DNA of 44,529 bases from a virus. The stretch lies in the IMG/VR virus record IMGVR_UViG_3300022930_000005, positions 1 to 44,529 of that record; one strand, given 5' to 3'. The position numbers were made by a program, and so were the translations under genes. Shown one piece after another: positions 1 through 44,529 of this stretch. Numbering within the stretch: the first letter of the stretch is position 1; each line of letters begins with the position of its first letter. The notes beneath the pieces are model-generated. The model was not told where the DNA came from and did not search any database. It saw only the letters and a list, made by a program, of their open reading frames with translations.

Positions 1-127
1 GACGACCCCGGAATGCTGGTGGAGTTTCGCATCACTGACCCGGTGCCCAGGCGCTTCAGCACGGTCAAGGTCAACGAAGATTCAGGCGGAAGGGCGAGAT
101 AATGGCGGCGTTCATCAAGTTTTACCC
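1..127. repeat. Terminal overlap: bases 1-127 are the same sequence as 44403-44529 (circular or circularly permuted genome, unique length 44402 bp)
   Basis: Both ends read gacgaccccggaatgctggtgg...ggcgttcatcaagttttaccc. Bases 1-102 duplicate the 3' end of CDS 43110..44504 (stop TAA 100-102). Confidence 0.9.
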
Positions 128-521
128 CTTCGTTGAAGCGCTGGCCGAAAAGGTTCACAACCTCGGCAGCGACACGCTCAAGGTGCTGCTGTCCAACACC
201 GCGCCGTTGCAAACGAACGCGGTGAAGGCGGATATTACCGAAATCACGCCGGGGAACGGCTATACGGCTGGCGGGCCAACGGTCACGATCACCAGTTCTG
301 TCCAGACCGGCGGCGTTTACAAACTGGTGGGCAGCGATGTCGTCGTGACGGCAGCGGGTGGCCCCATCGGGCCGTTCCGCTACGTCGTCCTCTACAACGA
401 TACCGCTGCCGCTGATAACCTGATCGGATATTGGGATTACGGCTCGGCGCTGACCCTCGCCGATACCGAAGCGTTCACGCTTGACCTCAGCCCCGCCAAT
501 GGCATCCTGCAACTATCATGA
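102..521 (+). CDS. hypothetical virion/tail-module protein (139 aa)
   Basis: ATG 102 overlaps the TAA of the gp10-like gene (TAATG) and its stop overlaps the next start (ATGA). Third positions are GC-rich. No motif recognised. It follows the gp4/gp10-like tail genes across the junction. Confidence 0.6.
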   Translation: MAAFIKFYPFVEALAEKVHNLGSDTLKVLLSNTAPLQTNAVKADITEITPGNGYTAGGPTVTITSSVQTGGVYKLVGSDVVVTAAGGPIGPFRYVVLYNDTAAADNLIGYWDYGSALTLADTEAFTLDLSPANGILQLS

Positions 522-1021
522 CCAATTATACCCTAGTCGCCGCAGCGGGCATATTCGGGCTGGCGTTGTCGCAGCCGGCAGGGGTGCTTTATGCCGAAAC
601 CGGCATGTTCGGTGTCAGCGGGCAGACCGCCAATATCGTCCGGGGTTACGTCCAAGCCGATACGCCTTTGCGCCTGAAACTCGACCGGCTGCGGCTGCAC
701 GAAAAGATCGTCACGCCCGAGGGAAAACCGACGCCTCAGTTCCAAGTCTGGTGGCAGCGGCATTGCGAAGCGATCGAGCAGGCCTTTGCTGGCCTCGCGG
801 ATCAGGTGGCGGGCATCCAGGCTGCGTACGACGCGGCGGCACAAGCTAGCGCGGCGGCAAGCAACGCCAACAACGCAGTCGTTACCGTGCAGGGGGCGTT
901 GGCTGATGTGCAGGTGGTTTCGGACCAGTTGCAGGCCGGAACACTTAATCTCGACGCAGTGACGGTCGGGGGGGCGCGATTCGTGAACGATGGGACCGGG
1001 CAGTTGGTGGCTGAGCCATGA
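518..1021 (+). CDS. putative tail needle/fibre-like protein with an Ala/Gln-rich coiled-coil half (167 aa)
   Basis: ATGA coupling at both ends. Contains AIEQAFAGLADQVAGIQAAYDAAAQASAAASNANNAV. It sits where P22-type phages carry the needle. Function is assigned by position only. Confidence 0.35.
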   Translation: MTNYTLVAAAGIFGLALSQPAGVLYAETGMFGVSGQTANIVRGYVQADTPLRLKLDRLRLHEKIVTPEGKPTPQFQVWWQRHCEAIEQAFAGLADQVAGIQAAYDAAAQASAAASNANNAVVTVQGALADVQVVSDQLQAGTLNLDAVTVGGARFVNDGTGQLVAEP

Positions 1022-1464
1022 TCGGCCTCAAGCGTTCCTTTGATCCCGAGCGCGCCAATTATCTGGTGAATCATCCGAGCGTGCGCCCGCATGTCGGCGG
1101 CGATGTCTCAGCCGCAATCGACCTCGCTGCGTTTGTGGCCGAGCGCCAGAACGTGTTTCTTGACGGCGAGCATGGCGGTTTCGCCTTCACCTGGTCAGCC
1201 CCGCGCACTTATGAGGTTCATACCTTCATCCTACCCGAAGGCCGGGGCGAGTGGGCAGCGGAATTTGCCGAGTTGGCGCGAGATTGGATGGGCGACAATT
1301 TCGCCGACCACCTTTGGACGCGCGTACATCCCGAGGCTGTTAATGTGCGCAACTTTACGCTAAAGGCGGGCTTCAAACCGGCGGGCACCAACACCCTTGA
1401 TCTGGGAGCGGGCCCGGTGGCGTATGACTTGTTCGATTGGAGGCCGGAATGCCAGCAGGATTGA
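1018..1464 (+). CDS. GNAT-fold-like small protein inside the virion module (148 aa)
   Basis: HTFILPEGRGEWAAEFAELARDWMGDNF...VNVRNFTLKAGFKPAG resembles the GNAT core strands/helix. No clear Q/RxxGxG/A acetyl-CoA loop. Confidence 0.35.
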   Translation: MIGLKRSFDPERANYLVNHPSVRPHVGGDVSAAIDLAAFVAERQNVFLDGEHGGFAFTWSAPRTYEVHTFILPEGRGEWAAEFAELARDWMGDNFADHLWTRVHPEAVNVRNFTLKAGFKPAGTNTLDLGAGPVAYDLFDWRPECQQD

Positions 1465-2381
1465 TCATTGCCGGTGTCGCCGCTGCCTCCACTGTCGCTG
1501 GCGCTGCTATCTCGTCAAGCGCGCAAAAGAACGCGACCAAGCAAGCCACTCAGGCAGCGACGAACGCGACCAATTCCAACAACGCGCTCACCCGCGACAT
1601 CTACGACCAAAACAAGGGTGTTCTCAGCCCTTATATCCAGAACGGTTATGGCGCGAACAACGCGCTTTCCGGGTTGCTGGGTATTGGCGGGCAACCCGCT
1701 GCCACGCCGCTCCCTGCGAACAATAACGCTCTTGCCGGGCCGAACGGACAGCCGTTTTACGGTGCGAGCGGCATCGCGCGGGACGGCTACCAGAACGAAT
1801 ACAATGCGCAGCTTTACAACGAGGTGCCCACGGCAACTTGGTTGGCTCCGAGCGGTCAAGAGGCCGGCGCGCAGACTCCCACTGGTCAGGTGCAGCAGAT
1901 CACGCAGCAGCAGCCGGCGGGCGCTGCATCTCCCTATGAGCAGGCGTTCCAGAACTACCAGAACTCGACCGGCTACCAGTTCCGCGTCGGCGAGGGCTAC
2001 AAGGCGCTCAACAGCGGCTATGCGGCCAAGGGCTTGCTCAATTCCGGCGCGGCGCAAAAGGCGGCGCTGAATTATGGGCAGAACATCGCATCGGCTGAGT
2101 TCGGCAACTATCTCGGACAGCTTACCAATCAGCAAGCGGTCGGCTTGTCGGCGGGCAATGCACTGGCTGGCGTCGGTACGAACTATGCCGCTAACGTGAG
2201 CGCGAACAATAGCGCGCTTGCGGGCGTGCAGGCCAATGCTGCGCTTGCGAACGGGCAATCGACCGCGAATATGTGGGGCAGCATCGCCGGGGCAGCGGGT
2301 CAATTTGCGGGCGCGCTGGGTTCGTCCTACGGTGGCGGCGCAACGAAATCGACCGCGCCGCTTTGGGGGAAGATCGGCTAA
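1449..2381 (+). CDS. internal virion/ejection protein, N-terminal TM helix, Gly/Ala/Asn/Gln-rich (310 aa)
   Basis: SD TGGAGG 1438-1443 then ATG 1449 (the track ORF starts at an upstream TTG 1437). Hydrophobic GLIIAGVAAASTVAGAAISS is followed by low-complexity sequence. Confidence 0.5.
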   Translation: MPAGLIIAGVAAASTVAGAAISSSAQKNATKQATQAATNATNSNNALTRDIYDQNKGVLSPYIQNGYGANNALSGLLGIGGQPAATPLPANNNALAGPNGQPFYGASGIARDGYQNEYNAQLYNEVPTATWLAPSGQEAGAQTPTGQVQQITQQQPAGAASPYEQAFQNYQNSTGYQFRVGEGYKALNSGYAAKGLLNSGAAQKAALNYGQNIASAEFGNYLGQLTNQQAVGLSAGNALAGVGTNYAANVSANNSALAGVQANAALANGQSTANMWGSIAGAAGQFAGALGSSYGGGATKSTAPLWGKIG

Positions 2382-3184
2382 TGCCTTTTAACATCGATTG
2401 GTCTTTGGCGAATCCTATCAACGCAGGCGAGATGTTCGCGGCGGGGCTGGAGCGCGGCACCCAGCAGCGGGAGCAGCGTGAGCAAAAGAGCGCGCTTTCG
2501 GCGTACGCGGTTGACCCGAGCAAGCAGAACCTCAACGCGCTGGCTCCGTACAATCCGCAGTTCGTGATGCAACAGCGTCAGGCCCAGGAAAAGAGGGCTC
2601 TTGAGACGCAGCAGCAAGGCATTCGTGCGGCTGCTATCGGCGGCGATTCCAACGCTATGAAACAGCTTGGCGGCTTCGATACCGATACGTGGATGAAGCT
2701 GGACGAACACACGCGCGAGAAGGCTAAGCAGACCACGGCAATGCTTGGCCAGACGCTTTGGCAGATCGGCCAACTTCCCGAAGAGCAGAAAGCAGCCGCG
2801 TGGGCACAGTCCGTTCAGCAGTTCGAGGCCAGCGGGCAGGATATCCCGCCGCAATATGAACAGTACAGCCCGCAAGCGTTCAACGCACTGCTCGCTGAAA
2901 CGGAGCAGACGAAGGCGTATATTCAGGCGCAAGAGCCGCATTGGGTTCCTACGGCCAACGGCGGCTTGGTGAACACCAAGGATCCTGCATCGATCGCGGC
3001 GTATCAGGCGTCGATGGGCGGCGGTGGGCAACCGGCTGCGCAGGCTCCAAAAGGCCAGCCGGTGCAGATCAAGGGAGCGGAGGACTATAACAACCTCCCG
3101 CCCGGCGCGCATTACATTGATCCGAACGGGGTCCCACGGACTAAAGGAGGTGCGGCCCCTAGCGGCGCGCAGACCTTTCCCTAA
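2381..3184 (+). CDS. internal virion/ejection protein, Gln/Ala-rich (267 aa)
   Basis: ATG 2381 overlaps TAA 2379-2381. The track ORF's upstream extension to 2273 lies inside the previous gene. Confidence 0.5.
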
Positions 3185-3188
3185 GCCG

Positions 3189-3776
3189 GTGGTTCCGGGC
3201 AATATCAATTTGCATAATCGCCCAACGCATAAAAACGCGGACGGCTCGATATCGACTGTGCGCAGTATCTCGATTGGTACAGACCAAGGCGAGGTTCTTA
3301 TCCCGACGATTTCGGATGACGGGCGGCTTATGAGCGATGATCAGGCCGTTGCCCAATACCGGCGCACGGGGCGACATTTGGGCATATTCAGCACGCCCGC
3401 TGATGCAGACGCGTATGCAGTGTCGCTGCATAATGATCAAGCGCGGGAATATGTGCGCCCTTCATCGGCGGTGCGCGCAGCCTACCCCATCCCAGATGGG
3501 CGTGCCGCTGCTCTGTCAGTCTACCCCGGCCTGCATATTACGGATAATGAGCGCGACCCCAAAAGCCCGCTTGGCAGGGCAAACCCTAATTCGTGGCATA
3601 ATCGATCTCGCGCCGCTATTGATGCTCGTCCAATCAAGGGAATGACGTTTGAGCAGTACGTGCAGGGTTACCGCGATGCAGGCTACGACATCATTCAGAA
3701 GCGCGACGAAGTGAAGAACCCAAGCGGGCACGCGACTGGCCCGCACTGGCACGTAGTTTTAGGGAAGCGCCGATGA
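3189..3776 (+). CDS. virion-associated peptidoglycan hydrolase, LAS/M15-type zinc peptidase (about 195 aa)
   Basis: [11 protein letters not shown] (3591-3623) fits SxHxxGxAxD and GPHWHV (His 3744-3746 and 3750-3752) fits the HxH motif. An N-terminal [20 protein letters not shown] module is present. There is no ATG; GTG 3189 lies 4 nt after the upstream TAA. See the frameshift finding. Confidence 0.55.
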
Positions 3777-6727
3777 TCGCCTACAGCCCGACCCCTACGC
3801 CTACCGGCGCGAACCCTTGGGACAACGACCCGGTTGTTGGCGCGCCTCAAGCACCTGCGCCAGTACAGCAGCGTCCGCAGGCCGGGCCTATTTTCGTCCC
3901 CGGCGTAAAGCAGCGCGACCCTATCCAAGACGAACGCGACCGCCTTGCAGCAGAGCAGGCGCGCATCAATATCGCCAAGTCTCAGCAGCCGGATTTGCCC
4001 ACCGGCTATCGCATGGGACCAAACGGCCAAGCCGAGCGGATTCCCGGCCTGCCGGTGGAAAGTGGTGCGCAAGGCCCCAAGACCGAGGAAATGATGGCGG
4101 CGGCTCGGGTCGAGGCGTTGGACAAACTGCGCCTTGCCCGCCGTCTGCGCGATCGTTCGAAGGAGGGGTATTTTACGGGGTCGGGCTATCAGACGCTAAA
4201 GGGCATCCCGATTATCGGGCAGAATGCCTATGACTTCGAAGCCGACACGGACACGCTCAAAAACGCAGCCGCATTGCAGCGCATCATGGAAATGGCGCAG
4301 GCGAACGGCGGCAAGAACCCGCTTACCCCGCTGTCCAACTCCGACTTTCAGGCGCTTGCGAGCAGCTTGACCAGCCTTGACCCGCGCTCCAGCGATGATC
4401 AGTACCAGCGCAATTTGCAGGTCACCGAAGACCTCTATCGGCGTATGTACGAGCAGGCAGGCGGTAAGGATTTGGATGGCGACCTGGCTGGCCATTCCAA
4501 CGTCGAGCACCGCGAACTGGACGCAAACGGGCGCCCTAAGATGCTCGCCGACGAACAATTGAAGCGTGGTGACGAAGCCGCGCCGATCATTGGTGCGCGC
4601 GTACCCCCTGAAATTGCAGGTCAGGTGTCGCAGGCGATCCATGCCAACAATCGCGAGGAAGTGAATCGGCTTTACGGTGCGCTTGGCTTGGCTGGCCCGA
4701 GCGATGCGAATTGGGAAGCCGTCCGCAAGGTAGCGGTGCAGCAGCCAAACCATGTATTCGGCACCGATGCCAGCGCTTTGGACACTGCTGCACAGAACGC
4801 TTACGACAAGAAGCGCTATGGCGAATACCTCCCTGTCGAGATGGCCCGTATCAAGGCGCAGGGCATGGAGGGGCAGGCCGGTACGGCGCTCGCTGGCTAT
4901 GGCGACACGGCCACCTTTGGGTTCGCCGACGAAATTGGCGCGGCTGGCGATACGCTGCTGAGCGGTGGCACGTTCAAGGACAATTTGCAGCGCGTCCGGG
5001 CGGGCATGGAAGCGGGAAGCCGCGTCAATCCAGGCTCGCGCTTTGCAGGCCAAATGGCTGGCGCGCTTAGCCCGCTAGGCCGCGTTGGCACGGCGATCCG
5101 CAGCGGCGGGGCGGTTCGCGAGGGCGCTATCCTCGGCGGCGCGTATGGCGTCGGTTCGTCCGATCCAAGCCCCGAAGGCACAGCGGCAACCCAAATCGGG
5201 CAACGTGCGACTGGCGGCGCATTGGGTGCGCTTATCGGTGGGGGAACCGCTGGCGTGCTCGGCGCTGCGGTCAACCGCGCCGGGCGCCCGCCTACGCCTC
5301 CCGGTGGGCCGCGCGCTGCCGACATCGCACGAGCTGCGGACGAAGAGGGCATCCAGATCAGCCGCCCGATCGTAGATCCTTCGCGCCGCGATGCGATGTC
5401 CTATCTGGAATCGTCAATCGGTGGCGGCGGACCTGTGCGGCGCTCGCTTGCCGCCACCTCGGAAGGGCTGGAAACTCGCGCTGGCGAACTCGGCGCGGGC
5501 GGTACTGCGCTGGACGAGTTTGGCGCAGGCTCTGCGGTGCAAGGCGCGGCGCGGCGCTTTATCCAGGAAAGTGGCGGCAGGGCGCGTCGCATGTACGACC
5601 GTGCGGCGGAATTGGCTGGTGACACGCCTGTGCGCGGGCAGGAAGCGCTTGCCGCACTCGACAACCAGATCGCCGATCTGTCGCGCAACGCCAACCAGAA
5701 TGCGCCGCTAATCCGCTATATGCAGGAAGTGCGAGGCGACTTCGTCGATGAAGCGGGCAATCTGATCAACAAGGGTGTCGGCGACATTCGCGATATTCGC
5801 ACCGGGCTGCGTGGCAATATCAGCAATCGCGGGCTGACCGGGACGGACGCTGACCGCCGTATGGGCATGGTTCTGGACGCAGCTACCCGCGACATCACGC
5901 GCGACCTTGGTGCAGCGGCTCCGCGTGCAGTTGCCGAGTTCCGCCGTGCCGACACCTTCTACCGTGAACGCCAGAGCGAAATCAAAAACGTCGTACAGCG
6001 CGTTCTCGGGGCAAGCCGTCGCCAGAGTGATCAAATCAGCCCTGAGACGGCATGGCGCAACGTTCGGGCAATGGCAGGGCCGAAAGGCGATAGTGCGGCG
6101 CTGGCGCGTCTGTGGCGACGGTTGGAGCCGGGCGAGGCACGTGATGCCGCCGCTAGCCTTGCCGAGACGTTTGGCCGACGCTCTGCCGATGAACCTTTCT
6201 CGCCCGCGAACTTCATCAACTCGGTTCGCGGAATTTCCGGGCCAGCCCGGCAAACCTTGTTCGGTCCGGAAGGCGCGCGCTCGATTGCCAATCTGCGTCT
6301 AGTGGCCGAGGCGTATCGCGACACCGCTGCCCGGTTGAACAACTCGCGGTCGGGGCAAGTGATGCAGTGGGGCAATTTCCTGCGCAATTTCGTGCCGAGC
6401 GCTGGTGCCGGCGCGGCTGGGGGCGCTGTACTTGGCGGGCCTGTCGGCGCGGCAGTTGGCGCAAGCCTTGTGGCGGGTAGTGGTGTCGGCGTGCGCAATA
6501 TCTCGGCGCGTATGCTGATGTCCCCTAATATGTCGCGCTGGCTCGCGCAGGCCGCACGCCAGACTACGCCGCGTGGCATTGAACGCCAGATCGAGCGCCT
6601 TCGCCTTGTCGCCACCCGCGATCCTGCAATCGCACAGGATGCGCTCGGGTTGCAGCAGTACCTCCAGCGCGCGATTGCTGAGACGCCATCAAGGGCCGCT
6701 GCCACCGGACGCGATGAAAACCAGTGA
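3773..6727 (+). CDS. large internal virion / DNA-ejection protein (984 aa)
   Basis: ATGA overlap at 3773. Ala/Gly/Arg-rich with Gly-zipper hydrophobic stretches ([19 protein letters not shown]; [30 protein letters not shown]). Its position matches P22 gp20/gp16-type ejection proteins. Confidence 0.55.
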
Positions 6728-6823
6728 GGGAAACCACCAGTAAATCGCGATAAGTAGTGCCCAAAAGCGCCAGCTTCGCGGGCTTCGATAATCCATAAAC
6801 TACCGTACCGGGGAACGACATAA

Positions 6824-9800
6824 ATGGCTAACCTATTCCAGCCCTCACTTGACCGAGTAACGGACAGCAACGGCGATCCGATCAGTGGCGCGAAGATGTA
6901 TTTCTGGGCAACCGGAACCTCAACGCCAATGACCTTCTACGCGGACCAAGCTGAAACTGCGCCGGGAACAAGCCCGCTGGTTTCCAATTCGGTGGGGCTA
7001 TTCGCGCCCGCATATCTGGACGCGGCAACTACCTATCGGATCAAACTGACCAACTCCACCGGCTCGCTCACGATTTGGGATGTTGACCCGGTTCGCGGCT
7101 ATGATGAAGGCATGGTGCAGACCGCTTCGGCGGCGGCTGTTGCTGCGGCTGCGCAGGCGGTTGCCGCGCGTGATGTGGTTGTCCCGCTCGCCGCGCAGGT
7201 ATCCGATGACGCCGACGATGCGGAAGCCGCCGCGCTAATCGCAACCGGTGCCGCCAACTCCGTCCTCAACTACAAGGGCACCTTCGCCACGACCGCCGAC
7301 GCGCTATCGAATGGCGTCCTGTCCAATGCCGCTATCACGGGCGGCACCGGCGGTACCAACGGCACGTTTGACGGCACGGTAACGGGCGGTGGCGGCAGTG
7401 GCGCGGCGTTCCGGTTTGTAGTAGCTGGCGGTGCCCTGACGCAGATCGTGTGGCAATCGGCGGGACGCGGCTATACGACGGCGCCGACGCTCGGGTTCGC
7501 GGCATCGGCTGGGTTGACCGGGGCGTCGGCAACGGCTGTCATCGGCGCGAACACGGTGGTTGGCGACTATTTCGCTATCCCGAGCGCGCAGGGTGGCGGG
7601 TTGTTCGATTGGTATGTCGTGTCGGCGGGGCCTGTTGCGACCTATTACCGGACGGCACCGAACGCGGATGCAGTGATTGCGGCGGTCAGCCTTGCGCAGC
7701 AGCTTACCGGCACGTCGCTTACCCGCGTTGGTATCTCGACGGCGACGGTCGGGCGCACGAACTACGACAACGCCTTTTCCAATCTGACCAACGTCTATAT
7801 CTCGGCAGACGCTACGCAACTGGACGGCGTATTCACCTCGCTTATCGTTAACGCCGGGTCGGCGGGCACGGGGCGCTTCATCCTTCTCGATGGCGACCGC
7901 AAGGCGATTTACGAAGGGCCGACACAGACCATTGCGGGTGCCGGCCTTTACACTCAGACGGGCATGAGGGTTGACGCGCCAGCGGGCACGCGCATCGGCT
8001 TCCAATGGCTGACCAACGGCGGGTTGAGCAACGTCCGCTACAACGCCGCGTCGCCTGGCGGATTCTTCACGGTTGCGGGGTATGGCGGCGTCGGCTCAAC
8101 CGTCACGATTACCGAAAGCACGGTCAACGGCGCGGCGGTATCCGGCGTGCTGGAAACTGCTGCCGCATCGTCTCAGGTGCAGATCTATGGGTTGACCGCA
8201 CGCGAGGATGCGACCGACCGGACGCGCATCAATTCCGCTCGCCGCGCCAATGCCATTACCAGCGGCGGAAATTACACCGAACTCGCGGTTGCTCGGGATG
8301 CTGGCTACCAGTCGCCAGAAGGCTCTTATATCGAGGCCCTTTCCGGGACGTTCATTTTTGGCGCAACGATCGCGACGCTGCGCAGCGATATCATTCGCCG
8401 GCCAACCAATTCCGCTGCGGTGAATGCGGTGCCGTTTGCGGCCAGTACGGGTGATGTCACGCTCCACACCTTCTACACGACGCCTGCCGCTTTGGGTGCC
8501 GTCTCGGGCCAACCGATCGATGCGGTGTTCACGCCGAACAAGCAAATCCGCGAAGATCCGAACTTCATCTATATCTGGCGTCTGCGCGCCTACACCTCCA
8601 CGGGTGCGGCGGCGAGCGCGATGGAAGTTGGCACGGCCCCATCCAACAACACGGTTGGCCGGTGGAAGGGCTGGACCAACGGGGCGTCTACCGCGTCCGT
8701 TGACCTCGCTATGGGATTTGTCACGCGCGGCGCTCGGGTCACGACGTTCGACGACCGAATCGTCGGCGCGGCAATGACCAGCAACGGCCTTGGCGCAACG
8801 TTTGAAGTCCAATTGTCTCGCGTCGGGCAAATGAAGCGCATCCCGGCATCGTTCACCTTCACCGCCCCGACCGGCACCAAGCGCTATGATCGCGTCGTCA
8901 TCGATGTTGAAACCGAGGTAGTTTCGGTTTTGGCCGGCGGCGAGGATGGCGCGGCGACGATAACCGGGACCGCGCCAAATGTCCTGAGGCCCGACGCTAC
9001 CGAGCGCATGGCGGCGCTGACTTCGCCGACGCAGCTCCTTATCGCCAACGTTCGCGTCGGGGCTACGTCGCTGACCATTATTCCGCAGTGGGATTTGGAC
9101 AATACCGGCCTGCCCCGCTCCATCGCCAAGCAGCTTGTCGAGGATGAGCGGTTTAATGATCAGGCGCTCGGTATTTTCCGGCGCGCGCTATATGGGGCTG
9201 GCGTCGTTCCGATCATCGCATTGATGGGCGACAGCCTTATGGCAATCGCCAACGGCACGGCACCCGACACCTCGCCCAATGGCGTGAATCGTGATCGCGG
9301 CACCGCGCCCACGACCGACTCCCTCCACTATCTGCGCGACGGGCTTTCCGATGCCCTTGTGGACGATACCACGCGATTCCCGCTCTACACCGCCGTGCAA
9401 CTCAACCGAGCGGATGACGGCGCGGGCGCAGTCCATACGAAGGTTGGCTTCGCTTGGGCTGCGATCAGTCGGTTAGAGGCCGCATCGGTCAAACTGGTGT
9501 CGGCAGGGCAAATGAGCCTTGTCAATTGGGCGGCGGCTGGCTCTACGGCAGCAGCAGCGGTTTCCGGAGTAGCCAGTGACGGCACCGGCACACCAGCCGC
9601 GACTACGTTCCTGACGGCGGTTCGTGACGGCGTAGCGACTGGAGCAGGTGGGAAACCGCACCTTGTCATCTGCAACTACGGCATGAACCCATCGGCCTCA
9701 ATTGCCCAATATCGAGCGCAAATGGCGTTCATCGTGCGATACCTCCGCGCCGCCGGGATTAGCGTCCTGGTCGTCGGTGTCGGCCTGAAGCGTAGCAACG

Positions 9801-10012
9801 ATTGGACGACGTACCTGCCGTACAATCAGGCCGGTCGCCAAGCCGCGCTCGCAAACGGCGGGGCGCACTTGTCGCTTGCCATGCTGCACGCCGAGCCGTT
9901 CTTTGGCGCCGGAATCGCCAGCGTAGACGCCTGTGCCGCGAATTATATCAACCACTACGGGCCGACCGAATATGAGCGCATCGGCCAGTGGGTGGCGGCT
10001 GTTTTGGCATAA
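6824..10012 (+). CDS. tailspike/tail fibre with a C-terminal SGNH/GDSL esterase-like domain (1062 aa)
   Basis: The N-terminus (GAKMYFWATGTSTPMTFYAD...YRIKLTNSTGSLTIWDVDPV) resembles podovirus head-binding domains. GDS block at 9227-9235 (IIALMGDSLM), YGMNP at 9677-9691, C-terminal INHYGPTEYERIG. Confidence 0.65.
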   Translation: MANLFQPSLDRVTDSNGDPISGAKMYFWATGTSTPMTFYADQAETAPGTSPLVSNSVGLFAPAYLDAATTYRIKLTNSTGSLTIWDVDPVRGYDEGMVQTASAAAVAAAAQAVAARDVVVPLAAQVSDDADDAEAAALIATGAANSVLNYKGTFATTADALSNGVLSNAAITGGTGGTNGTFDGTVTGGGGSGAAFRFVVAGGALTQIVWQSAGRGYTTAPTLGFAASAGLTGASATAVIGANTVVGDYFAIPSAQGGGLFDWYVVSAGPVATYYRTAPNADAVIAAVSLAQQLTGTSLTRVGISTATVGRTNYDNAFSNLTNVYISADATQLDGVFTSLIVNAGSAGTGRFILLDGDRKAIYEGPTQTIAGAGLYTQTGMRVDAPAGTRIGFQWLTNGGLSNVRYNAASPGGFFTVAGYGGVGSTVTITESTVNGAAVSGVLETAAASSQVQIYGLTAREDATDRTRINSARRANAITSGGNYTELAVARDAGYQSPEGSYIEALSGTFIFGATIATLRSDIIRRPTNSAAVNAVPFAASTGDVTLHTFYTTPAALGAVSGQPIDAVFTPNKQIREDPNFIYIWRLRAYTSTGAAASAMEVGTAPSNNTVGRWKGWTNGASTASVDLAMGFVTRGARVTTFDDRIVGAAMTSNGLGATFEVQLSRVGQMKRIPASFTFTAPTGTKRYDRVVIDVETEVVSVLAGGEDGAATITGTAPNVLRPDATERMAALTSPTQLLIANVRVGATSLTIIPQWDLDNTGLPRSIAKQLVEDERFNDQALGIFRRALYGAGVVPIIALMGDSLMAIANGTAPDTSPNGVNRDRGTAPTTDSLHYLRDGLSDALVDDTTRFPLYTAVQLNRADDGAGAVHTKVGFAWAAISRLEAASVKLVSAGQMSLVNWAAAGSTAAAAVSGVASDGTGTPAATTFLTAVRDGVATGAGGKPHLVICNYGMNPSASIAQYRAQMAFIVRYLRAAGISVLVVGVGLKRSNDWTTYLPYNQAGRQAALANGGAHLSLAMLHAEPFFGAGIASVDACAANYINHYGPTEYERIGQWVAAVLA

Positions 10013-10038
10013 CCGTTCAACCACGAAGGAGACTACCA

Positions 10039-10143
10039 ATGGACGACCCCCAAATCCCGCCCGCGCCCCCGCCGAGTCCATCGCCGTCGCCTAGCCCGAC
10101 GCCGACGCCGAAGCCCAAGTATGACGACGAGACTCCGGTCTGA
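10039..10143 (+). CDS. Pro-rich micro-ORF (34 aa): MDDPQIPPAPPPSPSPSPSPTPTPKPKYDDETPV
   Basis: Not in the ORF track (<60 aa). SD AAGGAG 10026-10031 lies 7 nt before ATG 10039. Stop TGA 10141-10143 abuts the next ATG (TGAATG). Confidence 0.5.
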   Translation: MDDPQIPPAPPPSPSPSPSPTPTPKPKYDDETPV

Positions 10144-10602
10144 ATGTTCGTGATGCCGGTCCTTTTCGGCATAGCCTGCGCGGTGGCAACTTGGTTCGCC
10201 GCGCAGGCCGATACCAAGGAGCCGCTGTTCGCCGCAATGCTTCTGGCGTGCGTATGGGCAGCGGCTAACTTGCTGTGGCTGACGGATACGCTATGGGGGT
10301 TGCCACTGTTGGACTTGGCGGTAGGTGCTTGTGCGGTATTGATATGGATGCGTAACGATGAAGCGTGGGCGGTGCAGCTTTTCATGCTGGCCTATTTCCG
10401 GGTTACTGCTCACGCACTGGATTACTTGACGTTGCATGAGTTCTTGGTCCCCTATATTCACTGCATAAATGCGCTATTCGCGGCGCAGCTTTACGTTGTT
10501 GCCGAGAATGGAGGGGCCAATGGCGCTGGTCGTATTCTTGACTTTTACAATCGGTATCATCGCCGTTCGGTGGGCGCAGCACATCAAACGGCGGAATCGT
10601 GA
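10144..10602 (+). CDS. polytopic membrane protein (152 aa, 4-5 hydrophobic helices)
   Basis: VLFGIACAVATWFAA, LFAAMLLACVWAAANLLWL, LPLLDLAVGACAVLIWM and AVQLFMLAYFRV are hydrophobic helices. Translationally coupled to its neighbours. Confidence 0.6.
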   Translation: MFVMPVLFGIACAVATWFAAQADTKEPLFAAMLLACVWAAANLLWLTDTLWGLPLLDLAVGACAVLIWMRNDEAWAVQLFMLAYFRVTAHALDYLTLHEFLVPYIHCINALFAAQLYVVAENGGANGAGRILDFYNRYHRRSVGAAHQTAES

Positions 10603-10994
10603 TGGATGAAATACTCGCAGTTGCGTTGAAGGGCTGGACACCGGGGGCTGTTGGAATATGGCTGATCCTAGGCTCGCTGCTGGCTGCGCTATGGAAGGGC
10701 CTTCCGAGCGTCATGGACGCCTGGAGTAATTCCGTGGGCCGCGAACAGGCGCAACGGGAGCGCGAGATTACCCGGCTGGAAAACCAGATCATCGCCAGCG
10801 ACAAGCGCCACGCCGAATGCGAGGATGCGCAACGCGGGCTGCGCGAGGAAATCAATCGGCTGCAGCAACTGATTAGCGGGCTGGTAATCCAGATGCGTCA
10901 GATCCAACTCTCCGCAGCGGCTACAGGTCAGCCGGTCGATTTGCCGCCCCGCTTTGCCGAGATGCTGAAATCACTGGAAAGGCCATTGACGTGA
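10599..10994 (+). CDS. single-pass membrane protein with a coiled-coil tail (131 aa); i-spanin-like or holin-accessory topology
   Basis: GTGATG start region overlaps the upstream TGA (alternative ATG 10602). TM GAVGIWLILGSLLAALW, then REQAQREREITRLENQIIASDKRHAECEDAQRGLREEINRLQQLI. Confidence 0.5.
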   Translation: MMDEILAVALKGWTPGAVGIWLILGSLLAALWKGLPSVMDAWSNSVGREQAQREREITRLENQIIASDKRHAECEDAQRGLREEINRLQQLISGLVIQMRQIQLSAAATGQPVDLPPRFAEMLKSLERPLT

Positions 10995-11577
10995 AGCACC
11001 CAGAAAAATTCTTCGCCGCCGCCAAGGACTGGCTCCTAGGCCCCACGCTATGAGGTTCTACGGTGCTTAGGCCAATAGCTTTCCTTAGGGCGCTTGTTCT
11101 TCAATTTTCCCGTGGGGGTGGTTATTGCTTCTTGAATGGGGATGCCGCGAGACAGGCGCTCATTCAGCGTAGTACGTCCTACGCCGTAGATACGGCACGC
11201 TGCCGCAAGGCTTATGAAGACTTCCCCATCTATCTCGACTTCCCGCAGGTTCCGTTTGTTCTCGGAGCCTTGCTGAAAGGACGTTGCCCATCTGCAATTA
11301 TCAGGCGAGTAGCCCTTTTCTGGGTCAAGGCGGTCTATGGAATGACCCAAGCTAGGGCGCTCTCCCATATCCCCCAGAAACGCCACGAAAGACCCATCCC
11401 ACCGGTCGCATACGGCGATACCGCGAGCCCCGTATTTCGCAAAGTCTTTGCACTTCGGGTCGCTGCATCGCCGCTTCATCGAGAGCCAAACCCTGTAGGT
11501 GGGGCTAGGCCCGTTAGTTTTATGTCCGTGTTTCATGGTTGTCTGCATACAGGCGACCACAGCCGAAGGCAACTAGC
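10995..11577 (-). mobile_element. probable homing-endonuclease insertion splitting the lysis region
   Basis: It is the only reverse-strand gene in about 27 kb of + strand late genes. It shows a lower-GC patch and abuts the endolysin start codon (11578). Confidence 0.45.
11048..11572 (-). CDS. free-standing HNH-type homing endonuclease with a C-terminal HTH (up to 174 aa; start uncertain, ATG at 11548)
   Basis: TYRVWLSMKRRC...YGARGIAVCDRW...SIDRLDPEKGYSPDNCRWAT is the phage HNH_3-like pattern. ISLAAACRIYGVGRTTLNERLSRG is an HTH. It lies on the opposite strand with visibly lower GC than its flanks. Confidence 0.75.
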   Translation of the reverse strand: MPSAVVACMQTTMKHGHKTNGPSPTYRVWLSMKRRCSDPKCKDFAKYGARGIAVCDRWDGSFVAFLGDMGERPSLGHSIDRLDPEKGYSPDNCRWATSFQQGSENKRNLREVEIDGEVFISLAAACRIYGVGRTTLNERLSRGIPIQEAITTPTGKLKNKRPKESYWPKHRRTS

Positions 11578-11961
11578 ATGACAATCAAACTCGGAACCCG
11601 CTCGCTATCCCGCTTGGAAGGCGTGCACCCGGATCTAGTCCGGGTCGTACACCGCGCGGCGGCAATCTCGAAACTGGACTTCACCGTGCTGGAGGGCCTG
11701 CGCACGCTGGACCGGCAGAAGCAGCTATTCGCCAAGCGCGCCACGACCACGATGAAATCCCGCCACCTGGACGGCCATGCGGTCGATTTGGCGCCCATGA
11801 TTGGCGGCGAGGTGCGATGGGATTGGCCGCTGTATCACCATCTCGCGACTATCGTGAAGCAGGCGGCGGTGGATGAAGGCGTGTCGATCGAATGGGGTGG
11901 GGATTGGCGCACGTTCAAGGATGGGCCGCACTGGCAATTGCCGTGGAAGGGTTATCCGTGA
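11578..11961 (+). CDS. endolysin, peptidase M15 (L-alanyl-D-glutamate / VanY-like) family (127 aa)
   Basis: SRHLDGHAVDL (SxHxxGxAxD) and DGPHWQL (HxH-region) are present. The N-terminus LSRLEGVHPDLVRVVHRA is typical of M15_4 phage lysins. ATG 11578 is preferred over the upstream track start. Confidence 0.8.
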   Translation: MTIKLGTRSLSRLEGVHPDLVRVVHRAAAISKLDFTVLEGLRTLDRQKQLFAKRATTTMKSRHLDGHAVDLAPMIGGEVRWDWPLYHHLATIVKQAAVDEGVSIEWGGDWRTFKDGPHWQLPWKGYP

Positions 11962-12293
11962 ACGCCGACCACAGCCCCGACCGCGTAAAGAACCTGCTAG
12001 CGTTTTCGCTGGTTGGCGCCTTCATCGCCCTCATTCCGCTGTTCGTGTATCAGACGATCCCGGACGGCAACAAAGACATCATCGTCTACATGGTCGGCCA
12101 GCTTTCGGGCATGGCGTTGACCGCGCTTGGCTTCTACTTCGTCAACAAGGCCGGTCAGGATGCTCTGGATGCCAAGCGGGCTGAGAACACCGGGAAGCTG
12201 GCGGACAATGCCAAGGCGGCGATTGAGGCCGCTACGGGCGGCACAGGTGGCCTGCAGGACGGCGATACGGTCGAGTTGAACGCGAAGAAGTGA
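11958..12293 (+). CDS. putative class II holin (2 TM, charged C-terminus, 111 aa)
   Basis: GTG 11958 overlaps the endolysin TGA (GTGA). TMs are LLAFSLVGAFIALIPLFVY and IIVYMVGQLSGMALTALGFYFV, followed by a Lys/Glu/Asp-rich tail. Confidence 0.55.
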   Translation: MNADHSPDRVKNLLAFSLVGAFIALIPLFVYQTIPDGNKDIIVYMVGQLSGMALTALGFYFVNKAGQDALDAKRAENTGKLADNAKAAIEAATGGTGGLQDGDTVELNAKK

Positions 12294-12303
12294 GAGGTTT
12301 TAT

Positions 12304-12627
12304 ATGATGATGCTGATATTCCTGCTCGCCGCCCACGCGCTGTGTGACTACCCGTTGCAGGGAGACTTTCTCGCGAAGGCCAAAAATCGGAGCGCCCCTA
12401 TTCCGGGCGTTCCGTGGCAGCAGGCTATGGCAGCGCACGCCATGATTCACGCCGGGGTTGTCGCGCTAATCACCGGAATATGGTGGTTGGCCGTAGCCGA
12501 GTTCACGATCCACTGGTTGACCGACGACGCCAAGTGTCGTGGGCGGTTGACGTTTAACCAGGATCAGGCTGTCCACGTCATCTGCAAGCTAGCATGGTGG
12601 GGCGTTGCTTGCTGGCTTACCCCATGA
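12304..12627 (+). CDS. DUF3307-like membrane protein (107 aa)
   Basis: The N-terminus LLAAHALCDYPLQGDF fits the H.l.Df.lQ signature of DUF3307, with further hydrophobic helices. Confidence 0.5.
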   Translation: MMMLIFLLAAHALCDYPLQGDFLAKAKNRSAPIPGVPWQQAMAAHAMIHAGVVALITGIWWLAVAEFTIHWLTDDAKCRGRLTFNQDQAVHVICKLAWWGVACWLTP

Positions 12628-12704
12628 AACACCCCGCGTTCATCATCCTCGCGCTGGCAACGCTGGCTAGCGGGGCGGTGGCGGTTTGGCTGGTGTTCTG
12701 GTAG
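12624..12704 (+). CDS. micro-ORF, single TM helix (26 aa): MKHPAFIILALATLASGAVAVWLVFW
   Basis: Not in the track. ATG 12624 overlaps the upstream TGA (ATGA). Third positions are GC-rich. Confidence 0.45.
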   Translation: MKHPAFIILALATLASGAVAVWLVFW

Positions 12705-12756
12705 GAATCCCGAGCCGCGCGGGTTTGTCGCGGCGAACACAGGCTGGAGAGCTAAC

Positions 12757-13098
12757 ATGAACAGCGAAACTTTGAAGGCTACCGACGATTACAGCGCCGC
12801 CAAGAGCACGCATCCGCGCGTGTCGCTTGCGGACATGGAAGGAAAGATCGCAACCGAGGCATATTTCACGGCTGGGGCGGCGGGCGACGCGCTGGGTATT
12901 CCCATGCACGAATCCGCCAAGCTGCTAACGATCTGCATCCTGACCATGAACAACGGCTTCACCATCGTCGGCAAGTCGGCGCCCGCATCGCCGGAAAACT
13001 TTGATCCCGAGAAGGGTAACCGCTTCGCCTACGAGGACGCCATCAAGCAGCTTTGGCCGCTGGAAGGTTACGCCCTGCGCGAGAAGCTGTCAGCCTAA
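12757..13098 (+). CDS. N4 Gp49 / Sf6 gp66-like family protein (113 aa)
   Basis: LTICILTMNNGFTIVGKSAPASPENFDPEKGNRFAYEDAIKQLWPLEGYALREKL matches the remembered Gp49-like pattern (T.C...NGf.v.G.S....nFd.e.G...A...A...W.leGY.Lr). Confidence 0.55.
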   Translation: MNSETLKATDDYSAAKSTHPRVSLADMEGKIATEAYFTAGAAGDALGIPMHESAKLLTICILTMNNGFTIVGKSAPASPENFDPEKGNRFAYEDAIKQLWPLEGYALREKLSA

Positions 13099-13107
13099 CC
13101 CCGCAAA

Positions 13108-13157
13108 ACCCGCCCCGGCTTCCAATTCAGAACCCGTGAAGGTTCACCGGGGCGGGT
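13108..13157 (+). terminator. stem-loop after the Gp49-like gene: 11-bp perfect outer stem plus a nested 5-bp stem; weak U tract
   Basis: acccgccccgg (13108-13118) pairs with ccggggcgggt (13147-13157). An inner gaacc/ggttc stem is present. The hairpin is followed by cttacg. Confidence 0.4.
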
Positions 13158-13361
13158 CTTACGCGGTACTCGGAGGATTGCCACCTCCTGTCGATGCCTA
13201 CCCGCTCCGGATCGCCTCGGCTGCAAGGTTACGTCGTCTGCCCGTGCGAAGGGCTAACAAACTGCGCCGTCGCGACCGGGGAAACCCAATCCAGACGCCG
13301 CCGCAGCCCCTCCCCAATGCCTCAACGCCATGCTAAACGTCAACCCCGAAGGAGACTCCGC

Positions 13362-13628
13362 ATGTTGAAACCCCTCGCCCTACTCCCGCTGTTCCTGGCC
13401 CTCACCGCCTGCCCGGATCGCGCCACCATCGCATCGGCGTCCGTGCTGCCGGCGTACCAAGTTGCGGCACAGGCTGTCTTGGCCCGCAACGCTGCGCATC
13501 CGTACACCGAGGCGCAGAAGGCTGCCATCCGGGCCGCAGACGATGCCGCGTTTGCCAAGGTGGTCGCGATCAATGGGGCTGAGATGCGCAAGGCTGAGGC
13601 GTTGCATTGGTTGATTCGCGAGATGTGA
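13362..13628 (+). CDS. lipoprotein (88 aa), lipobox LALTAC
   Basis: SD GAAGGAG 13348-13354 lies 7 nt before ATG 13362. MLKPLALLPLFLALTAC|PD is a signal peptide plus lipobox Cys. The mature part is Ala-rich and helical. The gene follows the hairpin and a 263-nt gap. Confidence 0.65.
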   Translation: MLKPLALLPLFLALTACPDRATIASASVLPAYQVAAQAVLARNAAHPYTEAQKAAIRAADDAAFAKVVAINGAEMRKAEALHWLIREM

Positions 13629-13672
13629 CGTGTTCGCGTAACGGCGGATTTGTTACATGTTTGGGCGATGTG

Positions 13673-14395
13673 TTAGGTTGGCCCCTCACCCTTCTTTGCA
13701 TTTCCCGCAAACAACTCCAGCCCGACACCGCCGATATCATCGACTTGCGCGAGGTAATGGTGGTCGATGTCGCCAACCTGCAAGGAATCGTTGCAGGTTG
13801 CCCGCTCACCATTGGCGAAGGCGTGAACGTCGCCGGTGATGCCAGTGGGGGCGGCGGCGATCATGGCGGACCAAACATCATCAAAGGAATGCCCTTCTCC
13901 TTCATAGAAGGGCAACTGATCGAATGCAGCGCGGAAGGCTTCTTTGCTTACCGCCCCCGCCCCACTAGCGGGGATGGGTGAGGCGGTGATCAGGGCGAGG
14001 ATGGCGTCGCAAAAGCCATTCGGATCAATGTCCGCGCAGATTTCCCATAGGCCGGTAATGTGGTCCGTATGGAAGTTTCCTGCTCCGATACTTTCTTGGC
14101 GGTCCAGCTCGGCTACCACGGCGCGGCGCACATCCTCACGGCTCACAGGCGGTACAGGGGTGATGCCTTCCCCTGCGTTTATGCCGGGGGTGGGGCGGGT
14201 GTTCCAGGCGATGCGGGCAACATCCGGGGATTCTTGCCAGCCCGCCTTTGCCCCACATGCGCACTCAACTCGATACCGCCGCCCTCCCATCGGGCACTTG
14301 CCATTAACGAGGCTGATAGGAGATTCCTGAACAGCGTTGCTGGCGTCGTCCCCCCGTCCGCAAAACGGGCACGGCAAAAGCTCACCCGACATCAC
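13673..14395 (-). CDS. Lar-family (restriction alleviation) zinc-ribbon domain fused to an unassigned ~170-aa C-terminal domain (240 aa)
   Basis: GELLPCPFCG...RYRVECACGAKAGWQESPDVARIAWNTRP fits the CPFCG...C.CG...A..AWN.R pattern. It is the last gene of the leftward operon. Confidence 0.55.
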   Translation of the reverse strand: MMSGELLPCPFCGRGDDASNAVQESPISLVNGKCPMGGRRYRVECACGAKAGWQESPDVARIAWNTRPTPGINAGEGITPVPPVSREDVRRAVVAELDRQESIGAGNFHTDHITGLWEICADIDPNGFCDAILALITASPIPASGAGAVSKEAFRAAFDQLPFYEGEGHSFDDVWSAMIAAAPTGITGDVHAFANGERATCNDSLQVGDIDHHYLAQVDDIGGVGLELFAGNAKKGEGPT

Positions 14396-15329
14396 TGTCC
14401 CCCTTGGTGGTGGCGAGGGCGCGCTGGTTCAAGACCTGCTCGACTACATCGGCTATTGGTACAGACGGGTGGCTGTCCTTACGCAACGCCTCGATTGCGA
14501 TCACGATTTTCGTGATAGCGGTATCCACGTCTCCGCTGCGCCAACTGCGTAACACTCGCTGCCGCCAAGTGGTCTCATCAGCCACGGCGACCTCCCGGCT
14601 GGCCAGAGCGGCGCGGCGTTCTAGCTCGGCATGGCGGCGCTTTCGGGCTTCAACCGCCTCCAAAGAATTGTCGCGGTAGTCGATGCCATTTCGGTAAGCT
14701 CCCAATTCCCCTAACTCGGCAGGGGTCAGCCCCTGCTCCTTCACTGATGCAGGAGCAGCGGGAGAGAGGGATTTAATAAATGCGACACAGTCACGAAGAA
14801 GTTGCGCATCATGGACGTTACTTTGTCCCATGTCGTAACTTCGGAAAATATGCGTTGACCGTTCAATAAGAGCAGCAGCGGCCTCCCCCTTCCGCGTTTC
14901 ACAAGCAGCGTTGGGGGAGAGGGCGAAGACGTTGAGAGGTCGATGTTCTAAGTCCGCCAAGCACCATTGGTCGAACAAGATATCGGCTCCAAAGAGCTGA
15001 TAGCCTTCCTCGGTAAGTTGGTCTGCGTTCATCTCCGGCAGATCGGTCTCGCCAGAATCCCACAGATCAATAAACCGCATCGCCTTTCGAACCCAAGTAG
15101 TCAGCGCGGCAATTTCATTTTCTCGCGTGCCGAATATCGTCCGGCACTTTCCCCGCCCCGCCAGTGGCGCTGCGGTGAGGGCTTCGATTTCGTCGAGAAT
15201 GGCTAGCATTTCGTCATGGGCGTCCATCATATGTGCCGGGAAATGCCGCTCATCGCGGATGTCGTCCAAGCGTGCGCGCAGACTCGCCATCAGCTCGGCG
15301 CGGTTATCGGATGCATCGTGTGTGGTCAT
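14382..15329 (-). CDS. hypothetical protein (315 aa) with a lower-GC central part
   Basis: ATG 15329 overlaps the upstream TGA (ATGA) with AAGGA 8 nt upstream; the track start 15338 is also possible. No motif recognised. Confidence 0.6.
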   Translation of the reverse strand: MTTHDASDNRAELMASLRARLDDIRDERHFPAHMMDAHDEMLAILDEIEALTAAPLAGRGKCRTIFGTRENEIAALTTWVRKAMRFIDLWDSGETDLPEMNADQLTEEGYQLFGADILFDQWCLADLEHRPLNVFALSPNAACETRKGEAAAALIERSTHIFRSYDMGQSNVHDAQLLRDCVAFIKSLSPAAPASVKEQGLTPAELGELGAYRNGIDYRDNSLEAVEARKRRHAELERRAALASREVAVADETTWRQRVLRSWRSGDVDTAITKIVIAIEALRKDSHPSVPIADVVEQVLNQRALATTKGDSDVG

Positions 15330-15625
15330 GGCATGCATCCTTGCTCGCGGCTGATCATCATGAAGCGCTCGACCTTTTCACGCTTGGCGAGCATTGTGTC
15401 CGCGTCAGGCGTAAGGTCGAGGGTCGCTGGAATCTGGCCCCCTTGTTGCAACCAATCGAGCATCGCGTAGAGGTCGTGAAACTCTTGCACGATGCGCTCG
15501 GCATTGGTCAGCGGCTGGCCCGGCTGAACCTCGGTAAGTCCGAAACGCAGCGCCTTGGAAATGCGTTGGCCCACTTCGCACGCTTCCTCGGCAGCGGTCG
15601 TAAATAGATGCTCAACGCGATTCAT
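15326..15625 (-). CDS. MazG-like nucleoside triphosphate pyrophosphohydrolase-like protein (99 aa)
   Basis: LFTTAAEEACEVGQRISKALRFG plus a later acidic helix (VQEFHDLYAMLDWL) resemble small all-alpha MazG domains. Confidence 0.45.
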   Translation of the reverse strand: MNRVEHLFTTAAEEACEVGQRISKALRFGLTEVQPGQPLTNAERIVQEFHDLYAMLDWLQQGGQIPATLDLTPDADTMLAKREKVERFMMISREQGCMP

Positions 15626-15953
15626 CGGTCAAATCCTTCTCAGTCGGGGATGGGGAGAGGGCGGCGCGGTCACCTTCGTCAGTGACGTATCTCGGCATCA
15701 GCGAGGCAAGTAGGTCGTAGATTTGCTGGGCATCGGGCACGCGCTTTCTCCATGCGCGGGTGAGTGAAATGGTAGTGGGCTGCATGTCCGCCCCCGTAGA
15801 TTGCTGAGTTTCATCAACCGGCCATGGCTCGTACGATGGCTCGAACTGGTGCAGAGTTTCAGCGCCGCACCCTCGTTGCTCTACGAGCATCCGCGCGACC
15901 GCTTCCACCGCCGCCTCCCGCGCCGCTACTGCGTCGGGTCCGTTAGTCGGCAT
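15612..15953 (-). CDS. hypothetical protein (113 aa)
   Basis: ATG 15953 is preceded by AAAGGAAA. The upstream part of the track ORF (to 16127) overlaps the neighbouring gene. Confidence 0.55.
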   Translation of the reverse strand: MPTNGPDAVAAREAAVEAVARMLVEQRGCGAETLHQFEPSYEPWPVDETQQSTGADMQPTTISLTRAWRKRVPDAQQIYDLLASLMPRYVTDEGDRAALSPSPTEKDLTDESR

Positions 15954-16188
15954 GGGGGTTTCCTTTGGGTTGGGGCGGGTCAGATTGCTTCGGGGTGTAG
16001 GCGACGCGATCCCAATCGGAGGTGGGATTGGAGCAATACATTCCGTGCCCCCAGCCGTAGCCGCGCAGGTGGTACATCCCGCCGTCTCGGCACAGGTATG
16101 GTCCGCCGTCCCAATCCAAGGGAGCATCGGGGTAATTGGGGCTTTCCGGCCCCCAAGGCTTCATGCCGGACGGCAGCACCTCCCCCAT
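15943..16188 (-). CDS. hypothetical Gly/Trp/Pro-rich protein (81 aa)
   Basis: ATG 16188 overlaps the upstream TGA (TGATG). Sequence begins MGEVLPSGMKPWGPESPNYPDAPLDWDGGPYLCRDGGMYHLRGYGWGHGMYC. Confidence 0.5.
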   Translation of the reverse strand: MGEVLPSGMKPWGPESPNYPDAPLDWDGGPYLCRDGGMYHLRGYGWGHGMYCSNPTSDWDRVAYTPKQSDPPQPKGNPHAD

Positions 16189-16382
16189 CACCCCTCTCCC
16201 CGCATAAGATAATCCCGGCACTGGATGCCGAGGGGGGTGAGGTCCATGCGCGATACCAGCCCGCGTTTCCTCAGTGAGCGGATCGTGTTGGGGTCGAGAT
16301 ACACCCGCACACCGGCCAGAACAGCCGCCCGCTGCGCCTTCGTCAGCCCCGCCACCACAGCCGCAACGTCAGTGTCGGTCAT
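16188..16382 (-). CDS. hypothetical protein (64 aa)
   Basis: ATG 16382 overlaps the upstream TGA (ATGA). Sequence begins MTDTDVAAVVAGLTKAQRAAVLAGV. Confidence 0.5.
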   Translation of the reverse strand: MTDTDVAAVVAGLTKAQRAAVLAGVRVYLDPNTIRSLRKRGLVSRMDLTPLGIQCRDYLMRGEG

Positions 16383-16858
16383 GATCCTGTCTCCGGGGTT
16401 TGCGAGGCGCGGGCGCGGAGGGCGGCAGCGCATAGGGCCAGACACAGGCCGCTGAGCGGCGTCGCATCCTTGGCAATTCCGCTCGAAATGCCGTTGAAGA
16501 TCGGTGCATCGAGCAAATCGGGTCGCCCTATGCGTGCCAATGGCAGGCCATCCGCGCCTATATCGGAAAGGTGCAGGAGCACGCCGTACTGATCGAGCAA
16601 CGTCATCGCGTCATCAAGGGAACGGGTGAATCTGCTCGCGTGCGTGCAGACCCACTTATCAGTCGCGGGGTTCACCCAAACCCAATCGAGAACGCATTCG
16701 TTGCTGTATTCGAGATGCGTCCCGATATAACGCTCTTCCCGGCGATACAGGACGGCCATGATAGCCTCGTCTAGCTCCTGATCAGGCCCGCTTGCACGCT
16801 CGCAAGCGTCTGCCAACGCCAGCATCGCCCGCCCATCTAGGGTTTCACCATTGCTCAT
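16379..16858 (-). CDS. paralog family B member (159 aa), homologous to 22897..23298
   Basis: Shared blocks are MLALA..CE.ASG.D..LD..I, (F/Y)T.SLD.AM(T/S)L and A...LA..AAALRA.AS. Confidence 0.6.
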   Translation of the reverse strand: MSNGETLDGRAMLALADACERASGPDQELDEAIMAVLYRREERYIGTHLEYSNECVLDWVWVNPATDKWVCTHASRFTRSLDDAMTLLDQYGVLLHLSDIGADGLPLARIGRPDLLDAPIFNGISSGIAKDATPLSGLCLALCAAALRARASQTPETGS

Positions 16859-17253
16859 TTCGGGGGTTCCTGGGATTGGAGGGCGGCGCGAACAATGCCG
16901 GTGACGCCAGACAGAACGTGGCGCATGTTGCTGGCGGATATGGCACCGAGCGATACACCTCCGGCCTTCAGCAGTTCGTCGGCGCGGTCGAAATCCGGCT
17001 CCGGAAATGCCTCAACCGGGTAGGCGCTCGCCCATTGCTCGATCCGCTCCAAAGCCTCCCGCAACTCGGCCACGCCAGTTGCTTCGATTGCGGCAATGCG
17101 GAAGCGTTGCAGTTCCTCGCGCACATCGCCGATATCGTCCGTAGTGAGCGGCGGCATAGGGTCCCAATTACGGCAGGCGGATTCGAGAAACCGGAGCGCG
17201 TCCAGGTTCGTCACCGGCGCTCGGTCAGCTTGGGTTGGTTGGTGGTTGGTCAT
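16855..17253 (-). CDS. hypothetical protein (132 aa)
   Basis: ATGA overlaps at both ends. No motif recognised. Confidence 0.6.
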   Translation of the reverse strand: MTNHQPTQADRAPVTNLDALRFLESACRNWDPMPPLTTDDIGDVREELQRFRIAAIEATGVAELREALERIEQWASAYPVEAFPEPDFDRADELLKAGGVSLGAISASNMRHVLSGVTGIVRAALQSQEPPK

Positions 17254-17720
17254 TTGCGGAGATCCTTTTTCCAGCGGCCCTTAGGCGCAGCGTTCACGGC
17301 AGGCGCGCGAGGGCGAGACGGGCGGCTATGCTCGCCGCCTCCGGTTGTCCCTTGCTCGGTAAATCCCGCAGCTCGGATCGATCGCCCATCCTCGCCAGGC
17401 AACGTGTAGGTCCATGCCTCCCGGTAGCCGAGTTCGGTCGCGGCACGGCAGATTGCGGCATAGAGCATCGAACACGCTGGCGCGGCATGTTCGCCGACTT
17501 TGGGCAGGCCAGGCTTCACCGCGCACCTGGATATGATGACGCGGCCCGTGCCCTGCCAAACGCGAGCTGGGTTGCCCGCCGTCGCCACGCCTACCAGTTC
17601 ACCATCACGCTCGACGCCGACAGCGAAAAGCGCGCCTTGCAGCTTAGGCAAGTGGCGGTGCGTTTCCGCGATCCACTTCAACGCCGCGCGGCCAGTGACG
17701 GGAACGATCCGATACGCCAC
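17250..17720 (-). CDS. GNAT-like (acetyltransferase-fold) phage protein (156 aa)
   Basis: GTG start with a GGGGGAGGG SD upstream. KWIAETHRHLPK...LFAVGVERDGELVGVATAGNP...CSMLYAAICRAATELGYREAWTYTLPGEDGRSIRAAGF matches a widespread phage/prophage GNAT-like family pattern. Confidence 0.5.
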   Translation of the reverse strand: MAYRIVPVTGRAALKWIAETHRHLPKLQGALFAVGVERDGELVGVATAGNPARVWQGTGRVIISRCAVKPGLPKVGEHAAPACSMLYAAICRAATELGYREAWTYTLPGEDGRSIRAAGFTEQGTTGGGEHSRPSRPRAPAVNAAPKGRWKKDLRK

Positions 17721-17723
17721 CGG

Positions 17724-18278
17724 TTAACCCTCCCCCTCATTCGCCGGGGTGCCGATAAGGGCGCGGGCGGCGGACGGATTGAAGCAAGTCGTTCCGCCAA
17801 CATCTGCGCGCTCGGCTCCGTTCAAAAACCGGGCATTGTCGGGCATCCGTTCACGCGCCCAAGGTCGCACCTCGGAGCCATACCAGAGCGAGTAGCAGGA
17901 CTTCGGGGGTGAGCCGTCTAGCCGCTCGAAATCGAACCGGCGACCGGCCATGCCGCGCATAGTTGCCCGTGGGTGAGGATCAGGCGCACCAAGCGCCACG
18001 GTGTTCGCGGGGTCAGCCGTGTATGTCGCGCCGCCAATGATTAGCAGATTGCGAGATCTGCCAGCTTCATATTTCCGGAGTTCATGCTCGTGAATGGCGC
18101 AGATATAGCAAACGCCTAGTTCATCGCGAATTGTGGCTTCCGGGCCAGCGCGATATTTGGCGGCTATGTCATGGGCCTCGCCACAACGAGGGCAAGCGGG
18201 CCAACTGGCGCAGGGCGGATTTTCCGTCCGTGAATATGCGTGTTCGGTGTTCTTGGTACCACAGCCGGGACAAATCAT
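17724..18278 (-). CDS. zinc-ribbon protein with a conserved-looking C-terminal domain (184 aa)
   Basis: The N-terminus has CPGCG...CPRCG. The C-terminus is LLIIGGATYT...RGMAGRRFDFERLDG...SLWYGSEVRPWARERMPDNARF. Confidence 0.55.
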   Translation of the reverse strand: MICPGCGTKNTEHAYSRTENPPCASWPACPRCGEAHDIAAKYRAGPEATIRDELGVCYICAIHEHELRKYEAGRSRNLLIIGGATYTADPANTVALGAPDPHPRATMRGMAGRRFDFERLDGSPPKSCYSLWYGSEVRPWARERMPDNARFLNGAERADVGGTTCFNPSAARALIGTPANEGEG

Positions 18279-18967
18279 GACTTACCCCCTTCAAGCACGG
18301 CATCGATCATCTTGATCCTGCGGTCGCGGCTATCCGGTTCTGGCAGCCACTGCATATCGTTGCGATACTGGCGGACCGCATCCTCCAACGCCCCCACCCG
18401 CGCCTTCATGGCGGCAAGAGCGTTGTGGACATCGCGCGGGAACATGCGGTCGCCGTGTTCGTCTTCTGGCAGGGACACGCAGACGATGTTGACCATCGTT
18501 CCGCCCAAATCGCCGTCAAATTCCTCGGTGCCGTCGCACACTTCCCAATGCTCGACGCCCAGTTCCTTCGCCAGCAACTCGACGGCATATTGAATACCGC
18601 TCTCGAATACGCACCGCATCGGATGATCGTAATCCGGGAGGTCACCGTGGAAATCTTTGAACGGCTCGGTTAGCGCCTTCATGGCGGCATGTTCGGCGAG
18701 GAGCGTGGGGAGGCTGTTGCGCATGGCGACGATTAGGGCGGCGTTGGCTTCGTCTTGATCGCTCGCTGCCATTCCCTCGATACCAATGATTTCCGCATCT
18801 TGGGAATTGACGTTGAAGCCAGCCAAATAATCGCGATAGCCATTTTCGCTATCGCACATATCCCCTACGCGATCAGAGCGCATGTCAGGCTCAACAAACC
18901 AATCCCCCGGCGTCGCAGCCGCATCCAGCCGCTCCAACTCCGCTATGCGTGCGTCGGGAGTGATCAT
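18275..18967 (-). CDS. Ead/Ea22-like (PGPW family) N-terminal region plus an acidic C-terminal domain (230 aa)
   Basis: ATPGDWFVEPD...DEANAALIVAMRNSLPTLLAEH parallels the TPGPW...ANA.LIA.AP.L pattern of 19492..19791 and 23295..23606. Confidence 0.55.
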   Translation of the reverse strand: MITPDARIAELERLDAAATPGDWFVEPDMRSDRVGDMCDSENGYRDYLAGFNVNSQDAEIIGIEGMAASDQDEANAALIVAMRNSLPTLLAEHAAMKALTEPFKDFHGDLPDYDHPMRCVFESGIQYAVELLAKELGVEHWEVCDGTEEFDGDLGGTMVNIVCVSLPEDEHGDRMFPRDVHNALAAMKARVGALEDAVRQYRNDMQWLPEPDSRDRRIKMIDAVLEGGKS

Positions 18968-19332
18968 GATGCGGACTCGGTGGCGAGTTCACGACCGCGC
19001 TTGATGCCCGCAAGGCGATACTGAACTGCACATCCTTTATCGGCTCGACCGTCTAAGAAATTGGTGGTCGTCACTTGCGGGTGGGCATCGGCAGCCATCT
19101 TCCGCGCCTCGATCAGGTCAGGATCGACCGGCTTGGGCAGCGCGTCAACAATCCCACGGGCTAGACTGTAATGCGTGCTTGAATATCGGACTGCCGAGGC
19201 TTCATCGAAGGGCATCCCGATAGACGAATTACCGCCCATCTCGCGAACCAACGCCACCATCCGCTCAACCAATTCAGGCTCAATCGTCACTTCAAATTCC
19301 CTTCTTGCCGCTGACGTGGGGGTTGGCTTCAT
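18964..19332 (-). CDS. hypothetical protein (122 aa; alternative GTG start at 19290)
   Basis: ATG 19332 lies 41 nt inside the upstream gene. GTG 19290 follows AAGGGA and begins 1 nt after the upstream stop. Confidence 0.5.
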   Translation of the reverse strand: MKPTPTSAARREFEVTIEPELVERMVALVREMGGNSSIGMPFDEASAVRYSSTHYSLARGIVDALPKPVDPDLIEARKMAADAHPQVTTTNFLDGRADKGCAVQYRLAGIKRGRELATESAS

Positions 19333-19495
19333 CCAAAAGCGACAAAATCAGCCGCTCGTATTTGTTGGGTATCGGATCGCCGCGTTGGCCCATTTCGACC
19401 CGCTGAATCGTCCGATACCCAATGCCCAACCGCGCCGATACAGATCGCTGTGAGCCGAATGCCTTGCGCAGGGTGGTGAAGGCGAGGGGGGTCAA
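19292..19495 (-). CDS. XRE/Cro-type helix-turn-helix regulator (67 aa)
   Basis: LRKAFGSQRSVSARLGIGYRTIQRVEMG is an HTH. The TTG start overlaps the upstream TGA (TTGA), and no upstream ATG precedes the HTH. Confidence 0.6.
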   Translation of the reverse strand: MTPLAFTTLRKAFGSQRSVSARLGIGYRTIQRVEMGQRGDPIPNKYERLILSLLDEANPHVSGKKGI

Positions 19496-19791
19496 GTGCT
19501 GGTTGCCTTGGCGAGGACTGCCCGAATGCTCATGGCCTGCTTTGATGACAGAAATCCGCCATCATTCGCTGCGTCGTCTTTCGCCAGCAACTCTGAGAGA
19601 ATTTCGAACATTTCCGGCGCGGTGGCGATCAAATCCTGATTGGCGTGGGCCTCGGCAGAGCGGGGTCCGGGGCCATCCCAATAACTTTTGCATTGAGCAA
19701 TCGGATAGTGGTGCGATCCTCCGCGAATATCCAATCCCTTTTCGGGGCTGCGATCAATGGCAAACCAAGGCCCCGGAGTATATCCCGCCAT
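19492..19791 (-). CDS. PGPW-family small protein (99 aa)
   Basis: GGTGGAG SD lies 8 nt before ATG 19791. MAGYTPGPWF...AHANQDLIATAPEMFEILSELL. The track's longer ORF (to 19845, TTG) would cover the repeat/promoter region. Confidence 0.55.
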   Translation of the reverse strand: MAGYTPGPWFAIDRSPEKGLDIRGGSHHYPIAQCKSYWDGPGPRSAEAHANQDLIATAPEMFEILSELLAKDDAANDGGFLSSKQAMSIRAVLAKATST

Positions 19792-19836
19792 CTCAAAATC
19801 TCCACCGGCCCAATCGCCGCGAACCCTGAATTGCAT

Positions 19837-19878
19837 ATACGCCAACTGGCGTCAAGACCATCCGTAAGAATACGCCAA
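19837..19878 (-). promoter_or_regulatory. 9-bp direct repeat (ATACGCCAA on +, at 19837-19845 and 19870-19878) flanking a - strand TTGACG (19855-19850); candidate internal promoter/operator
   Basis: The repeat is exact and spaced 33 bp. The - strand reads TTGGCGTAT...TTGACG...TTGGCGTATATGCAATTCA (TG-n-AATTCA lies 17 nt after the -35). Confidence 0.4.
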
Positions 19879-19879
19879 A

Positions 19880-20068
19880 TTATCCAAGCGCCATGGCAAT
19901 GCCGCCGATGACCATAACCGCCGCGAACACCGCGAACCCGACGCTGCGCAGGCTCCAGAACGTCGGCGCATCCATCGGCTGCAACGGAAGCTTGCCCGAC
20001 ACGCGCTGACGATGCGCGATGGCTTCGGTGGCCCATGATGCGATTGGGTCGATTTGGGGCTGTGTCAT
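19880..20068 (-). CDS. small membrane protein, C-terminal TM (62 aa)
   Basis: FWSLRSVGFAVFAAVMVIGGIAMALG is the TM. ATGA overlap with the upstream gene. Confidence 0.55.
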   Translation of the reverse strand: MTQPQIDPIASWATEAIAHRQRVSGKLPLQPMDAPTFWSLRSVGFAVFAAVMVIGGIAMALG

Positions 20069-20493
20069 GACGCTTTCTCCGCAGCATAGAGCGCGAGAGG
20101 GTCATGCTTGCGGACAAATATCATCCGATCGGGTACCTTATCACGCGCGTTCTGCCAGCCGTGACGCGTGAAGTTGACCGCCATAGATTTAGCCGCGCCG
20201 GCCTGTGCGCCGGATAGCCCCATCGGCTGGGCATCTTCCAGCGCGTGTATGCGTTCGTCCAAAAGGCGGGTAAACTCTGGCGGAAATTCTTCGTCATTTC
20301 CGACCTTCGCGTTGATCTGAGACAGCACGCGATCATCGCGGATTGCGCGCATCAGTTCGAACGCTGTGACTTGGATAGCCATTTCGTATCCTTGGCCCAG
20401 GCCGCCCATTTCGACGGTTTCGACTTCATGGCCAGAATCCCAAGCGGCGAGCGCTTCGCTGACATTTTCTGGTTTTACCTGCGTCATCATCAT
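20065..20493 (-). CDS. hypothetical protein (142 aa)
   Basis: GGAGA SD before ATGATGATG. No motif recognised. Confidence 0.6.
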   Translation of the reverse strand: MMMTQVKPENVSEALAAWDSGHEVETVEMGGLGQGYEMAIQVTAFELMRAIRDDRVLSQINAKVGNDEEFPPEFTRLLDERIHALEDAQPMGLSGAQAGAAKSMAVNFTRHGWQNARDKVPDRMIFVRKHDPLALYAAEKAS

Positions 20494-20504
20494 TCTCCAA
20501 TTCG

Positions 20505-20539
20505 GGGACCGCCGCCAGGAGGGGAACAGCGGCGGTCCC
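20505..20539 (-). terminator. perfect 11-bp GC-rich stem-loop between the SSB-like gene and the next gene (terminator/attenuator or processing site)
   Basis: gggaccgccgc (20505-20515) pairs with gcggcggtccc (20529-20539) around a 13-nt loop. No U tract on the transcribed strand. Confidence 0.35.
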
Positions 20540-20574
20540 GTGCGCGCGAGGGTATCCCGGCGCTTATTAGTTGC

Positions 20575-21258
20575 TCACCCGAGGAACGGGGTGCCGTCAT
20601 CGTTGAACTGCTGCTCGCCGCGTTCGCTGTCAGGACGGCCTTCTGCGGCGGTGGGGTTGGTTTCGGATAGCGTGCCGTCGTTCGGTGTCAGCTCGGCCTT
20701 GCGCGCGTCCAGAGCCTCCTTCAGTTCATCGCGATACGGCGCCATCGAACGCTGTTTCCAGACGCGCTCCAGATCGGGCAGGCTGTCCGCTTTGGCGATT
20801 GCGAGGCGCGCGTGGGTTAGAGTGAAGTCGGCGGGGGTAGGTTGCTCGGTCAGCAGCGGGTGGAACACGAACACCGCTTTCTTGCCCTGCGAGACGGTCA
20901 ACTTAGCCTGCGTCGGCTTGTCGATATGCGACATATGGCTAATGCGGATGCCACCGACTTGCCCTTGATCGCCGAACGTGACTTCGGGGTCGCGATAGAC
21001 GCGAATCGACTTACCCTTAACCTGCTCTTCAAATCCTTCGTCGGTCAGGCCCCACACCAGAACCATCGCGCGGCCCATCGTTTTGCAGGGCTTAAACGGC
21101 TTGCCCGCGTCGCCCTCATAGCTGAGAATGATCTTGGTTTGACGGCCATCTCTGGCGATGCGGCCACCCGTGATCTTGAGCACGCGCGGGCCGGGGATCA
21201 AGTCGTCGGAATTGAGCTGGTCGCTGCGTGGAGCAAGAGCCTCTGATAATGTCGTCAT
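20575..21258 (-). CDS. putative ssDNA-binding or annealing partner of the exonuclease (227 aa)
   Basis: It lies immediately downstream of the YqaJ-like gene (ATGA overlap). A disordered Pro/Glu/Gly linker ends in the acidic-aromatic tip QQFNDDGTPFLG, like SSB/gp2.5 tails. No RecT/Erf/Red-beta motif recognised. Confidence 0.3.
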   Translation of the reverse strand: MTTLSEALAPRSDQLNSDDLIPGPRVLKITGGRIARDGRQTKIILSYEGDAGKPFKPCKTMGRAMVLVWGLTDEGFEEQVKGKSIRVYRDPEVTFGDQGQVGGIRISHMSHIDKPTQAKLTVSQGKKAVFVFHPLLTEQPTPADFTLTHARLAIAKADSLPDLERVWKQRSMAPYRDELKEALDARKAELTPNDGTLSETNPTAAEGRPDSERGEQQFNDDGTPFLG

Positions 21259-21935
21259 AGCTGTAGCAACCTTTCCGTTGGGACTATTCGCGCATCGGAC
21301 GCGAGCAGCTTTTCATAGATTTCCCGCTTTTCAGCGAGGCGGGTTTCGAACGCGATTGCGGCGTTACCGATCGCTTCATGGATCACCGGGTCAGGATAGC
21401 ACCGCACCGCCGGCATTGGCATTCCGCCGCTGTAGCTGAGAAAATCCAGCCACTGGCGATCCTCCGCGACGAATAGACCGGTCTGGCACTGGATGATGAA
21501 ATCCGCTGGGATCGCGCCAACCGCAACGCATTCGATCATCGTCTGCATCTGCCATTTCTGGATGCGCGATTTGGCCTCAATCAATCCGTCATCGCCAACC
21601 AAGCCGTCCGGTGAATATCCAATCGGAAAGCCGAGCCGGTCGTTGGTGATAAAGCCGCATTCGGTCACCTTGCCCCAGGTGTCCGAATATTTGGTGCGCG
21701 CGTGTTCTTCATCGAACTTGCCGCGCTCCATATCGAAGCTTTCATAGTGCGGCTCGACATAATTATTGATGCGCTGGGCGAGCAGTTCGTAGAGGTGGGC
21801 GCGCTCCTTGTCGTTGCTGGCTACTTTCAGCGTGGGCGTGATGATCAGCTTCATTTCGGAAGCCGTCAGGATTCCGCACCGGGCGGCGTACCAAGCCGCC
21901 GAATTTTGCTCTACGTTGTGATACGTAACCGTCAC
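21255..21935 (-). CDS. YqaJ / lambda-Exo-like PD-(D/E)XK recombination exonuclease (226 aa)
   Basis: QNSAAWYAARCGILTASEM, GYSPDGLVGDDGLIEAKS and IIQCQTGLFV are present. Confidence 0.75.
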   Translation of the reverse strand: MTVTYHNVEQNSAAWYAARCGILTASEMKLIITPTLKVASNDKERAHLYELLAQRINNYVEPHYESFDMERGKFDEEHARTKYSDTWGKVTECGFITNDRLGFPIGYSPDGLVGDDGLIEAKSRIQKWQMQTMIECVAVGAIPADFIIQCQTGLFVAEDRQWLDFLSYSGGMPMPAVRCYPDPVIHEAIGNAAIAFETRLAEKREIYEKLLASDARIVPTERLLQL

Positions 21936-22111
21936 AACCCGCCCCCCTTCGCCCGATTGCGTGCAATAGCCGCGTCAATCAGCACGTTGGTGTCGCGGCG
22001 CCATGCATCGCGTTCTGCGTCGTGGCGGGCTGCGAAGGCTGGGTCGCTCCAGTAGCGCTCGATGGTCGCGAACGGGCGGTCGTTGGGTTCTGCGTCGGTG
22101 GGGGCGCTCAT
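21932..22111 (-). CDS. hypothetical protein (59 aa)
   Basis: ATG 22111 overlaps the upstream TGA (ATGA). The track ORF's longer N-terminus overlaps the neighbouring gene. Confidence 0.5.
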   Translation of the reverse strand: MSAPTDAEPNDRPFATIERYWSDPAFAARHDAERDAWRRDTNVLIDAAIARNRAKGGGL

Positions 22112-22386
22112 GCTTCGGCCTTTCCCGTAGCTTTGCGCGCATTGGCGACGGCGATCAGGTGCAAGTCCCAATTGCGGCTCATGTCGCGCAGCACCAGAAA
22201 TGCGGCGATGAATGCGGCGTTTGCGACCATCCCGGATATGTCCCGCGACAGGCCACAGGCAAGGGCTGCAGCGAAACCCTGGAGGCTCACCCCGAACGCG
22301 CACAAAGCAAAGAAGGCGTACCTTCCGGTTTTGCGAACGTACGGAATTTCCTCCGCAAGATCTTTAAAAGACTGTGCCTCGCTCAC
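22108..22386 (-). CDS. membrane protein, 2 TM (92 aa)
   Basis: YAFFALCAFGVSLQGFAAALACGL and VANAAFIAAFLVL are the hydrophobic helices. Confidence 0.55.
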   Translation of the reverse strand: MSEAQSFKDLAEEIPYVRKTGRYAFFALCAFGVSLQGFAAALACGLSRDISGMVANAAFIAAFLVLRDMSRNWDLHLIAVANARKATGKAEA

Positions 22387-22679
22387 AAACCCTCTCCATC
22401 AACATTGAAATCAGCCCGCCCTTGAGCGGTAAGTCGGTACTTCGCAGGCGGGCAAGCAAGCCGCGCATACGATTTGGCGTAATGCTCGCGCTCGCCTGGA
22501 TACGTCTCGCGCCACTTCGCATCGAACGTCTCGCGCCCGTGGGCCTGATAATCCGCGACGGTCCATGCGGTGCGGCCCATCAGCGCTTCCGTGCGGTCGT
22601 ACACGCCCATGCGCGGCTTCCCATCGAACGGCTCGGGCTTGGTGGCGGCGAGGATGCGCGCGGTTTGGTTGAGGGTCAT
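22383..22679 (-). CDS. hypothetical protein (98 aa)
   Basis: ATGA overlaps at both ends. No motif recognised. Confidence 0.55.
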   Translation of the reverse strand: MTLNQTARILAATKPEPFDGKPRMGVYDRTEALMGRTAWTVADYQAHGRETFDAKWRETYPGEREHYAKSYARLACPPAKYRLTAQGRADFNVDGEGL

Positions 22680-22900
22680 GGGGTTGCCACGCGGTAGGCG
22701 ATGATGTCGCCGTCGCTGTCACGGTCGCGGAAACTCCAATGCCAGAGATTGGCCTTTCTTACCGGCTGGGTATTGTCGTACTCGCTTTCAAAGCGGCGCC
22801 TGATCTGCACCGGCGTGTCCGGCGCGACAGGCATGTTGCCACCCGCCCACGTGACCCAGCCCTCCCCTTCCGGCTGCTCGGGATGATTGGGCGCGGTCAC
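22676..22900 (-). CDS. hypothetical protein (74 aa)
   Basis: ATGA overlaps at both ends. No motif recognised. Confidence 0.55.
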   Translation of the reverse strand: MTAPNHPEQPEGEGWVTWAGGNMPVAPDTPVQIRRRFESEYDNTQPVRKANLWHWSFRDRDSDGDIIAYRVATP

Positions 22901-23298
22901 GACTGCACCGAGGCGATTGCGCGGAGGGCGGCGGCAAGGATCGCGAGAGTCTTCGTCGAACCCTTTCCCACTTGCCCAAGCGAATGTTCATTGAACATGC
23001 CGGCACCCCATACGCCGTCACGGCACCGGAGATTGATCGTCACCATCGCTTCCGGCACCAGCGACATCGCCGCGTCGAGCGAGGACGTGTAGGACAGCGC
23101 CCAAAATACGGGCTTGTTGTTTGGCGCGGCATCCTTTGCGAAGAACATGATGTCTCCGTCTGAGTAAGGACCTCGCATTTCATATCCGTCCGGGTGGGCA
23201 TGAGTCGCGTTGCAAATAAGCGCATCCAACTTCCGATCCGCCCCGCTCGCAGCCTCACACCGCGCAGCCAAAGCCAGCATGGTTTCGGGGGCGGTCAC
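22897..23298 (-). CDS. paralog family B member (133 aa), homologous to 16379..16858
   Basis: MLALAARCEAASGADRKLDALI...YTSSLDAAMSLV...LAILAAALRAIAS. Confidence 0.6.
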   Translation of the reverse strand: MTAPETMLALAARCEAASGADRKLDALICNATHAHPDGYEMRGPYSDGDIMFFAKDAAPNNKPVFWALSYTSSLDAAMSLVPEAMVTINLRCRDGVWGAGMFNEHSLGQVGKGSTKTLAILAAALRAIASVQS

Positions 23299-23606
23299 AG
23301 TCCGCGTGCCTTGTTCATGGCGGCCCGCGCGCGGTTTATCTGTCCGTTCGGTGCAGGGTTTGGGTAATGCGTTTCCAACAAAGCGACCGCATCCGCCAGC
23401 GCCTCGAACAGGTCTGGCGCAGAGGCAATTAAGCAGGCGTTGGCATACATCTCATAATCACTGATCGGCGCACCGCACTGGGTCGTGAACAGGCTCGCGC
23501 CAAACCGGGGGCCTCCATCAACGAGGTCTATCCCATTGTTCTGCCAAGGCCCCGGCGTCCATTTGCCCGCCCCGCCTGCGGTTTCCGGGTTGGTGGGGGT
23601 CAGCAT
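23295..23606 (-). CDS. PGPW-family small protein (103 aa)
   Basis: KWTPGPWQ...YANACLIASAPDLFEALADAV. Confidence 0.6.
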   Translation of the reverse strand: MLTPTNPETAGGAGKWTPGPWQNNGIDLVDGGPRFGASLFTTQCGAPISDYEMYANACLIASAPDLFEALADAVALLETHYPNPAPNGQINRARAAMNKARGL

Positions 23607-24028
23607 GGGGAGGCCTGCGTGGTGTAGCAGAGGGGATCTTCGCCAAAGCGCTGTTCGTCGGCATTCTCGGGAATGCCATGAGCTAGCATGAACTCAATGC
23701 GAGCGGCGGCGCCATGCGCGGAATTGTCAACTTGTGCCCAATCTTCGTCGAAACACCAAGTGAAACTGCTACGGCCGAAAGCGCGGACGGTGTAGGTGTA
23801 CCACGTTTCGTCCTGCAGTGGTTCGATTCCTGCGATGGGTCCGTGACCAGCCGCGCAAGCCGCCGTCCCACACTCAGCACGGCGTGCCCTGCTATCAGCA
23901 TATCCGCCTACGCCCCGGACGAACTGGTCCATCGCGAAGTCAGGATAATCCGCCGGCAGCGTGCGCAGATACGCAGCGAGTGTCGCCAGATTAGCGCGCT
24001 GTTCATCAGTGATATTCACTTCCACCAC
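23600..24028 (-). CDS. first gene of the leftward operon, hypothetical Cys-containing protein (142 aa; the track ORF extends to GTG 24112)
   Basis: GGGAGGA (24040-24034) lies 5 nt before GTG 24028. Contains ECGTAACAAGHGP. The upstream extension has no SD and contains the iteron-like GGTGTGGCA. Confidence 0.5.
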   Translation of the reverse strand: MVEVNITDEQRANLATLAAYLRTLPADYPDFAMDQFVRGVGGYADSRARRAECGTAACAAGHGPIAGIEPLQDETWYTYTVRAFGRSSFTWCFDEDWAQVDNSAHGAAARIEFMLAHGIPENADEQRFGEDPLCYTTQASPC

Positions 24029-24117
24029 GTCCGTCCTCCCGCCTGCCAGCTTCCCGGATTGGGGCTGGCGGTGTGGCATTGGTTTGGGCGATGCGGATGC
24101 GGGTGTCAACACAGTTT

Positions 24118-24134
24118 GTGATAATTATTTTCAC
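24118..24134. promoter_or_regulatory. AT-rich imperfect palindrome GTGATAATTATTTTCAC (14/17 self-complementary), operator-like
   Basis: It lies in the 65-nt divergent intergenic region and is by eye among the most AT-rich stretches in the window. Confidence 0.35.
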
Positions 24135-24155
24135 ACCGCGTGATTGACTCCTCAA
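24127..24155 (-). promoter_or_regulatory. candidate leftward early promoter TTGAGG (24155-24150) - 17 nt - GAAAAT (24132-24127)
   Basis: Read on the - strand. It overlaps back-to-back with the rightward -35. Confidence 0.3.
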
Positions 24156-24171
24156 TATCCCGTGCCTATAT
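24144..24171 (+). promoter_or_regulatory. candidate rightward early promoter TTGACT (24144-24149) - 16 nt - CTATAT (24166-24171); the predicted start coincides with ATG 24178 (leaderless)
   Basis: Only 6 nt separate the -10 from the ATG, and there is no SD. Confidence 0.5.
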
Positions 24172-24177
24172 GCTCGC

Positions 24178-24375
24178 ATGACAGATGCAGAAATCATCGT
24201 TGCCCTGGGCGACAGCGCGGAAGTGGCCACGCAGCTCCGGGTATCTCAGACAGCCGTTTCCAACTGGAAACTTCGCGGGATCGCATGGCCGAAACGGATT
24301 GCGGTTCGCGAGCTGGCGCGCAAACGGCGGGTCAAGCTGCCTGATGATTTCCTTTCGAATAAGAGGCCGTCGTGA
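24178..24375 (+). CDS. Cro/YdaS-like HTH DNA-binding protein (65 aa)
   Basis: LGDSAEVATQLRVSQTAVSNWKLRGIAWPKR. It is the first gene of the rightward operon. Confidence 0.65.
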   Translation: MTDAEIIVALGDSAEVATQLRVSQTAVSNWKLRGIAWPKRIAVRELARKRRVKLPDDFLSNKRPS

Positions 24376-24851
24376 TCTATTTTATTCAGAGCGGACCGGA
24401 CGGAAGGGTGAAGATTGGATGCGCCCACAACCCCGCGCGCAGGATAGCGACTCTCAAGTGTGCCTCGCCTTACCCGGTTGAGGTTCTGGCGATTTGGGAG
24501 GGCGGGTTTGAAGTGGAAAAAACGCTTCACCACTTTCTGTCCGCGCATCGTGTTCATGGCGAATGGTTTGCTCCGCACGCCGAAGTTCTCGCGGCTGCGA
24601 ACGAATGCCCAGCGGTCGCCGTAAAGGCCAAGGCGAAGGGCAGGCCAAATAGCGCCCTCAAAGATTATCTCGCCCAACCAGGGCAGACCGCATCCGCCCT
24701 CGCATCCAAATGCGATGTCGCGGTGTCCACAATCACACGCGCAGCCGGCCGGGAATTTGACCCTTCCATGAAGCTGATGCGCAAGATCGAGATGCATACG
24801 GGCGGCAAGGTTAAGCCGAACGATTTCCTTTCGGAGGCACAGACCGCATGA
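24372..24851 (+). CDS. T5orf172 (GIY-YIG-like) domain protein with a C-terminal HTH (159 aa)
   Basis: GTGA overlap start. IYFIQSGPDGRVKIGCAHNPARRIATLKCASPYPVEVL...EKTLHHFLSAHRVHGEWF. The C-terminus is TASALASKCDVAVSTITRAA. Confidence 0.6.
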   Translation: MIYFIQSGPDGRVKIGCAHNPARRIATLKCASPYPVEVLAIWEGGFEVEKTLHHFLSAHRVHGEWFAPHAEVLAAANECPAVAVKAKAKGRPNSALKDYLAQPGQTASALASKCDVAVSTITRAAGREFDPSMKLMRKIEMHTGGKVKPNDFLSEAQTA

Positions 24852-24982
24852 CCTACGCCCTCGCATACCTAGCCATCAGCGCCACAGCCTCCGCGCTGTT
24901 CGTATTCCGCGAGCACCTGCTGTCGGGGGTGATTCGGAGCATGTTTCGCGATCCGGCGCAGCTTTATCGGGAGGACGACTGA
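24848..24982 (+). CDS. micro-ORF, N-terminal TM (44 aa): MTYALAYLAISATASALFVFREHLLSGVIRSMFRDPAQLYREDD
   Basis: Not in the track. ATGA overlap upstream and TGATG overlap downstream. Confidence 0.5.
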   Translation: MTYALAYLAISATASALFVFREHLLSGVIRSMFRDPAQLYREDD

Positions 24983-25287
24983 TGGGCTACTTCCCCAACA
25001 TGACGGCATTCGAATACTGGGCAACCGACAACTGCTTCAAGTGCGCGCATTGGGCAAAGGACGGCGGCGGTTGCCCGATTGACGATGCGCACACACTCTA
25101 CAACTACGAGTTCTGCAACGACGCCGCCCACCCCGCCAAGGTGATCCTCGACATGCTTATTCCGGTTTCGAAGGACGGCTTGAGCAACGAGCGCTGCGCC
25201 TTGTTTAAGGATCGCCACGGCCTGACCGAGAAGCATCTGCGTGACTGGGAAAAATATAAGGCGATTATGGCTGAGGTGACAGCATGA
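24982..25287 (+). CDS. hypothetical Cys/His-rich protein (101 aa)
   Basis: CFKCAHWAKDGGGCPIDDAH...FCNDAAH...RCALF. Coupled at both ends. Confidence 0.6.
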   Translation: MGYFPNMTAFEYWATDNCFKCAHWAKDGGGCPIDDAHTLYNYEFCNDAAHPAKVILDMLIPVSKDGLSNERCALFKDRHGLTEKHLRDWEKYKAIMAEVTA

Positions 25288-25421
25288 CCCCCGAACAACC
25301 CCGAGCCGCAACCGGTCGCTGGCCCTATCGCCACCGCACGATGGAAGAAGTGTGGGCCGCAGAACGGGCGCAACGGGCGATCGATCTGCGCGGCGCTGTT
25401 TCGATGGTGAAGCGGCCATGA
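25284..25421 (+). CDS. micro-ORF (45 aa): MTPEQPRAATGRWPYRHRTMEEVWAAERAQRAIDLRGAVSMVKRP
   Basis: Not in the track. ATGA overlaps at both ends. Confidence 0.45.
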   Translation: MTPEQPRAATGRWPYRHRTMEEVWAAERAQRAIDLRGAVSMVKRP

Positions 25422-25609
25422 ACTGCCGAGGCGAAACCCATTCCAGCGCCAAGCTGACCGAAGCACAGGTACGTGAAATTCTCACGGCCTATGCGGATGG
25501 CGAGCAGTTGGCGTCGCTGCACCGCCGCTTTCCCCAATGCTCGAAACCAAACCTGCATCATATCGTGAATGGCCGGCGATGGGCATTTCTGCACGGGGTT
25601 GCGCTATGA
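25418..25609 (+). CDS. small HTH protein (63 aa)
   Basis: GETHSSAKLTEAQVREILTAYADGEQLASLHRRFPQCSKPNLHHIVNGRRW. ATG 25418 is internal to track ORF 25352..25609. Confidence 0.5.
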   Translation: MNCRGETHSSAKLTEAQVREILTAYADGEQLASLHRRFPQCSKPNLHHIVNGRRWAFLHGVAL

Positions 25610-25866
25610 CCGACACCAGCCCCAAGCTATACCTCTCCCTCGCAGCGGCTACGGCCATCTACGAACGGGTCAGCGCTGAAACCGGCGTGCCGATGGATAA
25701 GCTTCTAAGCGAAAGCCGTGAGCCAAATATCGTTCGGGCGCGCCGCATGGTTATGGCAGCGATGCAGGACCGTGGCGCATCGGTGATGATGATCGGCAAG
25801 CGAATGCAGCTCAATCATTCGTCGGTGATCTATGGCCTGCGAAAGTACCAGGAACTAGCAGCATGA
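25606..25866 (+). CDS. DnaA domain IV-like (DnaA-box-binding HTH) stand-alone protein (86 aa)
   Basis: LLSESREPNIVRARRMVMAAMQDRGASVMMIGKRMQLNHSSVIYGLRKYQEL aligns by eye with E. coli DnaA [54 protein letters not shown]. Confidence 0.65.
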   Translation: MTDTSPKLYLSLAAATAIYERVSAETGVPMDKLLSESREPNIVRARRMVMAAMQDRGASVMMIGKRMQLNHSSVIYGLRKYQELAA

Positions 25867-26108
25867 AACCCCAACACCACGCCGAGCCGCAACAAACGCT
25901 GGCGCAGATCGAAACGCGGCTGGTTATGGAGCTGGCGAGCTGCACCGATGCTGCGTTCGCTGGCAAGTCGGTCGATTCGCTGCACGCGGGTTCCTACTCG
26001 CGGTTGCGTCGGGGTGTTATCGAGCGGGTGTATGCCGATGCTGCATCCTCTCGCGAACTTTCGGCTGCGGATGGGTTTGCTCGGGTTTTGGGGGAGGGGT
26101 TGGCATGA
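25863..26108 (+). CDS. hypothetical protein (81 aa)
   Basis: ATGA overlaps at both ends. Confidence 0.55.
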   Translation: MKPQHHAEPQQTLAQIETRLVMELASCTDAAFAGKSVDSLHAGSYSRLRRGVIERVYADAASSRELSAADGFARVLGEGLA

Positions 26109-26194
26109 CGGATGACACTCAACAATGGCTCGGGTGCTTTGCGCTTATAGCCATAATCGCAATTTGCATCACCGCGTGCGTCATATTCGCATGA
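26105..26194 (+). CDS. micro-ORF, TM helix (29 aa): MTDDTQQWLGCFALIAIIAICITACVIFA
   Basis: Not in the track. ATGA overlaps at both ends. Several ATA/ATT codons are atypical for this genome. Confidence 0.4.
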   Translation: MTDDTQQWLGCFALIAIIAICITACVIFA

Positions 26195-26625
26195 CCTTCT
26201 TCGACGCCCTCGAAACCGACGACCTGCGCAAGCCGGTGCTTCATCCGGCAATATACGTAGAGCCGCGCGATAAGGACGCGGCGAGCGAGGACGATCGACA
26301 AGCCGAGTTCATCGCCACCATGCGCAGGACAGCGCTCGCTTGCCGGGTGTACGCGGTGCCCAATGGTGCCAAGCGATCCAGGTGGGAAAGCGCCAAGGTG
26401 AAGCGGGAAGGGCTGGCGTCGGGCTGGCCTGATACCGGCACGCGATGGGCGAATGGGCACGCGGATATCGAGTTCAAAAACGGCACCGCAATGCCAACGC
26501 CGAATCAGATCGAAACGCTCAACTGGCTGCATCTGCGCGGGCATCATGTCGCGGTTTGCAGGACGGCGGCTGGCGCTATGCGATGGCTGCGCGAGGTTGG
26601 GGCGCCTGTGCCGATTATCGCTTGA
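26191..26625 (+). CDS. VRR-NUC domain nuclease (144 aa)
   Basis: GWPDTG...HADIEFKNGTAMPTPNQIETLNWLHLRGHHVAV fits the D...E.K...Q VRR-NUC core. Confidence 0.7.
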   Translation: MTFFDALETDDLRKPVLHPAIYVEPRDKDAASEDDRQAEFIATMRRTALACRVYAVPNGAKRSRWESAKVKREGLASGWPDTGTRWANGHADIEFKNGTAMPTPNQIETLNWLHLRGHHVAVCRTAAGAMRWLREVGAPVPIIA

Positions 26626-26689
26626 CAGGGCCGCCGATTCGGCGGATACGGGGTTTATCGGCGAGCGGGCCGGCAGGAGGACACTGGAA

Positions 26690-26812
26690 ATGGTCTACGA
26701 ATTTCTTGACATCGACGGCGTAGTTATCGGCTGCGGAACCGAGGCTGAGTTGGCTGAGTATCTCGCCAATGGCTGGGTTGCGGCTGGCACTGTTTTGGGT
26801 GGGCGGCTGTGA
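26690..26812 (+). CDS. micro-ORF (40 aa): MVYEFLDIDGVVIGCGTEAELAEYLANGWVAAGTVLGGRL
   Basis: SD AGGAGGA 26675-26681 lies 8 nt before ATG 26690. The stop overlaps the next GTG. Confidence 0.45.
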   Translation: MVYEFLDIDGVVIGCGTEAELAEYLANGWVAAGTVLGGRL

Positions 26813-27444
26813 TCGCGGCGCTCTACGTCGAAACGAACGGCTGCTATTTCGGGTTGGATGGCGTTGACCCATGGGATGAAGCCCGCGACGCGCGCCTGTA
26901 CGATGGGCCGTGGCCTGTTGTGGCGCATCCGCCCTGCCAGCGGTGGGGCGATATGTGGATGGGCTCGCCGCTTGTTATCGCTCGCACTGGCGTTCGCAAA
27001 AAGCTGGGAGATGATGGCGGATGCTTTGCGCATGCGCTTGAAGCTGTCCGGAAATTTGGCGGCGTTATCGAGCATCCCGAGGGTTCTCGCGCCTGGGGTT
27101 ACTTTGGACTTAATAAACCTCCGCGTGAAGGCGGGTGGGTATCGGCAGACTGGCAAGGAGGTTGGACATGCCGTGTCGAGCAATTCGCGTACGGCCATTG
27201 TGTGCGCAAGGCTACATGGCTGTACGCAGCCAAAACCGCGTTGCCGATGCTTAAATGGGGCGTCGATCCTCGCAAGCTTCCATCAATGGTGCAGCCGTCG
27301 AAGGGACGTATAGCCGCTGGCCGAACCCCATCTGTCAGCGCCCATGGCATTCGCGACAAGCTGCGCAACGCCACCCCGCCAGCGTTTCGCGATGTATTGC
27401 TATCGATCGCGCGGACAGCCCCAGATCAGAAAGCGACCGCATGA
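26809..27444 (+). CDS. C5-cytosine-methyltransferase-like protein with a PCQ motif but no recognisable SAM-binding motif I (211 aa)
   Basis: VVAHPPCQRWG (motif IV-like), FGGVIEHPEGSRAW (ENV-like), VEQFAYGHCVRKATWLY (QxRxR-like) and NATPPAFRDVLLSIA (motif X-like). Only about 40 aa precede PCQ and no FxGxG is present. Confidence 0.5.
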   Translation: MIAALYVETNGCYFGLDGVDPWDEARDARLYDGPWPVVAHPPCQRWGDMWMGSPLVIARTGVRKKLGDDGGCFAHALEAVRKFGGVIEHPEGSRAWGYFGLNKPPREGGWVSADWQGGWTCRVEQFAYGHCVRKATWLYAAKTALPMLKWGVDPRKLPSMVQPSKGRIAAGRTPSVSAHGIRDKLRNATPPAFRDVLLSIARTAPDQKATA

Positions 27445-27635
27445 CCCCCATCCAATTCCGCCAGTCGCGCCAAACCCTCGGCCTATCCCGCGCGGAAATG
27501 GCTGATCGTCTGGGCATCGGGTTGCGCACGCTGGAGCGCTTCGAAGTCGAGGGGTGCGGCGTGGCTATGGGGATGGCGGTTGAGTATTTGCTGCTGACTG
27601 CGCAGGCGGCTTTTGTGGATCGGAGGGGGTTGTGA
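27441..27635 (+). CDS. XRE-family HTH protein (64 aa)
   Basis: FRQSRQTLGLSRAEMADRLGIGLRTLERFEVEG. ATGA overlap. Confidence 0.65.
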   Translation: MTPIQFRQSRQTLGLSRAEMADRLGIGLRTLERFEVEGCGVAMGMAVEYLLLTAQAAFVDRRGL

Positions 27636-28105
27636 GCGCTATTTGCATCATCACTAATTGCCAGGGCCGGGCACCTTCGGGTGGGCCGTTCTGTGCGAAG
27701 CATCGCGACAAGGCTACCTCCGTTGAGGGTGCCGGCGAGTGGCGGCGAACCTGTGACGCCTGCGAAGGCGAAGGCACGGTCGAGCGCAGGGACATACCGC
27801 TGCATCATCTGCATAGCGAGTCGCCAGAATATGCGCAACGCCAGTGCGGCGAATGCGACGGCGCGGGCTGGCGTTGGACCGACGAACTTATCGATCTGGC
27901 TGATGCGCCGGTTGGGCTGTTCTGGTGCGGCGACACGCTCGCCATGAAGACCGAATATGGCAACAACGAAGGCCGGATCGATGCGTTCATCGTTTCCAGC
28001 GGCGAGTTCTTTTGGGGTGACGCGCCGCAAACGATAGCCAGCCAACGCGCGTCGATGGTGCTGCCGATTGAGCCTGATTATGCCGCCACTGTCCTAGCCG
28101 CATGA
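27632..28105 (+). CDS. protein with two DnaJ-type CxxCxGxG zinc-finger repeats (157 aa)
   Basis: CDACEGEGTV and CGECDGAGW are present. GTGA overlap start. Confidence 0.55.
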   Translation: MSAICIITNCQGRAPSGGPFCAKHRDKATSVEGAGEWRRTCDACEGEGTVERRDIPLHHLHSESPEYAQRQCGECDGAGWRWTDELIDLADAPVGLFWCGDTLAMKTEYGNNEGRIDAFIVSSGEFFWGDAPQTIASQRASMVLPIEPDYAATVLAA

Positions 28106-28422
28106 ACGCCCCCGCCAACATCCAGCCCGAAGCCCTATACACCCCCGAGGAACGCGCGCACCGGGCGGCTATCTCGATCCATTGCCCCAACGACGGCAAG
28201 ATGGAATTGCGGGTCAAGGTGGCGGAACTGCGCGACCGTGCGGGTGCGGCGATGTCGCGGTGTTGTGACGAGGCGTATCCGTACCTGCTTCAGATCTCGC
28301 GCCAGGCATCGGTTGTGGTCTATGCGCCGATATCCGCCAAGCGCATGATGTTCACGATTATCGCGCTCAACGCTGCGATCGATGCCGCCAACGCTATGGA
28401 GCGGGCTTCGCGGATGGATTGA
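28102..28422 (+). CDS. hypothetical protein (106 aa)
   Basis: ATGA overlap. No motif recognised. Confidence 0.55.
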   Translation: MNAPANIQPEALYTPEERAHRAAISIHCPNDGKMELRVKVAELRDRAGAAMSRCCDEAYPYLLQISRQASVVVYAPISAKRMMFTIIALNAAIDAANAMERASRMD

Positions 28423-28442
28423 GTTTTTAGGGAGAGTTGGGG

Positions 28443-28625
28443 ATGCAACGTATTTCTAAGCCGATGCAGGACGCTTTGGCTGGGGCATACCGCGAGCTTG
28501 GCCGTTGGTATCACGATGGTGGGACCGGAACGGGCAAGGCGTTGTATGCGAGAGGGTTGGTGACATATGATGGTATCTTGACCGAAGCTGGTATGGCTAT
28601 CCGCGCCTCATTAATAGGCCTGTGA
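28443..28625 (+). CDS. hypothetical protein (60 aa)
   Basis: SD GGGAGAG 28430-28436 lies 6 nt before ATG 28443. Confidence 0.5.
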   Translation: MQRISKPMQDALAGAYRELGRWYHDGGTGTGKALYARGLVTYDGILTEAGMAIRASLIGL

Positions 28626-28683
28626 CCCTAACCGAGCGCTAAACACCCCGCCTTGCGCCGCTTCGTGAATGGGGTAAGGTGGC

Positions 28684-28723
28684 GGGCGGACGGACCGAGA
28701 GTGTCGCGCTCTCTGGCCCGCCC
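28684..28723 (+). terminator. imperfect stem-loop in the 126-nt gap before the replication genes; an alternative pairing is possible
   Basis: gggcgg (28684-28689) pairs with ccgccc (28718-28723). An inner gagag/ctctc stem (28697-28701 / 28709-28713) is present, followed by tgacttt. An upstream cccgcc (28647-28652) could instead pair with ggcggg (28681-28686). Confidence 0.3.
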
Positions 28724-28751
28724 TGACTTTGGCATAGGAGCTGCCTCCGCT

Positions 28752-29351
28752 ATGAATGATTTACCCCAAGTGCGCGTGCCTATCAAGCCGCGTTCAAAGC
28801 CGCCCAAGCCTCTTTTGCCGACTGAACAGCGTGTCGCGGATGCCGTGGCAGGAATGCGCGCGGCTGAGAAGCGCCAGTACCGTATCAGCTACGGCATGTG
28901 TCCTTTGTGCGGGCTGGAGGCGGCGCCTTATTATCTGTGCTTTGCGTGCCGCCAAATTAAATCCCTGTCTCGAACTTTGAATCGGATGCACGATGCGGGG
29001 ATCGTGGCAAAATCGCGGAAAGGCCGGAATTCGCTGTGGCACGTCGAAAAAGACAAGATCGATGATGTCGCGGTTATGGACGTTCGCGGCTCGCTATTGG
29101 TGGGAATCAAGGATGGTGACAAACGCCTGCGCCCTCGCATGGGTGGCCGTCCGATCGACCTCGACGAAACGTTGATGAGCATTTTTGCCGTCGCCGGAAA
29201 GCCGTTGACCGAGGATGAGGTTTATTTTGCCTGGGGCAACCTGCGCACAACCCGAAAGCGCGCATCCCTCGCTTCGGATATGGCGGCTATCATTAACGCG
29301 CAACGGAAGCGTGATCGACGGGCTGCCAAATCCAAGACCGCTGCCCAATGA
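28752..29351 (+). CDS. hypothetical protein with a CxxC...CxxC element, upstream of the helicase (199 aa)
   Basis: AGGAG 28736-28740 precedes ATG 28752. Contains CPLCGLEAAPYYLCFAC and a basic C-terminus. Confidence 0.5.
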   Translation: MNDLPQVRVPIKPRSKPPKPLLPTEQRVADAVAGMRAAEKRQYRISYGMCPLCGLEAAPYYLCFACRQIKSLSRTLNRMHDAGIVAKSRKGRNSLWHVEKDKIDDVAVMDVRGSLLVGIKDGDKRLRPRMGGRPIDLDETLMSIFAVAGKPLTEDEVYFAWGNLRTTRKRASLASDMAAIINAQRKRDRRAAKSKTAAQ

Positions 29352-30598
29352 CCGCGCGCGACGATATGCCAGACAACGTGATCCAGTTCGCGCCGAGTGC
29401 GCCGGATAGTGCGGACGACTTCAACCGCGAGCCTGACCTAGAAGGCGACTGGATCGCCGCCTGTACACCCACGGTATCGAAGCTAACCGCCACCGCGTTC
29501 CAATGGCGTGCGGAATCCGAGCTACCCCCCCGCAAATGGCTGTACGGACGGCACCTGCTGCGGAAGTTCCTGTCCGTTGACGTGGCAGCCGGCGGCGTCG
29601 GCAAATCCTCGCTCAAGATCGGCGAGGCGCTGGCTATGGCATCCGGCAAGGACCTCTACGGGCAAACCCTGCATGAGGGCGCGCTCCGGGTTTGGATTTA
29701 CAATCTCGAAGATCCGAACGAAGAAACCGAGCGCCGTATCCACGCCACGGCCAAGCAGTTCAACATCCTGCCCAAAGACCTTGGCGACCGGCTCTATGTG
29801 GACTCAGGCCGGGATCAGCGCTGCGTCATAGCCGAGGAAACCCCGAACGGTGCGACAATCGCCAGGCCGGTGGTCGACGCCCTGATAGCCGAGCTGCGTG
29901 AGAAGCGCATCGATGTCCTCAGCATCGATCCGTTCGTCTCCAGCCATGCAGTCAGCGAGAACGACAACATGGCGATCGATATGGTCGCGAAGGAATGGGC
30001 GCGCATCGCCGACATCTGCGATTGCTCGATCAATCTGGTGCATCACGTCCGCAAGGGGAATGGCGCCGAAGCCAACGCCGATTCCGCGCGCGGTGCATCC
30101 TCTCTGATCGGAGCGGCCCGCTCCGTCATGGTGTTCAACCGCATGTCCAAGGAAGAAGCCGAGAAACTTGGCGTCGCCGAGGACGAAGCCCGTTTCTTCT
30201 TCCGCGTCGACAACGACAAGGCCAACCTCGCGCCGCCGGGTTCGACCACGTGGTATCGCATGAACAACGTCGATCTGGACAATGGCGATGCGGTCGGTGT
30301 CGCCTGCCCTTGGAAGCCGAAGGACTTGTTCGACGGCATCACGACGGCGCACCTGATGCGGGTGCAGAAGGCCGTTGGGGCGGGTAACTGGCGCGAAAGT
30401 CCGCAAGCGAGCGCTTGGGTTGGACATCCTGTGGCGGAGGCATTGATGCTTGATGCGGAAGACCAGCGCGACAAAAAGCGCATCATAGGAATGCTCAAGG
30501 AATGGGTGCGCAACGGCGTCCTGGAGGTGGTCGAAGGCGAGGACGCCAAGCGCATGAAACGTAAATTCGTCGTGGTAGGGAATTGGGTGACAGAATGA
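29348..30598 (+). CDS. RecA-fold replicative helicase, RepA/AAA_25-like (416 aa)
   Basis: Walker A is VAAGGVGKSS, the Walker B-like element is VLSIDPF, followed by INLVHHVRKG...ARGASSL. Confidence 0.75.
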   Translation: MTARDDMPDNVIQFAPSAPDSADDFNREPDLEGDWIAACTPTVSKLTATAFQWRAESELPPRKWLYGRHLLRKFLSVDVAAGGVGKSSLKIGEALAMASGKDLYGQTLHEGALRVWIYNLEDPNEETERRIHATAKQFNILPKDLGDRLYVDSGRDQRCVIAEETPNGATIARPVVDALIAELREKRIDVLSIDPFVSSHAVSENDNMAIDMVAKEWARIADICDCSINLVHHVRKGNGAEANADSARGASSLIGAARSVMVFNRMSKEEAEKLGVAEDEARFFFRVDNDKANLAPPGSTTWYRMNNVDLDNGDAVGVACPWKPKDLFDGITTAHLMRVQKAVGAGNWRESPQASAWVGHPVAEALMLDAEDQRDKKRIIGMLKEWVRNGVLEVVEGEDAKRMKRKFVVVGNWVTE

Positions 30599-30840
30599 GG
30601 ATCAGGATCGAGACCTTGCCCGAGCCGGGCTTCGCAGTAAGCGTCGGGCCGTCTAAAATGACGCTGCTGGCGTACGCCGATTACACACGCAGGGACGGCG
30701 AGGAAACCCGATTAGGCGTGTGGGAAGTCGAGTGCAAAACCTGCGGGGAGCCATTTACGACGCGCATGACGTCGCATATTCTCCCCGAAACGAAGCGGTG
30801 CGAAAAGCATCGCAGGCCGGTTAGAGGGGCTTCGAAATGA
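30595..30840 (+). CDS. small protein with a CxxC...CxxH element (81 aa), last gene of the rightward operon
   Basis: ATG 30595 overlaps the helicase TGA (ATGA). Contains ECKTCGEPF...KRCEKH. Confidence 0.5.
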   Translation: MRIRIETLPEPGFAVSVGPSKMTLLAYADYTRRDGEETRLGVWEVECKTCGEPFTTRMTSHILPETKRCEKHRRPVRGASK

Positions 30841-30875
30841 CCTTGCCTCACCTTCAAATCGTAAGTGAGGCAAGG
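30841..30875 (+). terminator. perfect 11-bp hairpin directly after the last early gene
   Basis: ccttgcctcac (30841-30851) pairs with gtgaggcaagg (30865-30875) around a 13-nt loop. No U tract. Confidence 0.4.
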
Positions 30876-31000
30876 TGTGGCAAGTGTGGCGGATCGAATG
30901 GCCGAAATGTTGCCACACCACCACCCTCCCCTCGTAGAGGGTGGGTGGTGTGGCAAGGCATTGAGCGGGGATTTGAGAGTGCGCGGGTTAGGTGTGGCAA
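30874..31000. repeat. iteron cluster: GGTGTGGCAA at 30874-30883, 30947-30956 and 30991-31000, inverted TTGCCACACC at 30910-30919; 30910-30956 forms a ~19-bp-arm imperfect palindrome
   Basis: Read directly. There is also a partial copy GTGTGGC at 30884-30890. The arms gccacaccaccaccctc / gagggtgggtggtgtggc differ by one bulged base. Confidence 0.8.
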
Positions 31001-31052
31001 ACTGCACCCGCCCGAATGGGGAGCGCGGCGGAATAAAATTCTCACATGGCTG

Positions 31053-31081
31053 TTGACATCACGTAAGGCGTCACGTAAGAA
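31053..31081 (+). promoter_or_regulatory. candidate late-block promoter TTGACA (31053-31058) - 17 nt - TAAGAA (31076-31081), with tandem TCACGTAAG (31059-31067, 31071-31079) in the spacer
   Basis: The -35 is perfect and the -10 is weak. It is followed by SD AAGGGAG (31094-31100) and ATG 31106. Confidence 0.4.
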
Positions 31082-31105
31082 CGGGGCAACAGCAAGGGAG
31101 TTGAG

Positions 31106-31324
31106 ATGATGACTGAACAGCAGATCAAGTTCTTCAACCGCGTCGCCATCAAGATGGTGCCAGGCATGGACATGGAAACTGCAATGAAGGCGGTTCTTGC
31201 TGATGACCGCGCGGCCATTGCGAAGGTCCAAGGCATGGGTTCATATGACCGCGCTGCCTTTGATCAAAAGCTCTCCAAGCAAGTTTTCGCTTCGATCCAT
31301 ATGAGGGAGGCTCTCGCAGCATGA
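31106..31324 (+). CDS. hypothetical protein (72 aa)
   Basis: SD AAGGGAG lies 5 nt upstream. First gene after the boundary region. Confidence 0.6.
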   Translation: MMTEQQIKFFNRVAIKMVPGMDMETAMKAVLADDRAAIAKVQGMGSYDRAAFDQKLSKQVFASIHMREALAA

Positions 31325-31488
31325 CCCCCAACGCCAGATATCAGGCCAAGTACCGCGAGCGCTATGTGCGGCGGGGAAACGCGCTTGAGGCAATCCTTGT
31401 GTTGATTGGTCGGGGGCATTCAGTTGAGGATATTCGGCTCGTTGCTGAGGCTGGGTTGGCTAAGGATGTGGCGGGTGGGGAGGGTTGA
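31321..31488 (+). CDS. micro-ORF (55 aa): MTPNARYQAKYRERYVRRGNALEAILVLIGRGHSVEDIRLVAEAGLAKDVAGGEG
   Basis: Not in the track. ATGA overlap upstream. Confidence 0.45.
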   Translation: MTPNARYQAKYRERYVRRGNALEAILVLIGRGHSVEDIRLVAEAGLAKDVAGGEG

Positions 31489-31501
31489 GGTGAACGAGAT
31501 A

Positions 31502-31726
31502 ATGGACGATGCTTCGCAGTACGATATGCGCGAGGCGATGGGTCTTAGCTGCTTCAGCCTGGAGTTTCTGACGCGGTTCAATCCGTTCATGCTGCCCACT
31601 CACAGGCTCAACCGTGAGACGGGGCTATACGATCGCTATGACTGGTTGAAGAATTTGCCGCCCTACGTTTTGGAGGCTGAGTTAGATATACCTCCGCCGC
31701 TCGGTCCGAACTTTGAAGGAGAATGA
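31502..31726 (+). CDS. hypothetical protein (74 aa; alternative GTG 31490)
   Basis: GGGGAGGG lies upstream. The track ORF's earlier part overlaps the previous micro-ORF. Confidence 0.5.
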   Translation: MDDASQYDMREAMGLSCFSLEFLTRFNPFMLPTHRLNRETGLYDRYDWLKNLPPYVLEAELDIPPPLGPNFEGE

Positions 31727-31728
31727 TG

Positions 31729-31974
31729 ATGGAAGCGAAAGACCCGCTGTTTCTCAAATGCCTCGCATTCATCCGTGAAATATCTGAAGGCGAGTGGACG
31801 GACCAGATCGAAAATGGGGATGCTAAAAAGCTTGAAGCTTTTGTCCGGGGCATTCTTTCGGATGATCCGCCTGACCTCAAAGCCGACCAAGCCCTGCGCG
31901 AGAACGCCGACCTGCGCGAACGGGTGCTGAGGCTGGAGCGGGCGGTTAGTGCGTTGCAGGGGAGGTATCAGTAA
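31729..31974 (+). CDS. hypothetical protein (81 aa)
   Basis: GAAGGAGAATGATGATGGAAG: the third ATG (31729) has 7-nt SD spacing. Lower GC than its surroundings. Confidence 0.55.
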   Translation: MEAKDPLFLKCLAFIREISEGEWTDQIENGDAKKLEAFVRGILSDDPPDLKADQALRENADLRERVLRLERAVSALQGRYQ

Positions 31975-31997
31975 GTTTCAACCGAAGGAGAATGACG

Positions 31998-32249
31998 ATG
32001 GAAGATGAAACGATGGGAATGAGTTTAGCCGCAATCCTTCGCGCGCAGCCCGATCCGCAGTGGCAGGCGGAACAGCGTGCGCGCGAAGAGGCGTATGAAA
32101 AGCAGCAGGCCGAGCGGTTTGCGGCTGAACTTCGCACCACGGCGCTGCAATTTGCACTCGCTGCCCAGCATGGCGCGACCGAGCGCACGGAAGATACTAT
32201 CGCCGCAGCGGCCAAGTTCGAAGCGTTCTTGGCTGGCATCCCAATCTGA
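31998..32249 (+). CDS. hypothetical protein (83 aa)
   Basis: GAAGGAGAATGACGATGGAAG: ATG 31998 has 7-nt SD spacing. Confidence 0.55.
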   Translation: MEDETMGMSLAAILRAQPDPQWQAEQRAREEAYEKQQAERFAAELRTTALQFALAAQHGATERTEDTIAAAAKFEAFLAGIPI

Positions 32250-32313
32250 CCAGGCAACCCGCCGCTCGGTCCCATCTTGACCTTGCGGCAGGAATGGGGG
32301 TAGAAACTGCACC

Positions 32314-32460
32314 ATGCCCATCGCCCTCATCCTCCTTGTCGCCGCGTTCGTGCTGTTCGTGATCGATGCTTTCACAGTGCAGTCCAGGTTCAACCTCACT
32401 GCTGCGGGGCTGGCTTGTGTGGCGGCGTTCTTCATCCTTACGCATGGGATGGTTGGTTAG
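32314..32460 (+). CDS. micro-ORF, 2 TM (48 aa): MPIALILLVAAFVLFVIDAFTVQSRFNLTAAGLACVAAFFILTHGMVG
   Basis: Not in the track. Third positions are strongly GC-rich. Weak SD. Confidence 0.45.
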   Translation: MPIALILLVAAFVLFVIDAFTVQSRFNLTAAGLACVAAFFILTHGMVG

Positions 32461-32489
32461 GGTGGCGTCGAAAGTAGACGAGGCTAGAC

Positions 32490-32780
32490 GTGGCAAAGGG
32501 CGTTAAGACCGGCGGGCGCATAGCGGGCACTCCGAACAAGGCTACAGCCGATCTCAAAGGCTTAGCCAGGGAATATACCCAAGAGGCCCTAGATGGCCTT
32601 GTGCGCGTTCTGCGGAGCAGCGAGAGCGACCAAGCCCGAGTAGCCGCTGCCAATTCCATCCTTGATCGCGGCTACGGCAAGGCGTCGCAAGTCCTGTCGG
32701 GCGATGAGGACGGCGGGCCCATAAAGACCATCACCCGCATCGAGCTAGTGGCGCCAGAGCTTGTCGATAGCGAGGGTTGA
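32490..32780 (+). CDS. putative terminase small subunit (96 aa)
   Basis: GTG start. GGRIAGTPNKAT...RVAAANSILDRGYGKA resembles small-terminase families ending in ..A...lLDRGyGKp. It lies directly upstream of, and overlaps, terL. Confidence 0.45.
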   Translation: MAKGVKTGGRIAGTPNKATADLKGLAREYTQEALDGLVRVLRSSESDQARVAAANSILDRGYGKASQVLSGDEDGGPIKTITRIELVAPELVDSEG

Positions 32781-34074
32781 GCTTCCCCCTAAGCTAATCC
32801 CGGTGTTCTCAGGCGCTGCCGACACTAGGGGCGCATACGGTGGCCGGGGAAGCGCCAAGACCCGCAGCTTCGCGATGATGACGGCGGTACGGGCGCACAT
32901 GTGGGCGCAGGCTGGCGAAGAGGGTGTGATCCTGTGCGGGCGCCAGTACATGAACTCACTGGCGGACAGCTCGCTTGAGGAAATCAAGGCTGCGATCCGG
33001 TCGCAGGAATGGCTGGCCCCGCATTTCGACATCGGCGAGAAATACATTCGCACCGCCGACAAGCGTATATCCTACGTGTTCGCTGGCCTCGATCGCAGCA
33101 TCGCCAGCGTCAAGTCAACGGCCCGCATCAAGCTGGCCTGGGTCGATGAAGCCGAGCCGGTAATCGAGACGGCATGGTCAACGCTGATACCGACCCTGCG
33201 CGAAGAGGACAGCGAGCTGTGGATAACGTGGAACCCGGAGAGCAAACGCAGCGCGACGCATAAGCGATTCCGCGAGGCACATGATCCGCTGATGAAGATC
33301 GTGGAACTCAACTGGCGCGACAACCCGTGGTTTCCGAAGATCCTTAAACGCAAGCGGTTGAAGGACCAACGCGAACGCCCCGACAGCTATGACCACATTT
33401 GGGAGGGTGATTTCGTCACCGTGGTTGAAGGCGCGTACTTCGCCAAGAATTTGAGCGAGGCACGGACCAAGGGCCGCATCGGGCCAATCCAGCCAGACCC
33501 GTTGATGCGCTACCTCACGTTTTGGGACATCGGGGGGACTGGCCTGCGCGCCGATGCTCGAACGATATGGGTTGCTCAGTTCATCGGGCCGCATATCCGC
33601 GTAATCGATTACCGCGAGACGGTGGGCCAGCCGCTGTCCGCCGACGTCAACTGGCTGCGCGAAAATGGCTATGGCAAGGCGATCTGCGTCCTGCCGCACG
33701 ATGGCTCGACCAACGACCGGGTGCACGATGTCAGCTATGAAAGCGCGCTGCGAGCTGCTGGCTTTGAAGTGGCCGTGATAAAGAACCAGGGCAGGGGTGC
33801 GGCGATGCTCCGGGTTCATGCCGCGCGCCGCCTGTTCGCTAATATTTACTTCAACGAGGAAAAGTGCAAAGCAGGGCTTGAAGCGTTGGGCTGGTATCAC
33901 GAGAAGAAGGACGAAGCGCGCGGTATTGGTCTAGGGCCGGAACATGATTGGGCCTCACATGGTGCCGATTCCTTCGGGTTGATGTGCGTGGCGTTCGAGA
34001 TGCCGACCGACGACCGAGGCGACGAGGACGACGAACACGAAACGCGCGGGCGTTCCTCTATCACGGGGTATTAG
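32761..34074 (+). CDS. terL: terminase large subunit (437 aa)
   Basis: Walker A is YGGRGSAKTRS and Walker B is KLAWVDEAE. A C-terminal nuclease-like region (VLPHDG...HGADSF) is present. TTG 32761 is the only in-frame start upstream of the P-loop. Confidence 0.9.
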   Translation: MSIARVELPPKLIPVFSGAADTRGAYGGRGSAKTRSFAMMTAVRAHMWAQAGEEGVILCGRQYMNSLADSSLEEIKAAIRSQEWLAPHFDIGEKYIRTADKRISYVFAGLDRSIASVKSTARIKLAWVDEAEPVIETAWSTLIPTLREEDSELWITWNPESKRSATHKRFREAHDPLMKIVELNWRDNPWFPKILKRKRLKDQRERPDSYDHIWEGDFVTVVEGAYFAKNLSEARTKGRIGPIQPDPLMRYLTFWDIGGTGLRADARTIWVAQFIGPHIRVIDYRETVGQPLSADVNWLRENGYGKAICVLPHDGSTNDRVHDVSYESALRAAGFEVAVIKNQGRGAAMLRVHAARRLFANIYFNEEKCKAGLEALGWYHEKKDEARGIGLGPEHDWASHGADSFGLMCVAFEMPTDDRGDEDDEHETRGRSSITGY

Positions 34075-34079
34075 ACGTA

Positions 34080-34247
34080 ATGTCGGGCGATCGGTTTAGG
34101 ACATTAGAAGTGAATACTTCACAATGGCACCTTGAGCCGTGGCTTGAGGAAAACGTGCCCGAAGGCTGGGTGATTGTGAGTTGGACCGTGGACCCGAAAA
34201 ACCCTTGGAACATCACGCTGGTCATCCGCAACGGGATAGACGGCTAG
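34080..34247 (+). CDS. hypothetical protein (55 aa), lower GC
   Basis: ATG 34080 is internal to track ORF 33948..34247, whose upstream part overlaps terL. Confidence 0.45.
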   Translation: MSGDRFRTLEVNTSQWHLEPWLEENVPEGWVIVSWTVDPKNPWNITLVIRNGIDG

Positions 34248-34272
34248 TCCGGCAAGCTCTAGGAGGACACGC

Positions 34273-34422
34273 ATGAAGCAGTTCGACAACGCCGCATTCG
34301 AGAAAGCCGCCGCTGCAATGCAAGGGCTTTTGCGGCCCGAAATCGATCCGGTGAATTTCAGGGGCTGGTTTCTGAGGCGAGCTGTTGCAGACGACCGTTG
34401 GTATATCGGAGCTAAACCATGA
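34273..34422 (+). CDS. micro-ORF (49 aa): MKQFDNAAFEKAAAAMQGLLRPEIDPVNFRGWFLRRAVADDRWYIGAKP
   Basis: Not in the track. SD AGGAGGA 34261-34267. The stop overlaps the next ATG (ATGA). Confidence 0.5.
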   Translation: MKQFDNAAFEKAAAAMQGLLRPEIDPVNFRGWFLRRAVADDRWYIGAKP

Positions 34423-34610
34423 AAATTTCATTCGACGGCAAGAGCGGCGCAGGCTTCCACAACCAGGGCCTGGCCGAAATGACGGTCCGCACCATGATCG
34501 AGCGCGCCAAGGCGGAACTCGGCATGCGCGAAGTCGTCGGCGAGGATAAGCTATCCTACCCGAGCGACGGCAAGCGGACCTTCATCAAGGGTTCGGTGAG
34601 CTTCGATTGA
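34419..34610 (+). CDS. hypothetical protein (63 aa)
   Basis: Coupled to both neighbours. Confidence 0.55.
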   Translation: MKISFDGKSGAGFHNQGLAEMTVRTMIERAKAELGMREVVGEDKLSYPSDGKRTFIKGSVSFD

Positions 34611-36556
34611 TGGAAGAACTCGCGCTGCCCGAAGACGCCGCCGTAATCGTCGAGGACGTACCAGCGGAACTGTCGGCGCGTGACAAGCTGATCACGTTGG
34701 CACAAATGGCTGGCGACATCAGCCATATGCTGTCCGATAGCGACCTAACCGACATCGGTCGCAAAGTCGTTGACGGCTACAATCAGGACAAGACCGACCG
34801 CTCGGAGTGGGAAGAGACGGTCAAGGAGGCGCTGAAGGCCGCGAGCCAGGAAGCCAAGGGCGAGACCAAGACCTATCCTTGGCCGAACGCCGCCGACATT
34901 AAATACCCGCTGCTGACAGTCGGCGCGCTCCAGTTCAATGCCCGCGCTTACCCAGCGGTCGTCAAGGGCGATGAAGCCGTGTCGGTGAAGGTCATCGGCA
35001 AGGACAGCGGCCAGCAACAGCAGCAACAGCCCGCCATGCCGGGAATGCCGCCAGCGCCGCAAGAGGGGCCGCAGCAGGGCGCGAAGTCCAAGCGCGCTGC
35101 CCGCGTCCGCGACTACATGAACACCACCGTGTTCTACCGCATGGACGATTGGGAGGAGGACACCGACGCGCTGTTGCTGCAACTCCCCATCGTCGGCTGC
35201 GTGTTCCGCAAGGTGTTCTATGATTCCCGCGCCGACATGCAGCGCAGTGCGATGGTCCCCGCTTTACGCCTCCTCGCTCCCAAGGGCGCCAAGAGCTGCA
35301 AGACCGCGCCGCGCCTGACCGAGGAAATCCCCGACGTATTCCCGATCGACATCATCGAGCGCATCCGCGACGGCTTTTACCGCGACGTGGATCTGTATGC
35401 CGGCGAAGAGGGGATCGACGCCACGCACGACGAAAACCCGCGCATGTTGCTGGAGCAGCATCGGTTGCTCGACATGGACGATGATGGCCTGCCCGAGCCG
35501 TACATCGTGACGGTGGATTTCAACACGGCGCAGGTGCTGCGTATCGAGCCGAATTTCTCTGTGGACGCGGTGAAGTTCGACGGTGAACGCGCGCTCCGGA
35601 TCGAGCCGAATCAATTCTACGTGAAGTACGACTTCTTCCCGCACCCCGAGGGCAAGTTCTACGGTATTGGTCTGGGGCATCTGCTCAAGCAAATCGGCGG
35701 CGTGATCAACACGGCCATCAACCAGATGATCGACGCTGGTACGGCTGCGGTTGCTGGCGGCGGCTTCGTGGCATCGGGCGTGCGGCTCACCGGTTCACGT
35801 CGTAGCGGCAACCTCCGCTTCCTCCCCGGCGAGTACAAAACCGTCGATGCCACCGGCGACCAACTGCGCAACGGCATCGTTGAGCGCACGTTCCCGCAAG
35901 CATCGCCGATCATGTTCCAGGTGCTGGAGATGATGCTCGGCGCGGCCAAGGATATCTCCTCGGTCAAGGACGTGATCACCGGCGACGCATCGAACAATGG
36001 GCAGGTTGGCACGACTCTGGCGCTGATCGAGCAAGGCTTGCAGGTGTTCACCGCTATCTACAAGCGGACCTATCGCGCGCTGAAAGCCGAGTTCACGCTG
36101 CTCTATACCAACATGGGCCGTTACGCGACGGACGCGGTGAAGGAGGACTATCGCAACGTCCTCGACGATCCGGAAGCGGACTTCGATGCCGACTTCCGCG
36201 CATCGGACATGGATATTCGCCCGGTGTCCGATCCTTCGTCCGTCACTCGGATGCAGGCGCTTGCCCGCGCGCAGTTCCTGATGCAGTTCGTTGCGGCTCC
36301 CGGTGTCAATCCGCAGGCGATCATCCGTCGTGTATGGGAAGCGGCGGACGTGGAGGACATTGACGAACTACTAATGCCACCCGCACCCGAGCAGCCGAAC
36401 CCCAAGGACGTGGCCGACGCGCACAAGGCGGAAGCTGGCGCGGCGCTCGACATGGAGCGCGCCGCGACTGAGAAAGCCAAGCGCGAGCAGATGCAGTTGC
36501 AGACGCTCGCCGAAGCGTTTCAGGGCGGGCATAAGGTCGGGCAGATGGCGGCATGA
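34607..36556 (+). CDS. portal protein (649 aa)
   Basis: Size and position after terL fit a portal. TYPWPNAADIKYPLLTVGALQFNARAYPAVV is a podovirus portal-type motif. Contains a Gln/Pro low-complexity insert. Confidence 0.75.
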   Translation: MMEELALPEDAAVIVEDVPAELSARDKLITLAQMAGDISHMLSDSDLTDIGRKVVDGYNQDKTDRSEWEETVKEALKAASQEAKGETKTYPWPNAADIKYPLLTVGALQFNARAYPAVVKGDEAVSVKVIGKDSGQQQQQQPAMPGMPPAPQEGPQQGAKSKRAARVRDYMNTTVFYRMDDWEEDTDALLLQLPIVGCVFRKVFYDSRADMQRSAMVPALRLLAPKGAKSCKTAPRLTEEIPDVFPIDIIERIRDGFYRDVDLYAGEEGIDATHDENPRMLLEQHRLLDMDDDGLPEPYIVTVDFNTAQVLRIEPNFSVDAVKFDGERALRIEPNQFYVKYDFFPHPEGKFYGIGLGHLLKQIGGVINTAINQMIDAGTAAVAGGGFVASGVRLTGSRRSGNLRFLPGEYKTVDATGDQLRNGIVERTFPQASPIMFQVLEMMLGAAKDISSVKDVITGDASNNGQVGTTLALIEQGLQVFTAIYKRTYRALKAEFTLLYTNMGRYATDAVKEDYRNVLDDPEADFDADFRASDMDIRPVSDPSSVTRMQALARAQFLMQFVAAPGVNPQAIIRRVWEAADVEDIDELLMPPAPEQPNPKDVADAHKAEAGAALDMERAATEKAKREQMQLQTLAEAFQGGHKVGQMAA

Positions 36557-36783
36557 CGTGGAGTGTAGAGGTAAACCTAGACCAAGATGCTTTAGTGCTT
36601 CGGTCTGGCAATCGTAGGGCGTTCTTTGCCCGGGTCGATGTCATTAGTTTGCCACTGTACGCAAGCTTGCCTAGTGATCCATTGCAAAAACTCTCAATAT
36701 TAATCCGCCAAGGCCTTCGCCCCTACCGTGTTGACGGTATCGCGCTTCCAGCACAGGAACTCCATATCGAGGACTTCGCGTGA
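36553..36783 (+). CDS. hypothetical protein (76 aa), lower-GC patch
   Basis: ATGA overlap with the portal gene. Codon style is atypical. Confidence 0.45.
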   Translation: MTWSVEVNLDQDALVLRSGNRRAFFARVDVISLPLYASLPSDPLQKLSILIRQGLRPYRVDGIALPAQELHIEDFA

Positions 36784-37034
36784 CCCGCGACGATTTCGAT
36801 ACTTGGCTAGCCGACCCCGTAACGCGCTGGGTGTTCGATGGCATCCGAAACGCGCAGGCGCAGGAAAAGGCGGAATGGATACGCTTGTCATGGGATGCTG
36901 CGCCGCCAAACGGTGTCGTCTCGCCAGTCGCGCTGATCGAGCTGCGCACGCGACATGACGCGCTCGGGGACATGATCGAAAACACCTACGAAAACTGGAG
37001 CGAGTGGAATGGCGACGAACCCGGCGACGAGTGA
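36780..37034 (+). CDS. hypothetical protein (84 aa)
   Basis: GTGA overlap start. No motif recognised. Confidence 0.5.
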   Translation: MTRDDFDTWLADPVTRWVFDGIRNAQAQEKAEWIRLSWDAAPPNGVVSPVALIELRTRHDALGDMIENTYENWSEWNGDEPGDE

Positions 37035-37338
37035 CAACCCGAGCGGCATCCAGCCGATCGCGGGGTTCATGATCGTGCGCCTCGCTATGAGCGAAACCGA
37101 GAGCCGCCTAAAAGCGTCGGGCCTCGTTATGCCCGACGAAATCCGGGAGCGCACGCACGAGGCATCCATGGCCGGCGAAGTTCTGGCGGTGGCGGATGAT
37201 GTCCGCTATGGCATCGTACCCGGTGACCGCATCGTTTTTGGGCGCTATGCAGGAACCACCGTAAAGGGTATGGACGGCGAAGATTACCGCATGGTTCAGG
37301 ACGACAACGTGAAGGGCATCTATCATGGCGTTGGTTGA
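37009..37338 (+). CDS. GroES-like co-chaperonin (Cpn10 fold, 109 aa)
   Basis: IQPIAGFMIVRLAMSETESRLKASGLVMPDE...AGEVLAVADD...IVPGDRIVFGRYAGTTVKGMDGEDYRMVQDDNVKGIY aligns by eye with E. coli GroES [25 protein letters not shown]...RGEVLAVGNG...VKVGDIVIFNDGYGVK...EEVLIMSESDILAIV. Confidence 0.7.
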   Translation: MATNPATSDNPSGIQPIAGFMIVRLAMSETESRLKASGLVMPDEIRERTHEASMAGEVLAVADDVRYGIVPGDRIVFGRYAGTTVKGMDGEDYRMVQDDNVKGIYHGVG

Positions 37339-38203
37339 TTCTCACGTTTATTTCGGCGGGGCCAAGCTGGCCTCCACGCTGGATACCGATACCGGCATCA
37401 ACACGCTCAAGACATCAGGTGGTGGGGGCGGCGGTGCAGCGACGATCGCCAATGGTGCGGACGCAACGCAAGGCAACACCGCAGACGCCCCGTACAGCGA
37501 TGCCACCGGCGCCACTCCCGGCACGAACAATTCGATTGAAAAGGGCCTGTATGTCGCGATGCGCGGCACAGGCGCCAACGCGCAGAACGTGCAGGGCGCT
37601 GTTGCGCAGGCTTCTACCACATCGGTCGGCATCCTGCCCACGGCCCTATACGGCAGCTCGACCGCGCCAACGGCAGTCACCGCCGGCCAATGGGCCCGAC
37701 CATGGGGATCCCTGAACGGCGCGACTGCTACCTTCTTGGCGGATAGCGCGGGCAACCTTGTCGGCGCAGCGTTGGTCAGCGTAGACAGCATCGCTGCCAC
37801 TACTCGCGCTCTGGCGGTGCAGAGCTTCAGTAACCGCTTCAACGGCGCGACATGGGACCGTGAACGCAAGTACAGCGGTAAAAGCCGCATTGTTTCGACC
37901 GCAGCCGGGGGTAGCCCTACCGTGGCAAAGGCGAGCGCCGCTGACTTGGGTGGTGCAGCAGGCCAGAACGGCGCGGCAATTACGTACTTGCAGTTCTACG
38001 ATACCGCGACCACCCCGGTTGTCGGGACCACTGCCATCGTCCTGACGTTCCCGATCCCGGCCAACGCGGCATTCTCCACCCCTTCGGCGTGGGCGCAAAC
38101 CTATTTCGGCAGCGGTCTGGCCTATGCCTTTACCACCGACGCCGCAGGCACCACTGGTGCAGCTGCGGCTGCGGTCACCGCTTTCAGCATGAATTTCGCT
38201 TAG
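37325..38203 (+). CDS. Gly/Ala/Thr-rich structural-module protein (292 aa)
   Basis: Contains SGGGGGGAATIANGADATQGNTADAP. Location is in the head/tail module. Function unknown. Confidence 0.5.
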   Translation: MALVDSHVYFGGAKLASTLDTDTGINTLKTSGGGGGGAATIANGADATQGNTADAPYSDATGATPGTNNSIEKGLYVAMRGTGANAQNVQGAVAQASTTSVGILPTALYGSSTAPTAVTAGQWARPWGSLNGATATFLADSAGNLVGAALVSVDSIAATTRALAVQSFSNRFNGATWDRERKYSGKSRIVSTAAGGSPTVAKASAADLGGAAGQNGAAITYLQFYDTATTPVVGTTAIVLTFPIPANAAFSTPSAWAQTYFGSGLAYAFTTDAAGTTGAAAAAVTAFSMNFA

Positions 38204-38213
38204 GACAACGATC

Positions 38214-38651
38214 ATGGCGCTTTGGCACTTCCTCGATAAGAACGGCAAAGGTTTTGCGTGGGATGAATCCGGCGCGACCGTGAGCAGCTTCGACGATGGC
38301 GCAGATTATCTGCCAAGCGAGCCTGAGTTTTCGCGGGAATCTGCGGACGCAAAGGCCGTCGCGCTCGGCAAGGGCATCACCGCCGAATATAGCGGCACGC
38401 CTGGCTATCACGCGCGGATCGAGCGTGAGCAGGAAGCCGCTGCAACGCGCGTAGTGCAGCAGCGCGAGAAAGAGGCGGCGGCGGCACGCAAGGCGCGGGC
38501 GGAAGCTGAATTAGACGCCATGCTCAACCCGCCGACTGTCGCCGACGAGGTCAACGCGCGCTTTAATGCGATGCTTGCCATGCTACCGGATCGCGGCGAG
38601 GACATCGAAAAGCTGCGCAAGGCAGCGCTTGAGGAATCGCAGGAGGGCTAG
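38214..38651 (+). CDS. hypothetical protein with a charged helical C-terminus (145 aa)
   Basis: Contains REQEAAATRVVQQREKEAAAARKARAEAELDA. Confidence 0.55.
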   Translation: MALWHFLDKNGKGFAWDESGATVSSFDDGADYLPSEPEFSRESADAKAVALGKGITAEYSGTPGYHARIEREQEAAATRVVQQREKEAAAARKARAEAELDAMLNPPTVADEVNARFNAMLAMLPDRGEDIEKLRKAALEESQEG

Positions 38652-39179
38652 ATGGGCTGGTTTCGTGATTTCAGCGATGTTTTCTCGCGTATCTCCGCGC
38701 TGGAAAACGTCCCTTCCATCTACGTAGGCGGCACGAACACCTCGCCTATCACGGTCGTGGCGCTGCTTAGCACCTATCCGGCGAGCGCTACGTATCTCAA
38801 CAACTACGCCCGCGTAACGGACCTGTACGGCTCGGTTGACGACATCATGCGGTGCCGCTTCGATGGCGCGAACTATCGTTGGGTCCCGCAGCGTACCGAC
38901 TTCAACGGAACGACGGCAGCGACAACCGGGTCCGTCACCATTACCCCGCTGGTGACGCCGCCAACCCTGCGCGGTGTCGGCAACTTGCTGGGGAATGTGA
39001 CGTTCACACCGTCAGCGACCAACGCCTATATCGGGCAACGCCAGCGCATCATCATGACCGGCTCGTTGGGGATTTTCACCTCCACGATTACGGGGCTGCT
39101 AGGGTCGAACTTGACGCTGCTCGGGAACAGCGCGAAGACGATAGAATACGCCGCTACTGGCTGGTTTTCCGCAGACTAA
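38652..39179 (+). CDS. hypothetical structural-module protein (175 aa)
   Basis: The ATG directly abuts the upstream TAG. Thr/Gly/Asn-rich and beta-like. Confidence 0.55.
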   Translation: MGWFRDFSDVFSRISALENVPSIYVGGTNTSPITVVALLSTYPASATYLNNYARVTDLYGSVDDIMRCRFDGANYRWVPQRTDFNGTTAATTGSVTITPLVTPPTLRGVGNLLGNVTFTPSATNAYIGQRQRIIMTGSLGIFTSTITGLLGSNLTLLGNSAKTIEYAATGWFSAD

Positions 39180-39189
39180 GGAGGTTCCA

Positions 39190-39354
39190 ATGCAACCGAT
39201 TGTCACCGTGGAATGCATCGATACGCTTGATCCCAAGGTTGTGCGTGTGACCATCACGCTCAACGGCACCGTGATTTACGTGCTGGATATTCCGCAGCCA
39301 GTCTACAATCCCATTGGCCTGCTCAACGGCTGGCCCACAGACCCGTGCGGCTGA
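39190..39354 (+). CDS. micro-ORF (54 aa): MQPIVTVECIDTLDPKVVRVTITLNGTVIYVLDIPQPVYNPIGLLNGWPTDPCG
   Basis: Not in the track. Strong SD AAGGAGG 39178-39184 lies 5 nt before the ATG. Confidence 0.55.
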   Translation: MQPIVTVECIDTLDPKVVRVTITLNGTVIYVLDIPQPVYNPIGLLNGWPTDPCG

Positions 39355-39403
39355 AATTAGACGTTGACCCGATAGTCGGGTCGCAAAACCTAGAAAGGGC
39401 CAT

Positions 39404-40177
39404 ATGGCTGACGTAGAAGAAGCCCCGGATGCGGGCGTAGCGATCGATGAAGCGCCGGAGAATACCGGACCTGTCACAGTCGAGGATTTCGCCCGCGAAC
39501 GCGGCTGGAAACCCAAGGAAGAATACGACGGTCCCGAGGAAGACTGGCGCGACGCTGGTGGCTTCCTCGCGTTCGGCCTGGATCGTAACCGCGACCTATA
39601 CAAGGAGGTCAAGGGCCTGCGCGACACGACCGAGCGCATGGCCCACACGCAGGCCACGATCATGGATCAGGCCGTTGAACGCGCCCGTACCGAGGAGCGC
39701 CGCCAATGGGAGCAGCGCCACGCCCAAGCGGTGGAGGACGGCGACCTCAAGACGGCAACCCAAGCCGTGCAGCAGATCGCCGAGCTGACCCACAACGTTC
39801 CGCGCCAGACCGGCTCCGATCCGCAGGTGGACAAGTTCGTCCGCGATCATCCGTGGTTCAATACCGATCCTGTCGCCAAAGCGCTGGCAGCGGCCACGGC
39901 GGAACAGGTCGCGCAGCGCAACGGCACGGTTGCCGAGCAGCTCGAGGCGGCAAGGCAGGCCGTGCACAAGCGCTTCCCCGAATATGCGCCGACGCCTGTG
40001 AAGGCCGCGCCGAGTGTCTCCGCGCCGGGCGCCCGAACCGCTGACATGGGCGGGCGCAAGAAGGGCTTCAACGACATGCCGGCGGAGGCGCAGCAAGCGT
40101 GCCGCGCCATGGTGGCGAAGAAGTACACGACCCAGGACGAATACGTCTCGAATTACTTTGACAAAGGTTCGAAATAA
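39404..40177 (+). CDS. putative scaffolding protein (257 aa)
   Basis: Acidic N-terminus, long charged helical middle and basic C-terminus. It lies upstream of the decoration/capsid genes. Assigned by position and composition only. Confidence 0.4.
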   Translation: MADVEEAPDAGVAIDEAPENTGPVTVEDFARERGWKPKEEYDGPEEDWRDAGGFLAFGLDRNRDLYKEVKGLRDTTERMAHTQATIMDQAVERARTEERRQWEQRHAQAVEDGDLKTATQAVQQIAELTHNVPRQTGSDPQVDKFVRDHPWFNTDPVAKALAAATAEQVAQRNGTVAEQLEAARQAVHKRFPEYAPTPVKAAPSVSAPGARTADMGGRKKGFNDMPAEAQQACRAMVAKKYTTQDEYVSNYFDKGSK

Positions 40178-40653
40178 TGATTGACCTGCATGAGCAGCCC
40201 CGGAGGGGGCGTCCGCCTCGCGCGGAAACCGTTATCCAAGAGGGCCGGCGCGAGCGGCGACGCCCCGAACTTGGTGACACGGACGAAGCGAGCCTCAAGC
40301 TCGCTATTCCGGATTGGGTGAAGGATAAGTACCCCGAATCCGAGTACGTCTATCGTTGGTTTGCCTCCAGCCCCGCAAGGATGCTGGTAGCCAAGCGCAA
40401 CGATTGGGATGCAGTCGAAGGCGTGGACAGCGTTCCGGCCACAGACAAGGACGGCAAACCCGCCGACCACATCCTGCACGTCAAGTACCGCGACTGGTAT
40501 GACAGCGACCGCGCCCCGAAAGAGGCACGCCGCAAAGACCTCGAAAAGCAGATGCTTCGTGGGGCAGTCAAGGATCGCGGCGATGGCGAGGGCGACACCT
40601 TATCCGAAAAATTCCAATACGAGGAGGCTGCGTCTCAGAACCGCCTCCGCTAA
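40177..40653 (+). CDS. hypothetical head-module protein (158 aa)
   Basis: TAATG overlap. Arg-rich N-terminus. Confidence 0.5.
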   Translation: MIDLHEQPRRGRPPRAETVIQEGRRERRRPELGDTDEASLKLAIPDWVKDKYPESEYVYRWFASSPARMLVAKRNDWDAVEGVDSVPATDKDGKPADHILHVKYRDWYDSDRAPKEARRKDLEKQMLRGAVKDRGDGEGDTLSEKFQYEEAASQNRLR

Positions 40654-40665
40654 GGAGATTCTGTC

Positions 40666-41256
40666 ATGCCTAATGGAAATGGCCCGTTCGGCTTCAAGCC
40701 GGTTCGGAGCGCGTCCAGTCAGCCTTACAACGACGGCGCCAACACGTATCACGTACCCGCTTCGGATGCCTCGGTAATCCGGCTTGGTGACCCCGTGGTC
40801 GTCACTGGAACCGGCTCGGCTGCTGGTACTTCGGATGTCACGCTCGCAACGGCTGGCAGCGGCAACGCAATCACCGGCATCGCTGTCGGTTTCCGCCCCG
40901 CTGGCGCTACGGAGTGGCTTGGCTACCGCCCTGCCTCCACTGAGTACTTCGTGATGGTCGAGGACAACCCCGAGGCCGAGTTCTACATCCAGGAGGATGG
41001 TGATGGGGCTGCGGCGGGTGCGCCGCTGGCGGCAGTCGACATCGGCCTCAACGCCGCTATCGTGTACGGCACTGCTACGGGCAACCGTTCGGCTGCTATG
41101 CTGGACAGCTCGACCAAAGCGACCACGGCTGCCTTGCAGGTCCGTATCGTCGGTCTGGCGCAGACTGTCGGCAACGAAATCGGCAATTACGCCGTTTGGC
41201 GGGTTCGTCTCAACAATGTGACCACGACGCCGAACGCCGCGTCCACCGGCATCTAA
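40666..41256 (+). CDS. putative capsid decoration/cement protein (196 aa)
   Basis: SD AAGGAG. It lies immediately upstream of the major capsid gene and is Gly/Ala/Thr-rich and beta-like. Assigned by position only. Confidence 0.3.
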   Translation: MPNGNGPFGFKPVRSASSQPYNDGANTYHVPASDASVIRLGDPVVVTGTGSAAGTSDVTLATAGSGNAITGIAVGFRPAGATEWLGYRPASTEYFVMVEDNPEAEFYIQEDGDGAAAGAPLAAVDIGLNAAIVYGTATGNRSAAMLDSSTKATTAALQVRIVGLAQTVGNEIGNYAVWRVRLNNVTTTPNAASTGI

Positions 41257-41270
41257 GGGAGGGCTGAGAC

Positions 41271-42176
41271 ATGCTTATCACTCGTTCAGTTCACCCGAAG
41301 CTCCTGGTTCCGGGTGTGAAGGCCTTCTTCGGCACCAAGTACAAGGAATACGATCCGATCTGGTCGAAGATCTTCAAGGACCGCCCGTCTTCGGATCGGG
41401 CCTATGAAGAAGTCGTCGAAGAGCAGGGATTCGGCCTCGCGTCCGTCAAGGGCGAAGGTCAGTCCGTGACTTACGACACGACCGGCGAAGGTCCGACCTC
41501 GCGCTTCACGCACGTCAACTACGCGCTCGGCTTTATCGTCACCGAAGAGGAAGTCGATGACAACCTCTACGAGGACAAGGCCATCAGCCGTGCCGGCGCG
41601 CTCGCTCGCTCGATGCGGGCGACGAAGGAAACGGTTCACGCCAACATCCTGAATCGCGGCTTCAACGGCGCGTATCTTGGTGCGGACGGCGTGGCACTGT
41701 TTTCGAACGCGCACCCTGTCATCGGCGGGACGCAGAGCAATCTGCTGACTTCCGCCGACTTGAGCGAAGCCTCGCTTGAGGACGCCATGATTCAGATCAT
41801 GAACCTCAAGGACACGCGCGGGCTTCGCTTGCAGGGCCGTGCGGTGACGCTGGTCGTTGGGCCTTCGGAGGCGTTCAACGCTTACCGGCTGCTCAACGCG
41901 ACCGGCCAGCCGAACTCGACGTACTACAACAACCCGAACGCCATCAAGGCGATGGGCTGGGCGCCGACTGTCGTGGTCAATCCGTATCTGGACGACCCCG
42001 ACGCCTGGTATCTCACCACCGACCTCGATAACGGCCTCCTGAGCTTCCAGCGCAAGGCGCTGCGGTTCGCGGAGGACGGCGACTTCGACACCGGCAACCT
42101 CAAGCACAAGGCGCAGGAACGCTACAGCCCCGGCTGGGCGGATTTCCGCGGCGTTTTCGGAAACGCCGGCGCGTAA
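41271..42176 (+). CDS. major capsid protein, HK97-fold type (301 aa)
   Basis: SD AGGGAGGG. Size, position and pattern (KAFFGTKYKEY...W..IF...SSDRAYEE...GFGLA..KGEG..V.YD) are typical of podovirus major capsid proteins. Confidence 0.7.
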   Translation: MLITRSVHPKLLVPGVKAFFGTKYKEYDPIWSKIFKDRPSSDRAYEEVVEEQGFGLASVKGEGQSVTYDTTGEGPTSRFTHVNYALGFIVTEEEVDDNLYEDKAISRAGALARSMRATKETVHANILNRGFNGAYLGADGVALFSNAHPVIGGTQSNLLTSADLSEASLEDAMIQIMNLKDTRGLRLQGRAVTLVVGPSEAFNAYRLLNATGQPNSTYYNNPNAIKAMGWAPTVVVNPYLDDPDAWYLTTDLDNGLLSFQRKALRFAEDGDFDTGNLKHKAQERYSPGWADFRGVFGNAGA

Positions 42177-42194
42177 CGACAAGGAGCCGCACCC

Positions 42195-42440
42195 ATGCAG
42201 TGGAGCTTAAAGCCCAAGGGCCTCTGCATGCGGTGCGGCTTCAAGTACAATCTCAACGATCTGCGCAAGGAATGGACCGGCGAGCGCGTCTGTGATGCGT
42301 GCTGGGATCGCCGCCCCGAGGACTTGCGCCCCATCCCGCTCAACAAACCTGAGGGCCGTCCCAAGCCGAACGCCAGCCCCGAGCCGGTTGACCGCTTTAT
42401 CACTCCCGGCGTAGACGACATCGAACCGGAGGAGCTTTAA
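42195..42440 (+). CDS. small zinc-ribbon protein (81 aa)
   Basis: Contains CMRCGFKY...VCDACW and a Pro-rich tail. Confidence 0.55.
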   Translation: MQWSLKPKGLCMRCGFKYNLNDLRKEWTGERVCDACWDRRPEDLRPIPLNKPEGRPKPNASPEPVDRFITPGVDDIEPEEL

Positions 42441-42442
42441 AC

Positions 42443-43117
42443 ATGGCGACATCCGGCGTTTACACATTCGAACTGACCGCGCGCGATATCGTGACGCAGG
42501 CACTTCGGGAAATCAAAGTCATCCCCGCTGGTGGTCAGCCAGACGCTTCGGAAATGAGCGACGGCATCCTTGCGCTCAACGGGATGCTGAAAAGCTGGCA
42601 GACCGAGGATAGCCTGTGGCGTGAAGCGCAGGATACGATTGTCGCACCGGCTGGCAATCCGTCGGTAGCGCTGGCCCCATCCACCCGCAACGTCACCGAT
42701 GTGCGGATGCAGGTTGACCCCGGGTATCAGCGCCCGATGCAGATGTGGCAGCGTGCCGATTACATGCAGGTGCCGAACAAGACCGTTACAGGCCAGCCGC
42801 TGTGCTTCTATTTCAGCCAGCAGCGCGGCACGGCTGAGTTGTTCCTGTGGCCAATCCCATCGGTCGATACGACACTTTTGGTCGATTCCATTCAAGGCAT
42901 CCAGACCGTCACCGACCCAGGCCAGACCGTTGATGTGCCTGACGACTGGCAAGAGGCGGTGTGGACGAATCTCGCTGTGCGAATGGGGCATTCCTACGGC
43001 GCTGAGTTGTCGCAGGAACTGATTGCCCGAGCTGGCCGCACCTATCAAACGCTGCTGGATATGGACCGCCCCGAAAGCTATTTCATGGGGCCGTGGGACG
43101 ATCGCTATTATGGCTGA
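42443..43117 (+). CDS. P22 gp4-like head-to-tail adaptor (224 aa)
   Basis: ARDIVTQALREIKVIPAGGQPDASEMSDGILALNGMLKSWQTEDSLW parallels P22 gp4 [45 protein letters not shown]. Confidence 0.6.
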   Translation: MATSGVYTFELTARDIVTQALREIKVIPAGGQPDASEMSDGILALNGMLKSWQTEDSLWREAQDTIVAPAGNPSVALAPSTRNVTDVRMQVDPGYQRPMQMWQRADYMQVPNKTVTGQPLCFYFSQQRGTAELFLWPIPSVDTTLLVDSIQGIQTVTDPGQTVDVPDDWQEAVWTNLAVRMGHSYGAELSQELIARAGRTYQTLLDMDRPESYFMGPWDDRYYG

Positions 43118-44504
43118 TCTGGCGTTCGGAACTTCCGCATATTCCCGCACGCGCGGCGACTTGCCCGAGTTGCCGGTGGTCAACCTATTTCTGGAGGCCG
43201 CGCCGTCCGCTGAGAAAGGCGCGGTGCTGCAAGGGCGTCCGGGCTTGGTCGCATACGGTGAGCCAGTCGGCAGCGGGCCTATTCGCGGCATCTATCGCGC
43301 GGATGGCGTGGTTGGCAGCGCTACGGTCACGGTGTCGGGTAACGACGTGTACGTAGAAACCCTAGCGCTCGGCGATATCGTCGGCGACGGGCCGGTGTCG
43401 TTCGCAGCATCCGAAACCGAACTGCTGATCAATGCGGGCGGGCCAATTTACCGCACCGATGGGGCCGTGCTGACCCAAGTGGTGTTCCCCGATGACGCGG
43501 ACGTATCGCGGCTAGTCGATCTGGCGGGCTACTTCCTCGCGATCCGGCGCGATACGCAGCAAATCTATTTCTCTGGCGTGCTGGACGGCCTGACTTGGGA
43601 TGCGCTGTCCTACGAAAGCGCCGAGAATGAGCCTGACCCGCTGCGTGATGCTCTGGTGGTCAACGACACGCTAATCCTGTTCGGATCGCAGACGGTGGAG
43701 TTTTGGGCTAAAACCGGAAATCCTGACGCGCCGTTCGCACCGATCGAGGGGCGCGTGTTCCCGAAAGGCGTTGTGGCGTCGGGCTGCGCGGTGAAGTTCG
43801 ATAATACGGCGGCATGGATAGGCACTGTCGGCCCAACGATCCCCGGCGTGCGTCCAAGCCTTCGCGTCTACACGGCAGCGAACGCGGCGGACGGCATTTC
43901 CGAGCCGGGAATCGAGGAGCGCCTTGCCGATTCCACCACTTGGGCCGCGTGGGCCTTCACGTTCGAAGGCCATGAATTCCTAGCGATCCGGCTGGATCAA
44001 GGCACGTGGCTATTTGACGCACAATCCCGCCAATGGTGCGAGTGGCAGAGCTATGGCCGCGAGAACTGGCGCGCGCAGTGCTTTGCCGGCGGGTTGTTCG
44101 GCGATGACGGCACAGGCCAGTTATGGACGCTTGGGCCGGGCTACGTTGACGCGGGCGGTGTATTGGAAGCAAGGTTCCGCGCCGGCACGCCGTTGGCAGG
44201 CGGCGCGCTCACGGTGCACAATATTCGCATAGCGGTCAATTCTGGCGAAACCCCCTACCTTGTCGGCGACTATGACAACCCGGTTGCCGAAATGCGCACC
44301 TCGCGCGATGCTGGCAGGACATGGGGGGAGTGGCGGGCTACAGCGATCGGTGCGCAAGGCGAATACCGCACGCGCGTAGAGTGGCGGCGGTGCGGCATGT
44401 TCGACGACCCCGGAATGCTGGTGGAGTTTCGCATCACTGACCCGGTGCCCAGGCGCTTCAGCACGGTCAAGGTCAACGAAGATTCAGGCGGAAGGGCGAG
44501 ATAA
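43110..44504 (+). CDS. P22 gp10-like tail hub / packaged-DNA stabilisation protein (464 aa)
   Basis: LPVVNLFLE..., GDIVGDGPVSFAAS, YESAENEPDPLRDALVVNDTLILFGSQTVEFWAKTG and RVEWRRCGMF parallel P22 gp10 LPVNMLATP, GDVAGSGRVSMAHG, YRAESQPDGIIGIGTWRDFIVCFGSSTIEYFSLTG and RVLWKRVGRI. ATG 43110 is internal to the track ORF. Confidence 0.75.
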   Translation: MADLAFGTSAYSRTRGDLPELPVVNLFLEAAPSAEKGAVLQGRPGLVAYGEPVGSGPIRGIYRADGVVGSATVTVSGNDVYVETLALGDIVGDGPVSFAASETELLINAGGPIYRTDGAVLTQVVFPDDADVSRLVDLAGYFLAIRRDTQQIYFSGVLDGLTWDALSYESAENEPDPLRDALVVNDTLILFGSQTVEFWAKTGNPDAPFAPIEGRVFPKGVVASGCAVKFDNTAAWIGTVGPTIPGVRPSLRVYTAANAADGISEPGIEERLADSTTWAAWAFTFEGHEFLAIRLDQGTWLFDAQSRQWCEWQSYGRENWRAQCFAGGLFGDDGTGQLWTLGPGYVDAGGVLEARFRAGTPLAGGALTVHNIRIAVNSGETPYLVGDYDNPVAEMRTSRDAGRTWGEWRATAIGAQGEYRTRVEWRRCGMFDDPGMLVEFRITDPVPRRFSTVKVNEDSGGRAR

Positions 44505-44529
44505 TGGCGGCGTTCATCAAGTTTTACCC
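44403..44529. repeat. second copy of the 127-bp terminal overlap (identical to 1-127)
   Basis: See feature 1-127. It contains the end of the gp10-like CDS and the first 26 nt of the gene that starts at 102. Confidence 0.9.

Follow-up and report, generated by a model that had tools for sequence, protein, structure and literature searches.

A conserved iteron array linked to a RepA-like helicase as the probable replication origin of a phage

Introduction

Which function is fulfilled by a stretch of 265 nt that is crowded with short repeats and lies between the replication genes of a phage and an operon leading to its terminase? This question is raised by 30841-31105 of the window, by which we mean the whole stretch of viral DNA analysed here (44,529 nt, IMG/VR record IMGVR_UViG_3300022930_000005). 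An earlier note on this DNA had treated the stretch as a single boundary element, serving as an origin of replication and/or as an activator-dependent late promoter, and had proposed two binders, a protein consisting of DnaA domain IV only and a RepA-like helicase. We find that 30841-31105 consists of two separate modules, an iteron array (30841-31000) and a putative promoter (31053-31105). Comparative sequence analysis led us to predict that the array is probably an iteron-type replication origin of the phage, to which the RepA-like hexameric helicase encoded by the phage itself would bind via a C-terminal winged-helix domain. The existence of an origin at this place would not be surprising, since iteron origins beside an initiator gene are a familiar element. 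Three points would be new, if the prediction holds: the reader of the iterons, a helicase of the RepA/AAA_25 type, although the plasmid prototype of this type, RSF1010 RepA, cannot do without a separate initiator; a recognition code that can be read from sequence; and the opening of an origin that has a G+C-rich palindrome in place of the expected AT-rich unwinding element.

Results and Discussion

Organization of the region

The features that are needed in the following are listed by position in the window, with the sites of related loci given as +4, +26 and so on.

29348-30598, plus strand: RepA-like (AAA_25, SF4/RecA-fold) replicative helicase of 416 aa, the proposed iteron-reading initiator-helicase
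30344-30595, plus strand: C-terminal domain of the helicase, residues 333-416, predicted winged helix
30595-30840, plus strand: small Zn-ribbon-like ORF, 81 aa from ATG 30595 or 85 aa from TTG 30583
30843-30852, minus strand: iteron 1, variant GGTGAGGCAA, in the left arm of the first hairpin, equal to the +4 site of the relatives
30853-30864, no strand: 12-nt A/T-richer spacer TTCAAATCGTAA with the first inverted iteron pair on either side, from the alignment of the relatives
30865-30892, plus strand: three tandem direct iterons, GTGAGGCA at 30865, GTGTGGCA at 30875 and a partial GTGTGGCG at 30884, matching the +26/+36/+45 pattern of the relatives
30910-30956, no strand: central palindrome, a G+C-rich inner stem with an inverted iteron on one side (30910-30919) and a direct one on the other (30947-30956)
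30991-31000, plus strand: last direct iteron, equal to the +150 site of the relatives, which in them often doubles as the Shine-Dalgarno sequence of the following gene
31053-31081, plus strand: promoter-like TTGACA-N17-TAAGAA (TTGACA 31053-31058, TAAGAA 31076-31081), read from the sequence
31059-31067 and 31071-31079: TCACGTAAG boxes within the promoter-like element
31082-31108, plus strand: conserved leader with Shine-Dalgarno sequence AGGGAG (31095-31100) and ATG 31106 of the downstream operon, identical in the related locus L086 (GGGnCAACAGCAAGGGAGTTGAGATGATGA)

Within 160 nt, the array holds seven sites, namely four exact iterons, one variant and two further variant or partial copies. The exact copies of GGTGTGGCAA are found at 30874 (+), 30910 (-), 30947 (+) and 30991 (+); GGTGAGGCAA at 30843 (-) differs from it by one mismatch, and a partial copy, GTGTGGCGG, occupies 30884-30892. 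The earlier note had placed the four exact copies, the partial copy, the palindrome and the tandem repeat of the promoter correctly, and the perfect hairpin described there is also present, its arms (30840-30851 and 30865-30876, 100% complementary) being 12 bp and not 11 bp long. The claim that the repeats exceed chance was supported by a count over the whole window, in which GGTGTGGCAA at no more than one mismatch gave 8 matches versus 2.8 expected, a number reached by 0 of 100 shuffles. Outside the array only single near-copies occur, at 7447, 24070 and 36602, and since these three correspond to the chance expectation (about 2.8), the meaning formerly attached to the copy at 24070 is lost.

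The central palindrome has outer arms at 30910-30922 and 30944-30956, inner arms at 30921-30928 and 30937-30944, and the apex CCCC-TCGTAGA-GGG. Folded as single-stranded DNA, 30838-31003 reached -41.2 kcal/mol (z = -5.64), and 0 of 200 shuffles were equally stable. The tandem iterons at 30865-30892 follow one another at intervals of 10 and 9 bp, close to one turn of the helix. An AT-rich DNA-unwinding element between the opposed iterons is absent; there is the 12-nt A-rich spacer alone, for which the relatives read YGAAAAnnnnn and which is a candidate melting site, and the centre of the array is G+C-rich. Cumulative GC skew tracked the direction of transcription alone and was uninformative on the origin.

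Two strong stems right behind a stop codon might also work in RNA, as a terminator, an attenuator, a processing site or a stabiliser of the early transcript end, with the iterons arising as by-products of the conserved stems. Such a role would agree with the compensatory change seen in the inner stems across the relatives, where the sequence varies and complementarity is kept. We nevertheless consider it very unlikely, since neither stem is followed by a T-run on its 3' side, a terminator scan of 30841-31105 was empty, most iterons are direct repeats outside the stems, and the iteron sequence covaries with a protein domain (see below). Moreover, Rfam (at gathering thresholds) and ARAGORN returned zero matches over the whole window.

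Conservation of the array in related loci

Seventy related loci of prophage, plasmid and viral nature, with a helicase identity of 37-85%, were collected from IMG/VR contigs, GTDB genomes (Sphingomonas, Rhizobiales, Ponticaulis, Cypionkella), two Logan contigs and two plasmids. In 64 of these 70 loci with a homologous helicase, the 300 nt that follow the helicase stop contain a 7-mer in at least four copies, versus 10 of 139 coding controls. In the relatives, the array starts 0-15 nt past the stop codon of the helicase gene and its sites keep the positions +4 (-), +26, +36, +45 (+), +70 (-), +109, +118 and +150 (+). The common architecture begins with one inverted iteron, which a 12-nt A-rich spacer separates from three direct iterons in tandem, one helical turn apart; behind another spacer it continues with an inverted iteron, the G+C-rich palindrome, one or more direct iterons, a further spacer and the last direct iteron. 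The hairpin lies above the 95th percentile of shuffles in 55 of 63 loci, and an apex made of a C-run, a T-A loop and a G-run is present in 43 of the 63. The iteron itself differs between phages (GTGTGGCA, GTGGAGCA, GTGCGGCA, CTGGGGCA and others); at least ten types exist among the relatives, and the copies within one phage all change together.

The comparison with related phages, which the earlier note had suggested, revealed a conserved repeat layout, and it gave no homologue of the ORF 30837..31109 that covers the stretch. This ORF had no tblastn match in 59 related loci and no Pfam or PHROG match, and its GC3 is 0.53 versus 0.71-0.76 in the neighbouring genes. Judged by these features it is not a gene, in agreement with the former view of the stretch as non-coding and functional.

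Across Alphaproteobacterial prophages and phage-like plasmids, the array forms a cassette with the 3' end of the helicase family, and its register is fixed to the helicase stop codon and not to any downstream gene. In the window the array is displaced from the helicase gene, which ends, as the earlier note had it, 243 nt upstream (stop 30598), with the Zn-ribbon-like ORF 30595..30840 (GC3 0.71) in between. Family searches with this ORF gave no match; its homologues are located just past the array in ten relatives. When the DNA of 29300-32800 was compared with GenBank phages, a single weak match was obtained, to the helicase core of Rhizobium phage RHph_X2_26. This phage serves as a negative control: the match of its primase-helicase extends no further than query residue 366, short of the C-terminal domain, and the phage carries no array.

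The location of the array between the replication genes and the operon leading to terminase at 32761 could also suggest that the whole 265-nt stretch is an early-to-late transcriptional switch. In that case the iterons would serve the downstream (late) operon as operators or activator sites, bound by the C-terminal domain of the helicase or by another regulator and possibly coupling late transcription to replication. The promoter-like TTGACA-N17-TAAGAA element with its TCACGTAAG boxes follows the array at a distance of 50 nt and is kept in L086, the last iteron adjoins the start codon of the next gene in about 20 relatives, and terL is found 1.3-3.4 kb from the array in several relatives, at a variable distance. 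However, we regard a switch of this kind as unlikely, because the array register follows the helicase stop and not the downstream genes, which vary among the relatives (ssb, the Zn-ribbon ORF, others), and because none of the downstream genes of the window has a homologue in the relatives. The supposed tie between the array and late genes is further weakened by at least seven relatives in which ssb is the next gene behind the array. In L086 the promoter module stands apart from the array, and eight sites in two orientations with a conserved palindrome are more than is usual for a promoter operator.

The array is also present on plasmids that bear ParA and toxin-antitoxin genes, which again argues against a switch. 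Its two plasmid carriers, pVL1_6 and pR24_3, are circular, and pVL1_6 encodes ParA and two toxin-antitoxin pairs. On both plasmids, the sole replication genes annotated in the PLSDB gene tables are those of a toprim protein and a RepA-family helicase, on pVL1_6 followed by the array; since these tables are incomplete, this is a soft statement for pVL1_6.

Arrays of short repeats in two orientations are typical of parS/parC and of the sites of terminase small subunits, and the two carriers are plasmids with ParA. The array might accordingly be a partition (centromere-like), packaging (pac/cos) or copy-control handcuffing site and not a start of replication. Extra cognate iterons, located 1.15 kb upstream in the primase-fused relatives, would fit this as well, and they resemble the paired sites ori and crr of P4. 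A function of this type is highly improbable, however, given that linkage and covariation are with the helicase and not with ParA or terminase, that the carriers are mostly integrated prophages without par genes nearby, and that the distance to terL is variable.

The helicase and its C-terminal domain

The product of 29348..30598 matches Pfam AAA_25 (E = 4.9e-42) and, over residues 76-306, RSF1010 RepA (1g8y, E = 1.7e-13). In Foldseek, its AF2 model (mean pLDDT 83) came closest to 1nlf (E = 4e-16), with DnaB and T7 gp4 next. At least 1,749 proteins of Alphaproteobacterial prophages and phage-plasmids belong to this helicase family at E <= 1e-20. A paper of 2022 still describes AAA_25 as a Pfam family without known function (PMC8965321).

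Sequence-profile searches with the C-terminal domain against PDB and Pfam gave chance-level matches only, and its fold was therefore predicted by AF2 for the isolated domain (pLDDT 92, topology H-H-H-beta-beta). Every top Foldseek match is a winged-helix protein, with PadR/LmrR (E = 6.6e-3, prob 0.99), BLM RQC and MarR among them, and the structural similarity is weak (E about 7e-3, TM about 0.5). The predicted wing tip reads D399-A-K-R-M403, and Q353, R402, M403 and R405 are candidate specificity residues, of which 402, 403 and 405 lie in or beside this tip.

Covariation of helicase residues and iterons

About 350 alignment columns were compared, and for each of three iteron positions the column that discriminates best falls in the C-terminal domain of the helicase, where residues 353, 402, 403 and 405 covary strongly with iteron positions 1, 7 and 4-5. 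Q353 is paired with GTG (44 of 45 cases) and R353 with CTG (10/12), while R402 goes with GCA (48 of 49) and G402 with GAA (8/9). At residue 403, M corresponds to TG, N to GG, R to GA and K to GC. In a comparison of helicase pairs 70-97% identical in the ATPase core, which corrects only partly for shared ancestry, residues 402/403/405 were identical in 52 of 93 pairs with the same iteron versus 16 of 322 pairs with different iterons. The relation is best seen in a near-isogenic triplet, in which the window combines AKRMKRK with GTGTGGCA, L086 (83% identical) SSRRKRK with GTGGAGCA, and L087 (85% identical) TKRMKKK with GTGCGGCA. The rule linking residues and iterons also held for loci collected after it had been formulated. 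The residue-403 rule is imperfect: under leave-one-out it was right for 28 of 59 loci, versus 20 of 59 for a nearest-neighbour predictor.

These data point to the RepA-like helicase, one of the two binders proposed before, as the likely one, and they bear on the second candidate. The protein with DnaA domain IV only is indeed encoded (25537..25866, Pfam Bac_DnaA_C, E = 1e-11), and the iterons could be diverged DnaA boxes, bound by it or by host DnaA at a DnaA-dependent origin; in the best fit, nTTGCCACA agrees with TTATCCACA at 6 of 9 positions. The CCACA core on which the likeness to the DnaA box was founded is not kept, since the relatives read GTGGAGCA, GTGGCGCA, CTGGAGCA, CGATGCA and so on, and CCACA is missing from iterons of the same layout such as TGCTCCAC, TGCGCCAC, GCTCCAGT and CGATGCA. 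Of 59 related loci, only 3 encode a DnaA_C homologue within 4 kb, and iteron specificity follows the C-terminal domain of the helicase, so that binding by a DnaA-type protein appears extremely improbable. With regard to a GafY/GafA-like role of the DnaA_C-only protein, the literature offered no binding motif for comparison. Altogether, an origin of replication, as put forward in the earlier note, is the reading best backed by the comparative evidence. The surroundings of the array also fit a replication module, given the RepA-homologous helicase core, the primase that is fused or adjacent in many relatives, and ssb as the next gene in the seven relatives mentioned above.

Proposed initiation and comparison with known systems

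Binding through the additional C-terminal winged-helix domain would imply that the helicase itself acts as the initiator. Several C-terminal domains of one hexamer may dock on the tandem iterons, on the same face of the helix, and the opposed iterons may recruit a second hexamer. The A-rich spacer might melt and/or the palindrome might be extruded as a cruciform, providing the single-stranded DNA needed for loading of the SF4 ring. Priming could be carried out by the DnaG-type primase (PF01807 and Toprim) that is fused or adjacent to the helicase in many relatives; since the window phage has no primase of its own, the host primase would serve there. As a rule, RSF1010-type SF4 helicases rely on an initiator of their own kind apart from the helicase (RepC), and an unrecognised initiator encoded elsewhere could act in the window phage as well.

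More tentatively, and with a chance that we place slightly short of even, the relatives might together represent an undescribed large family of self-loading SF4 (RepA/DnaB-fold) initiator-helicases. In these, the winged helix would read an 8-10-bp iteron by a wing code, and opening would proceed via a G+C-rich, cruciform-forming palindrome with a conserved C-run, a TTTA/CGTA loop and a G-run, which would replace the AT-rich unwinding element. With a palindrome in this position, it would have to be explained how DNA is entered by an SF4 ring that has no loader. Such a family would be the SF4 counterpart of SaPI Rep, P4 alpha and the viral SF3 initiators, with at least ten natural orthogonal origin/initiator pairs that could be of use in building incompatibility-free vectors for Sphingomonas and Rhizobiales. 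It would also provide a testable protein-DNA recognition code, in which M403R is predicted to lead to GTGGAGCA, R405K to GTGCGGCA, M403N to GTGGGGCA, R402G to GAA-type and Q353R to CTG-type iterons. Moreover, the origins of well over 1,000 Alphaproteobacterial prophages could be annotated from sequence alone.

The closest architectural parallel is found in the pathogenicity islands of S. aureus. SaPI Rep is a self-loading initiator helicase with a C-terminal winged-helix domain, and 6-12 short iterons in both orientations lie directly downstream of the rep ORF; specificity is element-specific and the primase is fused or adjacent (PMC9371898). All these points are matched in the family of the window phage, where the winged helix and the initiator role of the helicase are predicted ones. 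SaPI Rep is of the AAA+/SF3 type and moves 3'-5', whereas the helicase of the window is a RecA-fold enzyme of the SF4/RepA-DnaB type, and the likeness is therefore convergent and not homologous. In addition, the SaPI origin has a central AT-rich region in place of the central G+C-rich palindrome, its iterons measure 5-6 bp versus 8-10 bp in the window family, and its binding and melting were demonstrated in vitro, whereas the present system is known from sequence alone.

RSF1010 (IncQ) shares the homologous helicase core of RepA, and its oriV likewise combines iterons with a large inverted repeat. Its iterons have a length of 20 bp versus 9-10 bp in the window, and its primase is RepB', whereas that of the relatives is DnaG-type. 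The RSF1010 sites ssiA and ssiB, inverted repeats of 40 nt, serve the RepB' primase (PMC8567376). A DNA-binding extension is absent from RSF1010 RepA, for which the iterons are bound by a separate initiator, RepC, on which it depends (PMC8965321). Pfam, PHROGs and NCBIfam found no RepC-like or RepB'-like protein among the early genes of the window.

P4 alpha and pRN1 ORF904 are multifunctional primase-helicase-origin-binding proteins with a cis site outside the gene. They are SF3 helicases with prim-pol or P4-type primases, in which they differ from the proteins studied here. P4, with its repeats at ori and crr, and pRN1 resemble the primase-fused relatives in having a second cognate repeat set at a distance. 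In lambda, too, a phage-specific initiator binds iterons, and its specificity co-evolves with the repeats. However, O, which is not itself a helicase, recruits host DnaB by way of P, and ori-lambda sits within the O gene, with an AT-rich region beside the iterons. For pRN1, the cis site is located downstream of the ORF904 gene (PMC4234260). Papers on the run-off-replication origin of Bartonella, a possible homologue with an experimentally mapped origin, put a phage helicase and an exonuclease near the origin and propose a lambda-O-like gene upstream.

The putative promoter module

Pfam, PHROGs and NCBIfam were uninformative on the small ORFs at 28653, 30583, 31106, 31321, 31723, 31992 and 32314. 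The TTGACA-N17-TAAGAA element, the Shine-Dalgarno sequence and ATG 31106 are present as described before. A simple sigma-70 consensus scan did not call the TTGACA/TAAGAA pair, because the -10 hexamer lacks the final T, and a genome-wide search for TCACGTAAG gave no further meaningful copies. The module was compared with one relative, L086, since an exact-match scan of IMG/VR for the leader CAACAGCAAGGGAGTTGAG had no match. Of the module, L086 (6590-6665) retains TTGAC, the 5' leader and, from the two TCACGTAAG boxes, the proximal one; the counterpart reads TTGACG-N17-TAAGTG, with the spacing and both elements preserved. There the module lies 250 nt past the array, with a gene in between, so that the array and the promoter do not form one single element. 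On this sequence evidence, we read 31053-31105 as a putative promoter of ordinary type that carries two operator-like TCACGTAAG boxes. It would drive the operon toward the terminase genes and is a neighbour of the predicted origin, not a part of it. The idea of a late promoter can apply to 31053-31105 only, as a candidate.

The helicase and the structured region downstream

The window appears to hold the whole genome of a temperate phage, and comparison of its sequence with related loci suggests that 30841-31000 is quite probably a replication origin, bound by the RepA-like helicase via a predicted C-terminal winged-helix domain.

Features of the window
About 0-14 kb, tail genes
14-24 kb, leftward block
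25-30.8 kb, rightward early block, then small genes
29348..30598 (+), helicase, 416 aa
30595-30840, small Zn-ribbon-like ORF, 85 aa
30841-31000, iteron array
31053-31105, promoter-like stretch
32761, large terminase (Terminase_3)
34607, 649-aa ORF

The helicase matches Pfam AAA_25 (E = 5e-42), and RSF1010 RepA (1g8y) matches its residues 76-306 (E = 1.7e-13). Its AF2 model matches RepA first, then DnaB and T7 gp4; relative to RSF1010 RepA it carries about 110 additional C-terminal residues. The gene directly 5' (28653-29351), which overlaps the helicase start, encodes a CxxC...CxxC protein of 232 aa that faintly matches an ArsR-type HTH (E = 0.002); it occupies the place of the Toprim primase in relatives, and no homologue of it occurs in the related loci. 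No recognisable primase is encoded in the window.

The repeats, hairpin, palindrome and tandem box within a promoter that the earlier note had described are all present where it placed them. Exact copies of GGTGTGGCAA lie at 30874 (+), 30910 (-), 30947 (+) and 30991 (+), with an inverted copy bearing one mismatch at 30843. The genome-wide count proposed there, at up to one mismatch, gave 8 matches against 2.8 expected in the whole window, a number reached by 0/100 shuffles. Beyond the region there are three matches (7447, 24070, 36602), as many as chance predicts, and the copy at 24070, to which the note had pointed, therefore carries no weight. The first hairpin has perfect 12-bp arms (30840-51 / 30865-76), a second palindrome spans 30910-30956, and 30838-31003 folds as single-stranded DNA at -41.2 kcal/mol (z = -5.64). 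The ORF 30837..31109, already doubted as a gene, has a GC3 of 0.53 versus 0.71-0.76 in neighbouring genes, no homologue in the related loci and no family match, which marks the stretch as non-coding. Neither the Rfam nor the tRNA scan gave a hit in the window.

Conservation of the array with the helicase

The helicase search of IMG/VR yielded 59 loci (40-76% identity). GTDB genomes gave 26 further loci, from Sphingomonas and other Sphingomonadales, Rhizobiales, Ponticaulis and Cypionkella; two Logan contigs encode helicases 83% and 85% identical, and PLSDB contributed four full-length matches on plasmids of 31-54 kb. A 7-mer occurring at least 4 times within 300 nt past the helicase stop was found in 64/70 loci, compared with 10/139 coding controls. 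The layout is common to all related loci examined, with a fixed order of elements.

Layout of the array, from the helicase stop codon
1, inverted iteron, 0-15 nt past the stop codon
2, A-rich spacer of 12 nt
3, two or three direct iterons at a spacing of 9-10 bp
4, spacer of about 20 nt
5, in this order, inverted iteron, G+C-rich palindrome and one or two direct iterons
6, spacer of about 35 nt
7, last direct iteron

In the window, 7/8 canonical sites are in register when counted from the stop of the 85-aa ORF (30840), not from that of the helicase. Homologues of this ORF lie directly 3' of the array in ten relatives (L001 5366-5605, L060 6366-6605; also L009, L013, L018, L023, L025, L065, L068, L070), which indicates that the order of gene and array is swapped in the window phage. 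In L001, short GGAATGA repeats occur on both sides of the array and could have mediated such a swap.

The gene 3' of the array varies. It is ssb in seven relatives (L007, L010, L011, L017, L021, L022, L061), some others have the Zn-ribbon ORF there, and in the rest the gene is unrelated; this places the array with the helicase and replication module rather than with a late operon. About 20 loci have their last iteron, (A/G)GGTGNNGCAAA, directly against the start ATG of the following gene, in many cases ssb, about +136 to +175 past the helicase stop (L007, L010, L014-L018, L020, L021, L030, L042, L046, L053, L063, L070, L077, L082), and because of this position its GGTG doubles as a Shine-Dalgarno; the window is without this arrangement. 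In L003 (5182-5470) the first half of the array is partly duplicated 5' of the full array. Two helicase homologues (49% identical) on a single contig of Methylobacterium cerastii (L074, L075; NZ_BPQG01000108.1) have no downstream iteron array and may be decayed or rearranged prophage remnants.

The palindrome is conserved in form. Its hairpin exceeds the 95th percentile of shuffled sequence in 55/63 loci, and in 43/63 the apex has a loop of 3-5 nt, T/A-rich or CGTA, between a C-run and a G-run. The inner stems are diverse, mostly G+C-rich and A+T-rich in L009 and L069, yet they stay complementary, so that selection acts on pairing itself, over and above the flanking iterons. Neither stem is followed by a T-run, and the scan called no terminator.

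Covariation of the iterons with the helicase C-terminal domain

The iterons are GTGTGGCA in the window and GTGGGGCA, GTGCGGCA, GTGGAGCA, GTGGCGCA, GTTGGGCA, CTGGGGCA, CTGGAGCA, CTGGCGCA, GTGCGGAA, GTGACGCA or CGATGCA in relatives. All copies of one phage change together, the mark of repeats that co-evolve with a specific binder. Since the CCACA core is not conserved among these types, the resemblance to DnaA boxes suggested in the earlier note falls away. Of the two replication-type proteins that it names, the helicase holds as binder through the covariation of its C-terminal domain, but the DnaA-domain-IV-only protein, with a homologue in just 3/59 loci, does not; among the remaining early proteins of the window, none is conserved together with the array in the related loci. 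The DnaA-domain-IV-only protein (25537-25866; Bac_DnaA_C, E = 1e-11), which has no link to the iterons, was considered as a candidate GafA/GafY-like transcription activator.

The C-terminal domain (residues 333-416) is modelled as helix-helix-helix-beta-hairpin (pLDDT >90). Compared with PDB structures, it is closest to winged-helix proteins throughout (PadR/LmrR, BLM RQC domain, MarR), though with modest scores (E about 7e-3, probability 0.99), and it matched no sequence family. For each of three iteron positions, the column of the 61-helicase alignment that follows it most closely falls in this domain.

Helicase residues and the iteron positions they track
Residue 353, position 1: Q with GTG (44/45), R with CTG (10/12)
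Residue 402, position 7: R with GCA (48/49), G with GAA (8/9)
Residue 403 (wing tip), positions 4-5: M with TG, N with GG, R with GA, K with GC

The rule was derived from the IMG/VR loci and then checked on later-fetched genome loci, where it was kept (L062 N/GG; L063, L078 and L085 R/GA; L066 and L082 M/TG; L067, L069 and L076 R/GA plus R353/CTG; L079 and L083 K/xC). Its cleanest test is the comparison with the closest relatives: the window pairs the wing AKRMKRK with GTGTGGCA, L086 (83% identical) SSRRKRK with GTGGAGCA, and L087 (helicase 85% identical to that of the window) TKRMKKK with GTGCGGCA. With ATPase cores 70-97% identical, residues 402, 403 and 405 were identical in 52/93 same-iteron pairs versus 16/322 different-iteron pairs. 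ATPase-core relatedness alone predicted the iteron type in 20/59 cases; residue 403 alone, leave-one-out, was right in 28/59, the code being imperfect and the statistics only partly phylogeny-corrected.

Replication context and proposed mechanism

In many relatives a DnaG-type primase (PF01807 plus Toprim) is fused to the helicase or encoded directly upstream. Where the primase is fused, the primase-helicase linker contains one or two additional inverted cognate iterons, some 1,146 nt 5' of the helicase stop (L004 2421-2439, encoding ATPATP; L008 3949-3966; also L007, L020, L064), and this distant site varies along with the phage's own iteron type. On the circular pVL1_6 of Methylobacterium indicum (L090/L091, NZ_AP024151.1), toprim and RepA-family helicase, followed by the array, are the only annotated replication functions; toprim, helicase and array are also present on the circular pR24_3 of Microvirga terrae (L089, NZ_CP102848.1). 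Both measure 31-40 kb and are likely phage-plasmids with toprim-helicase-array as replicon, since pVL1_6 carries ParA, two toxin-antitoxin pairs, a tape-measure gene and an integrase. The primase-helicase of Rhizobium phage RHph_X2_26 matches only to query residue 366, short of the C-terminal domain, and this phage has no array. The conserved pairing of array and helicase, together with this primase, ssb and plasmid context, supports the origin that the earlier note had proposed.

At such an origin, the hexamer would use its C-terminal domains to dock on the tandem iterons; spaced one helical turn, these lie on one DNA face. A second hexamer, oppositely oriented, would be brought in by the inverted iterons. 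Opening would begin at the A-rich spacer or through extrusion of the palindrome, giving the single strand needed by the SF4 ring. In relatives, the DnaG-type primase that is fused or adjacent would supply the primers; in the window phage, the host primase would do so.

The closest known system by mode of working is SaPI Rep/ori, in which the initiator is a helicase with a winged-helix domain at its C-terminus and the ori comprises 6-12 iterons directly downstream of rep, in both orientations, with an AT-rich centre (PMC9371898). The SaPI helicase is AAA+/SF3, so this likeness is convergent. RSF1010 RepA is homologous to the core of the window helicase; unlike the proposed initiator-helicase, however, RSF1010 relies on a separate initiator, RepC (PMC8965321), and on the RepB' primase, which acts on ssi hairpins (PMC8567376). 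Full-text literature searches turned up no AAA_25 or RepA-like helicase described as carrying an iteron-reading domain of its own, and a 2022 paper states that no function has been described for AAA_25 proteins (PMC8965321). A run-off-replication peak in Bartonella adjoins a phage-derived helicase and exonuclease (PMC2697382, PMC3610622). The helicase is paired with a nuclease-like gene (26125-26625, phrog_824) in the window and in 25/59 IMG/VR relatives.

A separate candidate promoter module

The earlier note had treated the region as a single boundary element, but 31001-31105 lies outside the conserved array cassette. Here TCACGTAAG occurs twice (31059 and 31071) within TTGACA(31053)-N17-TAAGAA(31076), and the stretch 31053-31105 is a candidate promoter with two operator-like boxes, predicted to serve the operon toward the terminase. 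The IMG/VR search returned no further relatives of this module. Its core is kept in L086 (6590-6665), where the -35 has TTGAC, the proximal TCACGTAAG box covers the -10 and the leader is GGGnCAACAGCAAGGGAGTTGAGATGATGA; there the module stands 250 nt beyond the phage's own array, 3' of a 54-aa gene, and a second ATCACGTAA box lies upstream of -35 without overlapping it. The operator-like box, (A)TCACGTAA, has no other copies in the window; it is doubled at the promoter in both phages, and its placement relative to -35 differs between them.
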